46,364 nucleotides of DNA, taken from positions 1 to 46,364 of the forward strand of contig JBECUL010000013.1 of assembly GCA_040225955.1 (NCBI GenBank), written 5' to 3'. The translations under genes and the position numbers were made by a program. A model generated the notes under the pieces. The model had not been told where the DNA came from, searched no databases, and saw only the letters and a list, made by a program, of their open reading frames with translations. This DNA comes from Candidatus Asgardarchaeum abyssi. GTDB lineage: Archaea > Asgardarchaeota > Asgardarchaeia > Asgardarchaeales > Asgardarchaeaceae. This document shows, piece after piece, positions 1 to 46,364 of the stretch. Each line of letters begins with the position of its first letter. Position 1 is the first letter of the stretch.

Positions 1-181
1 GCGTATTCACGGATTGGATAGGTATGGTATGCTATTTGTGGGTTAGAGATAATTCTTTATGGTGTTTGTTTTTGCGGGTCGTGTATAGTACCACGTATAG
101 TACGTTGTGACCTTTAGAAGCGCACTAAAACGTTGTTATACGAAGACATAAAGTATTAGTTGCGCCCAATTAGAAAGTTAC
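1..181 (+). mobile_element. 3' end of an IS element (last transposase codons plus terminal region), truncated by window edge
   Basis: 1-181 is the reverse complement of 45646-45826 with one mismatch (108 vs 45719). Identity stops abruptly at ...CCCAATTAGAAAGTTAC (181). 1-21 encodes AYSRIG*, the end of the transposase frame seen at the right edge. Confidence 0.85.
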
Positions 182-198
182 TTCTTGATAAAGTGAGA

Positions 199-996
199 TC
201 ATTCTTTAATAATTTTAATCATTTGAGATATAATTTCCTTTAGTTTTGTAATTTTTATACCATCTACCATAAGACGCTTTTCTCCAGTTATTCCATCTAC
301 GGCTCCTGCGTCTATAGCCGCTATTAACATTTTTTCCTCCAATTCTGGGGTTAGCGGGAAATCTATTTTGAATTTTAATGAAAGAAGAGCGGATAGAGCG
401 TATGCTCCAAGGTTGGATGTGGATGCAGAAAGAAGAGAGTCTGTTTTAACATCAGCAACTATTCCTTCTCCACATGGACATCTACATTTCTTAGCAAAGG
501 GTATTGCATTATTTCTTATTATTAAATCCCTTATTACACCAAATCCAATCTCGTTTCCGCCATCTCCGATTCCAATAGTGGGAATATTCTTCATTTTAAA
601 GAATTCAAAAATAGGAGCAAAGTGTCCCACTATGTTTGTTATATTAAATCCAGACATATTATGATATACACCTACTCTATTTGGAGATGGTGTTTCAACA
701 GATATAGCTAATCTAATCTCATGTACGTTTCTCATTATCTCTTGAATAACTCTATTATTCCAGTTTTTTGGAGCGGATACAACGTATATAAATGCAACAT
801 CAACTTTAGCAACATTTATTAGTTTCTCTATTACTGGCTGAGTTAAGATATCAGTTATTATTTCTATAGAAAAACCGAGTTTTGTTAGAACTTTAGAAAG
901 AACTATTACACCTAAAGGTCCATCCGTTTCGGGTGCTACTAACTTAAGAATGGGAAACCCGGTAGTGAGAATAACAGTTCCATATGATTTCTCCAA
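199..996 (-). CDS. D-glutamate cyclase-like protein (DUF4392 family); true start probably further upstream (~1155)
   Basis: Motifs TGFP...ETDGPLG, GIGDGGNEIG, SNLG, GAVDG. The frame stays open upstream to about 1179. Confidence 0.8.
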   Translation of the reverse strand: MEKSYGTVILTTGFPILKLVAPETDGPLGVIVLSKVLTKLGFSIEIITDILTQPVIEKLINVAKVDVAFIYVVSAPKNWNNRVIQEIMRNVHEIRLAISVETPSPNRVGVYHNMSGFNITNIVGHFAPIFEFFKMKNIPTIGIGDGGNEIGFGVIRDLIIRNNAIPFAKKCRCPCGEGIVADVKTDSLLSASTSNLGAYALSALLSLKFKIDFPLTPELEEKMLIAAIDAGAVDGITGEKRLMVDGIKITKLKEIISQMIKIIKE

Positions 997-1227
997 ACTT
1001 TTAATTAAAAAGTTTAAGTTTTCCTTTAATGGATTATCCCCATAATAACTCTCTACTAATTTATGTAGTTTCTCATTTTGTCTACCAGAAAAATTCTGAG
1101 TTATTAAGTTCCATAATAACTCCGTTTTATCATATAAAGTAATCTTATTACTGATTTTAAAGCCCCCTAAAGTATTTGATTAAAACAAATAAAAAATAGA
1201 AGAAAATATTATTATTTAAGTCTTTAT

Positions 1228-1500
1228 TTATCTTCTTCCTAGAATCTCTTCCTGAGCCAACTCAACTGTAAACTTTATAATGCTAGCAGAGTATCCAAAA
1301 GCACCTATGATTGCTCCAATTAAGGCAACGATCCCTCCACCAGCTAAAGACGCCATTGCTGCGGCTTGATCAGCAACATTTAGTCCTGCTAATGCGATTC
1401 CTGCTCCAACAATAGCGATAACTCCACCGATAATGATCCAAATTACACCAAATATTGCTGCTTTAATAGCTGTCTTAAAACATTGACCCCATGTTGGCAT
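1228..1500 (-). CDS. small membrane protein, 2 Gly/Ala-rich TM helices
   Basis: ATG preceded by GGTGA-type RBS; two long hydrophobic segments and a charged C-terminal tail. Confidence 0.75.
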   Translation of the reverse strand: MPTWGQCFKTAIKAAIFGVIWIIIGGVIAIVGAGIALAGLNVADQAAAMASLAGGGIVALIGAIIGAFGYSASIIKFTVELAQEEILGRR

Positions 1501-1876
1501 ACTCTATCACCCTACATGTTAACCATATTGTTGTTATTATTATGAAGGCTATATAAACTAATCGTAAAAAAACTCCTATTTTTTTAGCAAAATATCTAAT
1601 TTAATTTATTTTATATGAAAGCAAAACATCAAGATAACTATTGATATAGAAATACCAAGATCTATCAAGTTTTGAATACACATATATTTTATTTCTGCTT
1701 GGATAAAAATAAAACATTTTACGTACAATTAAGAGAAATAATGATGGTCAGAGCAGATCAATAGCATCATAAATCAGTGTCGTCGCCAATCATCATCCCA
1801 GTATACCATATTTAAATTTAAGGTTATTAATTTTTTGAAAGGGAAATGATATTAAACATAGCAATAATCACGCTTT

Positions 1877-1892
1877 CCGAAACAGTTAAATA
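1877..1892 (+). promoter_or_regulatory. archaeal BRE + TATA box (CCGAAACAG-TTAAATA) for the downstream GC-rich RNA candidate
   Basis: Purine-rich BRE directly before TTAAATA; G1916, where the GC-rich segment starts, lies 24 nt after the TATA box. Confidence 0.55.
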
Positions 1893-1915
1893 TTTTGTGA
1901 ATATTTGTGAGTATT

Positions 1916-2177
1916 GAGGCAGCGTCCGAATGTGGTGGGAGTAAAGCACCGAAAGGACATTGCGGTGTGAAAGGACGCTGTGATGTGGGGCTTGCGGGGT
2001 TACCCTGAACGGGGTCAAGACCAATGACTTGCTCCTCATGAACCCAGAGGGAGCTGAGGCTGATGAGGCCCAAGGTGGATGTTCGCTCATCAATGCGGAC
2101 ATCCGCTGAACCCCTAACCAGACGAATATGATGAATTTATGAGGTTCTTAGAGATTTATCAGAAAGGAGTCCCTCAC
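1916..2177 (+). ncRNA. unclassified structured non-coding RNA candidate with box C/D (K-turn)-like motifs
   Basis: 102/180 G+C at 1921-2100 in an AT-rich intergenic region. Helices 1919-1927/1973-1981, 2031-2037/2047-2054 and 2074-2086/2095-2107 (G-U pairs on + strand). Several UGAUGA and CUGA motifs. The 3' end is uncertain. Confidence 0.6.
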
Positions 2178-2368
2178 ATGATGAGAAGTAACGAGAAACA
2201 GTTATTTTATATAACTGTCTCGAAGTGGTGAAAATAAATTTCTGATATCAATATATCTTCTTTGTTACTATTACATGTAGGAGAACCTGATTAAGTATAA
2301 TTTAATTGTTTTTAATTTCAAGCTATTATTAAACATAATTAATTGTATTGAGAATTTAAAAAGAAGAT

Positions 2369-2382
2369 TTAGGTTTATCTAA
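2369..2382. promoter_or_regulatory. candidate DtxR/MntR-type operator TTAGGTTTATCTAA next to the amidohydrolase TATA box
   Basis: Imperfect palindrome ATTTAGGTTTATCTAAAT (2367-2384); 12/14 identical to TTAGGTGAATCTAA at 35948-35961 in front of the DtxR-family gene. Confidence 0.35.
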
Positions 2383-2426
2383 ATGTTTTTATAAAATATA
2401 TTCAACAAACATTAAGGTGATCTCCT

Positions 2427-3797
2427 ATGAGTGTTGATTTAGTTATAAAGGACGGAACTATAGTTACAGAGAGTACAATATTTAAGGGGTCCATAGTAAT
2501 TGAATATGGAAAAATAGTTGGTATTGTTAGCTCTGCGCATGTTCCTAGTGCAGATAAAATCATAAATGCTGAAGGGAAGTTGATATTACCTGGAGCTATC
2601 GATGTACACGCTCATATACATGACATTAATTATACTTACAGAGAAGATTTTTATTCAGGTTCCGTTGCCGCAGCTGCGGGAGGAATGACTGCATTTATTA
2701 ATATGCCACTTGTTACACATACTGTTAGAACTAATGAAGTTAAGAATATAATAGAAATAGGTGAGAAAAATAGCATAATTGATTTTGGTCAGCACGCTGG
2801 AAATATGACAGAAGAGGATATAGAATACCTTGATGAGTCTATTAAGCTAGGAGTTGGGGGATTTAAAGCTTTTACATGTCCACCATATCACATAAATCCT
2901 ATAGTAATGATAAAGATGATGTCAGCAATTGCTAAATTTAATGGCATACAATTAGTTCATTGCGAAGATTATGAAATAGTTACATACCTTGCAGAAAAAT
3001 TTCAAAGAGATGGAAAGAAAACAATTTTTGACTATTTTGAGTCAAGACCTGATATAGGCGAGGAAGAGGCAATTAGACGAGTTACTAAATGGGGAGAAAA
3101 AACAAAAGTCAACTTACAAGTGGTTCACGTTTCATCAAAATTAGGTGCTATGGCAATGAAGGATGCAAAGAAAAGAGGTGTCAATGTAACTGCTGAGACA
3201 TGCCCGCAATATTTGTTTTTCTCAAAGGAAGATGGTAAGAAATGGGGCCCTTATCTCAAGATGAATCCTACTATAAAGACCAAAGAGGATAATGTTGCGT
3301 TATGGAATGCGTTAAGTGACGGTACTATTGATATGGTAACTACTGACCATGCTCCGGGCACAAAAGAAGAAAAAGAAATTGGTTATGAAGATATATGGAA
3401 AGCATGGGGAGGTATTCCTGGTGTTGAGGACGTCTTTCCAATGCTTCTATACGAAACTATCAAAAACAAAAAGCTTACACTAACTAGGCTGGTTCAAATA
3501 ACTAGCGCCAACCCAGCTAAGAGATTTAACTGGTATCCTCAGAAAGGAGCAATTGCGATAGGATCAGATGCTGATCTAGTAATAGTTGATCCGAAAATAA
3601 CCGATGTGATATCTGCCGATAAAAGTCACTATAAATGTGGATGGAATGTTTATGAAGGCAAGAATATAATCCCAATCGAAATTACAATATCACGTGGAGA
3701 AATTATAGCTGAAAAGGGCGAAGTGTATGGCAAGAGAGGTAGAGGTAGATTCTTACCTACTGTCCCAAAACGAAAGGCTATGGTTTCAATGATGTAG
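2427..3797 (+). CDS. cyclic amidohydrolase (allantoinase/dihydroorotase/dihydropyrimidinase family)
   Basis: LPGAIDVHAH metal motif, AAAGG, GFKAF (carbamylated Lys), VHCED, ETCPQYL, TDHAP, GSDADLV; AGGTGA RBS. Confidence 0.9.
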   Translation: MSVDLVIKDGTIVTESTIFKGSIVIEYGKIVGIVSSAHVPSADKIINAEGKLILPGAIDVHAHIHDINYTYREDFYSGSVAAAAGGMTAFINMPLVTHTVRTNEVKNIIEIGEKNSIIDFGQHAGNMTEEDIEYLDESIKLGVGGFKAFTCPPYHINPIVMIKMMSAIAKFNGIQLVHCEDYEIVTYLAEKFQRDGKKTIFDYFESRPDIGEEEAIRRVTKWGEKTKVNLQVVHVSSKLGAMAMKDAKKRGVNVTAETCPQYLFFSKEDGKKWGPYLKMNPTIKTKEDNVALWNALSDGTIDMVTTDHAPGTKEEKEIGYEDIWKAWGGIPGVEDVFPMLLYETIKNKKLTLTRLVQITSANPAKRFNWYPQKGAIAIGSDADLVIVDPKITDVISADKSHYKCGWNVYEGKNIIPIEITISRGEIIAEKGEVYGKRGRGRFLPTVPKRKAMVSMM

Positions 3798-4563
3798 GAA
3801 TTGTCATTATGCGTGTATAATATTCAGTAAAACGTATGAAATATCCTTTTTTTATTATCTTAAGAATCATACCAGCAAGTATATCAATGGGTAAGATAAA
3901 TGCCTTTCCAAAGGATGAAACGGCCGAGTCTGCTAGTTGAATTAATGACATATCCGTTTTTATGATTTTTATTCCGAGAACCATTTTTCCTATACTCTGC
4001 CCACGATAACCCTCTAAAAGTGTCCAGTAAATCCACAAGATACTTTTGTAATAAACTCCTACAATCTGTTCTGGTGTAGTTAACGCAAAAATGTTAAATG
4101 AGAAAATATATATTAACGGCTTGATTAGGATGGCGGGAAGAGAAATAGAAATGTATAGATATGGAAGAGAATAGTCATACATCGAAAGATCGATATCGCC
4201 TATAGCTACTATGTATATTATAAATATATCAATAAGCCAAGCAAGAAATCGCCTAAAGAAGTAACTTTTTGTATGCTCCCTTATTTCTTTTACACCTAAG
4301 TGTTCACGCACGGCTTTTATTGTAGATACCGCAAGCCAACCTTTCTTAGATAAACGGTATTTTCCCTCTTTAGTTTTTTCTATTAAATCACCAAGCTTCT
4401 TAAAATGAAAATTTAACTTACCAGTATCTATTTTTAGAAATTCTAAGAGTTGAGTGTAGGTTAGTGTTTCATTTTCATAAAGAAAAGTAATTATTTTTAA
4501 CCGAATGGGATGTGTTAATGCTTCAAAAAACGAATAGAGGTCAGCTTCATCATTTCCCATCAA
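3778..4563 (-). CDS. ArsR-type winged-helix domain fused to an RDD membrane domain
   Basis: N-terminal FEALTHPIRLKII...TGKLNFH...YRLSKKG; then RRFLAWLID...EGYRGQSIGKMVLGIKI RDD signature with TM helices. Confidence 0.8.
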   Translation of the reverse strand: MMGNDEADLYSFFEALTHPIRLKIITFLYENETLTYTQLLEFLKIDTGKLNFHFKKLGDLIEKTKEGKYRLSKKGWLAVSTIKAVREHLGVKEIREHTKSYFFRRFLAWLIDIFIIYIVAIGDIDLSMYDYSLPYLYISISLPAILIKPLIYIFSFNIFALTTPEQIVGVYYKSILWIYWTLLEGYRGQSIGKMVLGIKIIKTDMSLIQLADSAVSSFGKAFILPIDILAGMILKIIKKGYFIRFTEYYTRIMTIPTSLKP

Positions 4564-4667
4564 TGATTCCTCTGTATTTTGAGATATAAAATATTTATAC
4601 GCGTTTAGATATATTAATTTACTTTAATAAATTATCAGAATAAAAAGGAAAAAATAAAAAATGTAAA

Positions 4668-7592
4668 CTAGCTGAAGTGAGAAACTATTTGCCTTTTTCG
4701 TCTTTGGTTGACCACAACTATGACGGTAACTATTACTAGGATTATCCCTGCAATGATTACTATTCGCCCTACTGGAAAGATCTCTGCAGCTTCTTCTAAA
4801 GCTACTGAGAATGAAGCGCTATATGTCACCACTTGATTTTCTTCATCTGTCTGGAAGCCCTTGAGAATATCATTTACTGTAATGGATGATGAATCATAAT
4901 TGATAGATAAGCTACCAGTTTCTCCTTCTCCTGATCCTGATGGCATTTCTGACGCGTAAATTGGATGTAATGATGTATAGCGAATAATTAATGGGTAGCC
5001 TACCACAGAACCTGCAGCTTTAACTCTCATGGTATATGTTATTGTTAGTGTTTCATTTGGTTCTAAGTAAATACCTACATTTGGCTTGGCCACATTAGAA
5101 CGTATAATAACTGCTGTTATATGACAATCACGTACCGTTCTGTCAAAGGCAACGCCTACTTTAACATAATCGGTTATATCCTCACCATTACGATAGACCT
5201 TTAGGGTGTCTGGTAAGACTTCAAATGCCGTGCTATTAATGGTGTCTACTATTATTATTCTTGTATCTTCGTCTCCTACATTTGTAATATTTATTGTTAC
5301 AGCTATAGTCTCACCTACACTTGCAGAATATTTGTCAAACACTTTTTGCACTTCTAACTCTGGTGTTGGGAATGGATAATCAGGCTTTGGTTTCTCCGCA
5401 AACTTTGGAAGAACTATTGCAAATATCATGTTACTAAATACAGTAATTGTTCGGCCATCATCATCAGTATAGGTTATATTTGCATATACTGGGTGTACAC
5501 CTATTCTTGTTCTGGCAGTTACATTTATACTTGTAGTTATTTTTTCTCCTTCTTCGATATCACCAATGCTCACAGTCTTTATGATGGATATATCATGGAA
5601 TGTCCAATTATAATCTGCAATAGCATGATAGAATGTCACTTCAACATCTTCAGCTGTAGCATTACCGATGTTATCAATACTCAGTGAAATTTCAACTTGC
5701 TGATCAATTAATACTGTTAAATCACTAATATTAGCTATTCCAACTAGAACTGGTTGATCATCATTTACTTGTGTAGCAAGACCATTAGCAAATGTCCAGA
5801 AGTTATGACCTATACTGTCTTTATATATTGTAAATGGTCCTATGGGGACTCTCCATAGCTCCTTGGTTATGTTTCCAGTAACCATTTCTCTGAAGTATTT
5901 CGTAGCATTAAGAATCGCTTCTTGTGTTATATTTCCTAACTCCGGGTCAACTGGGAAGTGAACTATGTCATAAGGTGGCTCATAAGGTGTGTGTACAGGT
6001 ACCGTTGGTGGGTAATCAATGTTCTGAGATGCATTATCAATAGGATCTAAGATTTGATTAAGACCTGGAAGTGTAATTGTTACATTAAACTCTACACTCT
6101 CATTCGGAGCCAACTCAGCAATTTTTCCAACATAAGCTACTAGGTTACGAGCTTCAGAACCTAAGAATGTTTCATTTAAGACCATGTTTGGAGATGATAT
6201 TGTTACGTTTAGCCATATCTCTTGCGATACATTCATAGAAATTCTTTGTTCTTCGAATCTAGAAATTATATCATCTACGTATCCATGGAATACAACTAGT
6301 GATACGTTATGCCCATTCCAATTACTGTATTGCTCTCCGAAGTATTTCATAAATATAGTTTTACCGTCAACCTCTGTCGTCATTAATGTATGAATAAGAA
6401 CAAATTTGAATAATCTAGTTATATTTACTGGTTTATCTCCAAAGAGGTTTGGATTATCTATAAGTCTCCGAGCTAAAGGTATTGCCGAAACTATATTATA
6501 TGCATAGCTTTCTCCCTTGTTTGTCACGTTTAACCTAAATGTAAGTTCTATTGTTTCATCGGGTTTAATTATCGGAAGCGGGGGATCTATCTCAAATCTA
6601 GTTTCCAATAATGGAAATGTGGGTTCCGCATAAAATGCAAGGTTATACTTGATTATAATATCATCAGCATTGTTATTTTCAACAGGACCCTTTGGCTTTA
6701 GTAGATAGAAGAACTCACCGTTCATATCTGGAAATAGGTTATCCGTTTCAGGACTGTAATATGTTACGTTTCCCACATATGGAATTAATATCCTGACGGA
6801 AGAGAAATGAGAATCTTCGCTAGCTGATATCGGTCCACTATGATTAAGAATACCATTAACAGATAGTACATATGTCCCATCATCTTCCACTTGGATAACA
6901 TCAGGTGCTAGATACGCAGCAGCTACTATTGTTGCCCATCCATCTGGCTGCTTAAACATGCCTACTAAGCTGATTGCCACTGGTGAACTCTTTAAGGCAT
7001 CTAAATTGACTAATGATACTAATCCATCACTAGGCAGAAACACAGACCAGTAATCAACAAAGTTGCTAAATGTATAATTTTCTAGCAATGAATATGGTAC
7101 ATAGTATACTATCCTAATCCTTGCTCCAACTTTAACGTATCCAAAGAGTGAAAAGCCAGCAACCCCTAACTCTGCTTCTACCATAGCTATGATTTCTTCT
7201 GAATGAGAAACTGCGACATCCTCTTCTAAGTTTTCAAATGTCATTCCTACGTAAAGCCCCTCTGGTACTGGCCATAATGGATGAGGCCAATGTCTGCGTC
7301 TCCATATACCTTGTCTTCCTGCAATTATAAATTCAGTAAGGCCGTCAAAAGCATCACTAGCAGTGTCTATGTGTGAAAATTGAAATTCAACCCCGGTGAA
7401 TACATGTTCCACTACGACAGAAATATTACGTCCCACTGTAATTCTTAGATGCTCAGTAAATGGATTTATCGGTGTAACTGTTGTTTCGTACAAGGATGTT
7501 GCTGTTACAATGGGTGCCGAAGAAATCATTGGTAGCATCAGTATAGTAAGAAGAAAGACTATAATTAATACCTTTAATTTTTTATATTTCAT
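4668..7592 (-). CDS. large secreted cell-surface/S-layer-like glycoprotein with CARDB/DUF11-type Ig-like domains and C-terminal TM anchor
   Basis: Signal peptide (MKYKKLK + hydrophobic stretch); repeated NxG...A.NV Ig-like motifs (VTNKGESYAYNI, IDNIGNATAEDV, ITNVGDED); many N-x-S/T sequons; C-terminal TM followed by RRKR. Confidence 0.75.
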   Translation of the reverse strand: MKYKKLKVLIIVFLLTILMLPMISSAPIVTATSLYETTVTPINPFTEHLRITVGRNISVVVEHVFTGVEFQFSHIDTASDAFDGLTEFIIAGRQGIWRRRHWPHPLWPVPEGLYVGMTFENLEEDVAVSHSEEIIAMVEAELGVAGFSLFGYVKVGARIRIVYYVPYSLLENYTFSNFVDYWSVFLPSDGLVSLVNLDALKSSPVAISLVGMFKQPDGWATIVAAAYLAPDVIQVEDDGTYVLSVNGILNHSGPISASEDSHFSSVRILIPYVGNVTYYSPETDNLFPDMNGEFFYLLKPKGPVENNNADDIIIKYNLAFYAEPTFPLLETRFEIDPPLPIIKPDETIELTFRLNVTNKGESYAYNIVSAIPLARRLIDNPNLFGDKPVNITRLFKFVLIHTLMTTEVDGKTIFMKYFGEQYSNWNGHNVSLVVFHGYVDDIISRFEEQRISMNVSQEIWLNVTISSPNMVLNETFLGSEARNLVAYVGKIAELAPNESVEFNVTITLPGLNQILDPIDNASQNIDYPPTVPVHTPYEPPYDIVHFPVDPELGNITQEAILNATKYFREMVTGNITKELWRVPIGPFTIYKDSIGHNFWTFANGLATQVNDDQPVLVGIANISDLTVLIDQQVEISLSIDNIGNATAEDVEVTFYHAIADYNWTFHDISIIKTVSIGDIEEGEKITTSINVTARTRIGVHPVYANITYTDDDGRTITVFSNMIFAIVLPKFAEKPKPDYPFPTPELEVQKVFDKYSASVGETIAVTINITNVGDEDTRIIIVDTINSTAFEVLPDTLKVYRNGEDITDYVKVGVAFDRTVRDCHITAVIIRSNVAKPNVGIYLEPNETLTITYTMRVKAAGSVVGYPLIIRYTSLHPIYASEMPSGSGEGETGSLSINYDSSSITVNDILKGFQTDEENQVVTYSASFSVALEEAAEIFPVGRIVIIAGIILVIVTVIVVVNQRRKRQIVSHFS

Positions 7593-7749
7593 ATTAACAC
7601 CAACTTATGTTTTTATAGAAATATTAAGTAAGCCTTATAATAAAAAGATTTTTGAAAAGTATAATTAATTATCTAAACAAATTTATTTTTCAATTGAAAA
7701 ATAAAAACAGAATACGATAGGTTAATAAATTCGTTAGGGAAAAATCAAA

Positions 7750-8538
7750 ATGAAAAAGCTAATGGACTTATCAAAGATGATTTTGAATATCTATATAATT
7801 CATGAGAGTGGGGTTTGTATCTTTAAGAGAGAATATAGTAAGGAAACAGAAGTGGATGAACAATTAATTAGTGGTTTCCTTATGGCTATAAGAACGTTCG
7901 CGCAGCAGACATTTCTTGATGGATTACAAAGAATACAGCTAGCCTCCAGAAGAACATTAATTTACGGTTATAATAGTGATTTTGGTATACTAGCTGCTGT
8001 TTTATCTGATAAGAGAGATAACCCTATATTAGTAGAAAGACTTGTAAATAAGATAATTGATATGTTTATAAGAAAATACAAAAACCATCTTAAACCATTA
8101 GATCCTAGAGTGGAGAGATACTCCGATTTTGCAAAGGACATAGATAATTTATTAATAAAGAAAATAAGAAGTAGGGATATCATTTCTTCAGTGGCATCAA
8201 TTACCGTAGCTATGTCGTTAAGCCTCATCATTACATATTTAATGATAACTATGATAAGCATAATATCTACTCCTCTTCAGTTATTTCTCCCTGTCGCCAT
8301 TGCTAGTTTAGTTGGTGGATATATAGGAGGAAATCTAAAAACTGGTGTTATATCTGGGTTATTGAGCACTATACCTATATTAATTCTCCTTTCAACAGCA
8401 TTGATCGGATTAACAACGATTACTCTAACATTAGAAGACTTTATCTTTGTCTCTCAAACTTTAATAGGTCCTGCGGTAATAATCGGTGCTGTTTCTGGTT
8501 ATATCATTGATTTAACAAAATTGTATCCTTTAGAATAA
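7750..8538 (+). CDS. longin-like domain protein with C-terminal multi-pass membrane region
   Basis: IYIIHESGVCIFKREY...DEQLISGFLMAIRTFA is typical of Asgard longin/sigma-adaptin-like domains; about 4 TM helices follow. Confidence 0.7.
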   Translation: MKKLMDLSKMILNIYIIHESGVCIFKREYSKETEVDEQLISGFLMAIRTFAQQTFLDGLQRIQLASRRTLIYGYNSDFGILAAVLSDKRDNPILVERLVNKIIDMFIRKYKNHLKPLDPRVERYSDFAKDIDNLLIKKIRSRDIISSVASITVAMSLSLIITYLMITMISIISTPLQLFLPVAIASLVGGYIGGNLKTGVISGLLSTIPILILLSTALIGLTTITLTLEDFIFVSQTLIGPAVIIGAVSGYIIDLTKLYPLE

Positions 8539-8558
8539 AATAATATAAAGGGGATGCT

Positions 8559-11105
8559 ATGCCAAGCAAACTTAAGTGTCCATTCTGTGATGGAGAAATA
8601 AAATTTGAAATCTTAGAAAAAGGGAAGTGGAGAATTTATTGTAATAAGTGCGGAAAGGAAGCCTTTACTCCTAAATTTTTTACAGGAGATTATATGGATG
8701 CTTATCACTATTTCCTATCAGTTTATAGAGAAGAGATAGATAAACGGAAGATCGAAAAAGCACCGTATGCTAACATTGACTGGAGAAAATTACCCGATGT
8801 ATTAAAAGCAATACTCATGGATAAAGTTTATACTCTTGTTTATTATAAGTCCTATGACGAGCAAGAAGGAGTTTTCAGTAAACCTATTGATGAACTTGAT
8901 TTACACCCAGCTATAAAAAAATATCTTAAAGCATCTGGAATAGAAAGATTATTTTCTTTTCAAGAAAGGGCAATAAAAACCATATTACGTGGCGAAAATA
9001 CTGTAATTGTTGCGCCTACAGGTAATGGCAAGACTGAAGCATTTCTAATACCTATTGCGCAGAAAATATTAACTGAGAAACCAGATTGGGGCGCATTAGC
9101 TTATCCTACTAGCAGCGCAAAGGCTTTATTTATATATCCTACGAAAGCTCTTGCTCGAGATCAGCTTGATAAATTTAAAAAATTAGAAAGATTTAGCGGA
9201 ATACGATTTGAAATATTTGATGGGGATACTCCCTCTCATAAAAGGAAGGAGATTCTTTCAAATCCACCAGACATCTTAATTACAAACCCAGATATGATAC
9301 ATGTTCATCTTATGAAAAGAAATCCGTTTAAGAAAATAATAAGAGACATAAAATTCGTAGTCCTTGATGAAATTCATCAATATAAGGGAGCATTTGGTTC
9401 GAATGTATACTTTATTTTAAGGAGATTAGAAAGGATAGCTGGCGATTTTCAAATTATTGGCGCATCAGCCACCATTGCCAATCCGAAAGAGTTTGGTGAG
9501 CAGTTATTTGGAAGAAGCGTAACAGTAGTAGAATGCGAAAGAGGTCGGAGAGGAAGAATACACTTTTTGATGCTATACCCACAAACAATTAGTGCCAATT
9601 TGATGATAGGCAGAGTTGCCAAATTACTTACTCAACATGGCTATAAGGTCTTAATTTTTGCTAATTCTCACAAAACTGCAGAACTAATTAATTTGATTTT
9701 AAGACGATTATCTGTAATTAGTTATGTTCATAGGGCTGGACTTCCAGAAAAAATGAGACATCGAATTGAGGATGCATTTAAGAGGGGCGAAATAAAAGCA
9801 CTGGTAGCTACACCTACCTTGGAGCTAGGTGTAGATATAGGCGATCTGGATGCTGTAGTCTCAGTAATTATAGGCATAACTAGATTAATTCAAAGAATTG
9901 GTAGAGCTGGGCGAAGAGGACAAGAAAGTATTGCAATATTAGCATTACGAAACGATGATCCCATAAGTACTTATTATTTAGAAAAACCAGAAGATTATTT
10001 TAAAAATATAGATCCTGCATTTGTAGATCCAGGTAATGAGGTGGTTGCATACCATCAAATATTAGCAGCATCTATTGATTCACCTTTGAAGAAGGATGAA
10101 TTCCAGAATTTTAAAGACATAGTCAATAATTTAATTGCAGAGAATCTTTTAATCGTAAGAAGAAATCGTTTACATCCCTCTTACACAAAAGCAAAAAAGA
10201 TACTAGCAAAATATAATTTACGTGGCGTGGGGGATATCGTAAAAATAACAGATGGAAAGCGTATCCTGGGTTTTAGAAATATGCCAATGGCCGCACGTGA
10301 GTTACATCCCGGAGCTGTATATATTCATGCTGGCACTCTTTATAAATCAATTGATTTCAAGTTTAATGGAAAAGAGGGCTATGCTCTTGTCGAAAAGCTC
10401 CCTACAGACTATCCATATAAGACAGATGCTCTCAGAGCATCATTTCCAGAAATTCTTGAAATAAAAGAAAGAAAAACAGTTTTTGGTACGGAAGTCATTT
10501 ATGGAAAATTAAGAATAACTGAAGAAGTCTATGGTTACGTGGTAACTGAAACATTTACCGAAAAGAAAGTTGAAACTAAAATTTTAGATGAACCTATACG
10601 ATATACCTTTGACACAATGGGTTTCGTCTTTACTGCGCCATCACCAACTAAAACAGTAGACGAATATGCAAAAAAGCCTGATTTACCCGAAGGCTTGCTA
10701 AGTGAGGAGGATTTATTAGCAGGAGCTTTTCATGCTGTGGAGCATGTTCTTATTGAGGGTAGCCCTATGTTAACTGGTGGTGGCTCTTCTGAAATAGGTG
10801 GTATCTCATTAGGGACCTCTGGAATGATAGTTATTTATGATGGTACTCCTGGAGGAAGTGGGCTATCAAAGCTACTCTTCAATAGACTTGATATGGCAAT
10901 TAAGAACTCATTATCAATTTTAAAATCATGCAAATGTAAAAGGATTGACGGATGCCCAGCATGCACATATAGCTATCAATGTGGGAATAATAATAGACCA
11001 TTATTTAAAGTAGGAGCCATTGAAGCGCTGGAGAAACTTTTAAAGGAGAAAGAAAAAATATCGGTAAGACATGAACTATTTACTCTTTTTAAGCCAATTG
11101 TTTAA
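8559..11105 (+). CDS. SF2 DEAH-box helicase with C-terminal DUF1998 Zn-binding domain (Hrq1/MrfA/SftH-like)
   Basis: PTGNGKT, YPTKALARDQ, DGDT, TNPDM, DEIH, SAT, ATPTLELGVDIG, QRIGRAGR; C-terminal CKC..DGCPAC...QCGNNN; N-terminal CPFC..CNKC Zn ribbon. Confidence 0.9.
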   Translation: MPSKLKCPFCDGEIKFEILEKGKWRIYCNKCGKEAFTPKFFTGDYMDAYHYFLSVYREEIDKRKIEKAPYANIDWRKLPDVLKAILMDKVYTLVYYKSYDEQEGVFSKPIDELDLHPAIKKYLKASGIERLFSFQERAIKTILRGENTVIVAPTGNGKTEAFLIPIAQKILTEKPDWGALAYPTSSAKALFIYPTKALARDQLDKFKKLERFSGIRFEIFDGDTPSHKRKEILSNPPDILITNPDMIHVHLMKRNPFKKIIRDIKFVVLDEIHQYKGAFGSNVYFILRRLERIAGDFQIIGASATIANPKEFGEQLFGRSVTVVECERGRRGRIHFLMLYPQTISANLMIGRVAKLLTQHGYKVLIFANSHKTAELINLILRRLSVISYVHRAGLPEKMRHRIEDAFKRGEIKALVATPTLELGVDIGDLDAVVSVIIGITRLIQRIGRAGRRGQESIAILALRNDDPISTYYLEKPEDYFKNIDPAFVDPGNEVVAYHQILAASIDSPLKKDEFQNFKDIVNNLIAENLLIVRRNRLHPSYTKAKKILAKYNLRGVGDIVKITDGKRILGFRNMPMAARELHPGAVYIHAGTLYKSIDFKFNGKEGYALVEKLPTDYPYKTDALRASFPEILEIKERKTVFGTEVIYGKLRITEEVYGYVVTETFTEKKVETKILDEPIRYTFDTMGFVFTAPSPTKTVDEYAKKPDLPEGLLSEEDLLAGAFHAVEHVLIEGSPMLTGGGSSEIGGISLGTSGMIVIYDGTPGGSGLSKLLFNRLDMAIKNSLSILKSCKCKRIDGCPACTYSYQCGNNNRPLFKVGAIEALEKLLKEKEKISVRHELFTLFKPIV

Positions 11106-11181
11106 AACAAAAATATATATAACTTTGAAAGGATAAATAACGATATGTATACTAAAATTAAGTTTCTACATTTGTACAAAG

Positions 11182-11769
11182 GTGATATTCTTGAGTGAAA
11201 ATATTTACTCTGGAACTGTTGTCTATAAGGTTGTTTTGATCGGCGATGGAGCAGTTGGAAAAACAAGTTTAAGATTGCGTTATATGGGGAAAGGGTTTCA
11301 ACCTATTTACATGGAAACTATTGGTGCAGATTTCGCTGTTAACGATGTTGATGTAGAAGTTAAAGGTAAAAGGTATATTTGTAGACTACAGATATGGGAT
11401 CTTGCTGGACAGCCAAGATTTTCAGAAGTAAGGTCATTATTTTATAGTGGAGCTAAAGGTGCGATAGCTGTTTATGATAAAACAAGACATGAGACATATG
11501 CACACATAAAGGATTGGATTAGTGAAATGTTAAGAGGTACAGGTGAGATACCTATAGTTTTAGTTGGAAATAAAAAAGATTTATGTGATGAGGGAGATGT
11601 TAGCTGCGTAAGCTATGAGGATGGAATTAAACTTAAAGAAGAACTTGAAAGTTTTCTTGGTGAGACAGTTATTTTTCTTGAGACTAGCGCAAAAACTGGA
11701 GAAAATGTGAAAGAAGCTTTTATAGAATTAAGTAAGTTGATGATAGAGAAATATATATTACGTATTTAA
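11182..11769 (+). CDS. Rab-like small GTPase (Ras superfamily)
   Basis: G1 GDGAVGKT, G2 ETIGADF, G3 WDLAGQ, G4 NKKD, G5 ETSAK; RabF-like motifs; no C-terminal prenylation Cys. Start may be TTG 11191. Confidence 0.9.
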   Translation: MIFLSENIYSGTVVYKVVLIGDGAVGKTSLRLRYMGKGFQPIYMETIGADFAVNDVDVEVKGKRYICRLQIWDLAGQPRFSEVRSLFYSGAKGAIAVYDKTRHETYAHIKDWISEMLRGTGEIPIVLVGNKKDLCDEGDVSCVSYEDGIKLKEELESFLGETVIFLETSAKTGENVKEAFIELSKLMIEKYILRI

Positions 11770-11798
11770 ATCTCTTTTTAATCTCCTTTGTTCTTCCA

Positions 11799-13093
11799 CA
11801 GAGATCTTGCCATAAGTAGAGGCGAGAGAGCGGGCGAAAAATTTTTTGTCGGCTCCGTACTCTCTCACCGATGAACCATGTCAAGATATACAATACACGT
11901 ACTCCACATTTTAAAAATTGCATTTCACCCTTATATACTTAGAGCTTCGAAACAAATCGCACCAATCTTCGTAAAAAAGAGAAATAGAGGCACTCCAAAT
12001 TATGCTAAGGCAATCGACGTGATGACCGCAGTAATCGAAGGACATAGCCGCATCTCAAATATAATCATTGTTTCTCTCCGATCCAGAATAAAATCTATCA
12101 TAACTCCGCAACCTACTTTAAAATGCTATATCGCTTGGATTGTCGGGATAACTTCGTACCATGGTATGAAGCGTATAAACTATCCACTGTCTCATTGCTT
12201 CGAGAAGCTGGATACGAATTTATAAAGCCATATGTTGCCAATCGTAGTGGCATCGTAAGCTTCGACTTATCCGCACTGGCTGTCTGGGGAAACAACTTCG
12301 AATTTGCAGATCGCGGCTATGGAATTGATCCAAAACAGCGTGGGTACCAACCTGCAGCGATAGCCATAGAAGTTGGTGATTTGACTCTTTGGACGTACTC
12401 TAAACTCGTGCCAGGATACATTACCTCGCAACTTATGTTTGACACTCTATTTTCCTCTCTTAAGAGGCTTGTGGAGGAGACCAACTTTGTGCCAAAGGTG
12501 GTGCTTCTCGACGCAGGTTTTCATAGCATTGAACATATCATGAAACTAGACAAACACTTTAGGTTTATTATGGCAGCACCAAAGATTCAGCGATATACGA
12601 ATCTAAAATACGAACAAGTTACGTCTACAATTTCGTATAGTGACATCATGATAAAAGGGCGCAGGTTTAGAGTCATTAAGAAGCGAACGAAGAACGAGAA
12701 AGGGAAGTACGAGGACCACTATTTTGTAACTAACATCTTCGACATTTCGGTGAAACGTGTGTTAGAGCTTTATAGGAAGCGCTGGGTTATCGAAAATTCG
12801 TTATTTAATGAGATAAAGAATGGATTCGAATTGCACATTCCGAGTAGCAATTTTGTAGTGAGTGCGTTATACATTGAGCTTGTGAAATTTGCGTACAATA
12901 TTTTTCGATTGGCGATGTTGAGGGTATTTGAGGCAATGGGTGTTCGTATACGTGGTGTTAGGCGATTTAGAGAACACATGCAGTATGCGATCACGATGGC
13001 TATAGTGTCGTCCCAAGGACGGTTAAAAGACACCTAGTGATTGGGCGAAAAAATTAAGGGGGTGATGCGCCAAAAGTTACGGCAAGATCTCTG
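11799..13093 (+). mobile_element. insertion sequence, ISH3-like (IS4/IS701-related DDE), 1295 bp
   Basis: Terminal IRs CAGAGATCTTGCC (13 bp perfect, 17/19 extended) at 11799 and 13093; 7-bp direct repeat TCTTCCA at 11792-11798 and 13094-13100; higher GC than flanks. Confidence 0.9.
11878..13037 (+). pseudogene. DDE transposase split into two overlapping frames (11878-12225 and 12123-13037, -1 shift)
   Basis: Second frame has VSFDLS, VLLDAGF, YFVTN and LYRKRWVIENSLFNEIK (Y-2-R-3-E-K type motif). Programmed versus mutational shift is unresolved. Confidence 0.75.
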
Positions 13094-13375
13094 TCTTCCA
13101 ATTATATTATTTATGCTGAGATACTTTTGCTTGTGTGCAATTTCTTATTCTTGGAAGTAATAAAATAAAAAATATATGTGATAATTTTTAAATGAAATAT
13201 ATAGTTTAGCGCTAAACTAGTTGATGTTTCATTAGTTATTAATCAGAACGTTAAGTTGTTAATTAATTGGATATAAATAAAAACTATTGTTACTAATATG
13301 TATTTATAAACTTGTAGGAATCTAATGTATATATAACATAATTCTCTAAAAATAATTTGAATATAAGAAAGGACG

Positions 13376-15997
13376 GTGAATTTATTGCTGGGGGAACGAG
13401 AACTAAGGAGACTTCTCTCCGATATTACGCTAATATCAAATAAATTTAAATTAAGTGATAAAACTAAAGTTGATATTAAAGAGCTTGATGAACTAATTAG
13501 AGGATATTTCGAATTATCATCAGAGATTGAAAAGTTAGGCATTTTTAGCTTTATGAAAAAGAAGAAGCTAAAAGAGAAACAGCAAAAAATATTAGAAACA
13601 ATCTCAGCGACAATTCCAACTACATTAAGAAGCATATTAAATGATGTAAAACCTTTTATAAATAGGCTAAATGAGCTTTATGAAAAAGCATCTCCTATCG
13701 TTAAGGATAAAGTAAAATATACGCCGATGACTCTATCTACTTTACCAAGTGATCCAATAGCACTCGTAGAATATATTCATAATGTTGTTAATACAGCTGT
13801 TGAATCTCAGAATCAACTTAGAAATGCTCTTTTGAGCATTGTCCAAGACTTATGGAAATCAAATAATTTGAAGTTTAATATCTATAGAAAGTATATAGCA
13901 CTGGATGCTGATAAAGTTAGATTGTCATCTTCTGAAATTGTTGAAAGTGAGGATATTGATACTCTTATAGATTTTTACTATAAGTTGAAGAAAGAGGAAG
14001 AATTCTTAGATGCTCTAAAAATGCAAGTAAGAATCTCTTTCCAAGAGGTTCTTAAATCAAGGCTGGAGAACCTTGAAGCCTACTTAGGAATGATAGAAGG
14101 ATTGGGAATAATCATTAAATCGTCAATTAAATCTAAAATAGAATCTCTGAGAAATTCTCTTAAGGAACCTCGTGAATTATCATCATTACAAAGTCTTGAG
14201 AAGGAAATAAATGAATTAGAAGAGGTAATTAAAGACGATTTACGCAGAGAAATTATAAAATTAAAAAACGAAACTATTTCTGCCACAGAAAAAATTCCTA
14301 ATCTTCCACCAGAGCCCGAAATTATTGGTGAATCAATTGACAAATTGATAGAAGGTTATCAAGCTATTCGTACTTGGCATGTAAGAGTTGTTAGTACAAT
14401 TATCATTCAAATAAAAGACCTTCTTAAGGATGCTGACGCTGCATTAGGAAAATTATCACCTGATTTAGCTGATCCGATTAAGAGAAAAATAGAAAATATT
14501 AGGAATAGGGCAAATAAGGTTACTAAGCTCGAAGAAGCTGTTTCACTCTATTGGGAAACTGTAAAACAAATAGAAAATTGGAAAGAATTGCTTTTTAAAG
14601 AAATACAAAAACGTATGGGTGAATACAATAGAACACTTCAGATGATTAAAGAAGTCATAGAACGCGTACCATCTTTCTTAGTTATCTCTTTACCAGAGGA
14701 TATATCAGGGGCTTCTCTTTCTTTTCTTGCTAATGTTTTATATACAATCCGTACAAAAACTGAACAAAGAGATAAAGTCTTTAAAGACGCAATAATTGGC
14801 GAACTTAATAGTTTTAAGAGTATAATATTAAGTGTGCCTGAGGAGTATCAAAAGCAATTCGAAAATGCAATAAAGTTAATAGATTCAACAATAGAAAAGA
14901 TCAGAGCAACAACTAATACAGAAGAAATTAGGTTGCACTTCATAAGAACCAGAGCAGAATTAGAAAAAGAAATAGGCGAAATACTTCAAGGTGTAAGGGA
15001 TAAGCAAGTTTTAAAAATTCGACTTATGCTTGCAAAAATGCCTGGTGCTCCAGACGTCTCTGACGCAATAAATCAAATAATGAGCTTACCTATTGATATA
15101 ACAAAACCAGAAGAGTACATAATAAAAATAAATAGTACAATGCACAACCAGATCATTAACAAGCTTAAAGATTTCTTGATGAAGGAAGTAAGTGATTATC
15201 TTGATATATTAAACATATTAAAGGAATTTAACCTAGATTTCTCTAAAGAAAGAGAAAAACTTCTTGAGATAAGTAAAAAACTTGCTGATGCTAAAGATGC
15301 GGAGGGGCTTGGTGACTTAGGAAGAGAGTTTAGAGTGACGATTACAAATAAAGATTTCATTAATGTTATTAAAAATTGGATTGAAACTATGACAACAAGC
15401 ATGTCTAATGCATTATCTGAATTAGGAAGAGGAGTTACTGAGGCTGAAGGAATCGCAACACTTATTAGAGAAAGTAAAACTGCGGATCCAACAAATCCTG
15501 CTCAATTGGTATCATTGGTTAAGAAATTAGTTAAAGTTTGGGAGCTAATAAGAGAATATATAATAAAAATAGAAGATATTGAGTATTCTAAGTTCTTAGA
15601 AGCTGCAAAAAGTTACAATGTCTATGAGACAGTTATGAAAATATATGAAATACATAAAGATGAATTCAGTGAGAAAATATTTCCCTTACTTACTCTTGAA
15701 CAGAAAAGGGAGATGATAACTAAAATTAAGACACCAGAACTTGTAGAAATACTACAAGACATTAGAAAACTAGAAAAAGACTTTCTGGAAAAATTAAAGG
15801 AAATTAGTGTTTGGCATAAAGCAGTTAGAATTCTTATGGCTGGGTTCGATTTTTCTGCGCCTGAGTCGGAGCTGAAAAATAGAGTGAAAGAAATTAAGAA
15901 GAATATCAGAAAAATGTATAAGCGAGAGGATATAATTTCATATTTAGAATGGGTTGTAGAGTATTTAGCTAGTAGAGGAGGGCAAGTAAGTGAGTAG
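13376..15997 (+). CDS. large all-alpha coiled-coil/helical-bundle repeat protein, first gene of tubulin-like operon
   Basis: 873 aa of E/K/L/I-rich amphipathic helices punctuated by Pro-rich linkers; no Walker motifs or TM; stop overlaps the GTG of the next gene. Start may be TTG 13385. Confidence 0.75.
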   Translation: MNLLLGERELRRLLSDITLISNKFKLSDKTKVDIKELDELIRGYFELSSEIEKLGIFSFMKKKKLKEKQQKILETISATIPTTLRSILNDVKPFINRLNELYEKASPIVKDKVKYTPMTLSTLPSDPIALVEYIHNVVNTAVESQNQLRNALLSIVQDLWKSNNLKFNIYRKYIALDADKVRLSSSEIVESEDIDTLIDFYYKLKKEEEFLDALKMQVRISFQEVLKSRLENLEAYLGMIEGLGIIIKSSIKSKIESLRNSLKEPRELSSLQSLEKEINELEEVIKDDLRREIIKLKNETISATEKIPNLPPEPEIIGESIDKLIEGYQAIRTWHVRVVSTIIIQIKDLLKDADAALGKLSPDLADPIKRKIENIRNRANKVTKLEEAVSLYWETVKQIENWKELLFKEIQKRMGEYNRTLQMIKEVIERVPSFLVISLPEDISGASLSFLANVLYTIRTKTEQRDKVFKDAIIGELNSFKSIILSVPEEYQKQFENAIKLIDSTIEKIRATTNTEEIRLHFIRTRAELEKEIGEILQGVRDKQVLKIRLMLAKMPGAPDVSDAINQIMSLPIDITKPEEYIIKINSTMHNQIINKLKDFLMKEVSDYLDILNILKEFNLDFSKEREKLLEISKKLADAKDAEGLGDLGREFRVTITNKDFINVIKNWIETMTTSMSNALSELGRGVTEAEGIATLIRESKTADPTNPAQLVSLVKKLVKVWELIREYIIKIEDIEYSKFLEAAKSYNVYETVMKIYEIHKDEFSEKIFPLLTLEQKREMITKIKTPELVEILQDIRKLEKDFLEKLKEISVWHKAVRILMAGFDFSAPESELKNRVKEIKKNIRKMYKREDIISYLEWVVEYLASRGGQVSE

Positions 15998-17312
15998 CTC
16001 TGGTACTGCTGATATTTTTGCAATAGGCATAGGAGAATGTGGCAGTAATTTGCTAGCAAGTTACTTAGCTCAGAAAAGATATGGAGAGACGATTCCAAGG
16101 TTAAAAGGATATTTACTTATGAATACAGATAAAGCAGATATAGCAAAAGCTAGGGAAAAATACAAAATTCCTAAGGACAACACATTGGTATATGGGGAAA
16201 CTGAATTTGGAGTTGGTGGAAAATTTGTTGAAGGCTATAAAGCCGTTATTCAGTCTAAAAATGCTATTTTGTCTCAGTTGAGAGATCTTGGGTATGAAGG
16301 GATCAGTGGTTTCATTATTTTTACATCACTAGGCGGCGGTACAGGATGTGGTGGGACTCCGGCTTTAATTAAAATATTAAGAGAACGATTTATGAAAGAG
16401 GAGCAAAGAAGAGTATATATTTACGTTGTTGGTGTTTTACCGTTTAAAGGGCAAAGTTCTGAAGCTTTAAATGCCACTTGGGCTCTTTCAAGACTAGTAA
16501 AAGCACATATTGAAGAAGAAGGCGCAGATCTAATAATACTTCTTAGCAATAGGACAATGCTTGATAGACTTTTACAGTTCAAGCGTGGAGTTGTAACCGA
16601 TTTACTGGCATCAAAGTTGGGATGGGATATTTCACAACTAACTGAAATAGAAGTGCCATCAACAATAGATGGTGCTACCGAATATGCTAAAAAAATTGAG
16701 GAGTCATTTGTAGATCTAATTAATCCTTTGGCCGTTAAAGTTATAGAATTTATGCTAAGACCTGCTGTTTATGAAACAGGGAAAGAAGTATTTCCAACGA
16801 CAGACTTAGCTGACTATGCGAGGAAGTTAGATCCTATTGTAGTTCCTGCGTTATATGAGGATGTTGCTTTTATACCCAATGCTGGAGACATTGAAGAACA
16901 AATTAGATTTATAATAAGGCATACAATTGAAGAACTTAGTCTAGTTAGAGTTAATAGAAATCCTCAAGCCACAAGTGCATATTATATATTATTTGGGCCA
17001 AAGGATGTTGCGAAAATCGATTATGACCCCTATATAAAAAGAGCACTATCCGATTATCTTGCTCCAGGAGCATCAATAATTCCATCAATCGTTCAGTATC
17101 AGAATGCAACATCACTTGATCTATTAGTTTTATTAGGATTGCCTAAATTGGATGAACTAAAAGATCTAATAAATGAAGCATATATGTTGATTCAGCTACA
17201 TAGCGGTAGTCCTCTTAAGGAGAAATGGTTTGAAAGAACTAAAGGAGTACCAAAAGAAAAAATAATAGAGGCAGTCGAAGACCTGAAAACCTTACTAGGA
17301 ATACAAATATAA
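15990..17312 (+). CDS. tubulin/FtsZ superfamily GTPase (divergent, CetZ/tubulin-like rather than FtsZ)
   Basis: T1 IGIGECGSN, T2 MNTD, T3 GVGG, T4 SLGGGTGCG (16332-16352), VLPF, NAT, LSN, T7 TTDLADY. Confidence 0.9.
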   Translation: MSSSGTADIFAIGIGECGSNLLASYLAQKRYGETIPRLKGYLLMNTDKADIAKAREKYKIPKDNTLVYGETEFGVGGKFVEGYKAVIQSKNAILSQLRDLGYEGISGFIIFTSLGGGTGCGGTPALIKILRERFMKEEQRRVYIYVVGVLPFKGQSSEALNATWALSRLVKAHIEEEGADLIILLSNRTMLDRLLQFKRGVVTDLLASKLGWDISQLTEIEVPSTIDGATEYAKKIEESFVDLINPLAVKVIEFMLRPAVYETGKEVFPTTDLADYARKLDPIVVPALYEDVAFIPNAGDIEEQIRFIIRHTIEELSLVRVNRNPQATSAYYILFGPKDVAKIDYDPYIKRALSDYLAPGASIIPSIVQYQNATSLDLLVLLGLPKLDELKDLINEAYMLIQLHSGSPLKEKWFERTKGVPKEKIIEAVEDLKTLLGIQI

Positions 17313-17327
17313 TCATCTTTTTTATTA

Positions 17328-18218
17328 TTGTTGGATGGTGTCTCAATGAAAAAGGAAGATCTCAAAATTCAAACCATATATAAAATCATGGATTTTCAAC
17401 TTCAACTTCTTATGAATATTATAAATGAAGATATATTTGACAAATTGGATGAAGATAAAAGAAATACCCTTAGAATGAATGCTCTCGGTGCAATTGAATA
17501 CATAAATTTGCTTTTAACAAATTTTCCAAATTTTAAGAATTTAGAGAGTTTGGTGTCGATCAAAGAAAGGTTATTTGAAGTTATTAAGAAGTTAAAAGGC
17601 AAGCCTCCAATCGAGGAGGAAATGATCGTAGAAAGCAAGCAAGCTGACCCATGGGGGATAATTGAATCTACGAAGAATTTGATTAATAACTATTCAAAAT
17701 CATTAGATGTTCTTATACCTCTATTCTTTTTTGGTATTATAGAGGAATTACATAATAAAGATATACCGCCAGAAGCTATAAGAATACCGTCAATTACACT
17801 TAGAAACATTATTAATAAACTTCTAAGAGAGGCTCCCTATTCTCAATTGTTACACAAAATATACGAAACAAGCAACATAATGCTGATCTCTGAAGAAAAT
17901 GCAAAAATAGTCGATCTGGTTGAATCATATAGTAGGAAGTTTGCAACAAAGACTTCAGGGTCGGAATATAGTTCCTTGATAATAGATGAAGCGAAAATGT
18001 TTCTGGAAGCATTTAATTGGGGCGGATCTAAAACAGAAAAAAGAATTTTCCAACTCATTTATGAACATGCTTTAGAACATATTAAAAAGGCTGAGAAAGA
18101 AAAGGATGCTCTTCGTAGAGCAATTCATGCAGCAACAGCAATATTGCTATGCAGAATAAGTGCGGCTCTTACCCAATTACCTCGTATAGATAGCAGACTA
18201 AGAAAAATGAAACCCTAA
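17328..18218 (+). CDS. hypothetical all-alpha protein, third gene of tubulin-like operon
   Basis: Long ORF with host-like composition 15 bp after the tubulin-like gene; likely ATG at 17346; no recognisable motif. Confidence 0.7.
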   Translation: MLDGVSMKKEDLKIQTIYKIMDFQLQLLMNIINEDIFDKLDEDKRNTLRMNALGAIEYINLLLTNFPNFKNLESLVSIKERLFEVIKKLKGKPPIEEEMIVESKQADPWGIIESTKNLINNYSKSLDVLIPLFFFGIIEELHNKDIPPEAIRIPSITLRNIINKLLREAPYSQLLHKIYETSNIMLISEENAKIVDLVESYSRKFATKTSGSEYSSLIIDEAKMFLEAFNWGGSKTEKRIFQLIYEHALEHIKKAEKEKDALRRAIHAATAILLCRISAALTQLPRIDSRLRKMKP

Positions 18219-18226
18219 TTATTTGT

Positions 18227-19099
18227 TCATTTTTCACTTTTTAGTTTTTTAATCTCATCTTCTAAATCCCAAGCTTTGTTTCTAAATCTCTTAGCAGTAG
18301 CTTTTGGAAGATCATTTAAATAAGATTCTACTCTTTCAAGAATCTCAAGAGCAAGATCATACAACTTAGCATTTTTATAAGCTTCAGCTGCCATTAAATA
18401 ATATTCACACGCTTTTTTAAAATTTCCAGCAACTTCGAAAATTTCACCAGCAGTTGATGCTGCATCACCTATTGATGATGGGTCACCTAGTTCTTCAGCG
18501 AGTTTTAAAGCCTTTTTAAGGTAAGCTTCTGCATTTTTTATATTTTCCATATCCAGATAGATATTCGCCATATCTTGGTATAAACTTATTAGAGCCTCGC
18601 TTATGCCCTCAGCAGAATATATTTTTTCTGCCTTTTTAAGGATCTTAATGGCATCCTCATCTCTTTCAAGTTCGCTTAGAATAAGCCCATATGTATAAAG
18701 AGCATCAGCATGAGCTATTGAGTCATTTACCTTTTCAAATAACTTTATAGCCTTTTCTATGTATTTTAATGCCTCTTCTGGTTTGCTTAAATTAAGTAGA
18801 TTTACAGCAAGATTGTATGCTGCATTGGCTAGATCTTCAACCTTGTTGAGACTTTGATAAATAGAATAAGCCTCTTTTATTAAACTAATAGATTCCTCAT
18901 AGAACTCAAAATTTGTTAAAAGTGTACCTAATTCAACGGCAATGTCCGCGTATAATAATTTATTACTTTCATCATCTTTTAAAATTTTTAATATATCATG
19001 ATATATGGTCACAGCCTCATTTATTCTATTTTCTTGGACCATTTTCCTAGCGCGTTCTATTTTCTCTTTAATGTTTTCAACCATTAAAATATCCCTCAC
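18227..19099 (-). CDS. TPR-repeat protein (about 40-aa repeats, alpha-SNAP/TPR_12-like)
   Basis: Repeats of A..Y.LG.......EEA..Y.EKA..L with about 40-residue periodicity across the protein. Confidence 0.85.
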   Translation of the reverse strand: MRDILMVENIKEKIERARKMVQENRINEAVTIYHDILKILKDDESNKLLYADIAVELGTLLTNFEFYEESISLIKEAYSIYQSLNKVEDLANAAYNLAVNLLNLSKPEEALKYIEKAIKLFEKVNDSIAHADALYTYGLILSELERDEDAIKILKKAEKIYSAEGISEALISLYQDMANIYLDMENIKNAEAYLKKALKLAEELGDPSSIGDAASTAGEIFEVAGNFKKACEYYLMAAEAYKNAKLYDLALEILERVESYLNDLPKATAKRFRNKAWDLEDEIKKLKSEK

Positions 19100-19780
19100 T
19101 CAATAAATATGAGATGTCCAATTCTCTATAATTTTTAATGTCTCACTATTAAGTTTCTGAATATACAAAAACTTTCCACTACCAACTTTTGCTAATTTTT
19201 CCATAAATAAATTTTGAGGTTTCTTGGAGCTACTAACTTGAATTGATGACAGACTTATTTTTTCATCATGCACAAACTTTATCGGTGATATCCCACAGTT
19301 CCACAATCCATCTGATACTAAAATAAAATGGTAAGAATCATAAACCTCTACTATTTTCTTAGCTTTTAAGATCCCTAAGTAAATATTAGAGCCTCCGAAT
19401 GCTCTTTTCGAGAGCTCTATTAAAGCTAGGGATAATGTTTTCCTAATAGAAGGTTTTCCCCCAGATAATGAAATGAATACTTTTCCACCACTAAATGTAA
19501 TATTATCTGCTATATGATTGAACCAAACAACAGCGACCATTACATTTCTTTCACTTAATAACTCTTTTATTGTCTGAAGAAGAATTCCAGCGCAGGCTAA
19601 TTTTGAAATCTTCATACCAGGAGATATGTAATTTAAGAAGGACAAAAATTTCTCATGAGATGTTTTAGGAGATATTTTAAAAAACGTAAGAAAACTATCA
19701 TCTTCTAATAAAATTTCTTCTTTCTCCATGCTCTTTGATATGTCCAATATAAAAACTATTTTCATTAAATTACTATTCAT
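19100..19780 (-). CDS. von Willebrand factor A domain protein
   Basis: IVFILDISKSM (DxSxS MIDAS), VVWF, GGSNI, ILVSDG, MEKLA..GSGKF. Confidence 0.8.
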   Translation of the reverse strand: MNSNLMKIVFILDISKSMEKEEILLEDDSFLTFFKISPKTSHEKFLSFLNYISPGMKISKLACAGILLQTIKELLSERNVMVAVVWFNHIADNITFSGGKVFISLSGGKPSIRKTLSLALIELSKRAFGGSNIYLGILKAKKIVEVYDSYHFILVSDGLWNCGISPIKFVHDEKISLSSIQVSSSKKPQNLFMEKLAKVGSGKFLYIQKLNSETLKIIENWTSHIY

Positions 19781-20993
19781 GGCTTATTCCTCGCAATATG
19801 CATTCCGATATGTCTAAAGAAATTATTTCCAATACTCTATCCACAAACTCTAAAAGATTACCACTATACTGAAAGAGTTCACCACTAGTTATTTCTGAAA
19901 GCTCGCTATATAATTCAATAAGGTCTTTGTTTTCATAAGAGGTCAAAATTGCAATTATAGGAATTTTTCTATCAATTCTCTCTCTCTTTATTACATCTAT
20001 CGGGTGCACTCCGAAAATTTCGGAATCGTCAGTGACAATCAGCAATAAGTCTGGAGATTTCTCCTTAAAGTTTCTTAGCATCTCAAAATATTTATATAAA
20101 GCATTACCTATCTGATTTACTCCTTTACCTATATTTATTGTTGAGAAAAAGCTTGTTAATGAACTTAAAGAGTCCTTTATAACATTTAGAGAATATGAAA
20201 TTCCAAATTTCTCCATATTATGTTGCGGTCTTGCACTGAAAAAAATTCCTTGTTCTTGAAATATAAATAAGTTAAATTTGCTAAATAGTGAACTGTTAAG
20301 TAACTTTCTTAGTAATGTTAATGTAAAAATATATGAAAATAATAATCTTGAGATTGTTTTTTCAAGAGATATAGAAATAGGAAAATCCTGAATGTTTTCT
20401 TTGATATATTCTATATCCTCTTCACTTAAGGGGACATCCATATGATTCATAGAGTTATGTGCACTTATAATTACACCTATTGTTAAATCATGCAGATCTA
20501 TCATGGAGTAATTAATCTTAGAGTATTCATATGATATTGCACCAACACTTTCACCAAGTCCTTTGATATCTATGAGAATTGCTCTATCTCCAAGATTTAA
20601 AAATAATCCTGAGCTTGAAATAAAAATATCATCACCAAGCAAGTTAAAAATATCAATTAGCTCTGATTTTTTATTTTTTTGGAAAATTTTTACATGTATT
20701 TCATCTAATTTATTTACTTCACCTAAATAATGCATCAAAGTCACTCTATCACGCTTTCCAAAACGATACTTACTAGTAAGGTCATTAACTATTACCTTAT
20801 CTGGAGGAATATTATCGTCTATAAAAGCCCTTGCAAGGAACGTTCTCTTTTTTATACTCATAAGTAAAATATCACCAGGATATATATAATATTTATCTGC
20901 AATAACCTTAGATAATTTTATCCATCCTGGCCATACGTCTTTAGAACTCTCGAGTTGAAATGTTTCCTTTATATGCTCCCACATGATCATCAC
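19773..20993 (-). CDS. CDC48/NSF N-terminal double-psi-barrel-like domain fused to a degenerate vWA domain
   Basis: N-terminal KDV..GWIKLS...IYPGDILL...KRTFLARA.IDD.IP.DKVIVN...DRVTL pattern; C-terminal IGVIISAHNSM...LLIVTD...LSEITSGELF with MIDAS lost; no Walker A. Confidence 0.55.
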   Translation of the reverse strand: MMIMWEHIKETFQLESSKDVWPGWIKLSKVIADKYYIYPGDILLMSIKKRTFLARAFIDDNIPPDKVIVNDLTSKYRFGKRDRVTLMHYLGEVNKLDEIHVKIFQKNKKSELIDIFNLLGDDIFISSSGLFLNLGDRAILIDIKGLGESVGAISYEYSKINYSMIDLHDLTIGVIISAHNSMNHMDVPLSEEDIEYIKENIQDFPISISLEKTISRLLFSYIFTLTLLRKLLNSSLFSKFNLFIFQEQGIFFSARPQHNMEKFGISYSLNVIKDSLSSLTSFFSTINIGKGVNQIGNALYKYFEMLRNFKEKSPDLLLIVTDDSEIFGVHPIDVIKRERIDRKIPIIAILTSYENKDLIELYSELSEITSGELFQYSGNLLEFVDRVLEIISLDISECILRGISHE

Positions 20994-21028
20994 TAACTAT
21001 GGTAATACTAAATAATTACTTATGATTT

Positions 21029-22564
21029 ATGCTTATTAGAGTATCTCTTCAATACATGGTGGTGAAGGTGAATTTACAACATCTAAAGATGCAATATAGC
21101 GAAGTAATCAAGGAAATACTAATGAATGTTGATATCTTAGATGGGATAGTTGTTGGGTTTAACGTTAATATTGATGCTATTAAGAGAGTGGATTGCAATT
21201 TTTTAGAGAGCCTACCAAAACCTAAAAAGATAAGGCATATCACGAGAAGAACGATTAAAAATATCGACGACTTAGTTTCAGGTCTCTATTACTGTATGAT
21301 GCATGGCATTGGTGATGAATGGATTATAAAAGAAAAGAGACTCTTCGATTGGATCAATAAGAATATTAGCAAAGATTCTCAACAAATTGGTGGACAAGGG
21401 GGAAACATGGCAAATGTTGCAGCAGCTCTTGGTGTTAAAAAAGTTATTGTGAATCTACCAATTCGTAATAAAGAGATAGCAGCTTTTTTTATAAATGATA
21501 ATGTGAAAGTCCCATATAGAATTAATAATAAAATAGAATTAATTAGCGCAAGAAAAATCACAAACAGCGATGTACCACCAATCCATTGGATTTTTGAATT
21601 TCATAGCGGATTAAAAATAAAAATCGATAAATTAAGTTTTACGGTTCCCAAGTCAAACCGTTTCATCGCCACTTATGATCCCTATATCGCTACATGTCAA
21701 CTTCTATATGAGTACAAAAAGCTACCAAGAAATATAATTAGCCAGATAGATAGCTTTATAGTAGGTGGTTTTCATTTAATTAGAACTGATTTTTTAAAGA
21801 ATCCAAAAAGAAAATTTGTAGAAATCAAGACGCTTTTTCAACGCTGGCGAAAATATAACAATAATGCTCTAATATACTTGGAATTTGGCCCATCTTCAAA
21901 TACAGAAATCTTTAGAATGATAAATGATTTTCTATCTAAAGAAATAGATATTTTAGGCATTGGTGACGATGATTTAGCAGAAATTTTGATCGCTCTAGGT
22001 AAAGAGAAAATGGCTCAAATGATAAAAAAGGATAAATCTCCTATTATTATCTTTGATAGCGTATTTGAGATACTTAAAAAATCTCAATTTAATGAGATTT
22101 TATTGCATTGCGATGATTTCGCTATAAATATAATGAAAAAAGATAATGAAAGTAAAAATAACTTCGTAGAAATATTAGAGAGAAGAAAAAAATCGATTAT
22201 GCTCGGACATCTTGTTTGCGCTACACGTGCCTTAATAGGGAAATTTCCAACAATTGATGATATAAAATATTCTTTTCTGCATGAGAAAATATTTTTAGAC
22301 AAGACGAAAGTTGATAGATGCAAAGAATTATGCAAAATTATCACTAAGAATTATAATTTTAGTGTTGATGACTTTATGTTTTTTGGATTTGATAACGAAA
22401 CAGATAAAAAAATAATAGGCGTGTGTGTACCGGCGCTGACATCAAAAGATATAAAACTAACAGTGGGCTTAGGTGATTCTTTTGCTGTATCCTTTGGGAT
22501 CGCAGAAGGAGTACAAAAAAAATTAACAAAGGGAATTACTTACAGAAACGTGGATTATCAATAA
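21029..22564 (+). CDS. ADP-dependent sugar kinase (ADP-GK/PFK family), probably glucokinase
   Basis: GFNVNIDA, GGQGGNMAN, IHWIFEF, NRFI, TVGLGD; true start probably somewhat downstream. Confidence 0.85.
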   Translation: MLIRVSLQYMVVKVNLQHLKMQYSEVIKEILMNVDILDGIVVGFNVNIDAIKRVDCNFLESLPKPKKIRHITRRTIKNIDDLVSGLYYCMMHGIGDEWIIKEKRLFDWINKNISKDSQQIGGQGGNMANVAAALGVKKVIVNLPIRNKEIAAFFINDNVKVPYRINNKIELISARKITNSDVPPIHWIFEFHSGLKIKIDKLSFTVPKSNRFIATYDPYIATCQLLYEYKKLPRNIISQIDSFIVGGFHLIRTDFLKNPKRKFVEIKTLFQRWRKYNNNALIYLEFGPSSNTEIFRMINDFLSKEIDILGIGDDDLAEILIALGKEKMAQMIKKDKSPIIIFDSVFEILKKSQFNEILLHCDDFAINIMKKDNESKNNFVEILERRKKSIMLGHLVCATRALIGKFPTIDDIKYSFLHEKIFLDKTKVDRCKELCKIITKNYNFSVDDFMFFGFDNETDKKIIGVCVPALTSKDIKLTVGLGDSFAVSFGIAEGVQKKLTKGITYRNVDYQ

Positions 22565-23108
22565 CGGCGGGCTTACCATTTTTCTCAATAATTATTTTTC
22601 GGAATCCCTTTTCTTCTATTGTTCCATAGTCATGTCCTGCATCTGATGGATATATAGCAAGAAAGATAAGTGGTTTATTACCGACGTTCACTGTTCTATG
22701 AGCATAGTACGGTGGCACATATACTATATCATCTGGATCGAACTTAGTGACTATTACATTTCCATTTTCATCTTGAAGTACCATTCGTCCATTTCCAGAA
22801 ATACAAAGATATACCTCTGCTCGATTTCTCTTTGAGTGGTAATGTCCCTTTGTCATATAATATTCATCACCAACTTTTCCTGGATATAAAACAGTTGTAG
22901 CGAAGGACAAGTTTCCTTCTTCAGTAGATACCTCAACGGCATATACCTCATATATGATTGGATCTTCTTTTGCCAAAATTTCCTCAACAGCGTTTCTATT
23001 ATAATAAAAATTTTTCATATCACTTAACTTACGAACAGTTTTATTTGTATAGGGCTCAAGTTGCCCATTCTGCTTATTGAGATGGGTTATGAGATTTAAT
23101 AAATTCAT
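22536..23108 (-). CDS. pgiA: cupin-type glucose-6-phosphate isomerase
   Basis: IYEVY...TVLYPGKVGDEYYMTKGHYH...EVY...YVPPYYAHRTVNVG...DAGHDY. Confidence 0.9.
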   Translation of the reverse strand: MNLLNLITHLNKQNGQLEPYTNKTVRKLSDMKNFYYNRNAVEEILAKEDPIIYEVYAVEVSTEEGNLSFATTVLYPGKVGDEYYMTKGHYHSKRNRAEVYLCISGNGRMVLQDENGNVIVTKFDPDDIVYVPPYYAHRTVNVGNKPLIFLAIYPSDAGHDYGTIEEKGFRKIIIEKNGKPAVIDNPRFCK

Positions 23109-23214
23109 TGCGTTTCCCTCCTTTCAATTGTAAAAATAATAAGTGAAATAAATAAGATTGATTAACATATAAAAACATTTAACATTTTTTGATGCCTAAA
23201 ATAAAGGAATTTAT

Positions 23215-24228
23215 TTAAAATATCCTTTTCTTAAGTGATACCTCTCCAGTTTCTTCATCATAAGCGACTATATCAGCATTTCTCAGCTCTTGTATAGCAC
23301 GCAAAATAACAGCTGGTTGGAATCCAAGTGTATTGTTTAGCTCCTGCCGTGTCATTCTTTCCCTTGTCTCATGCAGCAACCACAAAATTCTAGCATGCGG
23401 TCGACCATAAAAAACGTCCTCTAGAAGTGTAATATAGATCTTTAATAGATTACTTATATTCTTTACTTCTGTTCTCTCTTTTGATATTTCTTGGTACATC
23501 TTTGATATTCTTGAAAATTGCTCAGAAATCTCATTTAGTTCTCTTTTAAGATTCTCATTTTCCTTTATTAGAGCGTCCATTTTCTCTTTATATTCCTTCT
23601 CTTTCTCACTTGCAGATTTTGTTCTTTCTTGCAATTCCTCAATTTTTTCTCGTAGTTCCTTATTTTCTTTTCTCAGATAGCTAAGTTCTTTCTCCACTCT
23701 CTCTTTCTCTTTCTCTATAGTTTTTATTTTTAATTCAAAATCAGAAATCTGTGATTTATATTGTTCTTCTTTTTCCTCCATGGCTTTTAAACTTGATAAT
23801 AAATCTTCTTCACGATGCTTGTATTTCTCTAGTTCATTAAGCAATGCTTTATGTTCTTTTTCTAAACTTTCAAGTTTTTGTTCATCTTCTTCTATTTTTT
23901 CATTAAGAGATTTATTTTCCATCTCCAGCTTTTCTATTAATTGCAATAGCTCCTCTTTTTTTCTCTGTAAGCTTTCAATATTAGCATTTAATTCAATATT
24001 AACTTGTTTTAACTGGGATAATTCATCATCTAATTTTTTCAATTCATCCTTAAGTAGGGTATTTTCATTTTTCAGTTTCTCTAAATCATCTTTAAGCTTG
24101 GAAGTTTCGTCAAGTAAACGATTTGCAATCTCATCATATCTACTAAATATACTTTTTAACTCACTTAAAATCGAATTCGATTTAACTGATAACCCCTTTA
24201 TCTCCTCAGATGTTGCCAAAAGATTCAC
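23215..24228 (-). CDS. long coiled-coil protein with C-terminal winged-helix domain
   Basis: About 250 aa continuous heptad E/K/L region, then PHARILWLLH...MTRQEL...AVILRAIQEL..ADIVAYD. Confidence 0.75.
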   Translation of the reverse strand: MNLLATSEEIKGLSVKSNSILSELKSIFSRYDEIANRLLDETSKLKDDLEKLKNENTLLKDELKKLDDELSQLKQVNIELNANIESLQRKKEELLQLIEKLEMENKSLNEKIEEDEQKLESLEKEHKALLNELEKYKHREEDLLSSLKAMEEKEEQYKSQISDFELKIKTIEKEKERVEKELSYLRKENKELREKIEELQERTKSASEKEKEYKEKMDALIKENENLKRELNEISEQFSRISKMYQEISKERTEVKNISNLLKIYITLLEDVFYGRPHARILWLLHETRERMTRQELNNTLGFQPAVILRAIQELRNADIVAYDEETGEVSLKKRIF

Positions 24229-24412
24229 CCCAATACGAGGACAAACAATTTAGCTTTAAGAAAAATATAAGATATGTTGTATTTAAAGTTTATAGCAACA
24301 TTAAATACGAGAAAATAATAAAGTGTTTATTTCAAAAATTATGGGAAAATTTAAAATGCTCAAATATACAGTAATTCGATTTTAAATAAGCATTAGATAT
24401 TCGTAATTTTTC

Positions 24413-24985
24413 ATGGTGGTAACTATGAAATTTGTTGTTGGATCAACCAACCCAGTAAAAGTTAATGCTGTGAGATCTGCTATTAAAAAAATGCTAAAGT
24501 TTTCCGATTCTGACTTTCATGTAATTGCTGTTGGTGTAGAATCTGGGGTGCCTGATCAACCAATTACGTTGGATGATATAATTTTAGGGGCTACTAATAG
24601 AGCTGAAAGAGCTATGCAAAAAATCCCAGAAGCCTCTCTTTCTTTTGGTATAGAGGCTGGTATTACAAAGATGCCTAGAACTATAACTGGATATATTGAT
24701 TTTGCAGTTTGCGTAACTCTTGATGAAGATGGTAGAAAAACTATTGGGTTTAGCCCTGGATTTGAATACCCTCCATTTGTGATAAAGAAGATATTTGATG
24801 AAAAGAAAGAGGTTGGACAAATTTTTGATGAACTACTTGGGGAAAAGGATGTAAAGAAAAAAATAGGTGCGATTGGCATTCTTACAGAAGGTATTATACC
24901 TCGAGAATTATTCGTAGAGCTGTCAGTCATTATGGCTCTTGTTCCGAGGATTCCAAATAATTTTCATCTTTATTTCCAAAAATAG
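24413..24985 (+). CDS. yjjX: non-canonical purine NTP phosphatase (ITPase/XTPase, YjjX family)
   Basis: VGSTNPVKVNAV, SGVPDQP, GATNRA, GIEAG, GAIGILT. Confidence 0.9.
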   Translation: MVVTMKFVVGSTNPVKVNAVRSAIKKMLKFSDSDFHVIAVGVESGVPDQPITLDDIILGATNRAERAMQKIPEASLSFGIEAGITKMPRTITGYIDFAVCVTLDEDGRKTIGFSPGFEYPPFVIKKIFDEKKEVGQIFDELLGEKDVKKKIGAIGILTEGIIPRELFVELSVIMALVPRIPNNFHLYFQK

Positions 24986-24988
24986 AAA

Positions 24989-25600
24989 TCAGTAAGTAAC
25001 TTCCTCATATATATAAAATCCTCTTCTCGAGACCTTGAATCTCCTTAGATAATATAGCCCATATAGTAATCCAAAAAAAGCTCCACCAGCGTGAGCTAAG
25101 AAGTTTGATTGAAAACCCATATTTATGAGCAACATTAGTATAAGAAGATATATTACAGATTTTAGCGATTGTCGTTGTCTTTTATAAAATACTGTTATAA
25201 CAAAGGCATACATGGAGAATATAGCTCCTGATGCTCCACCAGAAAGTACATAAGGACCTAGCACTAAGGTAAAAATATTGCCTATAAGGCCTCCAATAAA
25301 GTAAACTATTATATAATCCTTCTTTGAAAAACTCACTTCAAATTTCCTTCCTAGGATATATAGGAAAAACATGTTCATCAGTAAATGTAGTATATCAAAG
25401 TGAACGAAAAGCGATGTAAATAGCTCATAGACTAAGCCTCTGTAGACAAACGCATTAAATTGCGCTACAAAGAGGAGTATTGGGTGTGCTGCAAGAGATA
25501 GAAAACTTCCTGTAAGAAATGCTAATATCATATATACTGTAACGTTTATTATTATTAACCACTTAGTAAGTGGATATTCTTTTCCAACAACTGGAATCAT
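24989..25600 (-). CDS. rhomboid intramembrane serine protease
   Basis: FVHFDILHLLMNM, GASGA (catalytic Ser), AHAGG (catalytic His), multiple TMs. Confidence 0.9.
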   Translation of the reverse strand: MIPVVGKEYPLTKWLIIINVTVYMILAFLTGSFLSLAAHPILLFVAQFNAFVYRGLVYELFTSLFVHFDILHLLMNMFFLYILGRKFEVSFSKKDYIIVYFIGGLIGNIFTLVLGPYVLSGGASGAIFSMYAFVITVFYKRQRQSLKSVIYLLILMLLINMGFQSNFLAHAGGAFFGLLYGLYYLRRFKVSRRGFYIYEEVTY

Positions 25601-25615
25601 ACAATCCCTTCCTTT

Positions 25616-26572
25616 CTATGATTTAATCCCTTCTTTTAATAAGAAAACTTTATCAGAGAAATCCAAAAATACCTTTGAATATTCTTGGAGAAGGGATGTT
25701 GCTTTTTCTTTTAACTTAGAATTTGATAATAATTTATTTGAAAAAATACTTAATATATTTGGATTTGGAAGTTTTTGAAGAAGTTTCCATAATTTATTTA
25801 AATTGAGTGTCAACTCACCTTTTAACTTTTTAATTATTATCGGAATAAGCTTTGCATACCTATCTTCAAAATCTGTAGCAGGATATCTTGCAAGTGCTAC
25901 TGAATCTTGCTCGGTAGGAATTTTCACATCTATTTTTTCTTTAATTTTTCGTAGGGTTTCGAGTGTTATTTCATAATATTTAAGTATCGTATCTGCAAAC
26001 GGCATCGCTTTTTCAATTTGGCTTTCTATAATGCTTATATCTTCAAAGTTCAAAGGAAATGGAAGCTCATCGTAGACAAGTTTACTAAGGGTATCTTGTA
26101 ATCCATTGATTGCTTCTAAAATGCCACTCATCATGACCTCTCTGAAATATTTTTCATCGATAATTCTCCATGAGGTATATATGCGCATTTTTAGCTCATC
26201 AACGAATTTTTTAGTTTCATGAGTAGCTCTTCCATTAAGAGACCTATAGGTTTTAACTAAAATAACGTGAAAAACTGGATAATTTATTCTCTTGTGATAG
26301 GAAATCTCGCCATATATCAAGCCGAAAAAATTAACTTTGCCAACAAGTGGTATATGATACTCGTGAGGAGGATACTCTATGGAAATATATTGTAGCTCTT
26401 CGTTTAGTGGTGCTAAGCCTTTATATTTCTTACTAATTTTCTCTAGAATATCTACCAAAACAAGAAGTTTTACTAATTCTACCTTAAAATCATTATCTTT
26501 AATGCCCATTTGTTCAAGAGTTACTAATTTCTGTTTTATCTCATTCTCAACGCTCAACTTAATCTCCCTCAT
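25616..26572 (-). CDS. hypothetical protein
   Basis: 318-aa ORF overlapping the HIT gene stop, within a HIT-hypothetical-rhomboid run; no motif recognised. Confidence 0.65.
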   Translation of the reverse strand: MREIKLSVENEIKQKLVTLEQMGIKDNDFKVELVKLLVLVDILEKISKKYKGLAPLNEELQYISIEYPPHEYHIPLVGKVNFFGLIYGEISYHKRINYPVFHVILVKTYRSLNGRATHETKKFVDELKMRIYTSWRIIDEKYFREVMMSGILEAINGLQDTLSKLVYDELPFPLNFEDISIIESQIEKAMPFADTILKYYEITLETLRKIKEKIDVKIPTEQDSVALARYPATDFEDRYAKLIPIIIKKLKGELTLNLNKLWKLLQKLPNPNILSIFSNKLLSNSKLKEKATSLLQEYSKVFLDFSDKVFLLKEGIKS

Positions 26573-27050
26573 AAATACTTATATATTTTCTAAGAAAATC
26601 TAAAGTTTCTGAAAGATACTGATTAACCACTTTTGTATCACCAATAATAGGCATGAAGTTTGTATCTCCATTCCATCTTGGAACAATGTGAACATGTATA
26701 TGATCTTCGATCCCTGCTCCTGCAACTTTGCCTATATTTATTCCTATATTAAATCCATCTGGCTTTAAAGCTTTTTTCAATAGTTTTACACTTTTCTGTA
26801 TGAGTATAACTATCTCATCAAGCTCTTCTTTTTTAAGTTGTTCGATGTCTCCCGTATGTGTATATGGTGCTATCATTAAATGGCCACTATTATATGGATA
26901 TCTATTTAACATAACAAAGGAGTACTTTCCCCTCCAGAGAACAAGATTCTCATCATCCTTGTTCTCTTTCGCTGCCTTGCAGAATATGCATTCTTTTATT
27001 TTCTCCATAAGAATATACTTTATTCGCCATGGGGCCCAAAGTTTTTTCAT
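26559..27050 (-). CDS. HIT family hydrolase (Ap4A hydrolase/phosphorylase-like)
   Basis: LWAPWR..YI, CIFC, NRYPYNSGH, GFNIGIN.G..AGAG, HIHVHIVPRW.GD. Confidence 0.92.
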   Translation of the reverse strand: MKKLWAPWRIKYILMEKIKECIFCKAAKENKDDENLVLWRGKYSFVMLNRYPYNSGHLMIAPYTHTGDIEQLKKEELDEIVILIQKSVKLLKKALKPDGFNIGINIGKVAGAGIEDHIHVHIVPRWNGDTNFMPIIGDTKVVNQYLSETLDFLRKYISIYEGD

Positions 27051-27119
27051 ACTATCACCTTATATTGAAATAATAAGTTTATATAACAAAAATTAATTCA
27101 TAACCTTTATACTTTTAGG

Positions 27120-27686
27120 GTGTTGCTCATGAACAAAGTAATTGGTTTGTTAGGTCCTATAGGCTCTGGTAAAACTACTGTAGCAAAATACCTAAGTGAA
27201 AAATATGGATTTTTCATGGTAGTAATGGGTGATTTAGTTAGAGAACTCGCGCGAAAAAAAGGATTAACCCCAACAAGAGAAGTATTACAGGCAGTTCAAA
27301 AAGAATATGTTAGTAAATATGGTATGGACTATTTTGCAAAGCTTGTAATTAAAAGAATAGAAGAGTCAAAAAGTGAAAAGGCTGTAATTGATGGTATGAG
27401 ACGAATGGAAGATGTTCTTGTTCCAAAAAATTATTTCAAAGAGAATATACTTATTTTATTGATAGATGCTCCCGCAAAAATTAGATATGAAAGAATATCA
27501 AAAAGAATAAGAGAAGACACTCCTAAAACATATGATGAGTTTATAGAGCAAGAAAGACGCGAATATTTGATTTTTAACTTAGATAAGGTATTTAAATTAG
27601 CTGATGAGAAAATAATTAATGACTCCGATCTTGAGACTCTTTATAAGCGAGTTGATGAGATCTTAAGAAAATACGGTTTTCTGTAA
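27120..27686 (+). CDS. P-loop nucleotide kinase (archaeal dephospho-CoA kinase-like/AAA_17)
   Basis: GPIGSGKT, MGDLVRE, VIDGMR, RYERI..R.R, IIND; likely ATG 27129. Confidence 0.8.
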   Translation: MLLMNKVIGLLGPIGSGKTTVAKYLSEKYGFFMVVMGDLVRELARKKGLTPTREVLQAVQKEYVSKYGMDYFAKLVIKRIEESKSEKAVIDGMRRMEDVLVPKNYFKENILILLIDAPAKIRYERISKRIREDTPKTYDEFIEQERREYLIFNLDKVFKLADEKIINDSDLETLYKRVDEILRKYGFL

Positions 27687-27753
27687 CCTAATTTAAGATA
27701 AAAAAGATTTAAATAACATATATGAGTGTAATCACAGAAAGTGGTGATTTTTA

Positions 27754-28455
27754 ATGATATCTCCTGAGGATGCTAAAGTTCTTAAAGAGAAGTTTGCAGT
27801 AATGAAAAAAGAAGTTCAGATACAATATTTTATTGCAGAGAATTGTGAACACTGTCAAACCGTAAAACAACTAATTGAAGAGCTTAATAAGTTATCTGGT
27901 GGCAAGCTAAAGTTAGAAATTAAAGAAATTAATGAAGCACCGAAAGTTTATAAAGAATTGGGATCAAAAGCAGTAATAGAACATGAGGGTCATAAACATG
28001 AGGTACCAAGAGGGCCTATTATAATTTTAGGGGATAATGAAGAAATAATTTATTTGGGGTCTCCAATAGGGCATGAAGGATGGGCTTTTATTGAAACATT
28101 AATAATGTTATCTACTGGAGATTCTGGATTAACCCCCGAACAGAGGAATAAACTTATAAACGAACTTAAAGATGTTGAAAGATATCGAATTGAAACTGTA
28201 GTAACGCCTACATGTCCATATTGTCCGTTTTCCGTTTTAATGGCTAATCAATTAGCTATTGCTACAAAAGGAAAATTGCAAGCAGAATGCATAAATGCAT
28301 GGGAATATCCTGAAATAGCTGAAAAGTATAATGTCCAAGCAGTACCGATGACATTCGTTGGTGATAGTCCTCACGATGGCCAACTAGTACTTGAGGGTGC
28401 CTTAAGAGATATGAATTTATATATCGATAGGATATTGAAGAAAATAAAAACATGA
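27754..28455 (+). CDS. protein disulfide oxidoreductase (two thioredoxin folds, PDO/AhpF-N-like)
   Basis: CEHC and TPTCPYCP motifs, G.P.GHE, YNVQAVP cis-Pro. Confidence 0.88.
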   Translation: MISPEDAKVLKEKFAVMKKEVQIQYFIAENCEHCQTVKQLIEELNKLSGGKLKLEIKEINEAPKVYKELGSKAVIEHEGHKHEVPRGPIIILGDNEEIIYLGSPIGHEGWAFIETLIMLSTGDSGLTPEQRNKLINELKDVERYRIETVVTPTCPYCPFSVLMANQLAIATKGKLQAECINAWEYPEIAEKYNVQAVPMTFVGDSPHDGQLVLEGALRDMNLYIDRILKKIKT

Positions 28456-28577
28456 AGATATCCTCCAATTAGCTACTATAATTTTTCTTACTATTAATTT
28501 TAAAATTAGTTAAGAGCAAAATAAATATAGTACCACATACGACATATTTATTGAAAAATTATATAATTTCTTAGTGA

Positions 28578-29684
28578 GTGGAAATGTACTTTTTGATAAG
28601 ACCTGACGCAGAACTCGTGTGGAGAGATAAAGAGGTACGCAGAAGATTATCTAGATATTACGATATTTTAAAGAATAAGCGCATAGCTAGGTATTTGATC
28701 GCAAAGAAGACTCCCGCTGAGGAAACTGATAATTCTCTTGACATGTTATGGGATGTTCATAACGAGACTCGTAATCGCTTCCTTCAACTTCTTGAAGATA
28801 TAGACAAAAATAAAATATCTTTATCTTCACTTGAAAGTCCCAAGTTCTCGTTTCTAGATTTAAAAATAAAAATTGCAAATGAAATGCTAAAAAAGTGTAA
28901 TTTCTGCGAACGTAAATGTGGAGTAAATAGATTAGATAATGAAATTGGCGTTTGTGGCGTAGGATATTTTCCTAGAGTATCTTCCGCATTTTTACACATG
29001 GGCGAAGAGGCTCCTTTGGTACCATCAGGTACCATCTTTTTCGCAGGGTGTCCTTTTAAGTGTGTCTTTTGCCAAAATTATGATATAAGTCAATTCCCTG
29101 ATAATGGGGTAATTACTACTCCTATCGATCTTGCAAAAATTGCTGATGATTTAAAATCTCGTGGAGCGCGCAATATAAATTACGTTGGTGGAGATCCAAT
29201 TCCAAATTTACATGCAATCCTAGAATCATTAAAATTCCAAACAAAGAATGTAGCTCAACTTTGGAACAGTAATCTGTATAATTCAGTAGAATCATTAGAA
29301 TTGATATTGGATGTAATGGATATTTGGTTGCCTGATTTTAAGTATGGTAATAATAAATGTGCCCAGCGTCTTTCTAAGGTGCTTAATTACTTTGATGTTG
29401 TTTCCCGAAATCACAAAATTATTAGTGATTACGGTGGCGAAATAATAATACGTCATCTTGTACTACCGAATCATGTGGGATGTTGCACTTCCCCCATTTT
29501 AGAGTGGATAGCCAAAAATGTTCCTAATGCTTTAGTGAACGTTATGGAACAATACAGACCTATGTGGGAGGTTCATAAAAACGAAAGATATAAGGATATC
29601 AATAGAAGACCAACATCCAGTGAGATGAAAAAGGCCTATGAGTATGCTGATAGTCTTGGTATCGTATGGCGACCAGTGAGCTAG
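28578..29684 (+). CDS. pflX: radical SAM protein, PflX-like
   Basis: CNFCERKCGVNR, HMGEE, SGTIFFAGCPFKCVFCQNYDIS (CxxxCxxC), LPDFKYG, IRHLVLP, MEQYRP. Confidence 0.85.
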   Translation: MEMYFLIRPDAELVWRDKEVRRRLSRYYDILKNKRIARYLIAKKTPAEETDNSLDMLWDVHNETRNRFLQLLEDIDKNKISLSSLESPKFSFLDLKIKIANEMLKKCNFCERKCGVNRLDNEIGVCGVGYFPRVSSAFLHMGEEAPLVPSGTIFFAGCPFKCVFCQNYDISQFPDNGVITTPIDLAKIADDLKSRGARNINYVGGDPIPNLHAILESLKFQTKNVAQLWNSNLYNSVESLELILDVMDIWLPDFKYGNNKCAQRLSKVLNYFDVVSRNHKIISDYGGEIIIRHLVLPNHVGCCTSPILEWIAKNVPNALVNVMEQYRPMWEVHKNERYKDINRRPTSSEMKKAYEYADSLGIVWRPVS

Positions 29685-29698
29685 TTGAAGGGATATAT

Positions 29699-30568
29699 AT
29701 GAGCAAATTACTGAAACAAGAACTTAACAATCGAATTGCCAAAATACTTGGTGTTAAAACATTCAAAGAAAACGTAAAAACATTCTATCATTATAAAATC
29801 ATAGGAGATATTGCAATTTTGAAAGTTAGTGAAGACCTTTATCAATATCGGAAACAAATTGCCAAGGCGATCCTTGATATCTTTAAAGGTAAAATTCGAA
29901 GTGTCATTTATTTAGAAGGAATAGAAGGAGAAAAGCGACAACCAAAAGCAGAAGCACTTGTTGGCGATAAAAATACGGAAACTATATATCGTGAGTACGG
30001 ATACATGTTTAAATTTGACGTCCTAAAATTAATGCTATCATTGGGGAATAGCCAAGAAAGAAAACGTATGGCTACAATATCAAATCATAATGAAGTTATT
30101 TTAGATATGTTCGCTGGGATAGGTCAGTTTACAATTCCTATTGCTGTTCATTCGAAACCAAAACGAATATTCTCAATTGATATAAATCCCGATGCATACT
30201 ATTATCTTATTGAAAACATATTTCTAAATAAAGTTGACAATATAGTGTTCCCCATTTTAGGAGATTCCAATATCGTAGTTCCGCGTCTGTTTAAAGAAAA
30301 TATGTTTGACAGAATAATTATGGGATATTTTAAAGGCACGTCAAATTTTCTTCCAGTTGCGTTAAAAGTTGTAAAGAATAATGGCATAATACATTTTCAC
30401 GATATTTTTCCTAAAAATGATCCAATTCGTATAGCAAAGGAGAAAGTTTTTGAAGTTATTAAGGGATATAATATGACACCTATATTTGAATATGCCAGGG
30501 TTGTGAAATCATACTCGCCTAAATTTGATCATGTTGTGTTGGATATTAAAGTTAAGAAAAATAATTAA
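29699..30568 (+). CDS. taw2: Trm5/Taw2-family SAM-dependent tRNA modification enzyme, most like Taw2 (wyosine pathway)
   Basis: IIGDIA, EYG..FKFD...M.S.GN..ER.RM, LDMFAGIG.F, DINP, DRIIMGY, VKSYSP; the ORF track start 29666 is probably too early. Confidence 0.75.
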   Translation: MSKLLKQELNNRIAKILGVKTFKENVKTFYHYKIIGDIAILKVSEDLYQYRKQIAKAILDIFKGKIRSVIYLEGIEGEKRQPKAEALVGDKNTETIYREYGYMFKFDVLKLMLSLGNSQERKRMATISNHNEVILDMFAGIGQFTIPIAVHSKPKRIFSIDINPDAYYYLIENIFLNKVDNIVFPILGDSNIVVPRLFKENMFDRIIMGYFKGTSNFLPVALKVVKNNGIIHFHDIFPKNDPIRIAKEKVFEVIKGYNMTPIFEYARVVKSYSPKFDHVVLDIKVKKNN

Positions 30569-30602
30569 TCATAAATCTATTGAATTATATCAGGTGATCA
30601 AA

Positions 30603-31340
30603 ATGCCTTATAATAATGAAAGTTATACAGAAGGAACACCTTGGCTTGAAGAGCTTCATGAAGAGCAAATTGAAAAAGTCTCTCCATTGTATGTAGGGGC
30701 CGCAGGGTTAGTTGCCTACTTTACTTCGATTTTCATAGCACAGCTTATTATATCTGATTGGCAGTATAGTCAGCAAGTTGCAATGCTCATTGCAGAAGCC
30801 CTTCTTGGTCTTATACCATTATATCTCGTATATCAGAGATATAAGAGATCTATAAAAATAAAAGAATTCATGAGATTAACTTTCTCAAAGAAAGCTGGGG
30901 CAATTGGTGTGATATTTGGAGTTGCTCTTTTCTTTCTTGGGATTTATTTAACATATCTCTTGTTTGAGCTTCTAGGCCCGAGTCCTATAGTTGAAGAAGT
31001 AAATGAAAGTATGACACAGTTAATATTAAGCTCACCAACGAGTGCAATACTAATAGCTATCGCTCTTGGTAGTGCAGGAGTATGGGAAGAGATATTATTT
31101 AGAGGATTATTTCTTAGGGCTTTAGAAGAAAAATATAATTTTAGAGTGGCACAAGTGGTATCAGCAGCATTTTTTGGTCTAGCTCATTTTGATCCAACTG
31201 GCGTATACACAATTATAACATTTATTTACGGAATTATAATAGCTGAAGTTTACCGAAAGTGGAAAACATTAATAGCACCAATTTTTACTCATGTAACTTT
31301 GAATTTAACTGGATTTATAATAATTTTACTATTTGGATGA
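30603..31340 (+). CDS. CPBP/Abi (CAAX protease-like) intramembrane metalloprotease
   Basis: EEILFRG, FGLAH, HVTLN motifs with multiple TMs; AGGTGA RBS before ATG 30603. Confidence 0.88.
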   Translation: MPYNNESYTEGTPWLEELHEEQIEKVSPLYVGAAGLVAYFTSIFIAQLIISDWQYSQQVAMLIAEALLGLIPLYLVYQRYKRSIKIKEFMRLTFSKKAGAIGVIFGVALFFLGIYLTYLLFELLGPSPIVEEVNESMTQLILSSPTSAILIAIALGSAGVWEEILFRGLFLRALEEKYNFRVAQVVSAAFFGLAHFDPTGVYTIITFIYGIIIAEVYRKWKTLIAPIFTHVTLNLTGFIIILLFG

Positions 31341-31351
31341 GGGGATTTTTC

Positions 31352-32275
31352 TTGAATGAGGAAATAGAAAAGATATTAAAAGCTGGGAAAATAGCAAAAG
31401 ATGTCATGGAGTATGGTTTGTCCTTAATGAGACCCGGGGTATTATTATATGAAATTTGTACAAAGATTGAAAAGCGGATAATAAATAATGGTGGGATGCC
31501 AGCGTTTCCAGTAAACATATCTATAAATAACGTTGCGGCTCATTATACATCTCCAATAGGTGATAATAAAAGACTTGCAAAGGGCATGTTAGTTAAATTA
31601 GATATTGGTGTTCACGTTGATGGATATATCGCTGATACAGCACGTTCCATAGTAGTTGGTGGCAAAATGTCCGAAGAACAAGAAAGGCTTATTCGTGCAT
31701 CTGAAAAAGCTTTACTTGCTGCTGAGAAGAAAATACGTGCTGGTGTGCGAATTTCAAACATAGGTCGTGTGATAGAGGAGGCTATTAAATCAGAAGGTTT
31801 TATTCCTGTCTATGATCTATCGGGTCATACGATACAAAGGTACAAAATACATGGTGGACTATCAATACCCAATCATGGTACACCTTCTTTGTTGTCTCCA
31901 AAGCTAAAAGAAGGCATGCTTATTGCTATAGAGCCATTTGCTACAACTGGTAAATCTGGAAGAATAAGAGAAAATAGTCATGCCTATATTTTTAGCATTC
32001 GCACGACTAATTATAATGGCCCAGATAAAGAATTAGTCCAAGAATTATATAATAGATTTAAAACACTACCGTTTGCTAGTAGATGGATAACCTGGCTGAA
32101 AAAACGTGTTGTTGAGTCAAAATTGAATTTTCTCTCAAAAAGTGGTGTTCTTCATAGATATCCTGTCCTGATCGATGTAGACAATGGAATTGTTTCCCAA
32201 GCAGAGAACACATATATAGTTACGCGCGACGGTTTCATAAAAGTAACAAATGAGGACTATGTGGTATTAAGATAA
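31352..32275 (+). CDS. map: type II methionine aminopeptidase
   Basis: AFPVNISINNVAAHYT, KLDIGVHVDGYIADTA, LSGH, AIEPFAT, SQAENT; TTG start after GAGGGG. Confidence 0.93.
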   Translation: MNEEIEKILKAGKIAKDVMEYGLSLMRPGVLLYEICTKIEKRIINNGGMPAFPVNISINNVAAHYTSPIGDNKRLAKGMLVKLDIGVHVDGYIADTARSIVVGGKMSEEQERLIRASEKALLAAEKKIRAGVRISNIGRVIEEAIKSEGFIPVYDLSGHTIQRYKIHGGLSIPNHGTPSLLSPKLKEGMLIAIEPFATTGKSGRIRENSHAYIFSIRTTNYNGPDKELVQELYNRFKTLPFASRWITWLKKRVVESKLNFLSKSGVLHRYPVLIDVDNGIVSQAENTYIVTRDGFIKVTNEDYVVLR

Positions 32276-32347
32276 CCTCCTATAGAAAGTAATAAATAAC
32301 TCGACAAATAAAAGATATTTTAGAATAGAGCATTTGGGGTTGAAATA

Positions 32348-32656
32348 ATGGAAAATAAACCATGGAGAGTTATAACAGTTGATGTAGAGCCAAGACAAAA
32401 GGCCTTTAGAATAGGAATATCTCCTGATACGAAAATTGGTGATGTCATAAAAACATTAGTTGAAAAATGTCGTGAGGAGAATATAGACATTGATAAGTGG
32501 GCAAAAACAAAAGTAGGCGAGCAACATCCAGAGTTCGTAATAATTAGAAAGGCAACATCTGAAATTCTTCCTCCGGCTTTAACATTCGAGGAGCTTCAAC
32601 CACCAATTGAAGAAGATGAGGAATTTCTTATAGATGTTCGCGCAATTGTGGGATAA
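32348..32656 (+). CDS. ubiquitin-like (beta-grasp) protein ending in exposed -VG
   Basis: b1 RVITVDV, b2 AFRIGI, PDTKIGDVIKTL (cf. Ub PSDTIENVKAKI), b3 FVIIRK, ILPPALTFEEL (cf. QLEDGRTLSDY), IEEDEEFLIDVRAIVG* (cf. IQKESTLHLVLRLRGG). Confidence 0.75.
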   Translation: MENKPWRVITVDVEPRQKAFRIGISPDTKIGDVIKTLVEKCREENIDIDKWAKTKVGEQHPEFVIIRKATSEILPPALTFEELQPPIEEDEEFLIDVRAIVG

Positions 32657-32658
32657 TA

Positions 32659-33324
32659 ATGCAATATCTTCCTCCATTACTAATGAATAAGCGGATTAAT
32701 GTTCAAATTAATTTATTTTTTAGTAGAATGGCATCCTTTTATAAATCACGTAGATGGGTTTGGGAAAATCCTAAGATTTCTAAAGATTATTGGGTAAATA
32801 AAGACTATGAATTACGTGTGATTAAGAGGTATAATGATGGGGCGTATAATGTTCTAAAATATATCATAAACAACCTTCCGAGCTATTCGAAAAAACCAAG
32901 TAAAGTTGAAGATTTATCAGCGATATCATATATGCATAAAATATTAATCTATATACCAAGAGAGTATCCTGCATCTTTAGTTAATATACGATTCAAAGTA
33001 GAAACTCCTCTTTTTCATCCAAGAGTATCTCCTTTTGGCTCATTAAGAAATATATGCTATGTTGTTATGGGCGAAATTGATAGAGTTTTGGAGGATTTAA
33101 TTTTCTTTTTACTTCTTAAACCAGATAGAGTTAGACCTCCAGCTTTATATCCGAAAGAAGATTATGGCCTGAATCGCGAAGCAATGTTATGGTACCAAAG
33201 AAATTATAAGAAAGTAGTAAACTTTCTTGAGACTTTATGGGACAAAAGACATGAAAAAGAACCTCTAAGTGTTGAAAAAATAAGGGAGAAGAAGAGAGAG
33301 GGAGGTATTGTGTTTATTGAATGA
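32659..33324 (+). CDS. E2/UBC-fold ubiquitin-conjugating-like enzyme
   Basis: HKILIYIPREYP...IRF..ETPLFHPRV...NIC (HPN variant at 33016; Cys at 33055)...LNREAMLWY; TAATAATG junction with the Ubl gene. Confidence 0.8.
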   Translation: MQYLPPLLMNKRINVQINLFFSRMASFYKSRRWVWENPKISKDYWVNKDYELRVIKRYNDGAYNVLKYIINNLPSYSKKPSKVEDLSAISYMHKILIYIPREYPASLVNIRFKVETPLFHPRVSPFGSLRNICYVVMGEIDRVLEDLIFFLLLKPDRVRPPALYPKEDYGLNREAMLWYQRNYKKVVNFLETLWDKRHEKEPLSVEKIREKKREGGIVFIE

Positions 33325-33520
33325 TAAATTAGAGGATCATTTCAGCGAAGAGGAGCAAGAAATAGGAGAAAAACGTAAGGTTGTGATAATTGATGAAATT
33401 AATTTGCCAATTATTGAAAAGCCTCCACCCAATTTTTTCCCCTCAAAGTATAAGATAAAAATACATAAAGCTTCTAACTACAAAAAATATATTTTAAGTA
33501 GTACTAAAGAGGGGCCATAA
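33308..33520 (+). CDS. small hypothetical protein (possible adaptor or truncated JAB/MPN N-terminus)
   Basis: Fills the gap exactly, overlapping the E2 stop and the next ATG (TAATG); GGAGGT RBS at 33301 suggests TTG 33317 start. Confidence 0.5.
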   Translation: MCLLNDKLEDHFSEEEQEIGEKRKVVIIDEINLPIIEKPPPNFFPSKYKIKIHKASNYKKYILSSTKEGP

Positions 33521-34698
33521 TGAGTTTATTTAGTTTCTTCGTTCAAAAAAATAAAGGAAATATATTAAGGAAAAATAAAACCTATACTCAAGATGAAACC
33601 ATAATTCTAACACTTGACATCTCTAAACTACCTGTTGGTACATATATATTAAAAATCATGGATCCCTATAACAGAACAATATACCAACAAAAAATCAGTA
33701 GGGAAAGTAATCGTATTGTTGGGAAGTATATTCTCTCAATACCCCTTTCGGAAAGTTATCCAGATGGCATATACTCTGTTTATGTAATAAATATTGCTTC
33801 TGGATCTACTTTTAAGGAAACTTTTATTGTAAAAAACCCATATTTTTCAAAACGTGAAATAGTTCTTTTTAACTATTTTAGAATAATTAATTATAATGGG
33901 CAAGAAATATTCGATGTTTATGCTAGAATAGTTAAGCCTCCCCATATCCCTACGGTTCAAGAGATAAATTCTATAACGCCTCTTAATTTCACTCCACTAA
34001 GAGAAGAAACCGACTTAGACGGAAATGAATGGCTAGTTGCTAATTTTGAGAAAATTGATGAGAACAAGTCTATAGATATAGGATATAAATCGAAAATTAC
34101 TCTTCTAAGGAGGTCCTATATTCCAGCAAAGCTTTCACCCTCAGATTATAAAAAATACACCAATAGTGAACCATATATTGAATCAGATGACCCAAGAATT
34201 ATTAGGATAAGCGAATCTCTATACCATCGCAATTTTTATCAATTTATTAAAAACATTCAAAAATGGTTACATAAGAATATCTCCTATAGGGAGATGCCTA
34301 GTGAAAATGGAGCTCTTTTTGCTTTAAAAAATAAAATAGGTGACTGTACAGAGTTTTCTTCTCTTTTTGTTGCAATCTGTAGAGCTGCAAACATACCATC
34401 AAGATTAGTTGCAGGTATTGCAAAAGGGAAAAAATGGGAAAATCATGCCTGGGCAGAGTGTTATTATGACGGTAAGTGGATAGCTGTTGAACCCACATGG
34501 AAAGAATATGTAGGTCTTTTTGGTTATTTCACAAATAGAATCACTCTTCTTTATGGTAATTGGATGGGGGATTTCATTACGAGGGATTTTTCTATAAGAT
34601 ACCGATATCATGTTAAAAGGAATAAGGAAAGAATAAATTTTTCAAGAAATATAAAGATATTAAACTATCATTACGTACAAGAAAAAAGAAAAGTGTAA
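33520..34698 (+). CDS. transglutaminase-like cysteine enzyme with N-terminal Ig-like beta-sandwich
   Basis: GDCTEFSSLFVAICRAANIPSRLVAG, HAWAECY, WIAVEPT (Cys-His-Glu/Asp triad); no signal peptide seen. Confidence 0.88.
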   Translation: MSLFSFFVQKNKGNILRKNKTYTQDETIILTLDISKLPVGTYILKIMDPYNRTIYQQKISRESNRIVGKYILSIPLSESYPDGIYSVYVINIASGSTFKETFIVKNPYFSKREIVLFNYFRIINYNGQEIFDVYARIVKPPHIPTVQEINSITPLNFTPLREETDLDGNEWLVANFEKIDENKSIDIGYKSKITLLRRSYIPAKLSPSDYKKYTNSEPYIESDDPRIIRISESLYHRNFYQFIKNIQKWLHKNISYREMPSENGALFALKNKIGDCTEFSSLFVAICRAANIPSRLVAGIAKGKKWENHAWAECYYDGKWIAVEPTWKEYVGLFGYFTNRITLLYGNWMGDFITRDFSIRYRYHVKRNKERINFSRNIKILNYHYVQEKRKV

Positions 34699-35310
34699 TT
34701 ATTCTTCTTCTCCAAGCTCTCTCAGCAATCGCAAAAGCACAAGTTCTGAAATCTTTTTAAAACCTTCTATAATCCCAATACCCCTGGGAGCTACTGTTTC
34801 AAAAAAGGCGTCTGCATGGTCAAATATCTTTTTTATGAGATAAACTGGTGCCGCATTAGGCAGATCACGTTTATTGATGAAAACAACCATTGGTAGATCT
34901 TTTCCTATTTCTTTTCCTAGAATTTTTTTGGTAAGTTTCTTAAGTTCTTTATAGCTTTCTAAGTTATCTTTAATTCTTGTCATCTGAGAATCTGCTACAA
35001 AAATAAAACCATCCGCATATTTCACTTGCTCTAACACTATAGCACGTCTATCAGAATACTGTTCTTGACCGGGAACAGTATAACAATGAAATAAAACTTG
35101 GACTTTGCTTTTTTCATCCTCAGGTAAGATTACGAATGGAACAAAATCGAACATCATTGTAGAACCTTTTTCGTCCTCTATCTTAATTAGCTCACCTTTT
35201 TTAAGAAACGGTACATTATTATATATGTATTCTAATGCTGTAGTTTTTCCGGCCTCTGAAGGTCCCCAAAATATAAAGAATATATGAATCTCACTATCTT
35301 CTTTCTTCAT
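34699..35310 (-). CDS. MglA-family small GTPase
   Basis: WGPSEAGKTT, STMMFDF, YTVPGQ, DGFIFVADS, NKRDLPNA, ETVA. Confidence 0.88.
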   Translation of the reverse strand: MKKEDSEIHIFFIFWGPSEAGKTTALEYIYNNVPFLKKGELIKIEDEKGSTMMFDFVPFVILPEDEKSKVQVLFHCYTVPGQEQYSDRRAIVLEQVKYADGFIFVADSQMTRIKDNLESYKELKKLTKKILGKEIGKDLPMVVFINKRDLPNAAPVYLIKKIFDHADAFFETVAPRGIGIIEGFKKISELVLLRLLRELGEEE

Positions 35311-35322
35311 TTAGCTCCCTCA

Positions 35323-35730
35323 CTAAAGGGAATTAAAAATACTTGGTGGTATCCCTAATTTTACTAAATGTTTCGAGACATTGTCATATAGTCCTTTGTT
35401 AATCATTTCAAGCAAATCTACTGGGATTCCCAGTTGTACAAGTTTTGATTTTAAGGCCCCGCTCTTTGGTATCAGTTGTTGCGCTCTTTTCATAGTTTCT
35501 ACCATTACGGTATTAAAGAATGCGTTATCTATGAATCCTTGTTTATATAGCATAGTGCAATCATTTGCCATGCATCGAAGTCTTTCGGTTGCCTTATTTA
35601 GTCTAATATACTCTATAAGAGCACTATTTCTCATTTCCAATTCTTCTCGTGTTAAATTCATTTTTATCTTTATTCTTGATTCTTGAAATAAGCCTCTAAA
35701 AAGGCTTCTTAACAAACCCATATTAATCAC
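35323..35730 (-). CDS. hypothetical helical protein co-transcribed with the MglA-like GTPase
   Basis: GGTGA RBS before ATG 35721 (MGLLRSLFRG...); 12 bp from the GTPase start. Confidence 0.65.
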   Translation of the reverse strand: MINMGLLRSLFRGLFQESRIKIKMNLTREELEMRNSALIEYIRLNKATERLRCMANDCTMLYKQGFIDNAFFNTVMVETMKRAQQLIPKSGALKSKLVQLGIPVDLLEMINKGLYDNVSKHLVKLGIPPSIFNSL

Positions 35731-35946
35731 CGATTAATCTCGGTCAAAAACATAATATGACTTATTTTATGGAAAACGTACTCCCTATCCATAGATAATA
35801 CTATATAACTATACCGTTAGTAGATTTTATTAAATTTTGTCATTTTTCTTTCTTGTTCCAGAAAACCGAAATAAAAACAATAAATAATCTTATAAACCAA
35901 ATAAGTAGATAGTTAATAAACCTAAAAAGAAAAATAAAAAGCAGAT

Positions 35947-35962
35947 ATTAGGTGAATCTAAT
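35947..35962. promoter_or_regulatory. candidate autoregulatory DtxR/MntR operator ATTAGGTGAATCTAAT overlapping the RBS
   Basis: Imperfect palindrome resembling TTAGGTTAACCTAA-type boxes; related site GTTAATAAACCTAA at 35912-35925; partly confounded by the AGGTGA RBS. Confidence 0.35.
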
Positions 35963-36636
35963 TGGGTCGAAAAAGTTCTGGAGAAACTATGCAGAACTAT
36001 CTTAAGGTTATCTTCTCTTTGACAATTGAAATGGGGCGCGATTATGCTAAGACTAGTGATATTGCTCGAATATTAGGTGTGGCCCCATCCTCCGTTACTG
36101 AAATGCTTAGAAAACTTGCTCAAAAAGGATTAGTTGATTATACGCAAAGAAAAGGAGTAAGACTCAATGATAGCTCCATGGAATTGGCAATAAGCCTTAT
36201 TAGAAGATATAGGCTTGCAGAGTTATTACTTTTTAAAATAATTGGTCTTGACTTGACAAGTGCTACTGAAATTGCATGCAAGTTAGAGCATATAATGACA
36301 GATAAAATGGAAGAAAAGACTATAGAGCTACTTAATAATCCTGAAAAGTGTCCTCATGGAAATTATATTCCATATGGTTTTAAAGATGTTGGGAAAATTA
36401 TAAAGCGTGGAAATCTTCTTTCAGAGGTTGAAGAGAAGGGTCATTTTCGTGTTATAAAAGTTTTTGATATAAATCCAAATCTTCTCAGAATAGTTACCAG
36501 ATTGAATATTCTTCCAGGTACTATTATTAATGTGATAGATATATTCCCTGAGAGGAATCTATTAATCGAGATAAATGGAAATGAACACGTTATTTCTCCA
36601 CAAATTGCTGCGACTATAGTGGTGGAAAGAATATGA
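35962..36636 (+). CDS. DtxR/MntR family metal-dependent transcriptional regulator with C-terminal FeoA/SH3 domain
   Basis: NYLKVI, TSDIARILGVAPSSVTEML.KL, RRYRLAE, ACKLEH, PEKCPHGN.IP, LNILPG. Confidence 0.92.
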   Translation: MGRKSSGETMQNYLKVIFSLTIEMGRDYAKTSDIARILGVAPSSVTEMLRKLAQKGLVDYTQRKGVRLNDSSMELAISLIRRYRLAELLLFKIIGLDLTSATEIACKLEHIMTDKMEEKTIELLNNPEKCPHGNYIPYGFKDVGKIIKRGNLLSEVEEKGHFRVIKVFDINPNLLRIVTRLNILPGTIINVIDIFPERNLLIEINGNEHVISPQIAATIVVERI

Positions 36637-37625
36637 GTCAAGAATCGAAATGGGATTATGATAAAACTAGAAAATCATTATTAAAAAAACCAGTTAGGGA
36701 TATTAATCTTTCATCAGTCATAACACTTTATGATTTATACCTTCAACTAAAAAACACGGGTGGATTCACAGCAACAAAAGTAGCTGAAGCTATTGACATT
36801 CTTTCGGAAATGATTATGAAGAAAGATGTTACAAGATTTTTATCATTTCCTGCTTGTATAATTGCAACAGGAACTAGAGGGGTAATTAAAGAACTGATAA
36901 AAAGAAAAATGTTTGACGTTGTAATAACAACAACTGGAACTTTAGATCATGATTTGGCTAGGATTTGGCAAAAATACTTTCATGGATCTTTTATGATGGA
37001 TGATATTATGCTTCGGAAGTTGGAAATTAATAGGCTTGGAAATGTTCTTGTGCCTAATGAAAGTTATGGAATTATTTTAGAAAAGAAGCTCCAGCCTATA
37101 CTTTCAAATATATATGAAAGTGGATTGCGTGAATTGTCAACGTATGAATTAATATGGGAAATTGGAAAGAGAATAGATAACGAGGAATCAATAATATACT
37201 GGGCTACAAAAAATAAAATCCCCATAATTGTTCCAGGAATTACTGATGGAGCAGTTGGGTATCAGATATGGTTGTTCTATCAAACACATAAAGATTTCAA
37301 AATTAATATTTTAAAAGATGAAGATTTATTAAATGATATCATTTGGGAATCGAAAAGCACGGGGGCTCTTATAATAGGTGGTGGAATATCCAAACATCAT
37401 GCAATTTGGTGGAACCAATTCAAAGAAGGTTTGAAATATGCCGTCTACATAACAACTGCTCCAGAATGGGATGGCAGTCTCTCAGGGGCTAGAACGCGAG
37501 AGGCAATCTCTTGGGGGAAACTTAGTGAAAGTGCTAAACATGTAACAGTTGAAGGAGATGCTACAATCTTACTTCCCATTATCATTAGTGCTCTATTAAG
37601 CAAAATGGAGATGAATAAATCATGA
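36633..37625 (+). CDS. dys: deoxyhypusine synthase
   Basis: GGFTA, SFPACIIATGTRG, TTTGTLDHD, INRLGNV, GITDGAVG, GGGISKH, DGSLSGA...EAISWGK, EGDAT. Confidence 0.95.
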   Translation: MSQESKWDYDKTRKSLLKKPVRDINLSSVITLYDLYLQLKNTGGFTATKVAEAIDILSEMIMKKDVTRFLSFPACIIATGTRGVIKELIKRKMFDVVITTTGTLDHDLARIWQKYFHGSFMMDDIMLRKLEINRLGNVLVPNESYGIILEKKLQPILSNIYESGLRELSTYELIWEIGKRIDNEESIIYWATKNKIPIIVPGITDGAVGYQIWLFYQTHKDFKINILKDEDLLNDIIWESKSTGALIIGGGISKHHAIWWNQFKEGLKYAVYITTAPEWDGSLSGARTREAISWGKLSESAKHVTVEGDATILLPIIISALLSKMEMNKS

Positions 37626-38755
37626 TATATGCTATATGGTTAATTAATAGGTCTGGAACTCCAATTTTATCCAGAACATATAAAGGGTTTAATGTAGATC
37701 CTGTACTTTTTTCGGGACTTATTACTGCAATTCTTGGTTTTGCTAGAGAGATAAGTGGCCAAGAGATAAGTGAAATCTCTATGGGGAACTTTAAATTATT
37801 GGTTCACACATATATAGAGAGTCCTATACTAGTCCTTGCCGTGAGTAGCGAAGAAGATAAAACAAAATATATCGATTTTGTTGAAGACATACGTAGAAGA
37901 ATTATTAGAAGATATGGATTGTTCGAAGAGCCTAATATTAATGCCATTCCTGTAATTATTAGAGATCTTGACTCAATAGTATCCCAATATGGCTTCGTAA
38001 TAGCTGGTGAAGAAGCAGTAACTGATATTTTATTAGATGAAAATGCTCAGAAATTGCTTTTACATTTAATTTTGAATAAAGGACTCCGTATATTGCCGAA
38101 AATTGAACTTACTGGAGATTTGATTATTTCATATCCTGAGTTGAAATCTATGGTCCCTATAAATCCGTCTGAGCTTAAATTCTTATTGGAAACACTAACA
38201 AAAAATGGATATCTTATTCGAGAAACCTACGCATCAATACTTCAGTGTCCGCTCTGTAAGACATCACATGTAATTACTGTTGCTACATGTCCTCATTGTG
38301 GTAGTTCTTCTATAGTTAAGAAAATTTTCATTGAACACTTTAGGTGCGGATATATAGGTCCTAAAACATTATTCACTTCTAGTAAAGCTGAAAAGCTTGT
38401 ATGTCCATCTTGCAAGCGAGAGTTAGAAGTTGCAGACTTTAGAGAGTTTGAGAGTTTTTACTGTGAGCATTGCAATTCTCTTGTAAATGAACCTGCGTAT
38501 AAAATCTTTTGTTTAAAATGCAATAAATACTTTAATTTGAACGAAACTAACATTTTTACCATTTCTTCATATTCTCTTAATGAAAAAGCTAGAGAGTTTA
38601 TTGAAAAGAAGATTCTAAAACAGCTTGTAAGACCAGTTCCTAAGCAAAAAATTAGCAAATTTCATGAACGTTTCATGCATTTTAAAAAACTATCTGAATT
38701 AAGATCGAGGGTAAGGCCATTCAAGAAAACTAATAAAAAGAAAATATTGCTATAA
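37622..38755 (+). CDS. longin-like domain fused to a multi-Zn-ribbon (TackOD1-like) domain
   Basis: MIYAIWLINRSGTPILSR...DPVLFSGLITAILGFAREI; then YPEL...CPLC...CPHCGS...IEH..CGY.G...CPSC...CEHC...CLKC. Confidence 0.7.
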   Translation: MIYAIWLINRSGTPILSRTYKGFNVDPVLFSGLITAILGFAREISGQEISEISMGNFKLLVHTYIESPILVLAVSSEEDKTKYIDFVEDIRRRIIRRYGLFEEPNINAIPVIIRDLDSIVSQYGFVIAGEEAVTDILLDENAQKLLLHLILNKGLRILPKIELTGDLIISYPELKSMVPINPSELKFLLETLTKNGYLIRETYASILQCPLCKTSHVITVATCPHCGSSSIVKKIFIEHFRCGYIGPKTLFTSSKAEKLVCPSCKRELEVADFREFESFYCEHCNSLVNEPAYKIFCLKCNKYFNLNETNIFTISSYSLNEKAREFIEKKILKQLVRPVPKQKISKFHERFMHFKKLSELRSRVRPFKKTNKKKILL

Positions 38756-38771
38756 AGAATTTTAATAATGA

Positions 38772-39581
38772 GTGATACTAAAATGTGATTATACGGAGGC
38801 AATCCTTTTGATAAAAGCTAGGGTTCCAAGTGGCATTGAAGGGCTCGATGAACTTTTGAATGGTGGTATCCCTAAAGAGCGAAATTTTCTTGTAATGGGT
38901 GGACCAGGAACTGGCAAAACTACGTTCGCGTTACAATATATTGTAAAGGGGGCTATTGATTATGGAGAGCCAGGGATTTTTATTACCACTGAGCAAAGTC
39001 CTTATGAGATTAAACGTGATGCAAAGTCCTTTGGCTGGGATCTAGACAAATTGGAAGATGATGGTCTTATTAGAATTCTCAATGCGGTGCCAACTCCAAT
39101 GCCGGGTCAAACTAGGGAGATAGTGCTTCCGGAGATAAATCCAAATGTTGGTTATATTGAATATACGATAGATGACGTTCTTTCGGCGTTTTTTGATTTA
39201 GCTAGAACTATAAATCCTAAGCGTGTTGCAATAGATTCAATAACGCAATTTTTATTCTTAGAACAAGATCCTTTAAAAATGAGAGGTAATATCATCAGAT
39301 TTGTTAATACACTTAAAAGGAATAGAATGACTATTGTAAGCACTGCACAGAAGTATATGAGTGGATCTATGTTTCACGACGTTCTAGCGTTCATAGCTGA
39401 TGGAGTTCTTGTATTATATCTTCTGAGACGTGGAGTAGAAAAAATTCGAGCATGTGAAATTATTAAAGTACGTGGCTCTAAACATTCTTTGAAGACCGTT
39501 GAAATGGAGATCTCTGAAAAGGGAATTGTTATATATCCCGAAAAGACTATTGAAATATCCGAAGAAATAATTATATTCTAG
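38772..39581 (+). CDS. KaiC-like single-domain RecA-superfamily ATPase
   Basis: RVPSGIEGLDELLNGGIP, GGPGTGKT, TTEQ, RVAIDS, ADGV, KVRGS.H; likely TTG 38808 after GGAGG. Confidence 0.88.
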   Translation: MILKCDYTEAILLIKARVPSGIEGLDELLNGGIPKERNFLVMGGPGTGKTTFALQYIVKGAIDYGEPGIFITTEQSPYEIKRDAKSFGWDLDKLEDDGLIRILNAVPTPMPGQTREIVLPEINPNVGYIEYTIDDVLSAFFDLARTINPKRVAIDSITQFLFLEQDPLKMRGNIIRFVNTLKRNRMTIVSTAQKYMSGSMFHDVLAFIADGVLVLYLLRRGVEKIRACEIIKVRGSKHSLKTVEMEISEKGIVIYPEKTIEISEEIIIF

Positions 39582-40142
39582 GTGAATCGGGATATGCCCT
39601 TTCTTTATGGGATAAGGGTAAACAATTCTGAAATAAAAATATACTTTGGTGATATCACAAAATTGAATGTGGATGCCATTGTTAATGCTGCAAATAGTCT
39701 AATGATAATGGGTGGTGGAGTTGCTGGAGCTATCAAAAAAGCTGGCGGGGATATAATAGAAAAAGAGGCTATGAAACAAGCTCCTGTACCCGTAGGATCC
39801 GCTATCTACACGACCGCTGGTAAATTAAATGTAAAATATGTAATTCATACTCCCACGATGGAACGTCCCGCAATGCGAATAAATCAAGAAAATGTAAGAA
39901 AAGCTATAAGAGCTGCATTAAAGGTTGCAGAGGCTCTTGAGGATGTTTTTTCTTTAGCTATACCAGCATTAGGAACAGGAGTTGGTGGAGTTTCAAAGAA
40001 AAATGCAGCGGAGATTATGATAAATGAAATTCTTACTTTTATAAAAGGTGGAACTAAATTAAGAGAAATAATCCTCTGTGACATAAATAAGGACCAATGC
40101 AATGAATTTATAAAAGTACTTGAATTGGTAAAAGATTTGTAG
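39582..40142 (+). CDS. macrodomain protein (ADP-ribose-binding/hydrolase, YmdB-like)
   Basis: GDITKLNVDAIVNAAN...GGGVAGAI...IPALGTGVG; likely ATG 39594. Confidence 0.92.
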   Translation: MNRDMPFLYGIRVNNSEIKIYFGDITKLNVDAIVNAANSLMIMGGGVAGAIKKAGGDIIEKEAMKQAPVPVGSAIYTTAGKLNVKYVIHTPTMERPAMRINQENVRKAIRAALKVAEALEDVFSLAIPALGTGVGGVSKKNAAEIMINEILTFIKGGTKLREIILCDINKDQCNEFIKVLELVKDL

Positions 40143-41430
40143 TTATAATAAATAAGTAGATGACTACTATAGTAAAGAAAACTATAGCATCACTACGTAT
40201 TTTCTTTATTATCTCTTTTTCTAAATTGCTTGCTCTTGCATAGATTATTTTATTTGCCACCGCAGAGACATTTGCTAAAATAATGGAAATTGAAGCATCC
40301 ACGACAGAGATTTTTCCAGTTGCGAATAAAGTTACTGATGCTAAAGTAACAGCTCCTGCATTAGCTAAGCCGCCAATAACGCCAGCTATATATATCCCAT
40401 AAACATCAAAAATCGATTCAAGTAGCACCGAAATAAAAGTAACAATTGCAAAAACTACTACAAACTTTGCAGCCGTTTTTAATGAAAAAGGAGTTTCAAT
40501 CTCAGGTGTTGCCAAATCCTCTAATTCTCTTCTTTCTCTTCTTAGTAGTAACATAACTCTTATGATTCCTATGCAAATGAAAATTCCTAGTGGAATAATA
40601 AGTATTCTCACAAGATCTTTTGACACGGTAGGATCTAATATTGCTGCGATAAAGATATTTCTTAGTAACATTGAAACATTTGCTAGTAAAATTCCCAATC
40701 TTATGTAATCCTTATACTGCTCATCTATCTCATTATAATGCCTTCCTAAACTCATTACAGTAGCTTCGCTATTTACCAAACCACCAAGGATTCCAAAAAG
40801 CAAAATGCCACGATATGCAAACTTCTTTATAAGAATATAATTTACAAACATTATTGATAATAAAATGATCATCAAGAAATAAAAAGTTTGTAAGTCTATA
40901 GTATGGAATATTGGATCCGTAACACCTGCTGGTATAAGTGGATAAAATAGAAGAAACAGAATCCCTAATTCTAAAGCTGAAGTAATTTCTTCTGATGATA
41001 ATTCATGAATTATTTTTGTAAATTCTCCTTTCATAGAAAGGACAAATGTTGTAAATATTGATACGGTTGCTGCTAAAACCATTGCATTGTTATAACCGTT
41101 ATCAAGACCAACTAGAAGGCCAAGCAAAAAGGCTATCACAAATGCAATAGATGTGGTAAGTCCGTATTCTGCTGTCTTCCATACTCTATATACCGTGTAT
41201 ACGCTGATTGTAAACATTACAAATCCTACTGCAAAATAAATAAGTATACTCTCATGTAATTGGTCGTTAGTTATCACTACAAGTGTGCCAAATAAGCTTA
41301 TTAGCCCAAAACTTCTGAGGCCTAGTGGCTGTTCTTCTTTCCATTTTTGCCTCTCAAGTCCGATAATTGCACCTACTGAAAATCCAACTAAGATCTTTAC
41401 AGCTAGCTCGGTAGAAAGTAGGATTTGCAT
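40108..41430 (-). CDS. MgtC/SapB family membrane protein with DUF4010
   Basis: GAIIGLERQ...GLRSF, GLTT, GGLVNSEAT, PFSL..A.KF; many TMs. Confidence 0.85.
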   Translation of the reverse strand: MQILLSTELAVKILVGFSVGAIIGLERQKWKEEQPLGLRSFGLISLFGTLVVITNDQLHESILIYFAVGFVMFTISVYTVYRVWKTAEYGLTTSIAFVIAFLLGLLVGLDNGYNNAMVLAATVSIFTTFVLSMKGEFTKIIHELSSEEITSALELGILFLLFYPLIPAGVTDPIFHTIDLQTFYFLMIILLSIMFVNYILIKKFAYRGILLFGILGGLVNSEATVMSLGRHYNEIDEQYKDYIRLGILLANVSMLLRNIFIAAILDPTVSKDLVRILIIPLGIFICIGIIRVMLLLRRERRELEDLATPEIETPFSLKTAAKFVVVFAIVTFISVLLESIFDVYGIYIAGVIGGLANAGAVTLASVTLFATGKISVVDASISIILANVSAVANKIIYARASNLEKEIIKKIRSDAIVFFTIVVIYLFIITTNLLPIQVLL

Positions 41431-41534
41431 TCTGTGTCACCATTAAGTAAGTAGAGAGTAGAAGAAAAATATATGTTGCCTTAAAAATATTTTTGTTTTA
41501 GATAAAAATATGAAAAATAAAGAAAATAAAAAAG

Positions 41535-42158
41535 CTATGTATAAGCGCTTAGGTATGGTGCTATATAAATCCAAATTGTTGTACCCAGAAGAATTGCTAT
41601 GCCCTCAGCAATGGCCAGAAATGCAATAATAAAAGCAATTGGTTTAAATGTTAAAATCTTTCCTATAAGTTCAATTATATCGGTGATCATCCTAGTTATA
41701 CTATAAACAATAACAGCACCTATAATGAAAGCAGCGATTGCAATATTAGTTCTAGTTAGGACTGGACTTATTAGGACTAGGGTATCCCACCAGCTGGGGG
41801 GTATAGCTGAAAGTACTAACATGGCAAGCGCGGCTCCTGAAAGAAGCGCAGCAAATGCTGCAATAGGTATTTTTGTAAGTGGTGCTATGAAGAGAGCGAT
41901 TCCAAGGAGCGCAAGCATTACCAAAGTAAACGTATTAAGTGCTCTTGAACTAAATGCATAATAGGCTACAACTATGTCTGCGATGCCAATAAAGAAGCCA
42001 AATATTCCAATTATCTTTATTATTGGTGTGAGTATTTTACCGAAAATCGGTATTTTGTCAGAGAGTGCCTCAAAAAACCAACTCGCTAGTGCTATACCTC
42101 CTAAAATAAGAGCAATTGATGCATATGTTTCAATAGGAAGTGACTCAATAGCAATCAT
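41535..42158 (-). CDS. hypothetical multi-pass membrane protein
   Basis: About 6 hydrophobic helices; GGAGTGA RBS upstream. Confidence 0.7.
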   Translation of the reverse strand: MIAIESLPIETYASIALILGGIALASWFFEALSDKIPIFGKILTPIIKIIGIFGFFIGIADIVVAYYAFSSRALNTFTLVMLALLGIALFIAPLTKIPIAAFAALLSGAALAMLVLSAIPPSWWDTLVLISPVLTRTNIAIAAFIIGAVIVYSITRMITDIIELIGKILTFKPIAFIIAFLAIAEGIAILLGTTIWIYIAPYLSAYT

Positions 42159-42287
42159 GGTAAATCACTCCAATAGAATCTAATCCTCTTAATATATAAA
42201 AAATAGTTTAACCCCTATATAGATGTTTTCCTTTCCTCTACTCTAAATACAATACAGTAACAACATAAATTAATATTATCTCGATGT

Positions 42288-42923
42288 TTACCTAGTAGGC
42301 CTTATTACCATTAAACATCTTGCCTGATCATTTTTTATTTCAATAAGCCCTCTTCTCTCAAAGTTTTCAAGTATCTTTTTAACCTTCGAAATAGGAATTC
42401 CCGTTAAATCAGAAATATTTCTAATACTTACCCAATTTGGTGCTTCGTCTCTTAAGACGTAGTATGGCTGATAGGTTGGATCATCCTCAGTAAGATTATA
42501 TAATCTATTTAGTTCTTCTTCTTGCATTTGGACTCTTTTAATGTAATACTCTAATTTCTTTCTACACTCTAATAGGCTTTTTCTTAAGTTTTCTACTCTC
42601 TGAGCAATATCTGTTGATGCTCCTGCAGACGCTTTTATTTGCTCAAGCTGTTTTGAGAGGTATTGAATTTGCTTTTCCTTTTCTGCTAATTTTGCCTCGT
42701 AAAGTTGTACTGTTTTTCGTAACTCATCGATTTTCTTCTTTAGCTCATCAACTTCTGAAATTGTAGAGGTTTGCGTCATTTTGAAAAGTTCATTAAAACG
42801 CTCTTCAAATCTAGCTATGAGTGGCCCAGCAAATGGTGAAATTCCCAATCGCTCCATCTCAGAAATAAGTGTAGATATCAATTCTGTAAGTATAAATTTT
42901 AATGTGCTTTCCTCAACGTACAT
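42288..42923 (-). CDS. coiled-coil protein with C-terminal winged-helix domain
   Basis: Heptad region followed by DPTYQPYYVL...VSIRNISDLTGIPISKVKKILENFERRGLIEI; GGGGA RBS. Confidence 0.75.
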   Translation of the reverse strand: MYVEESTLKFILTELISTLISEMERLGISPFAGPLIARFEERFNELFKMTQTSTISEVDELKKKIDELRKTVQLYEAKLAEKEKQIQYLSKQLEQIKASAGASTDIAQRVENLRKSLLECRKKLEYYIKRVQMQEEELNRLYNLTEDDPTYQPYYVLRDEAPNWVSIRNISDLTGIPISKVKKILENFERRGLIEIKNDQARCLMVIRPTR

Positions 42924-43041
42924 TTATTATATAGTCCCCCTAGGAGTTAATTTAGTATTGGTATGTACAAATATATGCTACCAAAAATATTAAAAGGTTT
43001 ACTATTTTCTTTCACTCAAAAAGGAAGCTAAACGTCTTAAA

Positions 43042-45642
43042 ATGATAGACCCAAATAAATATTTCAAAAATAGTTTCTTGGTTTTCAGAAGTGTAAGGAA
43101 GAGTAAACATTCAAAAATCTTAGAGTTTAATCTATTTAAGAGTAGGTTGTATCATGCTAGACCAATTTATAAGGGTAAAATAGAATTTTACAATCTGGAT
43201 GACGAACATCTCAGGCCTTTTCGTGCTTGGTTTGAGTATGGAAATAAAGAGTTATATATTGATCCTAAAAAGATAATATCAGCTTTGCGGTCGGTAAAGC
43301 AAGTTTTTTTAGATGAAAATGATGTTTTTCCCTTTAAAGATGAACTTATACGTTTCTTTGAGGAGCAGAAAATAAAATATGAGACAACTAAATTTTGTAG
43401 GTTTTGCCTTATTAGTGGAACTTATACGATACTTAAAGAAAACGAATCAATAAAAGTGTACAATGAGTCTATTTGTATAGATTGTGCCTCCAAAGAAATA
43501 CTAAATGAGTTGTCTTCATTAGGTATTCAAATATCTGAACACTTTATTCCCTATATCACCAGACTGTTAAGACTAAAACGTGATTATGAAGCAATTTTAA
43601 AAATGCTTTCCAATGAAATAGACCCCCTTGCAGACAGTAAACTTACACTTTACGACATCATAGAGCCTACAAAAGAAATAGAGAAGATCACATTAAAGGA
43701 TCTTAGAATTCCAGATGCGTTAAAGGAGATACTTTTAAGTACGGGCATTAATATATTAACAGATATTCAAGCTAAAGCTATAAAAGCTGGTCTGCTCGAT
43801 GATAAAAATCTGCTTATAGTGTCATCAACTACAAGTGGCAAGACGCTTATAGGCGAAATTGCGGGCGTAACAAAAGTACTTAAAGAAGGGAAGCGCTTTA
43901 TCTTTTTAGTGCCTTTAGTTGCTCTTGCAAATCAAAAGTATGATGACTTCAGAAGAAAATATCAAAGGCTAGGACTAAAGGTTGCAATTCGGATTGGTAT
44001 GAGCAGAATTGATGTTGGAGAGGAGGAACTTGTAGTAGTTGATACCGAAATTTCTAATGCAGATATTATAGTCGCTACCTATGAGGCATTTGACTATATT
44101 CTTAGAAGTGGGCAATTTAAAGAAATTAATAACATTGGTACCATAGTCGTAGATGAAATTCAAATGTTATCGGATGAAGAAAGAGGCTGTGAAATTGCTG
44201 GTTTAATATCAAGGATGATGAACATTTATCCTAATGCGCAATATATCTTCCTTTCAGCAACTGTTGGTAATCCAGATGAATTAGCAAAAATACTTAATGC
44301 TAAGCTTGTATTTCATGAGAGCCGTCCAGTTCCAATAGAGCGTCACGTGATTTTTTTAAAAAGCGAGTCTGACAAACTTAGATTTTTAAAACGATTGATA
44401 AATGCAGAATATTCCGTGGTAAGTAGTTATGGATATCCTGGTCAGAGTATTGTATTTACGCACTCACGTAAGCGAGCTAGTGAAATAGCAAAAGAATTAA
44501 ACTCGAAAGGAGTTCGGATAGCAACATATCACGCTGGATTGTCCTATTCAAAAAGAAGAATGGTAGAGATAGGATTTGAAAGAGGTATCTATAAAGCTGT
44601 TATTACAACGGCTGCTTTAGGTGCTGGTGTTGATTTTCCTGCCAGCCAAGTAATTTTTTATGATCTAGCGATGGGCAAGGATTGGTTGACGAATGCTGAG
44701 TTTCATCAATTTATGGGGCGAGCTGGGAGACTTGGAAAGCACGATAAAGGGAAAGTGTTTTTACTTGTTGTTCCTGGAAGAAAAATACATGCTGGCCAAG
44801 ATAGAACAGAGGACGAAGTAGCTATCAGTTTACTTACTGGTAGCATAGAACCAGTTAGTGTCAACTGTAATCTTGACATGCAAGCAGGACAAATATTAGC
44901 TCATATTTCAATGATGAATGGTATTTCAATAAACGAATTACAGAAGATGACTTTACTTGATTTGTTTTTAACTGAAAATATTAGCAACATAATAAACAGC
45001 CTCGAGAAACTTAATATGCTAAGAAAGACCCACGATAATTACATACATTTAACACAACTGGGCAAGGCAGTTGCGGTCTCGTTTTTCACTCCTGAAATGG
45101 CAAAAAAGGTTATAATGCTTTTAAATAATAATGAACACCCGCTTGATATTGCAATAAATATAACTCCGCTAGAAAATGTTTATATTTCCTCTAAACTTCA
45201 TAATGCACTTACTAAAATTTTCAGATCAAAAGTATCAATAAAATTGTTTTCTGGGCATGTACTAGATTTGATTAATAATGTTAATTACTATAGAAAAAAC
45301 TTGCCAAAATGGATTCTAGACCTTGTAGTTAGATGGATTCACGATTTCTTTAATTGTAATTGCCCTGATAGCCCATATTGTGATCATGGTCAGCTTAATG
45401 TGCTTAAAAAAGTTGTAGAGCTTAGGAAATATGGAATGACTCCATCTAAAATATCTGCTTTTATGCTTAAAAAATATGAAATCCATATATATCCCGGTGA
45501 TATTTTTAATTGGTTAGATTCTCTAATTCATTCATTAAAGGGTATTAGTAGGATTGCATCTGCAACAAGTCGTACTGATATTATCCCTATGATTCAGCAT
45601 GAAGTAGAGAACATTGAAACACCACAAAAGATTAGTTTATAA
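43042..45642 (+). CDS. archaea-specific Ski2-like helicase (ASH-Ski2, COG1202/DUF5814)
   Basis: N-terminal CRFC..CIDC; SSTTSGKTLIGE, LVPLVALANQKY, DEIQ, SATVGNP, YHAGL, TAALGAGVDFPA, GRAGR; C-terminal CNCPDSPYCDHG, YPGD. Confidence 0.9.
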   Translation: MIDPNKYFKNSFLVFRSVRKSKHSKILEFNLFKSRLYHARPIYKGKIEFYNLDDEHLRPFRAWFEYGNKELYIDPKKIISALRSVKQVFLDENDVFPFKDELIRFFEEQKIKYETTKFCRFCLISGTYTILKENESIKVYNESICIDCASKEILNELSSLGIQISEHFIPYITRLLRLKRDYEAILKMLSNEIDPLADSKLTLYDIIEPTKEIEKITLKDLRIPDALKEILLSTGINILTDIQAKAIKAGLLDDKNLLIVSSTTSGKTLIGEIAGVTKVLKEGKRFIFLVPLVALANQKYDDFRRKYQRLGLKVAIRIGMSRIDVGEEELVVVDTEISNADIIVATYEAFDYILRSGQFKEINNIGTIVVDEIQMLSDEERGCEIAGLISRMMNIYPNAQYIFLSATVGNPDELAKILNAKLVFHESRPVPIERHVIFLKSESDKLRFLKRLINAEYSVVSSYGYPGQSIVFTHSRKRASEIAKELNSKGVRIATYHAGLSYSKRRMVEIGFERGIYKAVITTAALGAGVDFPASQVIFYDLAMGKDWLTNAEFHQFMGRAGRLGKHDKGKVFLLVVPGRKIHAGQDRTEDEVAISLLTGSIEPVSVNCNLDMQAGQILAHISMMNGISINELQKMTLLDLFLTENISNIINSLEKLNMLRKTHDNYIHLTQLGKAVAVSFFTPEMAKKVIMLLNNNEHPLDIAINITPLENVYISSKLHNALTKIFRSKVSIKLFSGHVLDLINNVNYYRKNLPKWILDLVVRWIHDFFNCNCPDSPYCDHGQLNVLKKVVELRKYGMTPSKISAFMLKKYEIHIYPGDIFNWLDSLIHSLKGISRIASATSRTDIIPMIQHEVENIETPQKISL

Positions 45643-45645
45643 AAT

Positions 45646-46364
45646 GTAACTTTCTAATTGGGCGCAACTAATACTTTATGTCTTCGTATAACAACGTTTT
45701 AGTGCGCTTCTAAAGGTCGCAACGTACTATACGTGGTACTATACACGACCCGCAAAAACAAACACCATAAAGAATTATCTCTAACCCACAAATAGCATAC
45801 CATACCTATCCAATCCGTGAATACGCTAAAATCAGCCGTGATGTCTTATAGAAACCCACTTGCAACAAGATGTGAGCACGCCCGCGAAACTCTCGCCCCT
45901 TCAGCCCACTCATTCGCTTCGCATACCATTATCCACTTCAATGATATTACGCACAGTAATGCCCTCCCTGTATGTATCTGGAGCCTCCAACCACTCGTCA
46001 ACCGCAAGCGACCTGAGATGCTGGCCGACAATCCTTAGACTTTTATGAATTGCAACATATCGAAGTACTTCATCATAGTTCGCATAAGCCTTGAAATCCT
46101 CCCCCCTCCACATACGTTGATACTCCCTGAATATTTTCTGCCACATTGTGCCACGAGAAAAATTCCATGATGCGGAAACCCTATAGTGTGTTCTTATGCC
46201 GAAAAGCCAGTAGGACGCAATGGCTTCGGAGAATGCATATTTATTATCTATCCATAAATCATCTATGGTGATACCATTTAGAATCGCACGGTACACTATT
46301 GCAAGGCCTATATGCCCCTCATGAACACTCCCAGTAGTTACTTCAAAGCCTAGCGGTAATCCGG
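45646..46364 (-). mobile_element. IS element (IS5/IS1182-like DDE transposase), truncated by window edge
   Basis: GC shift; end sequence GTAACTTTCTAATTGGGCGCAAC at 45646 shared with 1-181; transposase motifs inside. Confidence 0.8.
45806..46364 (-). pseudogene. partial DDE transposase with a frameshift near 45920
   Basis: Frame open from the edge: GLPLGFEVTTGSVHE...WIDNKY...RNIIEVDNGM, then in another frame KRMSGLKGREFRG...AYSRIG*, which completes the R..IE..NG..K...GL....RG pattern. Confidence 0.7.

Follow-up and report, generated by a model that had tools for sequence, protein, structure and literature searches.

A three-gene module conserved around a tubulin-superfamily GTPase in Asgard archaea

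We wondered which kind of system a tubulin-like GTPase might serve when its gene is packed between the genes of two helical proteins and stands apart from the division genes of the same genome. The locus lies on a 46,364-nucleotide stretch of Candidatus Asgardarchaeum abyssi DNA (contig JBECUL010000013.1), hereafter the window. A first-pass annotation had described three tightly packed open reading frames with an 8-bp overlap, and both the coordinates and the overlap were reproduced. The genes are referred to as A, T and C.

13038-13375, forward strand: AT-rich intergenic region 5' of A, with a TATA-like TTTATAA at 13303-13309
13376-15997, forward strand: gene A, 873-aa open reading frame, predicted all-helical rod, Asgard-only family
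15990-15997, forward strand: A/T overlap GTGAGTAG of 8 bp, with the GTG start of T at 15990-15992 and the TAG stop of A at 15995-15997
15990-17312, forward strand: gene T, 440-aa open reading frame, tubulin/FtsZ-superfamily GTPase, Asg.Tub clade by sequence
17328-18218, forward strand: gene C, 296-aa open reading frame, predicted helical, Asgard-only family, probable true start ATG 17346

The overlap suggests translational coupling of A and T, and the distances from A to T are likewise short in related loci. The gap between T and C had been given as 15 bp, which holds if C begins at TTG 17328; however, ATG 17346 is preceded by a GGTG Shine-Dalgarno-like motif and is also where an independent gene call begins, making a gap of 33 bp more likely. 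The gene upstream of the operon encodes a DDE transposase (12123-13037), and the intergenic region between them is, from its sequence, the likely promoter region of A. Elsewhere the genome carries two canonical FtsZ genes (about 169 bits on PF00091) as well as SepF. Its two PF00091 genes other than T are located on other contigs and SepF on yet another, and the window contains no second tubulin-family gene, in agreement with the earlier observation of neither a second tubulin paralogue nor SepF among the packed genes. The A-T-C system would run apart from the FtsZ1/FtsZ2/SepF division machinery.

Neighbourhood conservation of the partners with the GTPase had been put forward as a check on this arrangement, and across 83 loci and 301 genomes it proved very strong. 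The A-T-C order was kept in all 83 related Asgard loci wherever the contig was long enough, with A directly 5' of T in every related locus that had room for it and C directly 3' of T. A comparison of the flanks identified A, T and C as the sole families common to all 55 long loci. This recurrence, together with the absence of any other conserved flanking family, places the arrangement far beyond chance. Among 301 Asgard genomes T was found in 114, C in 113 and A in 118, and each of the three was present in 32 of the 90 high-quality genomes. All were confined to the identical 8 of 29 Asgard families, a count that leaves out the family of the window itself, and nearly all members of several families possess the module. 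Thus, A, T and C are inherited as a unit in about one third of the Asgard genomes searched. A second A-T pair is present in one Heimdall-type genus; the 311-aa gene 5' of this pair was considered as a C homologue and ruled out. That A, T and C are mere neighbours with unrelated functions is hardly credible: order and tight spacing are kept across Asgard classes with wholly different flanks, A and T underwent duplication together, and the identical phyletic pattern of the three genes, that is their co-inheritance, effectively refutes the idea. The co-inheritance amounts to functional coupling and not to physical binding. In a marine-sediment metatranscriptome, short contigs of 90-99% identity fell on A, the A/T junction, T and C, which may be taken as a weak hint of operon expression.

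TubZ, TubR and TubY also form a three-gene layout around a tubulin-like GTPase, and by analogy the A-T-C layout might recall a DNA segregation system in which T is the motor and A or C the DNA-binding adaptor. However, the operon is chromosomal and almost always single-copy, and its lineage-wide distribution fits vertical descent. No relatives of the operon were found in viral contigs, and searches for PADLOC defence links and PHROGs phage-family matches returned nothing, which speaks against a mobile or defensive module. Pfam identified no DNA-binding domain in A or C, although a Pfam miss does not prove absence. We consider a role in DNA segregation very improbable.

We then turned to the GTPase. 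T matched Pfam PF00091 over residues 9-192 (E 2.7e-18, 67.4 bits against a cut-off of 33 bits) and reached 33.9 bits on the NCBIfam FtsZ model TIGR00065, below the cut-off of 295.2 bits. Its affiliation leads to Asg.Tub, a 'novel CetZ-like group in Asgardarchaeota' named by Santana-Molina, del Saz-Navarro and Devos, 2023 (PMC9871819). That group was founded on the sequences OLS26264.1, PWI48967.1, KXH77455.1 and OLS30664.1 (PMC9871819, supplementary file 35). T is 51% identical to OLS26264.1 at 99% coverage (E 4.7e-144) and has the same C-terminal sequence blocks as its Asg.Tub relatives; judged by sequence, it belongs to Asg.Tub. The 'CetZ-related Asgard archaeal clade' that serves as an outgroup in bioRxiv 10.64898/2026.02.15.705738 is probably the same group. 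In the published tree, Asg.Tub sits on a long stem and does not fall within the canonical CetZ clade, and the published analysis reports CetZ-type indels in it (PMC9871819). The first-pass annotation regarded the locus as a candidate novel operon and did not recognise its arrangement among the known tubulin-family contexts. Indeed, it does not look like a locus for division, for a canonical CetZ, for TubZ or for a true tubulin, but its GTPase is the published Asg.Tub. The neighbours of Asg.Tub were described as unknown genes with coiled-coil regions, and the group was called scarce (PMC9871819). In contrast to that study, which covers the already known GTPase clade alone, we define two partner families that are strictly co-inherited with it and find the module to be far from scarce in the genomes searched.

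Three stretches of T carry the comparison with other superfamily members.

16332-16355, forward strand: T4 signature loop GGGTGCGG, T residues 115-122, with Cys in place of tubulin Ser or FtsZ Thr
16797-16814, forward strand: probable T7 catalytic loop TTDLAD, T residues 270-275, D272 and D275 invariant
17211-17309, forward strand: H11'-H12-like C-terminal helices, T residues 408-440, motif W-F-x-R-x-K-G-V ... E-A-x-E-D-L

The superfamily signature GGGTG[ST]G is present in T with Cys at the [ST] position, and the loop aligns with the G-box of CetZ, AtubA and FtsZ. G115-G119, G121 and G122 are invariant and C120 is nearly invariant among 22 T family members. For the T7 loop, an hhalign comparison of the C-terminal halves aligned PTTDLADYARKLDP of T with the OdinTubulin T7-H8 segment LNMDLMEMAHNLV (E 0.039, low probability). 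With TTDLAD in this register the rest of the C-terminal domain of T can be matched to OdinTubulin along its whole length, from T7 to H12. Other hhalign runs put the FtsZ T7 loop at other positions of T. As the alignment probability is low, we infer the T7 assignment, and TTDLAD is the probable T7 catalytic loop on sequence grounds. Two further candidates were rejected: LINPLA (N245) leaves the C-terminal domain too long and has unconserved acidic positions, and a G/N-x-D-x-x-D near residue 213, suggested by global hhalign, leaves no room for helix H7. The H11'-H12 block aligned with four OdinTubulin sequences at a per-column confidence of 8-9, and the elements S7 to S10 in the C-terminal half of T follow an order consistent with FtsZ and OdinTubulin (hhalign, low probability).

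CetZ proteins are archaeal tubulin-like proteins that act in cell shape. We take CetZ and T to be alike in having an FtsZ-like nucleotide half and extra C-terminal helices, and we know of no dedicated operon partners of CetZ. The solved structures closest to T are those of CetZ (family-profile E 1e-11), followed by Asgard, bacterial and gamma tubulins. CetZ proteins (for example Haloferax CetZ1; PDB 4b46, 4b45, 3zid) provide the best solved matches of the T GTPase domain, and this N-terminal domain is the only part of T that is confidently aligned in sequence searches. With true tubulins T shares the H11'-H12 motif and, if the T7 assignment is right, the T7-H8 form D-L-x-[DE]-aromatic-x-x-x-L-x-P, whereas its similarity in the N-domain is weak (E about 2e-5 to AtubA and 3e-5 to OdinTubulin) and it is a single GTPase rather than one of an A/B pair.

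T is also the most conserved of the three proteins. Mean column identity is 62% for T versus 42-43% for A and C, and across 22 T members from distant Asgard classes the invariant positions include the G-box, many residues of the N-domain, and D272 and D275. Conservation of this kind is typical of proteins that form filaments and have many interfaces. Longer, fused forms of T were not found, which is weak evidence. We propose that T binds GTP via its intact signature loop and probably assembles head-to-tail into protofilaments, in which, as for FtsZ, CetZ and tubulin, the TTDLAD loop of one subunit would complete the GTPase site of its neighbour.

The partner proteins were analyzed for folds that might indicate their roles. 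Two regions stand out in A.

13736-14836, forward strand: three tandem helical-bundle units, A residues 121-487, about 120 residues each, weakly similar
15620-15994, forward strand: C-terminal region, A residues 749-873, with invariant W813-H814 and Y856-L857

A matched no family in Pfam or NCBIfam. Its AF2 model (pLDDT 84.7, pTM 0.38) consists of 28 helices and no strands. When alignment segments were compared by hhalign, the units resembled each other over about 100 columns (residues 121-245 versus 361-487, E 1e-4; 246-360 versus 361-487, E 3e-4; 121-245 versus 246-360, E 2e-3). Heimdall-type A proteins have about 300 additional aa, and region 319-411 of the query matches them twice. An ESM Atlas feature search with A recovered its own family only, and when the A profile was run through a word-indexed search, low-complexity candidates overwhelmed the search and five members of the family were recovered. 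Foldseek against the PDB gave nothing below E 0.18; PRC1 (4l3i, 4l6y) was among the top rows at E 0.24-0.64, with a probability of 0.30-0.35 and a TM of 0.10-0.20. The VIA wide and VIA second-look searches covered the first 90-130 residues only, with background Z values, the model of A being too long for these tools. EzrA was matched neither in Pfam nor in the top fold-search rows. A has no EzrA-type transmembrane anchor, the maximum 19-residue Kyte-Doolittle mean being 1.56 across the family.

One could envision a T that forms no filaments. Bound stably to A, and in some cases also to C, it would serve as a GTP-regulated switch or as an assembly factor, resembling gamma-tubulin on GCP proteins or tubulin on its folding cofactors. 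A would suit this role in that it always accompanies T, is translationally coupled to it, and is large, all-helical and GCP-like or cofactor-D-like in size. Gamma-tubulin complex chains indeed appear among its weak structural matches (Z 6.3-7.3 over 86-145 residues), but these values are inside the noise of helical proteins and there is no Pfam GCP match. Moreover, the invariant D272 and D275 fit selection for a polymer-dependent GTPase site, provided that the T7 assignment is right, and T evolves far more slowly than A, as filament formers do. Taken together, we regard a non-filamentous T as unlikely and return to a T that polymerises.

C is built from two helical parts.

17349-17591, forward strand: N-terminal three-helix bundle, C residues 8-88, then a disordered linker whose length varies
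17646-18215, forward strand: conserved helical C-terminal domain, C residues 107-296, pLDDT mostly above 90

As for A, neither Pfam nor NCBIfam contains a family that matches C, and only 50 cluster representatives were matched among 1.84 billion proteins. The AF2 model (pLDDT 85.8) is helical, and Thor-type members have a linker extended by 40-70 residues. The family is invariant at D107, P131, L166, E168-A169-P170, L174, G232, E237, R239 and K295. Foldseek against the PDB gave nothing below E 0.7 and the ESM Atlas nothing above TM 0.40. The VIA wide search matched the generic N-terminal three-helix bundle alone (Z about 10), and residues 107-296 gave no fold match. A complex prediction for T and C scored 0.15 against a mark of 0.32, a result that counts neither for nor against binding.

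The suggested comparison of the partner folds with EzrA, spectrin, GCP and MAP65 gave no match above the helical-bundle background. As neither A nor C rises above this background, the roles that we assign to them are guesses. Neither a membrane anchor nor a transmembrane segment was found in A, T or C.

Similar designs are known around other polymers. BtubA/B with BtubC combines polymer genes and a gene for an all-helical partner, as in A-T-C. FtsZ has the helical regulators EzrA, SepF and ZapA. FtsZ with EzrA, a tubulin-superfamily polymer and a spectrin-like helical rod, would work alike, except that EzrA is anchored, whereas A has neither the anchor nor a match to EzrA. OdinTubulin is likewise flanked by co-directional unannotated genes, published as coiled-coil, but these show no homology to A or C (probability 1% or less). 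A further non-canonical GTPase in a lineage-specific multi-gene system is found in haloarchaea. The Halo.Tub group, which includes a Haloquadratum walsbyi protein, clusters with Asg.Tub as its sister group at a weak 62% support (PMC9871819), and the ESCRT-like Halo_adaptin system has a CetZ-like component in H. walsbyi (Makarova et al., 2024, PMC10936438). The Halo_adaptin neighbours (wH, PspA-like, Vps4-like and IG/WD40 proteins) are entirely unlike A and C.

This relationship raises the idea that the filaments act in membrane remodelling or trafficking rather than in cell shape, as might be the case for the CetZ-like protein of Halo_adaptin. Besides the grouping with Halo.Tub and the tie of the H. 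walsbyi protein to an ESCRT-like sorting system, several neighbours would fit: a Rab-like GTPase and a SNAP-like TPR gene in the window, CDC48 and an Arf-like GTPase in a Heimdall locus, a WD40 propeller gene head-to-head with the module in Thor loci, and Rag/Gtr1-like GTPases beside the second A-T pair. However, no conservation across classes is seen for any of these neighbours, Asgard genomes are generally rich in such genes, and A, T and C lack membrane-binding elements. The H. walsbyi protein of PMC9871819 is only putatively that of PMC10936438, and WP_014555346 was not found in the supplementary files searched for the latter. A function in trafficking appears improbable to us.

We therefore favor, as fairly probable though far from certain, a reading in which a tubulin-superfamily GTPase that polymerises forms the core of a conserved three-protein module, specific to Asgard archaea and working apart from division. 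The analysis establishes the gene structure, the family membership, the strict co-inheritance and the folds as predicted by models, whereas polymerisation, GTPase activity, contacts among A, T and C and the roles of the partners are inferred. The first-pass annotation had proposed a dedicated filament system with co-encoded nucleator, anchor or bundling proteins; strict co-inheritance upholds the dedicated partners, whereas the individual roles received no direct support. In the module as we picture it, A, with about 900-1300 residues, would form an extended rod of helical bundles and serve as an obligate partner of T, being translationally coupled to it and duplicated together with it. Most likely A binds along, spaces or links T filaments. 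C, with its three-helix bundle, flexible linker and conserved helical domain, might be an accessory adaptor or regulator. More speculatively, and in our view rather doubtful, A and C could represent the first proteins dedicated to the filaments of an archaeal tubulin-superfamily polymer, with a spectrin-like A docking on the outer H11'-H12 surface to space or cross-link filaments and C linking the assembly to some other structure of the cell.

Few Asgard genomes encode true tubulins. Given that about one third of the genomes searched possess it, with almost every member of several families among them, the module may be the most common non-division tubulin-type system there. In its GTPase, a nucleotide half like that of CetZ is joined to surface helices in the style of tubulin, and A, T and C form a defined three-protein set that is open to expression, imaging and structure solution. 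If A and C indeed turned out to be dedicated filament-associated proteins, this would be an Asgard cytoskeleton regulated in the way that microtubule-associated proteins regulate the eukaryotic one, by a system that evolved independently or earlier.

The first-pass annotation had described three tightly packed genes, and the co-directional ORFs A, T and C were found as claimed, T encoding a tubulin/FtsZ-superfamily GTPase and A and C its helical partners. The operon and its surroundings are as follows:

8559-11769, + strand: DEAD/MrfA-type helicase (848 aa) and Ras/Rab-like small GTPase (195 aa, PF00071, E 4e-43)
12123-13037, + strand: DDE transposase (PF01609, E 1.3e-12), immediately ahead of the operon's probable promoter region
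13376-15997, + strand: gene A, ORF of 873 aa
15990-17312, + strand: gene T, ORF of 440 aa
17328-18218, + strand: gene C, ORF of 296 aa (TTG start at 17328)
18227-20993, - strand: convergent gene run ending 8 bp from gene C

The 8-bp overlap of A and T (GTGAGTAG) was as described. The claimed 15-bp gap between T and C holds if C starts at TTG 17328; ATG 17346, with GGTG in front, is the more likely start, and the gap would then be 33 bp. Gene A is preceded by a 338-bp AT-rich spacer and, further upstream, by the transposase, so that in this genome an insertion sequence divides the operon from its upstream neighbours, the helicase and the Ras/Rab-like GTPase lying 1.6-4.8 kb away. The first gene of the convergent run encodes a TPR protein with a second match, to the SNAP family (PF14938, E 1.8e-9), and the next two encode proteins without a Pfam family; flanking-ORF clustering showed that the run is not kept beside the operon in other lineages. 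The window contains neither a second tubulin-family gene nor SepF, as had been noted; two canonical FtsZ genes and SepF of the same genome sit on other contigs.

We analyzed how far the neighbourhood is conserved. In one Thor and one Heimdall genome, T stands between homologues of A and C, ordered as here and separated by short gaps, and the outer flanks of these two operons have nothing in common. Across 83 loci, A-T-C was present wherever the contig was long enough, each absent A or C coinciding with a contig end, and A, T and C were the only ORFs common to all of 55 long loci. Among 301 Asgard species genomes we found T in 114, C in 113 and A in 118, and in high-quality genomes each of the three in 32 of 90. 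The operon's own genome, the sole member of its family in this sample, has all three genes. Within the other 29 Asgard families, T, C and A are confined to the same eight (T in 66/76, 15/19, 19/21, 5/5, 4/4, 2/2, 1/1 and 1/1 genomes) and were not found in the remaining ones, some of which comprise 68, 29, 11 and 11 genomes. The few mismatches in presence are cut-off matches at contig ends or fall in genomes at most 86% complete. The A-T-C operon is confirmed as real; its genes are strongly co-inherited, and as a system it is uncharacterised.

A separate observation concerns the Thor-type loci. At L001 (3067-4986, - strand) and 31 others, gene A is arranged head-to-head with a gene whose product, about 640 aa long, matches IFT122-like and other WD40 beta-propellers. 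This gene does not lie beside the operon in other classes, nor in the window.

T contains the Pfam Tubulin GTPase domain (E 2.7e-18) and, at 33.9 bits, scores far below the FtsZ equivalog cut-off of 295 bits. With the family profile, the strongest matches among solved structures are CetZ proteins (E 1e-11), followed by Asgard AtubA, BtubA/B, OdinTubulin and gamma-tubulin (E about 1e-5), and every one of these matches spans the N-terminal domain only. Full-length relatives are 70-89% identical in 'Asgardarchaeia' and about 50-55% identical in genomes labelled Thor-, Heimdall-, Hod-, Hermod-, Borr- and Sif-archaeota. By sequence, T is a member of Asg.Tub, as one of the four founding sequences, OLS26264.1, was matched directly. 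Asg.Tub was reported as a novel CetZ-like Asgard group whose tree position is unstable between CetZ and tubulins and was judged nearer CetZ, and whose gene neighbours were described only as unknown, often coiled-coil (Santana-Molina et al., 2023; PMC9871819). In the tree of that study it sits on a long stem, paired with a haloarchaeal group at a weak 62% support. For one species of this haloarchaeal group, a CetZ-like protein, possibly the one in the tree, has been linked to an ESCRT-like sorting system (Makarova et al., 2024; PMC10936438). The literature that we searched contained no description of the A and C partners and no experiment on the T family. Calling the system novel was an overstatement for the GTPase, which already bears a name; the word is justified for the two families of partners and for how strictly the three genes go together.

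A superficially similar layout surrounds OdinTubulin in an Odin-type genome:

L132, 5036-9440, - strand: 425-aa OdinTubulin gene with co-directional neighbours of 539 and 484 aa

The flanking gaps are 35 and 17 bp; however, neither neighbour has detectable homology to A or C.

Is T likely to form an active polymer? Across the family alignment, neither GIGECGSN, its T1 loop, nor the signature GGGTGCGG shows more than slight variation. Alignment with the FtsZ profile is confident only to residue 195, and the extreme C-terminus aligns to the H11'-H12 region of OdinTubulin with high per-column confidence. When the C-terminal halves alone were compared, PTTDLADYARKLDP of T paired, at low alignment probability, with the OdinTubulin T7-H8 segment LNMDLMEMAHNLV. 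This register continues through to H12 and leaves T with a C-terminal domain whose length is normal; it also implies that about 40 residues are inserted between H6 and H7, at the place where the family alignment varies most. D272 and D275 of T, both invariant in the family, presumably match D251/E254 of alpha-tubulin and D209/D212 of E. coli FtsZ (standard numbering). Because the alignment probability was low and other runs placed T7 in other registers, we consider an intact catalytic T7 loop no more than probable. T also evolves much more slowly than its partners (mean column identity 62% versus 42-43% for A and C), a pattern that suits a subunit making numerous contacts with its own kind.

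A and C belong to no family in Pfam, NCBIfam, PADLOC or PHROG, and no hydrophobic segment was found in A, T or C. The model of A (pLDDT 84.7, pTM 0.38) comprises 28 helices and no strands and is read as a long flexible rod; within residues 121-487, a unit of about 120 residues recurs three times with weak similarity between the copies, and homologues of the Heimdall type exceed A in length by about 300 residues. The model of C (pLDDT 85.8) begins with a three-helix bundle at the N-terminus, which a disordered linker connects to a well-packed helical domain (107-296). Fold searches gave no support above helical background for a kinship of the partners with EzrA, spectrin, GCP or MAP65/PRC1. Among 1.84 billion proteins, the C family yielded only 50 cluster representatives, all of them family members. 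An expanded A-T-C operon (L130, 541-7809, + strand) encodes an A of 1311 aa and a C of 602 aa, the latter with an additional 285-residue N-terminal region without a Pfam family.

One Heimdall-type genus carries a paralogous second module:

L087, 4920-10678, - strand (also L133-L138): 311-aa unknown protein, A2 (about 1140 aa) and T2 (about 445 aa, 55% identical to T1, the first T paralogue)

No C homologue is present in this module, which makes A and T the core pair and C an accessory. In 7/7 loci the module adjoins a Gtr1/RagA-like GTPase gene of about 735 aa (cut short by a contig end in two of them) and, in 5/7, another of about 300 aa, a synteny that may mean relatedness alone because all seven loci come from one genus.

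DNA near-identical to 13376-18218 occurs in marine-sediment and hydrothermal-vent metagenome runs of at least 11 studies (word share 0.25-0.74; direct alignment covered two of these runs and the RNA run X20), suggesting that the lineage is widespread in the marine subsurface. In a marine-sediment metatranscriptome library, short contigs 90-99% identical lie on A, T, C and the A/T junction, a weak hint of expression since DNA carry-over is possible.

Searches of viral contigs, PADLOC and PHROG tied the operon to neither viruses, plasmid-like partition nor defence. We propose that T would assemble GTP-dependently into protofilaments, to which A, translationally coupled to T and also duplicated with it, may bind as a long rod acting as spacer, cross-linker or scaffold. 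C, its two domains joined by a flexible linker, would connect the assembly to another component. The role proposed for the operon is not division.

Follow-up and report, generated by a model that had tools for sequence, protein, structure and literature searches.

The protein encoded at positions 15990–17312 on the forward strand of the window—the whole stretch of 46,364 nucleotides of Candidatus Asgardarchaeum abyssi DNA analysed here—is, judged from its sequence, a member of Asg.Tub, a family already published and named by Santana-Molina, del Saz-Navarro and Devos (2023; PMC9871819). The results support the view that it is neither FtsZ, ordinary CetZ nor a true tubulin. Its gene is one of three that form an operon conserved in different Asgard lineages, the upstream and downstream partners being designated here UP and DN, respectively. 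The whole most probably represents an Asgard-specific branch of GTP-binding, polymerising filament proteins with UP and DN as partners, the branch sharing with the tubulins a clade that is sister to CetZ. The genes concerned are as follows:

13376–15997 (+), UP, open reading frame of an 873-residue all-helical partner, directly upstream of Asg.Tub
15977–15982 (+), GGAGGG, Shine–Dalgarno-like motif read from the sequence, within the 3′ end of UP and 8 nucleotides before the GTG of Asg.Tub
15990–17312 (+), gene of the Asg.Tub-family tubulin-superfamily GTPase, 440 residues, GTG start
17328–18218 (+), DN, open reading frame of a 296-residue all-helical partner, directly downstream of Asg.Tub

Identity and distribution of the family

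The reading frame of the original prediction is real, and its match to the Pfam Tubulin family PF00091 (residues 9–192; 67.4 bits against a gathering cut-off of 33; E 2.7e-18) is far beyond chance. Together with the two-domain fold—a Rossmann-like GTPase domain, the core helix H7 and an intermediate domain—the T4 signature and the acidic T7 loop, this match makes the protein a member of the tubulin/FtsZ superfamily. The same protein had been taken for a mosaic, but it is no one-off: it belongs to a large family, the intermediate placement of which has already been reported. Four Asg.Tub sequences from Heimdall- and Thor-type genomes were described in PMC9871819, where their placement between CetZ and the tubulins was unstable and coiled-coil neighbours were noted. 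The present protein, although from a different Asgard lineage, has the identical C-terminal blocks FVELVNPLA, PTTDLADYARKLDPVVVPALY, LLGLPK and LHSG..LK..WF.R.KG, and the tail of the published member OLS26264.1 is that of P0054, a homologue sharing 51% identity with it across 99% of the length. The UP–AsgTub–DN operon, the structure model, the pair of helices H11′–H12 and the distribution count go beyond that paper. Concerning the literature, neither a functional or structural study of Asg.Tub nor a report of GTP binding, hydrolysis or polymerisation for any of its members was found.

The family is restricted to Asgard archaea, where it occurs in 124 of 400 genomes and is near-universal in several families. 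True tubulins, for which the Pfam model Tubulin_C was used, were detected in eight of the 400 genomes, all eight lacking Asg.Tub. It should be noted that such a non-overlap would be expected by chance in about 5% of cases, even ignoring relatedness.

Conserved motifs

All motifs quoted in the original prediction were found in the 440-residue protein, including NTD (residues 45–47) and GVGG (residues 74–77). The main elements, with invariance taken from an alignment of 30 sequences, are:

16032–16049 (+), T1 loop GECGSN, phosphate binding, residues 15–20; G15, E16, G18 and N20 invariant
16326–16355 (+), T4 tubulin signature SLGGGTGCGG, residues 113–122; glycines invariant
16614–16676 (+), variable, disordered H6–H7 insertion, residues 209–229; pLDDT <50, alignment columns of variable length
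16794–16814 (+), T7 loop and start of H8, PTTDLAD, residues 269–275; P269, T271, D272 and D275 invariant

The motifs are under strong constraint across the 119 full-length family members, over which all motif counts were taken: GxGECGSN is present in 110 of them, GGGTGCGG in 111 and P[T/N/V]TDxxD in 117, WF..(S/A)KG being near-universal. The T7 region PTTDLADYARKLDP covers residues 269–282, within which D272 and D275 are predicted to be the acidic residues of catalysis; in profile alignment (hhalign) it pairs with the T7 of CetZ. The replacement of the T7 asparagine by threonine, noticed at the outset, is a feature of the family, with the asparagine retained in three members only. Threonine at this position in 114 of the 119 members may count against the proposed GTPase activity.

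The long insertion between LSN and H7 is equally genuine (a spacer of 41–60 residues in the 119 members), and so is the absence of an acidic tail: the protein stops four residues past its last helix, and the tails of the family have a median of 10 residues and a net charge close to zero. LNATWAL (residues 160–166), on the other hand, had been read as a tubulin-like mark, yet it does not discriminate, because its asparagine is common to CetZ and tubulin.

Relationship to CetZ, FtsZ and tubulin

By profile comparison, Asg.Tub is much nearer to CetZ than to tubulin and its core is CetZ-like: hhalign aligned it with CetZ at a probability of 99.5% (E 7e-23) over 339 columns, through the intermediate domain, whereas the match with tubulin (E 6e-11) covered 113 columns of the N-domain only. 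Two papers likewise class the Asg.Tub clade as CetZ-related. The protein might be a fast-evolving Asgard CetZ, sister to or nested in CetZ, with a role in cell-shape control like that of Haloferax CetZ1; its affinity to tubulin would be an artefact of long branches or of the alignment, and the last helices would be a lineage-specific addition. We consider this unlikely. Neither CetZ_C (PF21011) nor Tubulin_C (PF03953) matched the protein at E≤0.1, nor did FtsZ_C, although CetZ_C recognises even divergent CetZ-like proteins at 1e-9 to 1e-21 and true CetZs at 1e-44 to 1e-54; in the 400 Asgard genomes it was found in none, the Haloferax control being positive. As for FtsZ, the equivalog NCBIfam TIGR00065 gave 34 bits, its cut-off being 295.2. 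The source genome contains, besides Asg.Tub, only two PF00091 genes, both FtsZ-type; these could cover division, so that Asg.Tub would be free for another role.

The evolutionary tree points in the same direction. It was calculated by maximum likelihood under the site-heterogeneous model LG+C20 from 49 rows, FastTree having been used for an overview. Asg.Tub forms a clade of its own (99/99), outside the clades of CetZ (99/97) and of tubulins (100/100) and split from FtsZ at 100/99; only a wider clade (96/96) is common to Asg.Tub and the true tubulins. With the long-branched tubulins removed, the family still stays outside CetZ (100/98). A tree constrained to unite Asg.Tub with CetZ was rejected by the AU test (dlnL 20.2, p 0.014), a value that is only moderately strong and carries the long-branch bias of the model. 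In these trees, the protein is nested neither within CetZ nor within FtsZ. Concerning the proposed position between CetZ and true tubulins, the separation from the CetZ, FtsZ and tubulin clades holds, but a resolved stem position does not, since inside the tubulin-containing clade several long branches (0.9–2.0) meet and the inner order of Asg.Tub, tubulins and two further groups, 'Kor' and 'GAGEGG', is a polytomy. Both of these groups (P0140 and P0151 with their relatives, respectively) were considered as the published Halo.Tub or artubulins and rejected, their C-terminal signatures matching neither. In the published tree, the artubulins, and not Asg.Tub, pair with the tubulins at 100% support, Halo.Tub being the weakly supported (62%) sister of Asg.Tub.

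The C-terminal helices

The end of the protein comprises:

17151–17198 (+), helix H11, common to CetZ and tubulin, residues 388–403 of the model
17211–17297 (+), helices H11′ (residues 408–418) and H12 (422–436) of the model, tubulin-type C-terminal extension with the motif WF..KG...E.L..A..DL..L

The segment predicted to resemble tubulin H12, KWFERTKGVPKEKIIEAVEDLKTL, occupies residues 412–435 (nucleotides 17223–17294), exactly as first placed. As to structure, the predicted model has three helices after S10, like tubulin, and tubulin chains alone can be aligned with it to residues 437–440, with about 30 aligned residues more than CetZ, the structural alignments of which stop at residues 402–412 and the hhalign match at residue 401. 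The sequence signal is weak, the tail matching tubulin H11′–H12 (HWY..EGMEE.EF.EARE) in hhalign with P 2e-4 but a probability of only 46%, and a HMMER profile of the 57-residue tail retrieving no tubulin, CetZ or FtsZ from the PDB sequences at E≤10. The best HMMER match, HWFDKSKGV in the small subunit of an [Fe]-hydrogenase, is ascribed to chance. The CetZ profile gave no match to the tail in hhalign, and this lack of a counterpart speaks further against a fast-evolving CetZ.

The same helices invite a bolder reading, namely that Asg.Tub is a proto-tubulin, nearer to the direct stem of tubulin than any other surviving lineage, with H11′–H12 homologous to the surface that binds MAPs and motors, and with UP and DN as primitive filament-associated proteins. 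The tail does align at the exact position of tubulin H11′–H12, tubulin structures reach to the end of the model (about residue 439), the common 96/96 clade exists, and the family is Asgard-only and absent from the eight genomes with true tubulins. Against these points stand the polytomy with the tubulins and the 'Kor' and 'GAGEGG' groups, the missing Tubulin_C match, the confinement of the tubulin profile match to 113 N-domain columns, the pairing of artubulins with tubulins in the published tree, and the chance expectation, even ignoring relatedness, of the genome non-overlap. A proto-tubulin is regarded as very improbable, and a separate Asgard branch within the tubulin-containing clade remains the preferred reading.

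The operon partners

UP orthologues lie directly upstream of Asg.Tub in all 25 sampled loci and DN orthologues directly downstream in 23 of the 25, the loci coming from no fewer than 10 families of Asgard archaea. Neighbouring genes overlap or follow each other closely, the GTG start of Asg.Tub giving an 8-nucleotide overlap with the stop of UP. This context is unlike that of CetZ, which is one more argument against a CetZ identity.

UP may in truth start with the TTG at 13385, and in the ESM Atlas it begins at residue 4. It matched no family in Pfam and NCBIfam, whereas BLASTP retrieved a Thor-type orthologue over the full length (1e-29) and Heimdall-type ones (2e-11 and 6e-9). Its length across the family is about 900–1185 residues, and a patch near residues 55–65 (hydrophobic-F/L-x-K-K/R-K/R-x-L) is kept in 23 orthologues. 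For DN, the ATG at 17346 is the more likely start. In the protein (about 300–380 residues across the family), a segment of three helices at the N-terminus is followed by a linker and then by a conserved C-terminal domain of about 190 residues, in which the motifs D.WG, P.FW.E, LLTEAP.ARLLQ and F.WGG..LEKRI occur, with MKP at the very end. No Pfam family matched it, and its predicted model (pLDDT 87) found no fold match in the PDB; look-ups in the ESM Atlas returned only the Thorarchaeota orthologues of UP itself and nothing usable for DN. A complex prediction of Asg.Tub with residues 100–296 of DN (0.00, 0.32 and 0.26; mark 0.32) weighs neither way on binding.

The cassette does not reach as far as the sister sequence P0123, which lacks a large gene upstream. 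The third gene (about 311 residues) of a second-paralogue cassette was considered as a DN and rejected (DN HMM, E>0.1). In the metatranscriptome run X1, six contigs of 210–284 nucleotides (7% of the sampled words), derived from a 90–99% identical relative, fall on UP, Asg.Tub and DN; they hint at transcription of all three genes, but are without strand or level information and could represent DNA carry-over, and the stretches left uncovered are uninformative.

Proposed function

Asg.Tub most likely binds GTP via its intact T1–T6 loops, and its subunits most likely polymerise head-to-tail into protofilaments. In such a filament, each GTPase site would be completed by the T7 loop (T270-T271-D272...D275) of the adjoining subunit, hydrolysis then depending on polymerisation by analogy with FtsZ, CetZ and tubulin. 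Its gene would be co-transcribed and translationally coupled with those of UP and DN, both of them Asgard-specific proteins. From synteny, UP and DN are probably filament adaptors or regulators that dock on the polymer, either on its body or on its outer surface, because Asg.Tub lacks both a C-terminal tail and a membrane-targeting peptide while possessing the tubulin-type pair H11′–H12; H12 may serve as a docking surface, and UP may contact the membrane or a partner through its conserved basic patch. A statement on membrane-targeting features of CetZ was looked for in PMC9856176 and none was found. In evolutionary terms, Asg.Tub would be one of a set of archaeal lineages grouped with the tubulins in a clade sister to CetZ, and would have kept a core sequence of CetZ type.

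A long-standing question of eukaryogenesis is how FtsZ/CetZ-like ancestors gave rise to tubulin. Asg.Tub offers a common and strongly conserved protein in which a CetZ-like core appears to be joined to a C-terminal pair of helices of the tubulin type, in archaea where true tubulins are rare, and it has now been given a confident model, candidate catalytic residues and two co-encoded partners without known fold. Asg.Tub is thereby a candidate cytoskeletal system, new for archaea and open to testing, and it bears on when the MAP- and motor-binding surface of tubulin arose. A more far-reaching idea, which we rate as doubtful, is that the operon encodes a self-contained Asgard cytoskeletal module in which a tubulin-homologous H11′–H12 surface recruits dedicated filament-associated proteins, Asg.Tub itself being among the nearest living relatives of the pre-tubulin ancestor and having given way to true tubulins in those few Asgard lineages where the latter occur. 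If true, no other prokaryotic system would come closer to the tubulin–MAP relationship, as an analogue and possibly even as a homologue.

Comparison with known systems

Asg.Tub differs from CetZ (Haloferax volcanii CetZ1 and CetZ2, PDB 4b46 and 4b45; Methanosaeta, 3zid) in its T1 loop (GECGSN versus GQAGGK), in the H6–H7 insertion of 41–60 residues, in two more C-terminal helices past the end of the CetZ structures and in its gene context. True tubulins (OdinTubulin, 7evb and 7evl; AtubA/B, 9f6t; BtubA/B; eukaryotic α, β and γ) have NxDxxE in T7, whereas Asg.Tub has TTDxxD, is a single gene and not an A/B pair, and has neither an acidic tail nor a Tubulin_C match. With FtsZ1 and FtsZ2 it has in common the PF00091 GTPase domain and the terminal asparagine of T1, but it scores below the TIGR00065 cut-off, lacks FtsZ_C, and is accompanied by separate FtsZ-type genes in its own genome. 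A parallel is offered by the non-canonical CetZ-like protein of the Halo_adaptin system (Makarova et al. 2024; PMC10936438), or Halo.Tub, likewise tubulin-like and outside the main CetZ branch; its C-terminal signature LWG..WNP..P.LE differs from that of Asg.Tub, its partners are adaptin-like and Ig-like proteins in another host phylum, unlike UP and DN, and yet both proteins lie inside a conserved multi-gene system of unknown function.

Asg.Tub sequence and family membership

The tubulin-superfamily protein encoded in the window is a member of the already named Asg.Tub family, described as a 'novel CetZ-like group' in Asgardarchaeota (PMC9871819; Santana-Molina et al. 2023). Its sequence blocks are those of the supplementary Asg.Tub C-terminal alignment in that paper, and P0054, one of the relatives found by search, is OLS26264.1 from Heimdall LC_3, one of the four Asg.Tub sequences reported there. 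A literature search turned up no work on the function or structure of these proteins. The gene and its two partners are as follows:

13376-15997, + strand: UP, upstream partner, 873 aa
15990-17312, + strand: Asg.Tub, 440 aa, GTG start
17328-18218, + strand: DN, downstream partner, 296 aa

The end of the 873-aa UP ORF, stop codon included, shares 8 nt with the start of Asg.Tub, and a GGAGG motif is located 8 nt 5' of the GTG. The motifs on which the original prediction had based a CetZ/FtsZ-tubulin mosaic are all present in the ORF at the positions it had assigned, including the C-terminal KWFERTKGVPKEKIIEAVEDLKTL (residues 412-435, nt 17223-17294). Concerning the domain models, the Tubulin/FtsZ family PF00091 covers residues 9-192 (E 2.7e-18), the sole further Pfam match at E<=0.1 being a sub-threshold Tubulin_2; none of FtsZ_C, Tubulin_C and CetZ_C is matched in Asg.Tub at that threshold, and the NCBIfam FtsZ equivalog reaches 34 bits where 295 are required.

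More than 150 full-length relatives, sharing 47-98% identity, were retrieved from 5.8 billion proteins. Most hits carry no source name; those that do are all labelled as Asgard archaea (Thor-, Loki-/Prometh-, Hod-, Heimdall- and Hermodarchaeota and 'Asgardarchaeia'). Among 1.84 billion representatives scanned exhaustively with HMMER, only three proteins score below 1e-30, the next scores being matches to the N-domain only. Among 30 diverse members, the invariant positions are G15, E16, G18 and N20 in T1, G115-G117, G119 and G121 in T4, the Q155-S157-E158...N161 block in T5/H5, N187 in T6, P269, T271, D272 and D275 in T7/H8, and W413, F414, K418, G419 and L435 in the tail. Of 119 full-length members, 110 have GxGECGSN, 111 have GGGTGCGG and 117 have P.TDxxD. 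At the position of the canonical T7 Asn, 114 have Thr and only three retain Asn; the H6-H7 spacer varies between 41 and 60 residues, and the C-terminal tails (median 10 residues) are not acidic. Judged from sequence, this conservation would fit the expectation for an active, polymerisation-dependent GTPase.

Evolutionary relationships

The evolutionary tree was calculated with IQ-TREE (LG+C20+F+G4 PMSF) from 49 rows and 370 columns and rooted with FtsZ. It comprised 10 Asg.Tub proteins with two sister sequences, nine tubulins, 13 CetZ or CetZ-like proteins, five FtsZ (including the genome's own two), two unnamed archaeal tubulin-like groups and two others; gamma-tubulin, artubulins, Halo.Tub and TubZ were left out. 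The CetZ proteins form one clade with four of the six CetZ-like rows (99/97). Asg.Tub (99/99), together with its sisters P0123 and P0130 (100/99), is positioned outside it, in a separate clade (96/96) that also holds the true tubulins (100/100) and the two unnamed groups, referred to here as the Kor and GAGEGG groups. The branching order inside this tubulin-containing clade is a polytomy. It should be noted that several branches of 0.9-2.0 meet there, and that the alignment of the C-terminal half is uncertain. Forcing Asg.Tub together with CetZ costs 20.2 lnL units (AU p 0.014). When the tubulins are removed, Asg.Tub and the Kor and GAGEGG groups still form a clade (100/98), sister to CetZ (100/97); since the exclusion of Asg.Tub from CetZ is kept after the tubulin branch has been removed, it is not due to attraction by tubulins.

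The tree placement, the AU test and the failed domain models thus bear out that Asg.Tub is distinct from CetZ proper, from FtsZ and from the true tubulins. The idea of a lineage between CetZ and the tubulins, put forward in the original prediction, holds insofar as Asg.Tub branches apart from CetZ, on the side of the tubulins, in the trees, but its exact position remains polytomous. That idea is already in print, as follows from the published placement, 'unstable, branching with tubulins or with CetZ' (PMC9871819); in the tree of that paper (fig. 6), the Asg.Tub branch has a length of 2.0 and is joined with Halo.Tub at only 62%, outside the artubulin plus tubulin clade (100%).

The closest relatives outside the family are the metagenomic P0123 and P0130 (L020:7001-8374; E 3.5e-35), which have a GIGEGGxN T1 loop and are without a UP gene; the gene for P0123 is located downstream of SMC-ScpA and pyrimidine-synthesis genes. 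The Kor group (P0140/P0135/P0132) includes proteins from Korarchaeota/Thermoproteota MAGs, and in the GAGEGG group (P0151/P0153/P0144/P0172/P0200) the T1 loop reads GAGEGG and the C-termini NLE.YL. A CetZ_C or Tubulin_C match is absent from both groups. Their identification with the published Halo.Tub or artubulins was considered and rejected, the C-terminal signatures not matching.

CetZ-like core and predicted tubulin-type C-terminus

In profile comparisons (hhalign), the family aligns with 15 true CetZs, vetted by their CetZ_C matches (1e-44 to 1e-54), over 339 columns from S1 to H11 (probability 99.5%, E 7e-23), whereas with 15 true tubulins (Odin, Atub and eukaryotic alpha/beta) the alignment covers only 113 N-domain columns (97%, E 6e-11). 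The 57-residue tail alone falls exactly on tubulin HWY..EGMEE.EF.EARE (H11'-H12) at P 2e-4, with a probability of only 46%, and shows no match to the CetZ profile (P 0.18, one column); nor did an HMMER search of PDB sequences with the tail recover a tubulin. The Asg.Tub core is therefore CetZ-like in sequence, the tail exhibiting a weak tubulin-like signal.

AF2, run on the family alignment, gave a confident model (pLDDT 84, pTM 0.86), in which disorder is limited to residues 1-5 and 209-229 and strand S10 is followed by three helices (388-403, 408-418 and 422-436).

Structure matches of the Asg.Tub model (structure; score; aligned residues; range)
CetZ 3zid; 35.6; 327; 6-412
OdinTubulin; 35.1-35.4; 361-364; to 439
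CetZ2; 34.5; 328; to 406
CetZ1; 34.0; 324; to 402
BtubB; 33.8; 353; to 438
Eukaryotic tubulins; ~33; 352-360; to 437-440

The scores of the CetZ and tubulin-type structures are tied. The last two helices are spanned by tubulin-type chains alone, which have ~30 more aligned residues than CetZ, the length of these helices. The equivalence of the two helices to tubulin H11'-H12 is supported by the model, though not proven. As to the proposed tubulin H12-like C-terminus, the H11'-H12 pair is thus predicted, but the sequence similarity of H12 is weak. The term 'mosaic' is apt for the characters of Asg.Tub, and silent on a chimeric origin.

By eye, the artubulin C-terminus RWGLTTEEFKQSLMDVVHQF (PMC9871819, supplement 34) shows a W..G..E-F/L...D-V/L...F pattern, the same as that of H11'-H12 in Asg.Tub (17211-17297) and tubulin.

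A conserved three-gene module

Twenty-five loci from at least 10 families were compared, five obtained by protein identity or from the window and 20 from the genome search. An ortholog of UP lies directly upstream of Asg.Tub on the same strand in all 25 (659-1185 aa, plus one 287-aa fragment), and one of DN (293-380 aa) directly downstream in 23, usually with spacings of 0-50 nt or overlaps. UP matches its Thor-type ortholog at 1e-29 over the full length, that of locus L007 at 2e-64 and the Heimdall-type one at 2e-11/6e-9, and DN matches its orthologs at 1e-31 and 2e-16 over the C-terminal ~190 residues; from these sequence matches, the homology of both flanking proteins across loci is secure. 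The published Asg.Tub genes likewise neighbour coiled-coil genes of unknown kind (PMC9871819). Neither UP nor DN belongs to a Pfam or NCBIfam family. UP is all-helical, and a hydrophobic-F/L-x-K-K/R-K/R-x-L patch is conserved around its residue 60. DN is modelled confidently (pLDDT 87), with a segment of three helices at the N-terminus, then a linker and a compact all-alpha domain; a PDB search with DN gave no convincing match.

The two DN-less loci, L006 and L025, both have a second, shorter paralog of Asg.Tub (441-448 aa), which at least eight genomes of family f9 possess as an extra copy. Its cassette (L006:309-6099, L025:3420-9178) consists of a ~311-aa gene, not DN-like and 60% identical between the two loci, followed by UP2 and Asg.Tub2. 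Genes for Arf/Gtr1_RagA-like small GTPases flank the cassette (298/250 aa and 725/739 aa), with 56-72% identity from one locus to the other.

Six marine-sediment metatranscriptome contigs (210-284 nt, 90-99% identical) map within 13874-17680, where they fall on all three genes and on the junction of UP with Asg.Tub. A close relative therefore occurs in marine sediment, possibly transcribing the operon, of which these contigs give a weak indication.

Around the operon and elsewhere in the window, the following features are found:

8559-11105: DEAD helicase with MrfA Zn-binding domain
12123-13037: DDE_Tnp_1 transposase gene (E 1e-12), ~340 nt 5' of the operon
13300-13340: AT-rich stretch with TATA-like boxes, between transposase gene and operon
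18227-20993, - strand: three genes converging on the operon and ending 8 nt from the DN stop, namely TPR/SNAP-like (TPR_12 5e-28, SNAP 2e-9), weak VWA_2, and 405-aa without Pfam match; not conserved beside the operon in loci L004 or L005
21029-22564: ADP-dependent phosphofructokinase/glucokinase
37622-38755: TackOD1-domain protein
43042-45642: DEAD helicase with DUF5814

Distribution in Asgard genomes

By family profile search, Asg.Tub occurs in 124 of 400 Asgard genomes and 26 of 85 genera. It is frequent in families f31 (75/86), f9 (20/22), f12 (15/19), f28 (5/5) and f4 (4/4), and absent from f20 (0/135) and f6 (0/31). Tubulin_C genes are present in only eight of the 400 genomes (families f8, f19, f26 and f27), none of which is among the 124 with Asg.Tub; these being few and related, the lack of overlap is an observation rather than a test. 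The operon is likewise missing from those sampled families in which true tubulins occur. Pfam CetZ_C was found in none of the 400, the Haloferax control being positive. In the genome from which the window comes, PF00091 is matched by Asg.Tub and just two other genes, both of FtsZ type.

Comparison with known tubulin-superfamily groups

Taken together, the original observation is confirmed and its interpretation partly supported. Asg.Tub most likely functions as a GTP-dependent filament with two dedicated helical partners. What the present analysis adds to the published account of the family is its failed CetZ_C membership, the predicted tubulin-type H11'-H12 pair, the conserved three-gene module and the distribution data.

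Follow-up and report, generated by a model that had tools for sequence, protein, structure and literature searches.

In eukaryotes, the Smc5/6 complex carries two ligase arms, the Nse1 RING for ubiquitin and the Nse2 SP-RING for SUMO. In the UFM1-UFC1 pathway, the mature modifier ends in Val-Gly, and the E2 is without the canonical HPN Asn and is extended by an N-terminal helix. Legionella MavC reportedly ubiquitinates UBE2N by an E1-independent transglutaminase reaction. Among prokaryotes, the ubiquitin operon of Caldiarchaeum subterraneum and Asgard archaea encodes ubiquitin, E1, E2, a small RING finger protein and an Rpn11-like JAMM peptidase (PMC3082918, PMC5654768, PMC6043591), and the bacterial Bil/Bub and CBASS Cap2/Cap3 systems hold a gene set of E1, E2, JAB and ubiquitin-like protein (Ubl) (bioRxiv 10.1101/2023.09.26.559546, 10.1101/2024.11.21.623953). 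PNGase/Rad4-Rad23 is an example of a transglutaminase (TGase) fold in complex with a Ubl protein (PMC6222260), and the Nse1 RING has been described as a eukaryotic innovation that is absent from archaeal kites (van Hooff et al., bioRxiv 10.1101/2024.01.07.573240). Our literature searches found no description of a Ubl-E2-transglutaminase system. We analysed a stretch of 46,364 nucleotides from Candidatus Asgardarchaeum abyssi (the window), in which a Ubl-E2-TGase operon is probably half of a complete, lineage-specific Ubl conjugation system that is split over two loci in this genome.

Results

Organization of the operon

The open reading frames of the window gave four translationally coupled genes, all on the + strand and preceded by an intergenic leader:

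32276..32347, + strand: intergenic leader 5′ of the Ubl gene, with a putative A/T-rich TATA-like stretch (sequence reading)
32348..32656, + strand: Ubl beta-grasp modifier, 102 aa, mature C-terminus ...AIVG (AF2 and Foldseek)
32659..33324, + strand: divergent UBC-fold E2, 221 aa (AF2 with fold matches; profile against PDB)
33308..33520, + strand: conserved micro-protein, 70 aa (orthologs in equivalent position)
33520..34698, + strand: transglutaminase-core thiol enzyme, 392 aa, with a beta-rich N-terminal region (Pfam PF01841)

The Ubl/E2 junction reads GGGTAATAATG with a gap of 2 nt, the end of the E2 gene and the small ORF, which starts at TTG, overlap by 17 nt, and the small ORF/TGase junction reads CCATAATGAGT with an overlap of 1 nt; in the leader, a GGGGT was read ~8 nt ahead of the Ubl ATG. 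The neighbours of the operon in the window include housekeeping genes for MetAP and a tRNA methyltransferase. An earlier note on this DNA had described four coupled genes for a Ubl, a UBC-fold protein, a 70-aa ORF and a TGase, and the ORFs, junctions, folds and motifs all agree with it. The note had also raised the reading that the locus is a decayed copy of an ordinary Ubl-E2-JAB-E1 operon; this was ruled out, as the four genes are intact and their order is kept in a relative with an E2 that is 57% identical.

The modifier and the E2

The AF2 model of the Ubl (pLDDT 87.5) had Caldiarchaeum ubiquitin (6fno_D) as its best PDB fold match in Foldseek, followed by SUMO1 and Ub, and all 65 PDB fold matches at E ≤ 1e-3 were of the Ub/SUMO/ISG15 type, identifying a beta-grasp fold; at the sequence level, there was no Pfam match, including PF00240 (ubiquitin), and no PDB match in the profile search. 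The protein ends in Val-Gly rather than di-glycine, and this dipeptide was invariant in 20 orthologs, which together with the fold matches upholds the beta-grasp protein with a free C-terminal Gly that had been proposed. Gln17 was nearly invariant in the ortholog alignment. Hermodarchaeota orthologs extend beyond the Gly by tails of 1–3 residues, and natural Ubl-E2 fusions exist in bacterial relatives; these features indicate that the Gly is the site of processing and activation.

For the E2 (AF2 pLDDT 85.3), the top Foldseek PDB matches were all UBC E2s (Ube2g2, Cdc34, Ubc9; E ~3e-4), and its profile aligned against the PDB with the PxxYP...HPN...C active-site region of E2s. Its N-terminal helix is long, Arg takes the place of the canonical HPN Asn in an HPR motif (120–122), Cys133 is the predicted catalytic residue, and GGIVFIE forms a C-terminal motif; PREYP, HPR and Cys133 were invariant in 19 orthologs, so that the UBC-fold protein with a Cys also stood. 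Its Pfam UQ_con score was 17.6 bits, under the cut-off of 27, and the family is small, with just 56 clusters in a search of 1.84 billion representatives.

The micro-protein and a shared strand motif

The N-terminus of the 70-aa micro-protein is acidic and is followed by a strand motif, [KR][IV]x[IV][IL], and then by a PPPNF.P..Y.I.IH core; the protein gave no Pfam match. Orthologs occupy the equivalent position in four families (f1, f11, f22 and f23), and the core PPN..P....H was conserved in 12 aligned orthologs. This conservation establishes the ORF as a real gene and, with its own motif, rules out a spurious ORF or a JAB remnant; the micro-protein is a conserved accessory of the Ubl system. 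A SIM-like strand motif, [IV]x[IV][ILVF], is common to the E2 tail, the micro-protein and the tail of ZnR-A, a zinc protein encoded upstream of the TGase in relatives. It was observed 37 times in E2 tails (3.5 expected) and 16 times in ZnR-A tails (1.7 expected), and in both cases 0 of 2000 shuffles reached the observed number, with kin counted. The three proteins may dock through this motif on a shared partner, e.g., the Ubl.

The transglutaminase-fold enzyme

The TGase matched Pfam Transglut_core (PF01841) at 86.5 bits (cut-off 23, E 1.9e-24). Cys276 (in GDCTE) and His309 are invariant, the third residue of the triad is Glu here and Asp in relatives, and the alignment retained the triad in all members of the clade, including those of family f4; the earlier reading of an intact Cys-His-Glu enzyme was thereby confirmed. 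No hydrophobic N-terminus is apparent on reading the sequence, and on this ground the enzyme is putatively cytoplasmic; the beta-rich N-terminal region is a candidate for the Ig-like domain named in the earlier note. The closest solved relative was 3isr, a putative Cys protease (2e-17), followed by TgpA (6g49), so that the enzyme stands nearest to generic COG1305-type enzymes, and a PNGase/Rad4-type domain was unsupported. Although TGase-like matches were found in 310 of 400 Asgard genomes, the present orthogroup is distinct from other Asgard TGase-like proteins, including a paralog in the same genome.

A second locus with E1, JAB and an SMC operon

No E1 or JAB was found within the window, and the earlier note had described a system without E1, E3 or intact JAB. 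The genome contradicts this: profile searches across it located a single ThiF-type E1 and a single Prok-JAB (JAMM peptidase), both on contig C20, together with the genome's one RING/FYVE-like zinc-family member (ZnR-B), in the row SMC>kleisin>kite>ZnR-B>JAB>E1. The alternative allowed by the same note, an E1 acting in trans, is borne out by this single ThiF-family gene (C20:30628-31392), which is orthologous to the E1 adjoining Ubl-E2 in relatives and has UBA6/UBA1 adenylation domains as its best profile match (5e-29), ahead of MoeB/ThiF. A genome-wide Pfam search found no match to canonical UQ_con or ubiquitin anywhere.

The zinc proteins (ZnR-B and its paralog ZnR-A) gave weak RING/FYVE signals (Pfam E 0.004–0.03), with C..H as the last ligand pair, and no PDB match in the sequence-profile search. 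The genome has a canonical SMC, and the one on C20 is an additional SMC, likewise with a hinge, that matches both Smc and SMC6. The labels "kite" and "kleisin" come from operon position and from van Hooff et al. (bioRxiv 10.1101/2024.01.07.573240); neither protein had a Pfam or PDB sequence match, and homology to Nse1/Nse3/Nse4 was unconfirmed by sequence searches. The neighbours on C20 are housekeeping genes (FBP aldolase/phosphatase, CysRS). The system is thus divided between contigs C13 and C20, and is likewise split in GCA_052584985.1.

Distribution across lineages

The E2 family was present in 33 of 400 Asgard genomes (f11, 19/19; f23, 10/12; f22, 2/2), related genomes being non-independent samples in these and in all our synteny and co-occurrence counts, and TGase orthologs above 360 bits occurred in the same families. 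The synteny of Ubl, E2 and TGase recurs in other genomes: four Asgard families have the TGase adjacent to Ubl-E2, and in a fifth arrangement it lies nearby, with the strand unchanged. Families f22 and f1 have the order Ubl>E2>small>TGase. In Hermodarchaeota (f11), the locus begins helicase>JAB>E1> <TGase<ZnR-A<small<E2<Ubl and continues after the Ubl with SMC>kleisin>kite>ZnR-B. In f23, the order is SMC>kleisin>kite>ZnR-B>JAB>E1>Ubl>E2>small, with ZnR-A>TGase further along the contig, 7 to ~40 kb from Ubl-E2 rather than adjoining it. Orthologs of E1, JAB and the zinc protein thus flank Ubl-E2 in relatives, and in Hermodarchaeota and a "Heimdallarchaeota" family the E1, JAB, zinc protein and SMC-kleisin-kite genes are all clustered with it.

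The E1 ortholog was co-inherited in f1, f11, f23 and Planctomycetota, and the cognate E1 and JAMM together in every carrier lineage examined, Planctomycetota included. In Planctomycetota, Ubl-E2 co-occurs with the orthologous E1, a TGase of this clade, kite and ZnR-B, but without linkage; inspection of their Ubl-E2 loci found no TGase, E1 or JAB adjacent, so that these genomes add co-occurrence and not synteny. Their gene content shows that the set was exchanged between Asgard and Planctomycetota. It is new in these data that the TGase and the micro-protein are co-inherited with the system in four Asgard families although the genes have been rearranged, and that the same TGase clade occurs without linkage in Planctomycetota with the complete set.

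Discussion

Proposed pathway and role of the TGase

From the observed folds, motifs, gene sets, synteny and phyletic pattern, we infer each biochemical step as follows. The Ubl would be encoded ready to use here, and where it is tailed (Hermodarchaeota) or fused to the E2 (some bacteria) a cut behind Val-Gly would release it, for which the JAMM is the likeliest enzyme, as in Caldiarchaeum. The single E1 on C20 would adenylate the C-terminal Gly and hand the Ubl to Cys133 of the E2, with the RING/FYVE-like zinc protein, encoded directly after the kite of the second Smc5/6-like operon, as a putative E3-like adaptor. The targets are probably the SMC complex or DNA-bound proteins, and the JAMM peptidase would remove the mark. 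The TGase most likely serves as a thiol peptidase or isopeptidase within this SMC-linked Ubl pathway, acting on the pathway's substrates or conjugates; a transamidase would be less likely, and the enzyme would not replace the E1.

A real possibility, though not the one we favour, is that the TGase serves the Smc5/6-like complex and not Ubl chemistry, e.g., as a protease on the kleisin or on DNA-bound proteins, and sits with Ubl-E2 only because both belong to one larger SMC-centred module. Family f4 speaks for it: the E2 family occurs in 0 of its 31 genomes and its best E1 match is 110 bits (>337 for E1 orthologs), yet ~19 genomes of the family, from 5 genera, carry a TGase of the same clade, with an intact triad, at a distance of 1.3–8 kb from the row SMC>kleisin>kite>ZnR-B. 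This placement of the clade beside the SMC operon in a family without the Ubl pathway is also new, and indicates that the TGase is not strictly Ubl-dependent. Against an exclusive SMC role, the translational coupling of the TGase in f1, f11 and f22 is with the Ubl-E2-small(-ZnR-A) genes and not with the SMC row, and the RING-like ZnR-A always precedes the TGase in f11 and f23.

The SMC-linked pathway could alternatively be an anti-mobile-element defence system composed of an SMC-like protein, a Ubl system and a thiol enzyme, rather than a housekeeping chromosome system. The SMC-like Wadjet and Lamassu and the E1-E2-JAB-Ubl modules (Bil, CBASS Cap2/Cap3) work in bacterial immunity, and the present set has crossed domains to Planctomycetota; however, its uniform presence within families, its single-copy state amid housekeeping genes at both loci, and its scatter across numerous contigs in Planctomycetota, where a defence island would be compact, make defence unlikely. 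Less likely still, the TGase would be a mere neighbour, kept through inherited gene order with no functional tie. TGase-like genes are indeed common in Asgard genomes, and synteny within a family is inherited and hence not independent evidence for a tie, but the linkage survives at least four differing gene arrangements across families, start and stop codons overlap, and the TGase forms a separate orthogroup that follows the system and turns up again in the Planctomycetota with Ubl-E2. Least probable of all is the new conjugation chemistry that the earlier note had put forward, an ATP/E1-independent, MavC-like ligase or a dedicated Ubl deconjugase: co-conservation of the TGase with an invariant triad, the window without E1 or JAB and the nearly invariant Gln17 would suit it, but the cognate E1 and JAMM are co-inherited in all carrier lineages examined, the invariant Gly with cleavable tails and the invariant E2 Cys indicate the canonical adenylate/thioester route, and the persistence of the same clade in a family without Ubl, E2 and E1 further weakens a ligase role. 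An ATP-independent ligase is thus unlikely, and an E1-independent, MavC-like role for the TGase unnecessary.

Returning to a peptidase or isopeptidase within the SMC-linked Ubl pathway, we advance with considerable doubt the further idea that the TGase, its RING-like partner and the micro-protein form an integral catalytic arm of a Smc5/6-attached archaeal Ubl pathway. Such an arm might act as a Ubl-directed protease on SMC-kleisin rings or DNA-bound proteins, opening or clearing them as a functional analogue of separase or Wss1, or as a transamidase that cross-links the Ubl; if so, it would be an enzyme class unknown in any ubiquitin-type system and older than eukaryotes.

These results identify the missing modifier and E2 for the Ubl pathway beside the Asgard Smc5/6-like operon, and add two further conserved parts, a TGase-fold enzyme that is catalytically intact as judged from its residues and the micro-protein. 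With Ubl, E1, E2, zinc protein and JAMM all named, the pathway becomes reconstitutable, and the Planctomycetota carriers offer more tractable bacterial hosts for genetics.

Comparison with known systems

The Caldiarchaeum system is similar in that all five of its component types are encoded in the present genome (with a weak RING assignment, Pfam E 0.004–0.03), Caldiarchaeum ubiquitin is the best structural match of the Ubl, the E1 is closest to Uba1/Uba6-type adenylation domains, and a JAMM is predicted to be available for precursor trimming and conjugate removal. In contrast, the present Ubl and E2 do not reach the Pfam cut-offs for ubiquitin and UQ_con, the Ubl ends in VG and not GG, the E2 has HPR and not HPN, and the zinc protein is FYVE/RING-like with C..H as the last ligand pair. 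The genes, moreover, lie at two loci instead of a single compact operon (clustered in f11 and f23), include a conserved TGase and micro-protein, and are physically linked to an SMC-kleisin-kite operon.

Bil/Bub and Cap2/Cap3 share the set of E1, E2, JAB and Ubl in a prokaryote and, in some carriers of the present family, a Ubl fused to or processed from a partner; judged by their descriptions, they differ from the present system in its housekeeping context, vertical inheritance in Asgard families, SMC link and TGase accessory. MavC and PNGase/Rad4-Rad23 resemble it in tying a papain/TGase-type thiol enzyme functionally to Ubl and E2, whereas a cognate E1 is present and co-inherited here, unlike the MavC case, and the TGase is closest to COG1305-type enzymes (3isr, TgpA), unlike PNGase. 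The Val-Gly terminus of the Ubl, and an E2 without the HPN Asn and with an N-terminal helix, recall UFM1-UFC1; profile searches of the PDB gave no sequence match of either protein to UFM1 or UFC1, and membership in the UFM1/UFC1/UBA5 system was unsupported, the E1 profile matching UBA6/UBA1 at 5e-29 versus UBA5 at 6e-16.

Likeness to eukaryotic Smc5/6 and to archaeal SMC5/6-related operons lies in a second hinge-bearing SMC accompanied by kleisin-like and kite-like genes, behind which come a zinc-finger gene and Ubl-pathway enzymes, and the physical linkage of Ubl-pathway genes to this SMC-kleisin-kite operon is seen on C20 and at the f11 and f23 loci. The zinc protein differs in being a separate gene here, and we know of no TGase-fold subunit in Smc5/6. 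Should the SMC complex be a target of this pathway, the link of Smc5/6 with ubiquitin-type ligases, which a recent analysis calls a eukaryotic innovation, would predate eukaryotes.

Operon layout and component proteins

This window, contig C13, comes from a 2.6-Mb Asgard MAG (G000). An ORF reading placed the following genes in and directly after the operon:

32348–34698, + strand: four ORFs, genes 1–4
Gene 1, + strand: Ubl, 102 aa, predicted beta-grasp protein
Gene 2, + strand: E2, 221 aa, predicted UBC domain
Gene 3, + strand: micro-protein ("small"), 70 aa
Gene 4, + strand: TGase, 392 aa, Transglut_core (E = 1.9e-24)
34699–35730, − strand: MglA/Arf-like GTPase and 135-aa partner, converging on the TGase stop with a 0-bp gap

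The four genes are translationally coupled, as the earlier note had described: the Ubl stop and E2 start are spaced by 2 nt (GGGTAATAATG), the 70-aa ORF begins at a TTG and overlaps the E2 stop by 17 nt, and the final A of its TAA is the first base of the gene 4 ATG (1-nt stop/start sharing). The flanking genes are housekeeping or unrelated, with tRNA methyltransferase, Rce1-like protease and methionine aminopeptidase genes upstream and the convergent MglA/Arf-like GTPase gene downstream. The GTPase pair also follows the operon in a relative (locus L050), so this neighbourhood is kept within the lineage; no tie of the pair to the Ubl genes was seen outside this lineage's neighbourhood.

Neither Pfam nor PDB sequence searches gave a significant match for the Ubl; its structural model (pLDDT 87.5) is a beta-grasp, closest among PDB folds to those of Caldiarchaeum ubiquitin, SUMO1 and ubiquitin. 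All 20 aligned orthologs keep the C-terminal Val-Gly, and Hermodarchaeota Ubls carry 1–3 residues beyond the Gly (Y, D, VLP, QKQ, F, Q, L, IK, I). These features are the sequence signature of a putative modifier activated at that Gly. The E2 scored under the Pfam UQ_con cut-off; its model (pLDDT 85.3) is a UBC domain with exclusively E2 enzymes as top fold matches, its profile aligns with the active sites of known E2s, and PREYP, HPR and Cys133 are invariant among orthologs. With 56 clusters (E ≤ 0.001) among 1.84 billion representatives, this is, judged from sequence, a small and distinct family.

A single E1, JAMM and zinc protein beside an SMC gene

A genome-wide search of G000 revealed a single ThiF-family E1, a single Prok-JAB and a single Cys-rich zinc-family protein, all on another contig (C20), in this row:

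SMC-like (943 aa) > 261-aa protein > 187-aa winged-helix-like protein > ZnR-B (157 aa) > JAMM (171 aa) > E1 (291 aa)

The E1 profile best matched UBA6/UBA1 adenylation domains (5e-29), then NAE, MoeB and UBA5, and the JAMM carries an HSHP...S..D motif. Genome-wide searches detected neither canonical UQ_con nor canonical ubiquitin genes; therefore, the operon and the C20 set are the only Ubl conjugation set of G000. A separate MoeB/ThiF-type enzyme was not found in this genome (93% complete), so the sole ThiF-family E1 may act in sulfur-carrier pathways as well, or such pathways may be absent.

The zinc proteins, ZnR-B and its paralog ZnR-A, have eight conserved ligands (C-x2-C...C-x2-C-x4-C-x2-C...C...H). 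Because they match Pfam FYVE and RING families weakly and a PDB sequence search gave no hit, we describe them as putative RING-like E3s. Two hinge-bearing SMCs are encoded in G000, and that on C20 matches prokaryotic Smc and SMC6 alike. Pfam and PDB sequence searches found no Nse1/Nse3/Nse4 homology in the C20 row proteins; the kleisin and kite labels used below rest on operon position and on van Hooff et al. (bioRxiv 10.1101/2024.01.07.573240), who described SMC5/6-related SMC-kleisin-kite operons in TACK and Asgard archaea, with archaeal kites lacking a RING and the Nse1 RING a eukaryotic gain.

Gene order across Asgard relatives

The E2 family is present in 33 of 400 Asgard genomes, including Hermodarchaeota (family f11, 19/19), f23 (MAGs labelled 'Heimdallarchaeota', 10/12), f22 (2/2) and G000. 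The Ubl-E2-TGase synteny recurs: Ubl>E2>small>TGase, the window order, is found in f22 and in f1 (G000 and GCA_052584985.1, whose E2 is 57% identical), and f11 has a rearranged order, helicase>JAB>E1> <TGase<ZnR-A<small<E2<Ubl, then SMC>kleisin-like>kite-like>ZnR-B. Family f23 has SMC>kleisin>kite>ZnR-B>JAB>E1>Ubl>E2>small in one row and the ZnR-A>TGase pair farther on the contig. In genome G110 an inserted 6.3-kb block (L040:10942–16991), with two histidine/phenylalanine ammonia-lyase-like genes, a gene for a CBS-domain protein and one for HisRS, stands between this pair and Ubl-E2-small; the distance reaches about 40 kb in other f23 genomes.

Four modules (Ubl-E2-small, ZnR-A-TGase, JAB-E1 and SMC-kleisin-kite-ZnR-B) are thus rearranged among lineages yet kept together, and this co-retention despite shuffling is the strongest evidence of joint function. 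The operon is not E1-less: it contributes the Ubl and E2 to a system whose genes lie at two loci in G000; the proposal of a system devoid of E1 and JAB does not hold, given the single E1, JAMM and zinc protein on C20 and the relatives that join both halves.

A 487-aa SF2 helicase gene is conserved directly upstream of JAB-E1 in Hermodarchaeota (L006:3230–4690; equivalents in L007 and L044–L049). The protein is of ResIII/Helicase_C type with a weak XPB/Rad25 C-terminal match, and its position hints at a DNA-repair context.

The transglutaminase-fold enzyme

The closest solved relatives of the TGase are the putative cysteine protease 3isr and TgpA. The Cys-His-Glu triad reported earlier was confirmed: Cys276 and His309 are invariant, and the third residue is Glu in G000 and Asp in relatives. 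The gene adjoins the others and is translationally coupled in f1, f11 and f22, ZnR-A always precedes it in f11 and f23, and only f11 (19/19), f23 (11/12) and G000 have orthologs that score over 360 bits. In a tree of 33 sequences, a supported split (SH-aLRT 97) groups TGases of f1, f11, f23, f22, f9, f4 and Planctomycetota; other Asgard TGase-like proteins, including G000's own paralog on contig C2, fall outside it. The catalytic triad is intact in the whole clade.

Family f4 has neither the E2 family (0/31) nor a detectable E1 ortholog (best 110 bits), and it retains SMC>kleisin>kite>ZnR-B (kite 28/31); in about 19 of its genomes, from five genera, a clade TGase lies at a distance of 1.3–8 kb (e.g., L055–L057, L118). 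Strict dependence of the TGase on the Ubl is thus ruled out, which counts against the earlier view of the enzyme as a ligase or dedicated deconjugase of this Ubl; the TGase may act for the SMC complex, the Ubl pathway being an added layer.

Planctomycetota carriers

Ubl-E2 also occurs in six Planctomycetota MAGs (32–40% identity). All five searched genome-wide (G400–G404; loci L096–L107, L123–L127) hold an orthologous E1 (337–365 bits), a clade TGase, a kite-like protein (170–185 bits) and a ZnR-B-type protein, with every gene on its own contig among unrelated neighbours. Co-retention without linkage supports one functional unit including the TGase, as moderate evidence, since the TGases were chosen as the best match per genome. 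It appears that an Asgard-type SMC-linked Ubl set passed between the two domains and that its genes were dispersed afterwards.

At all six loci (L089–L094), the Ubl frame continues beyond Val-Gly-Gly into the archaeal-type E2 N-terminal helix, and a −1 frame change at a conserved A10 run leads into the E2 body, for example:

L090:2603–3552: Planctomycetota Ubl-E2 with frame shift
L092:2630–3555: Planctomycetota Ubl-E2 with frame shift

The A10 run suggests programmed slippage that would yield a Ubl-E2 fusion, and in-frame fusions exist among metagenomic relatives (P0018, 301 aa). Run-on and fused forms would require post-Gly cleavage and tie Ubl and E2 tightly.

A shared strand motif

The micro-protein is conserved; its N-terminus is acidic, and a strand of the R-I-V-I-L type precedes its PPN..P....H core. 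A G-[RGK]-[IV]-x-[IV]-[IL]-[DE]-type strand motif is present once per micro-protein, twice per ZnR-A tail, and in E2 tails once (G000 lineage) or three times (f11, f23); outside it, E2 tails are unalignable. The SIM-like form [IV]x[IV][ILVF], often G-R-V-x-I-L-D, lies at:

33240–33324: E2 tail
33370–33400: micro-protein
L006:7898–8281: ZnR-A tail, Hermodarchaeota locus

Observed versus shuffled counts of [IV]x[IV][ILVF] were 37 vs 3.5 (E2 tails), 12 vs 2.3 (micro-proteins) and 16 vs 1.7 (ZnR-A tails), and 0/2000 composition-preserving shuffles matched the observed counts, which overstate independence as the sequences are kin. Because the strand motif resembles SUMO-interacting motifs, it suggests docking via beta-strand addition onto a common partner, possibly the Ubl.

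Proposed pathway and comparison with known systems

The two halves probably form a canonical cascade, passing from E1 to E2 to zinc protein, that would act on or around the Smc5/6-like complex; the JAMM would process the Ubl and reverse the mark, and the operon would contribute the tag and the E2 together with two accessories. The model for this JAMM role is Caldiarchaeum Rpn11, described in PMC6043591 as performing both processing and reversal. Within such a cascade, we tentatively favour a thiol peptidase/isopeptidase role for the TGase over transamidase or deamidase, an assignment somewhat short of probable.

An overlapping explanation, in which the TGase works for the SMC complex and not for the Ubl, is rather unlikely, and draws on the f4 TGases near SMC>kleisin>kite>ZnR-B without E2 family or E1 ortholog. 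We give little credence to a defence system, and slightly less to the TGase as a chance neighbour, as ZnR-A-TGase is among the modules shuffled across lineages yet kept together. Least probable is E1-independent ligation, against which stand the E1 on C20 and the f4 TGase clade without a Ubl pathway.

E1-E2-RING-JAMM Ubl systems of archaea are already known. The canonical cascade proposed here differs from them in its conserved transglutaminase-fold enzyme and micro-protein, of which our literature searches found no description in a Ubl pathway, in its divergent Ubl and E2 families (VG terminus, HPR motif), and in its SMC linkage.
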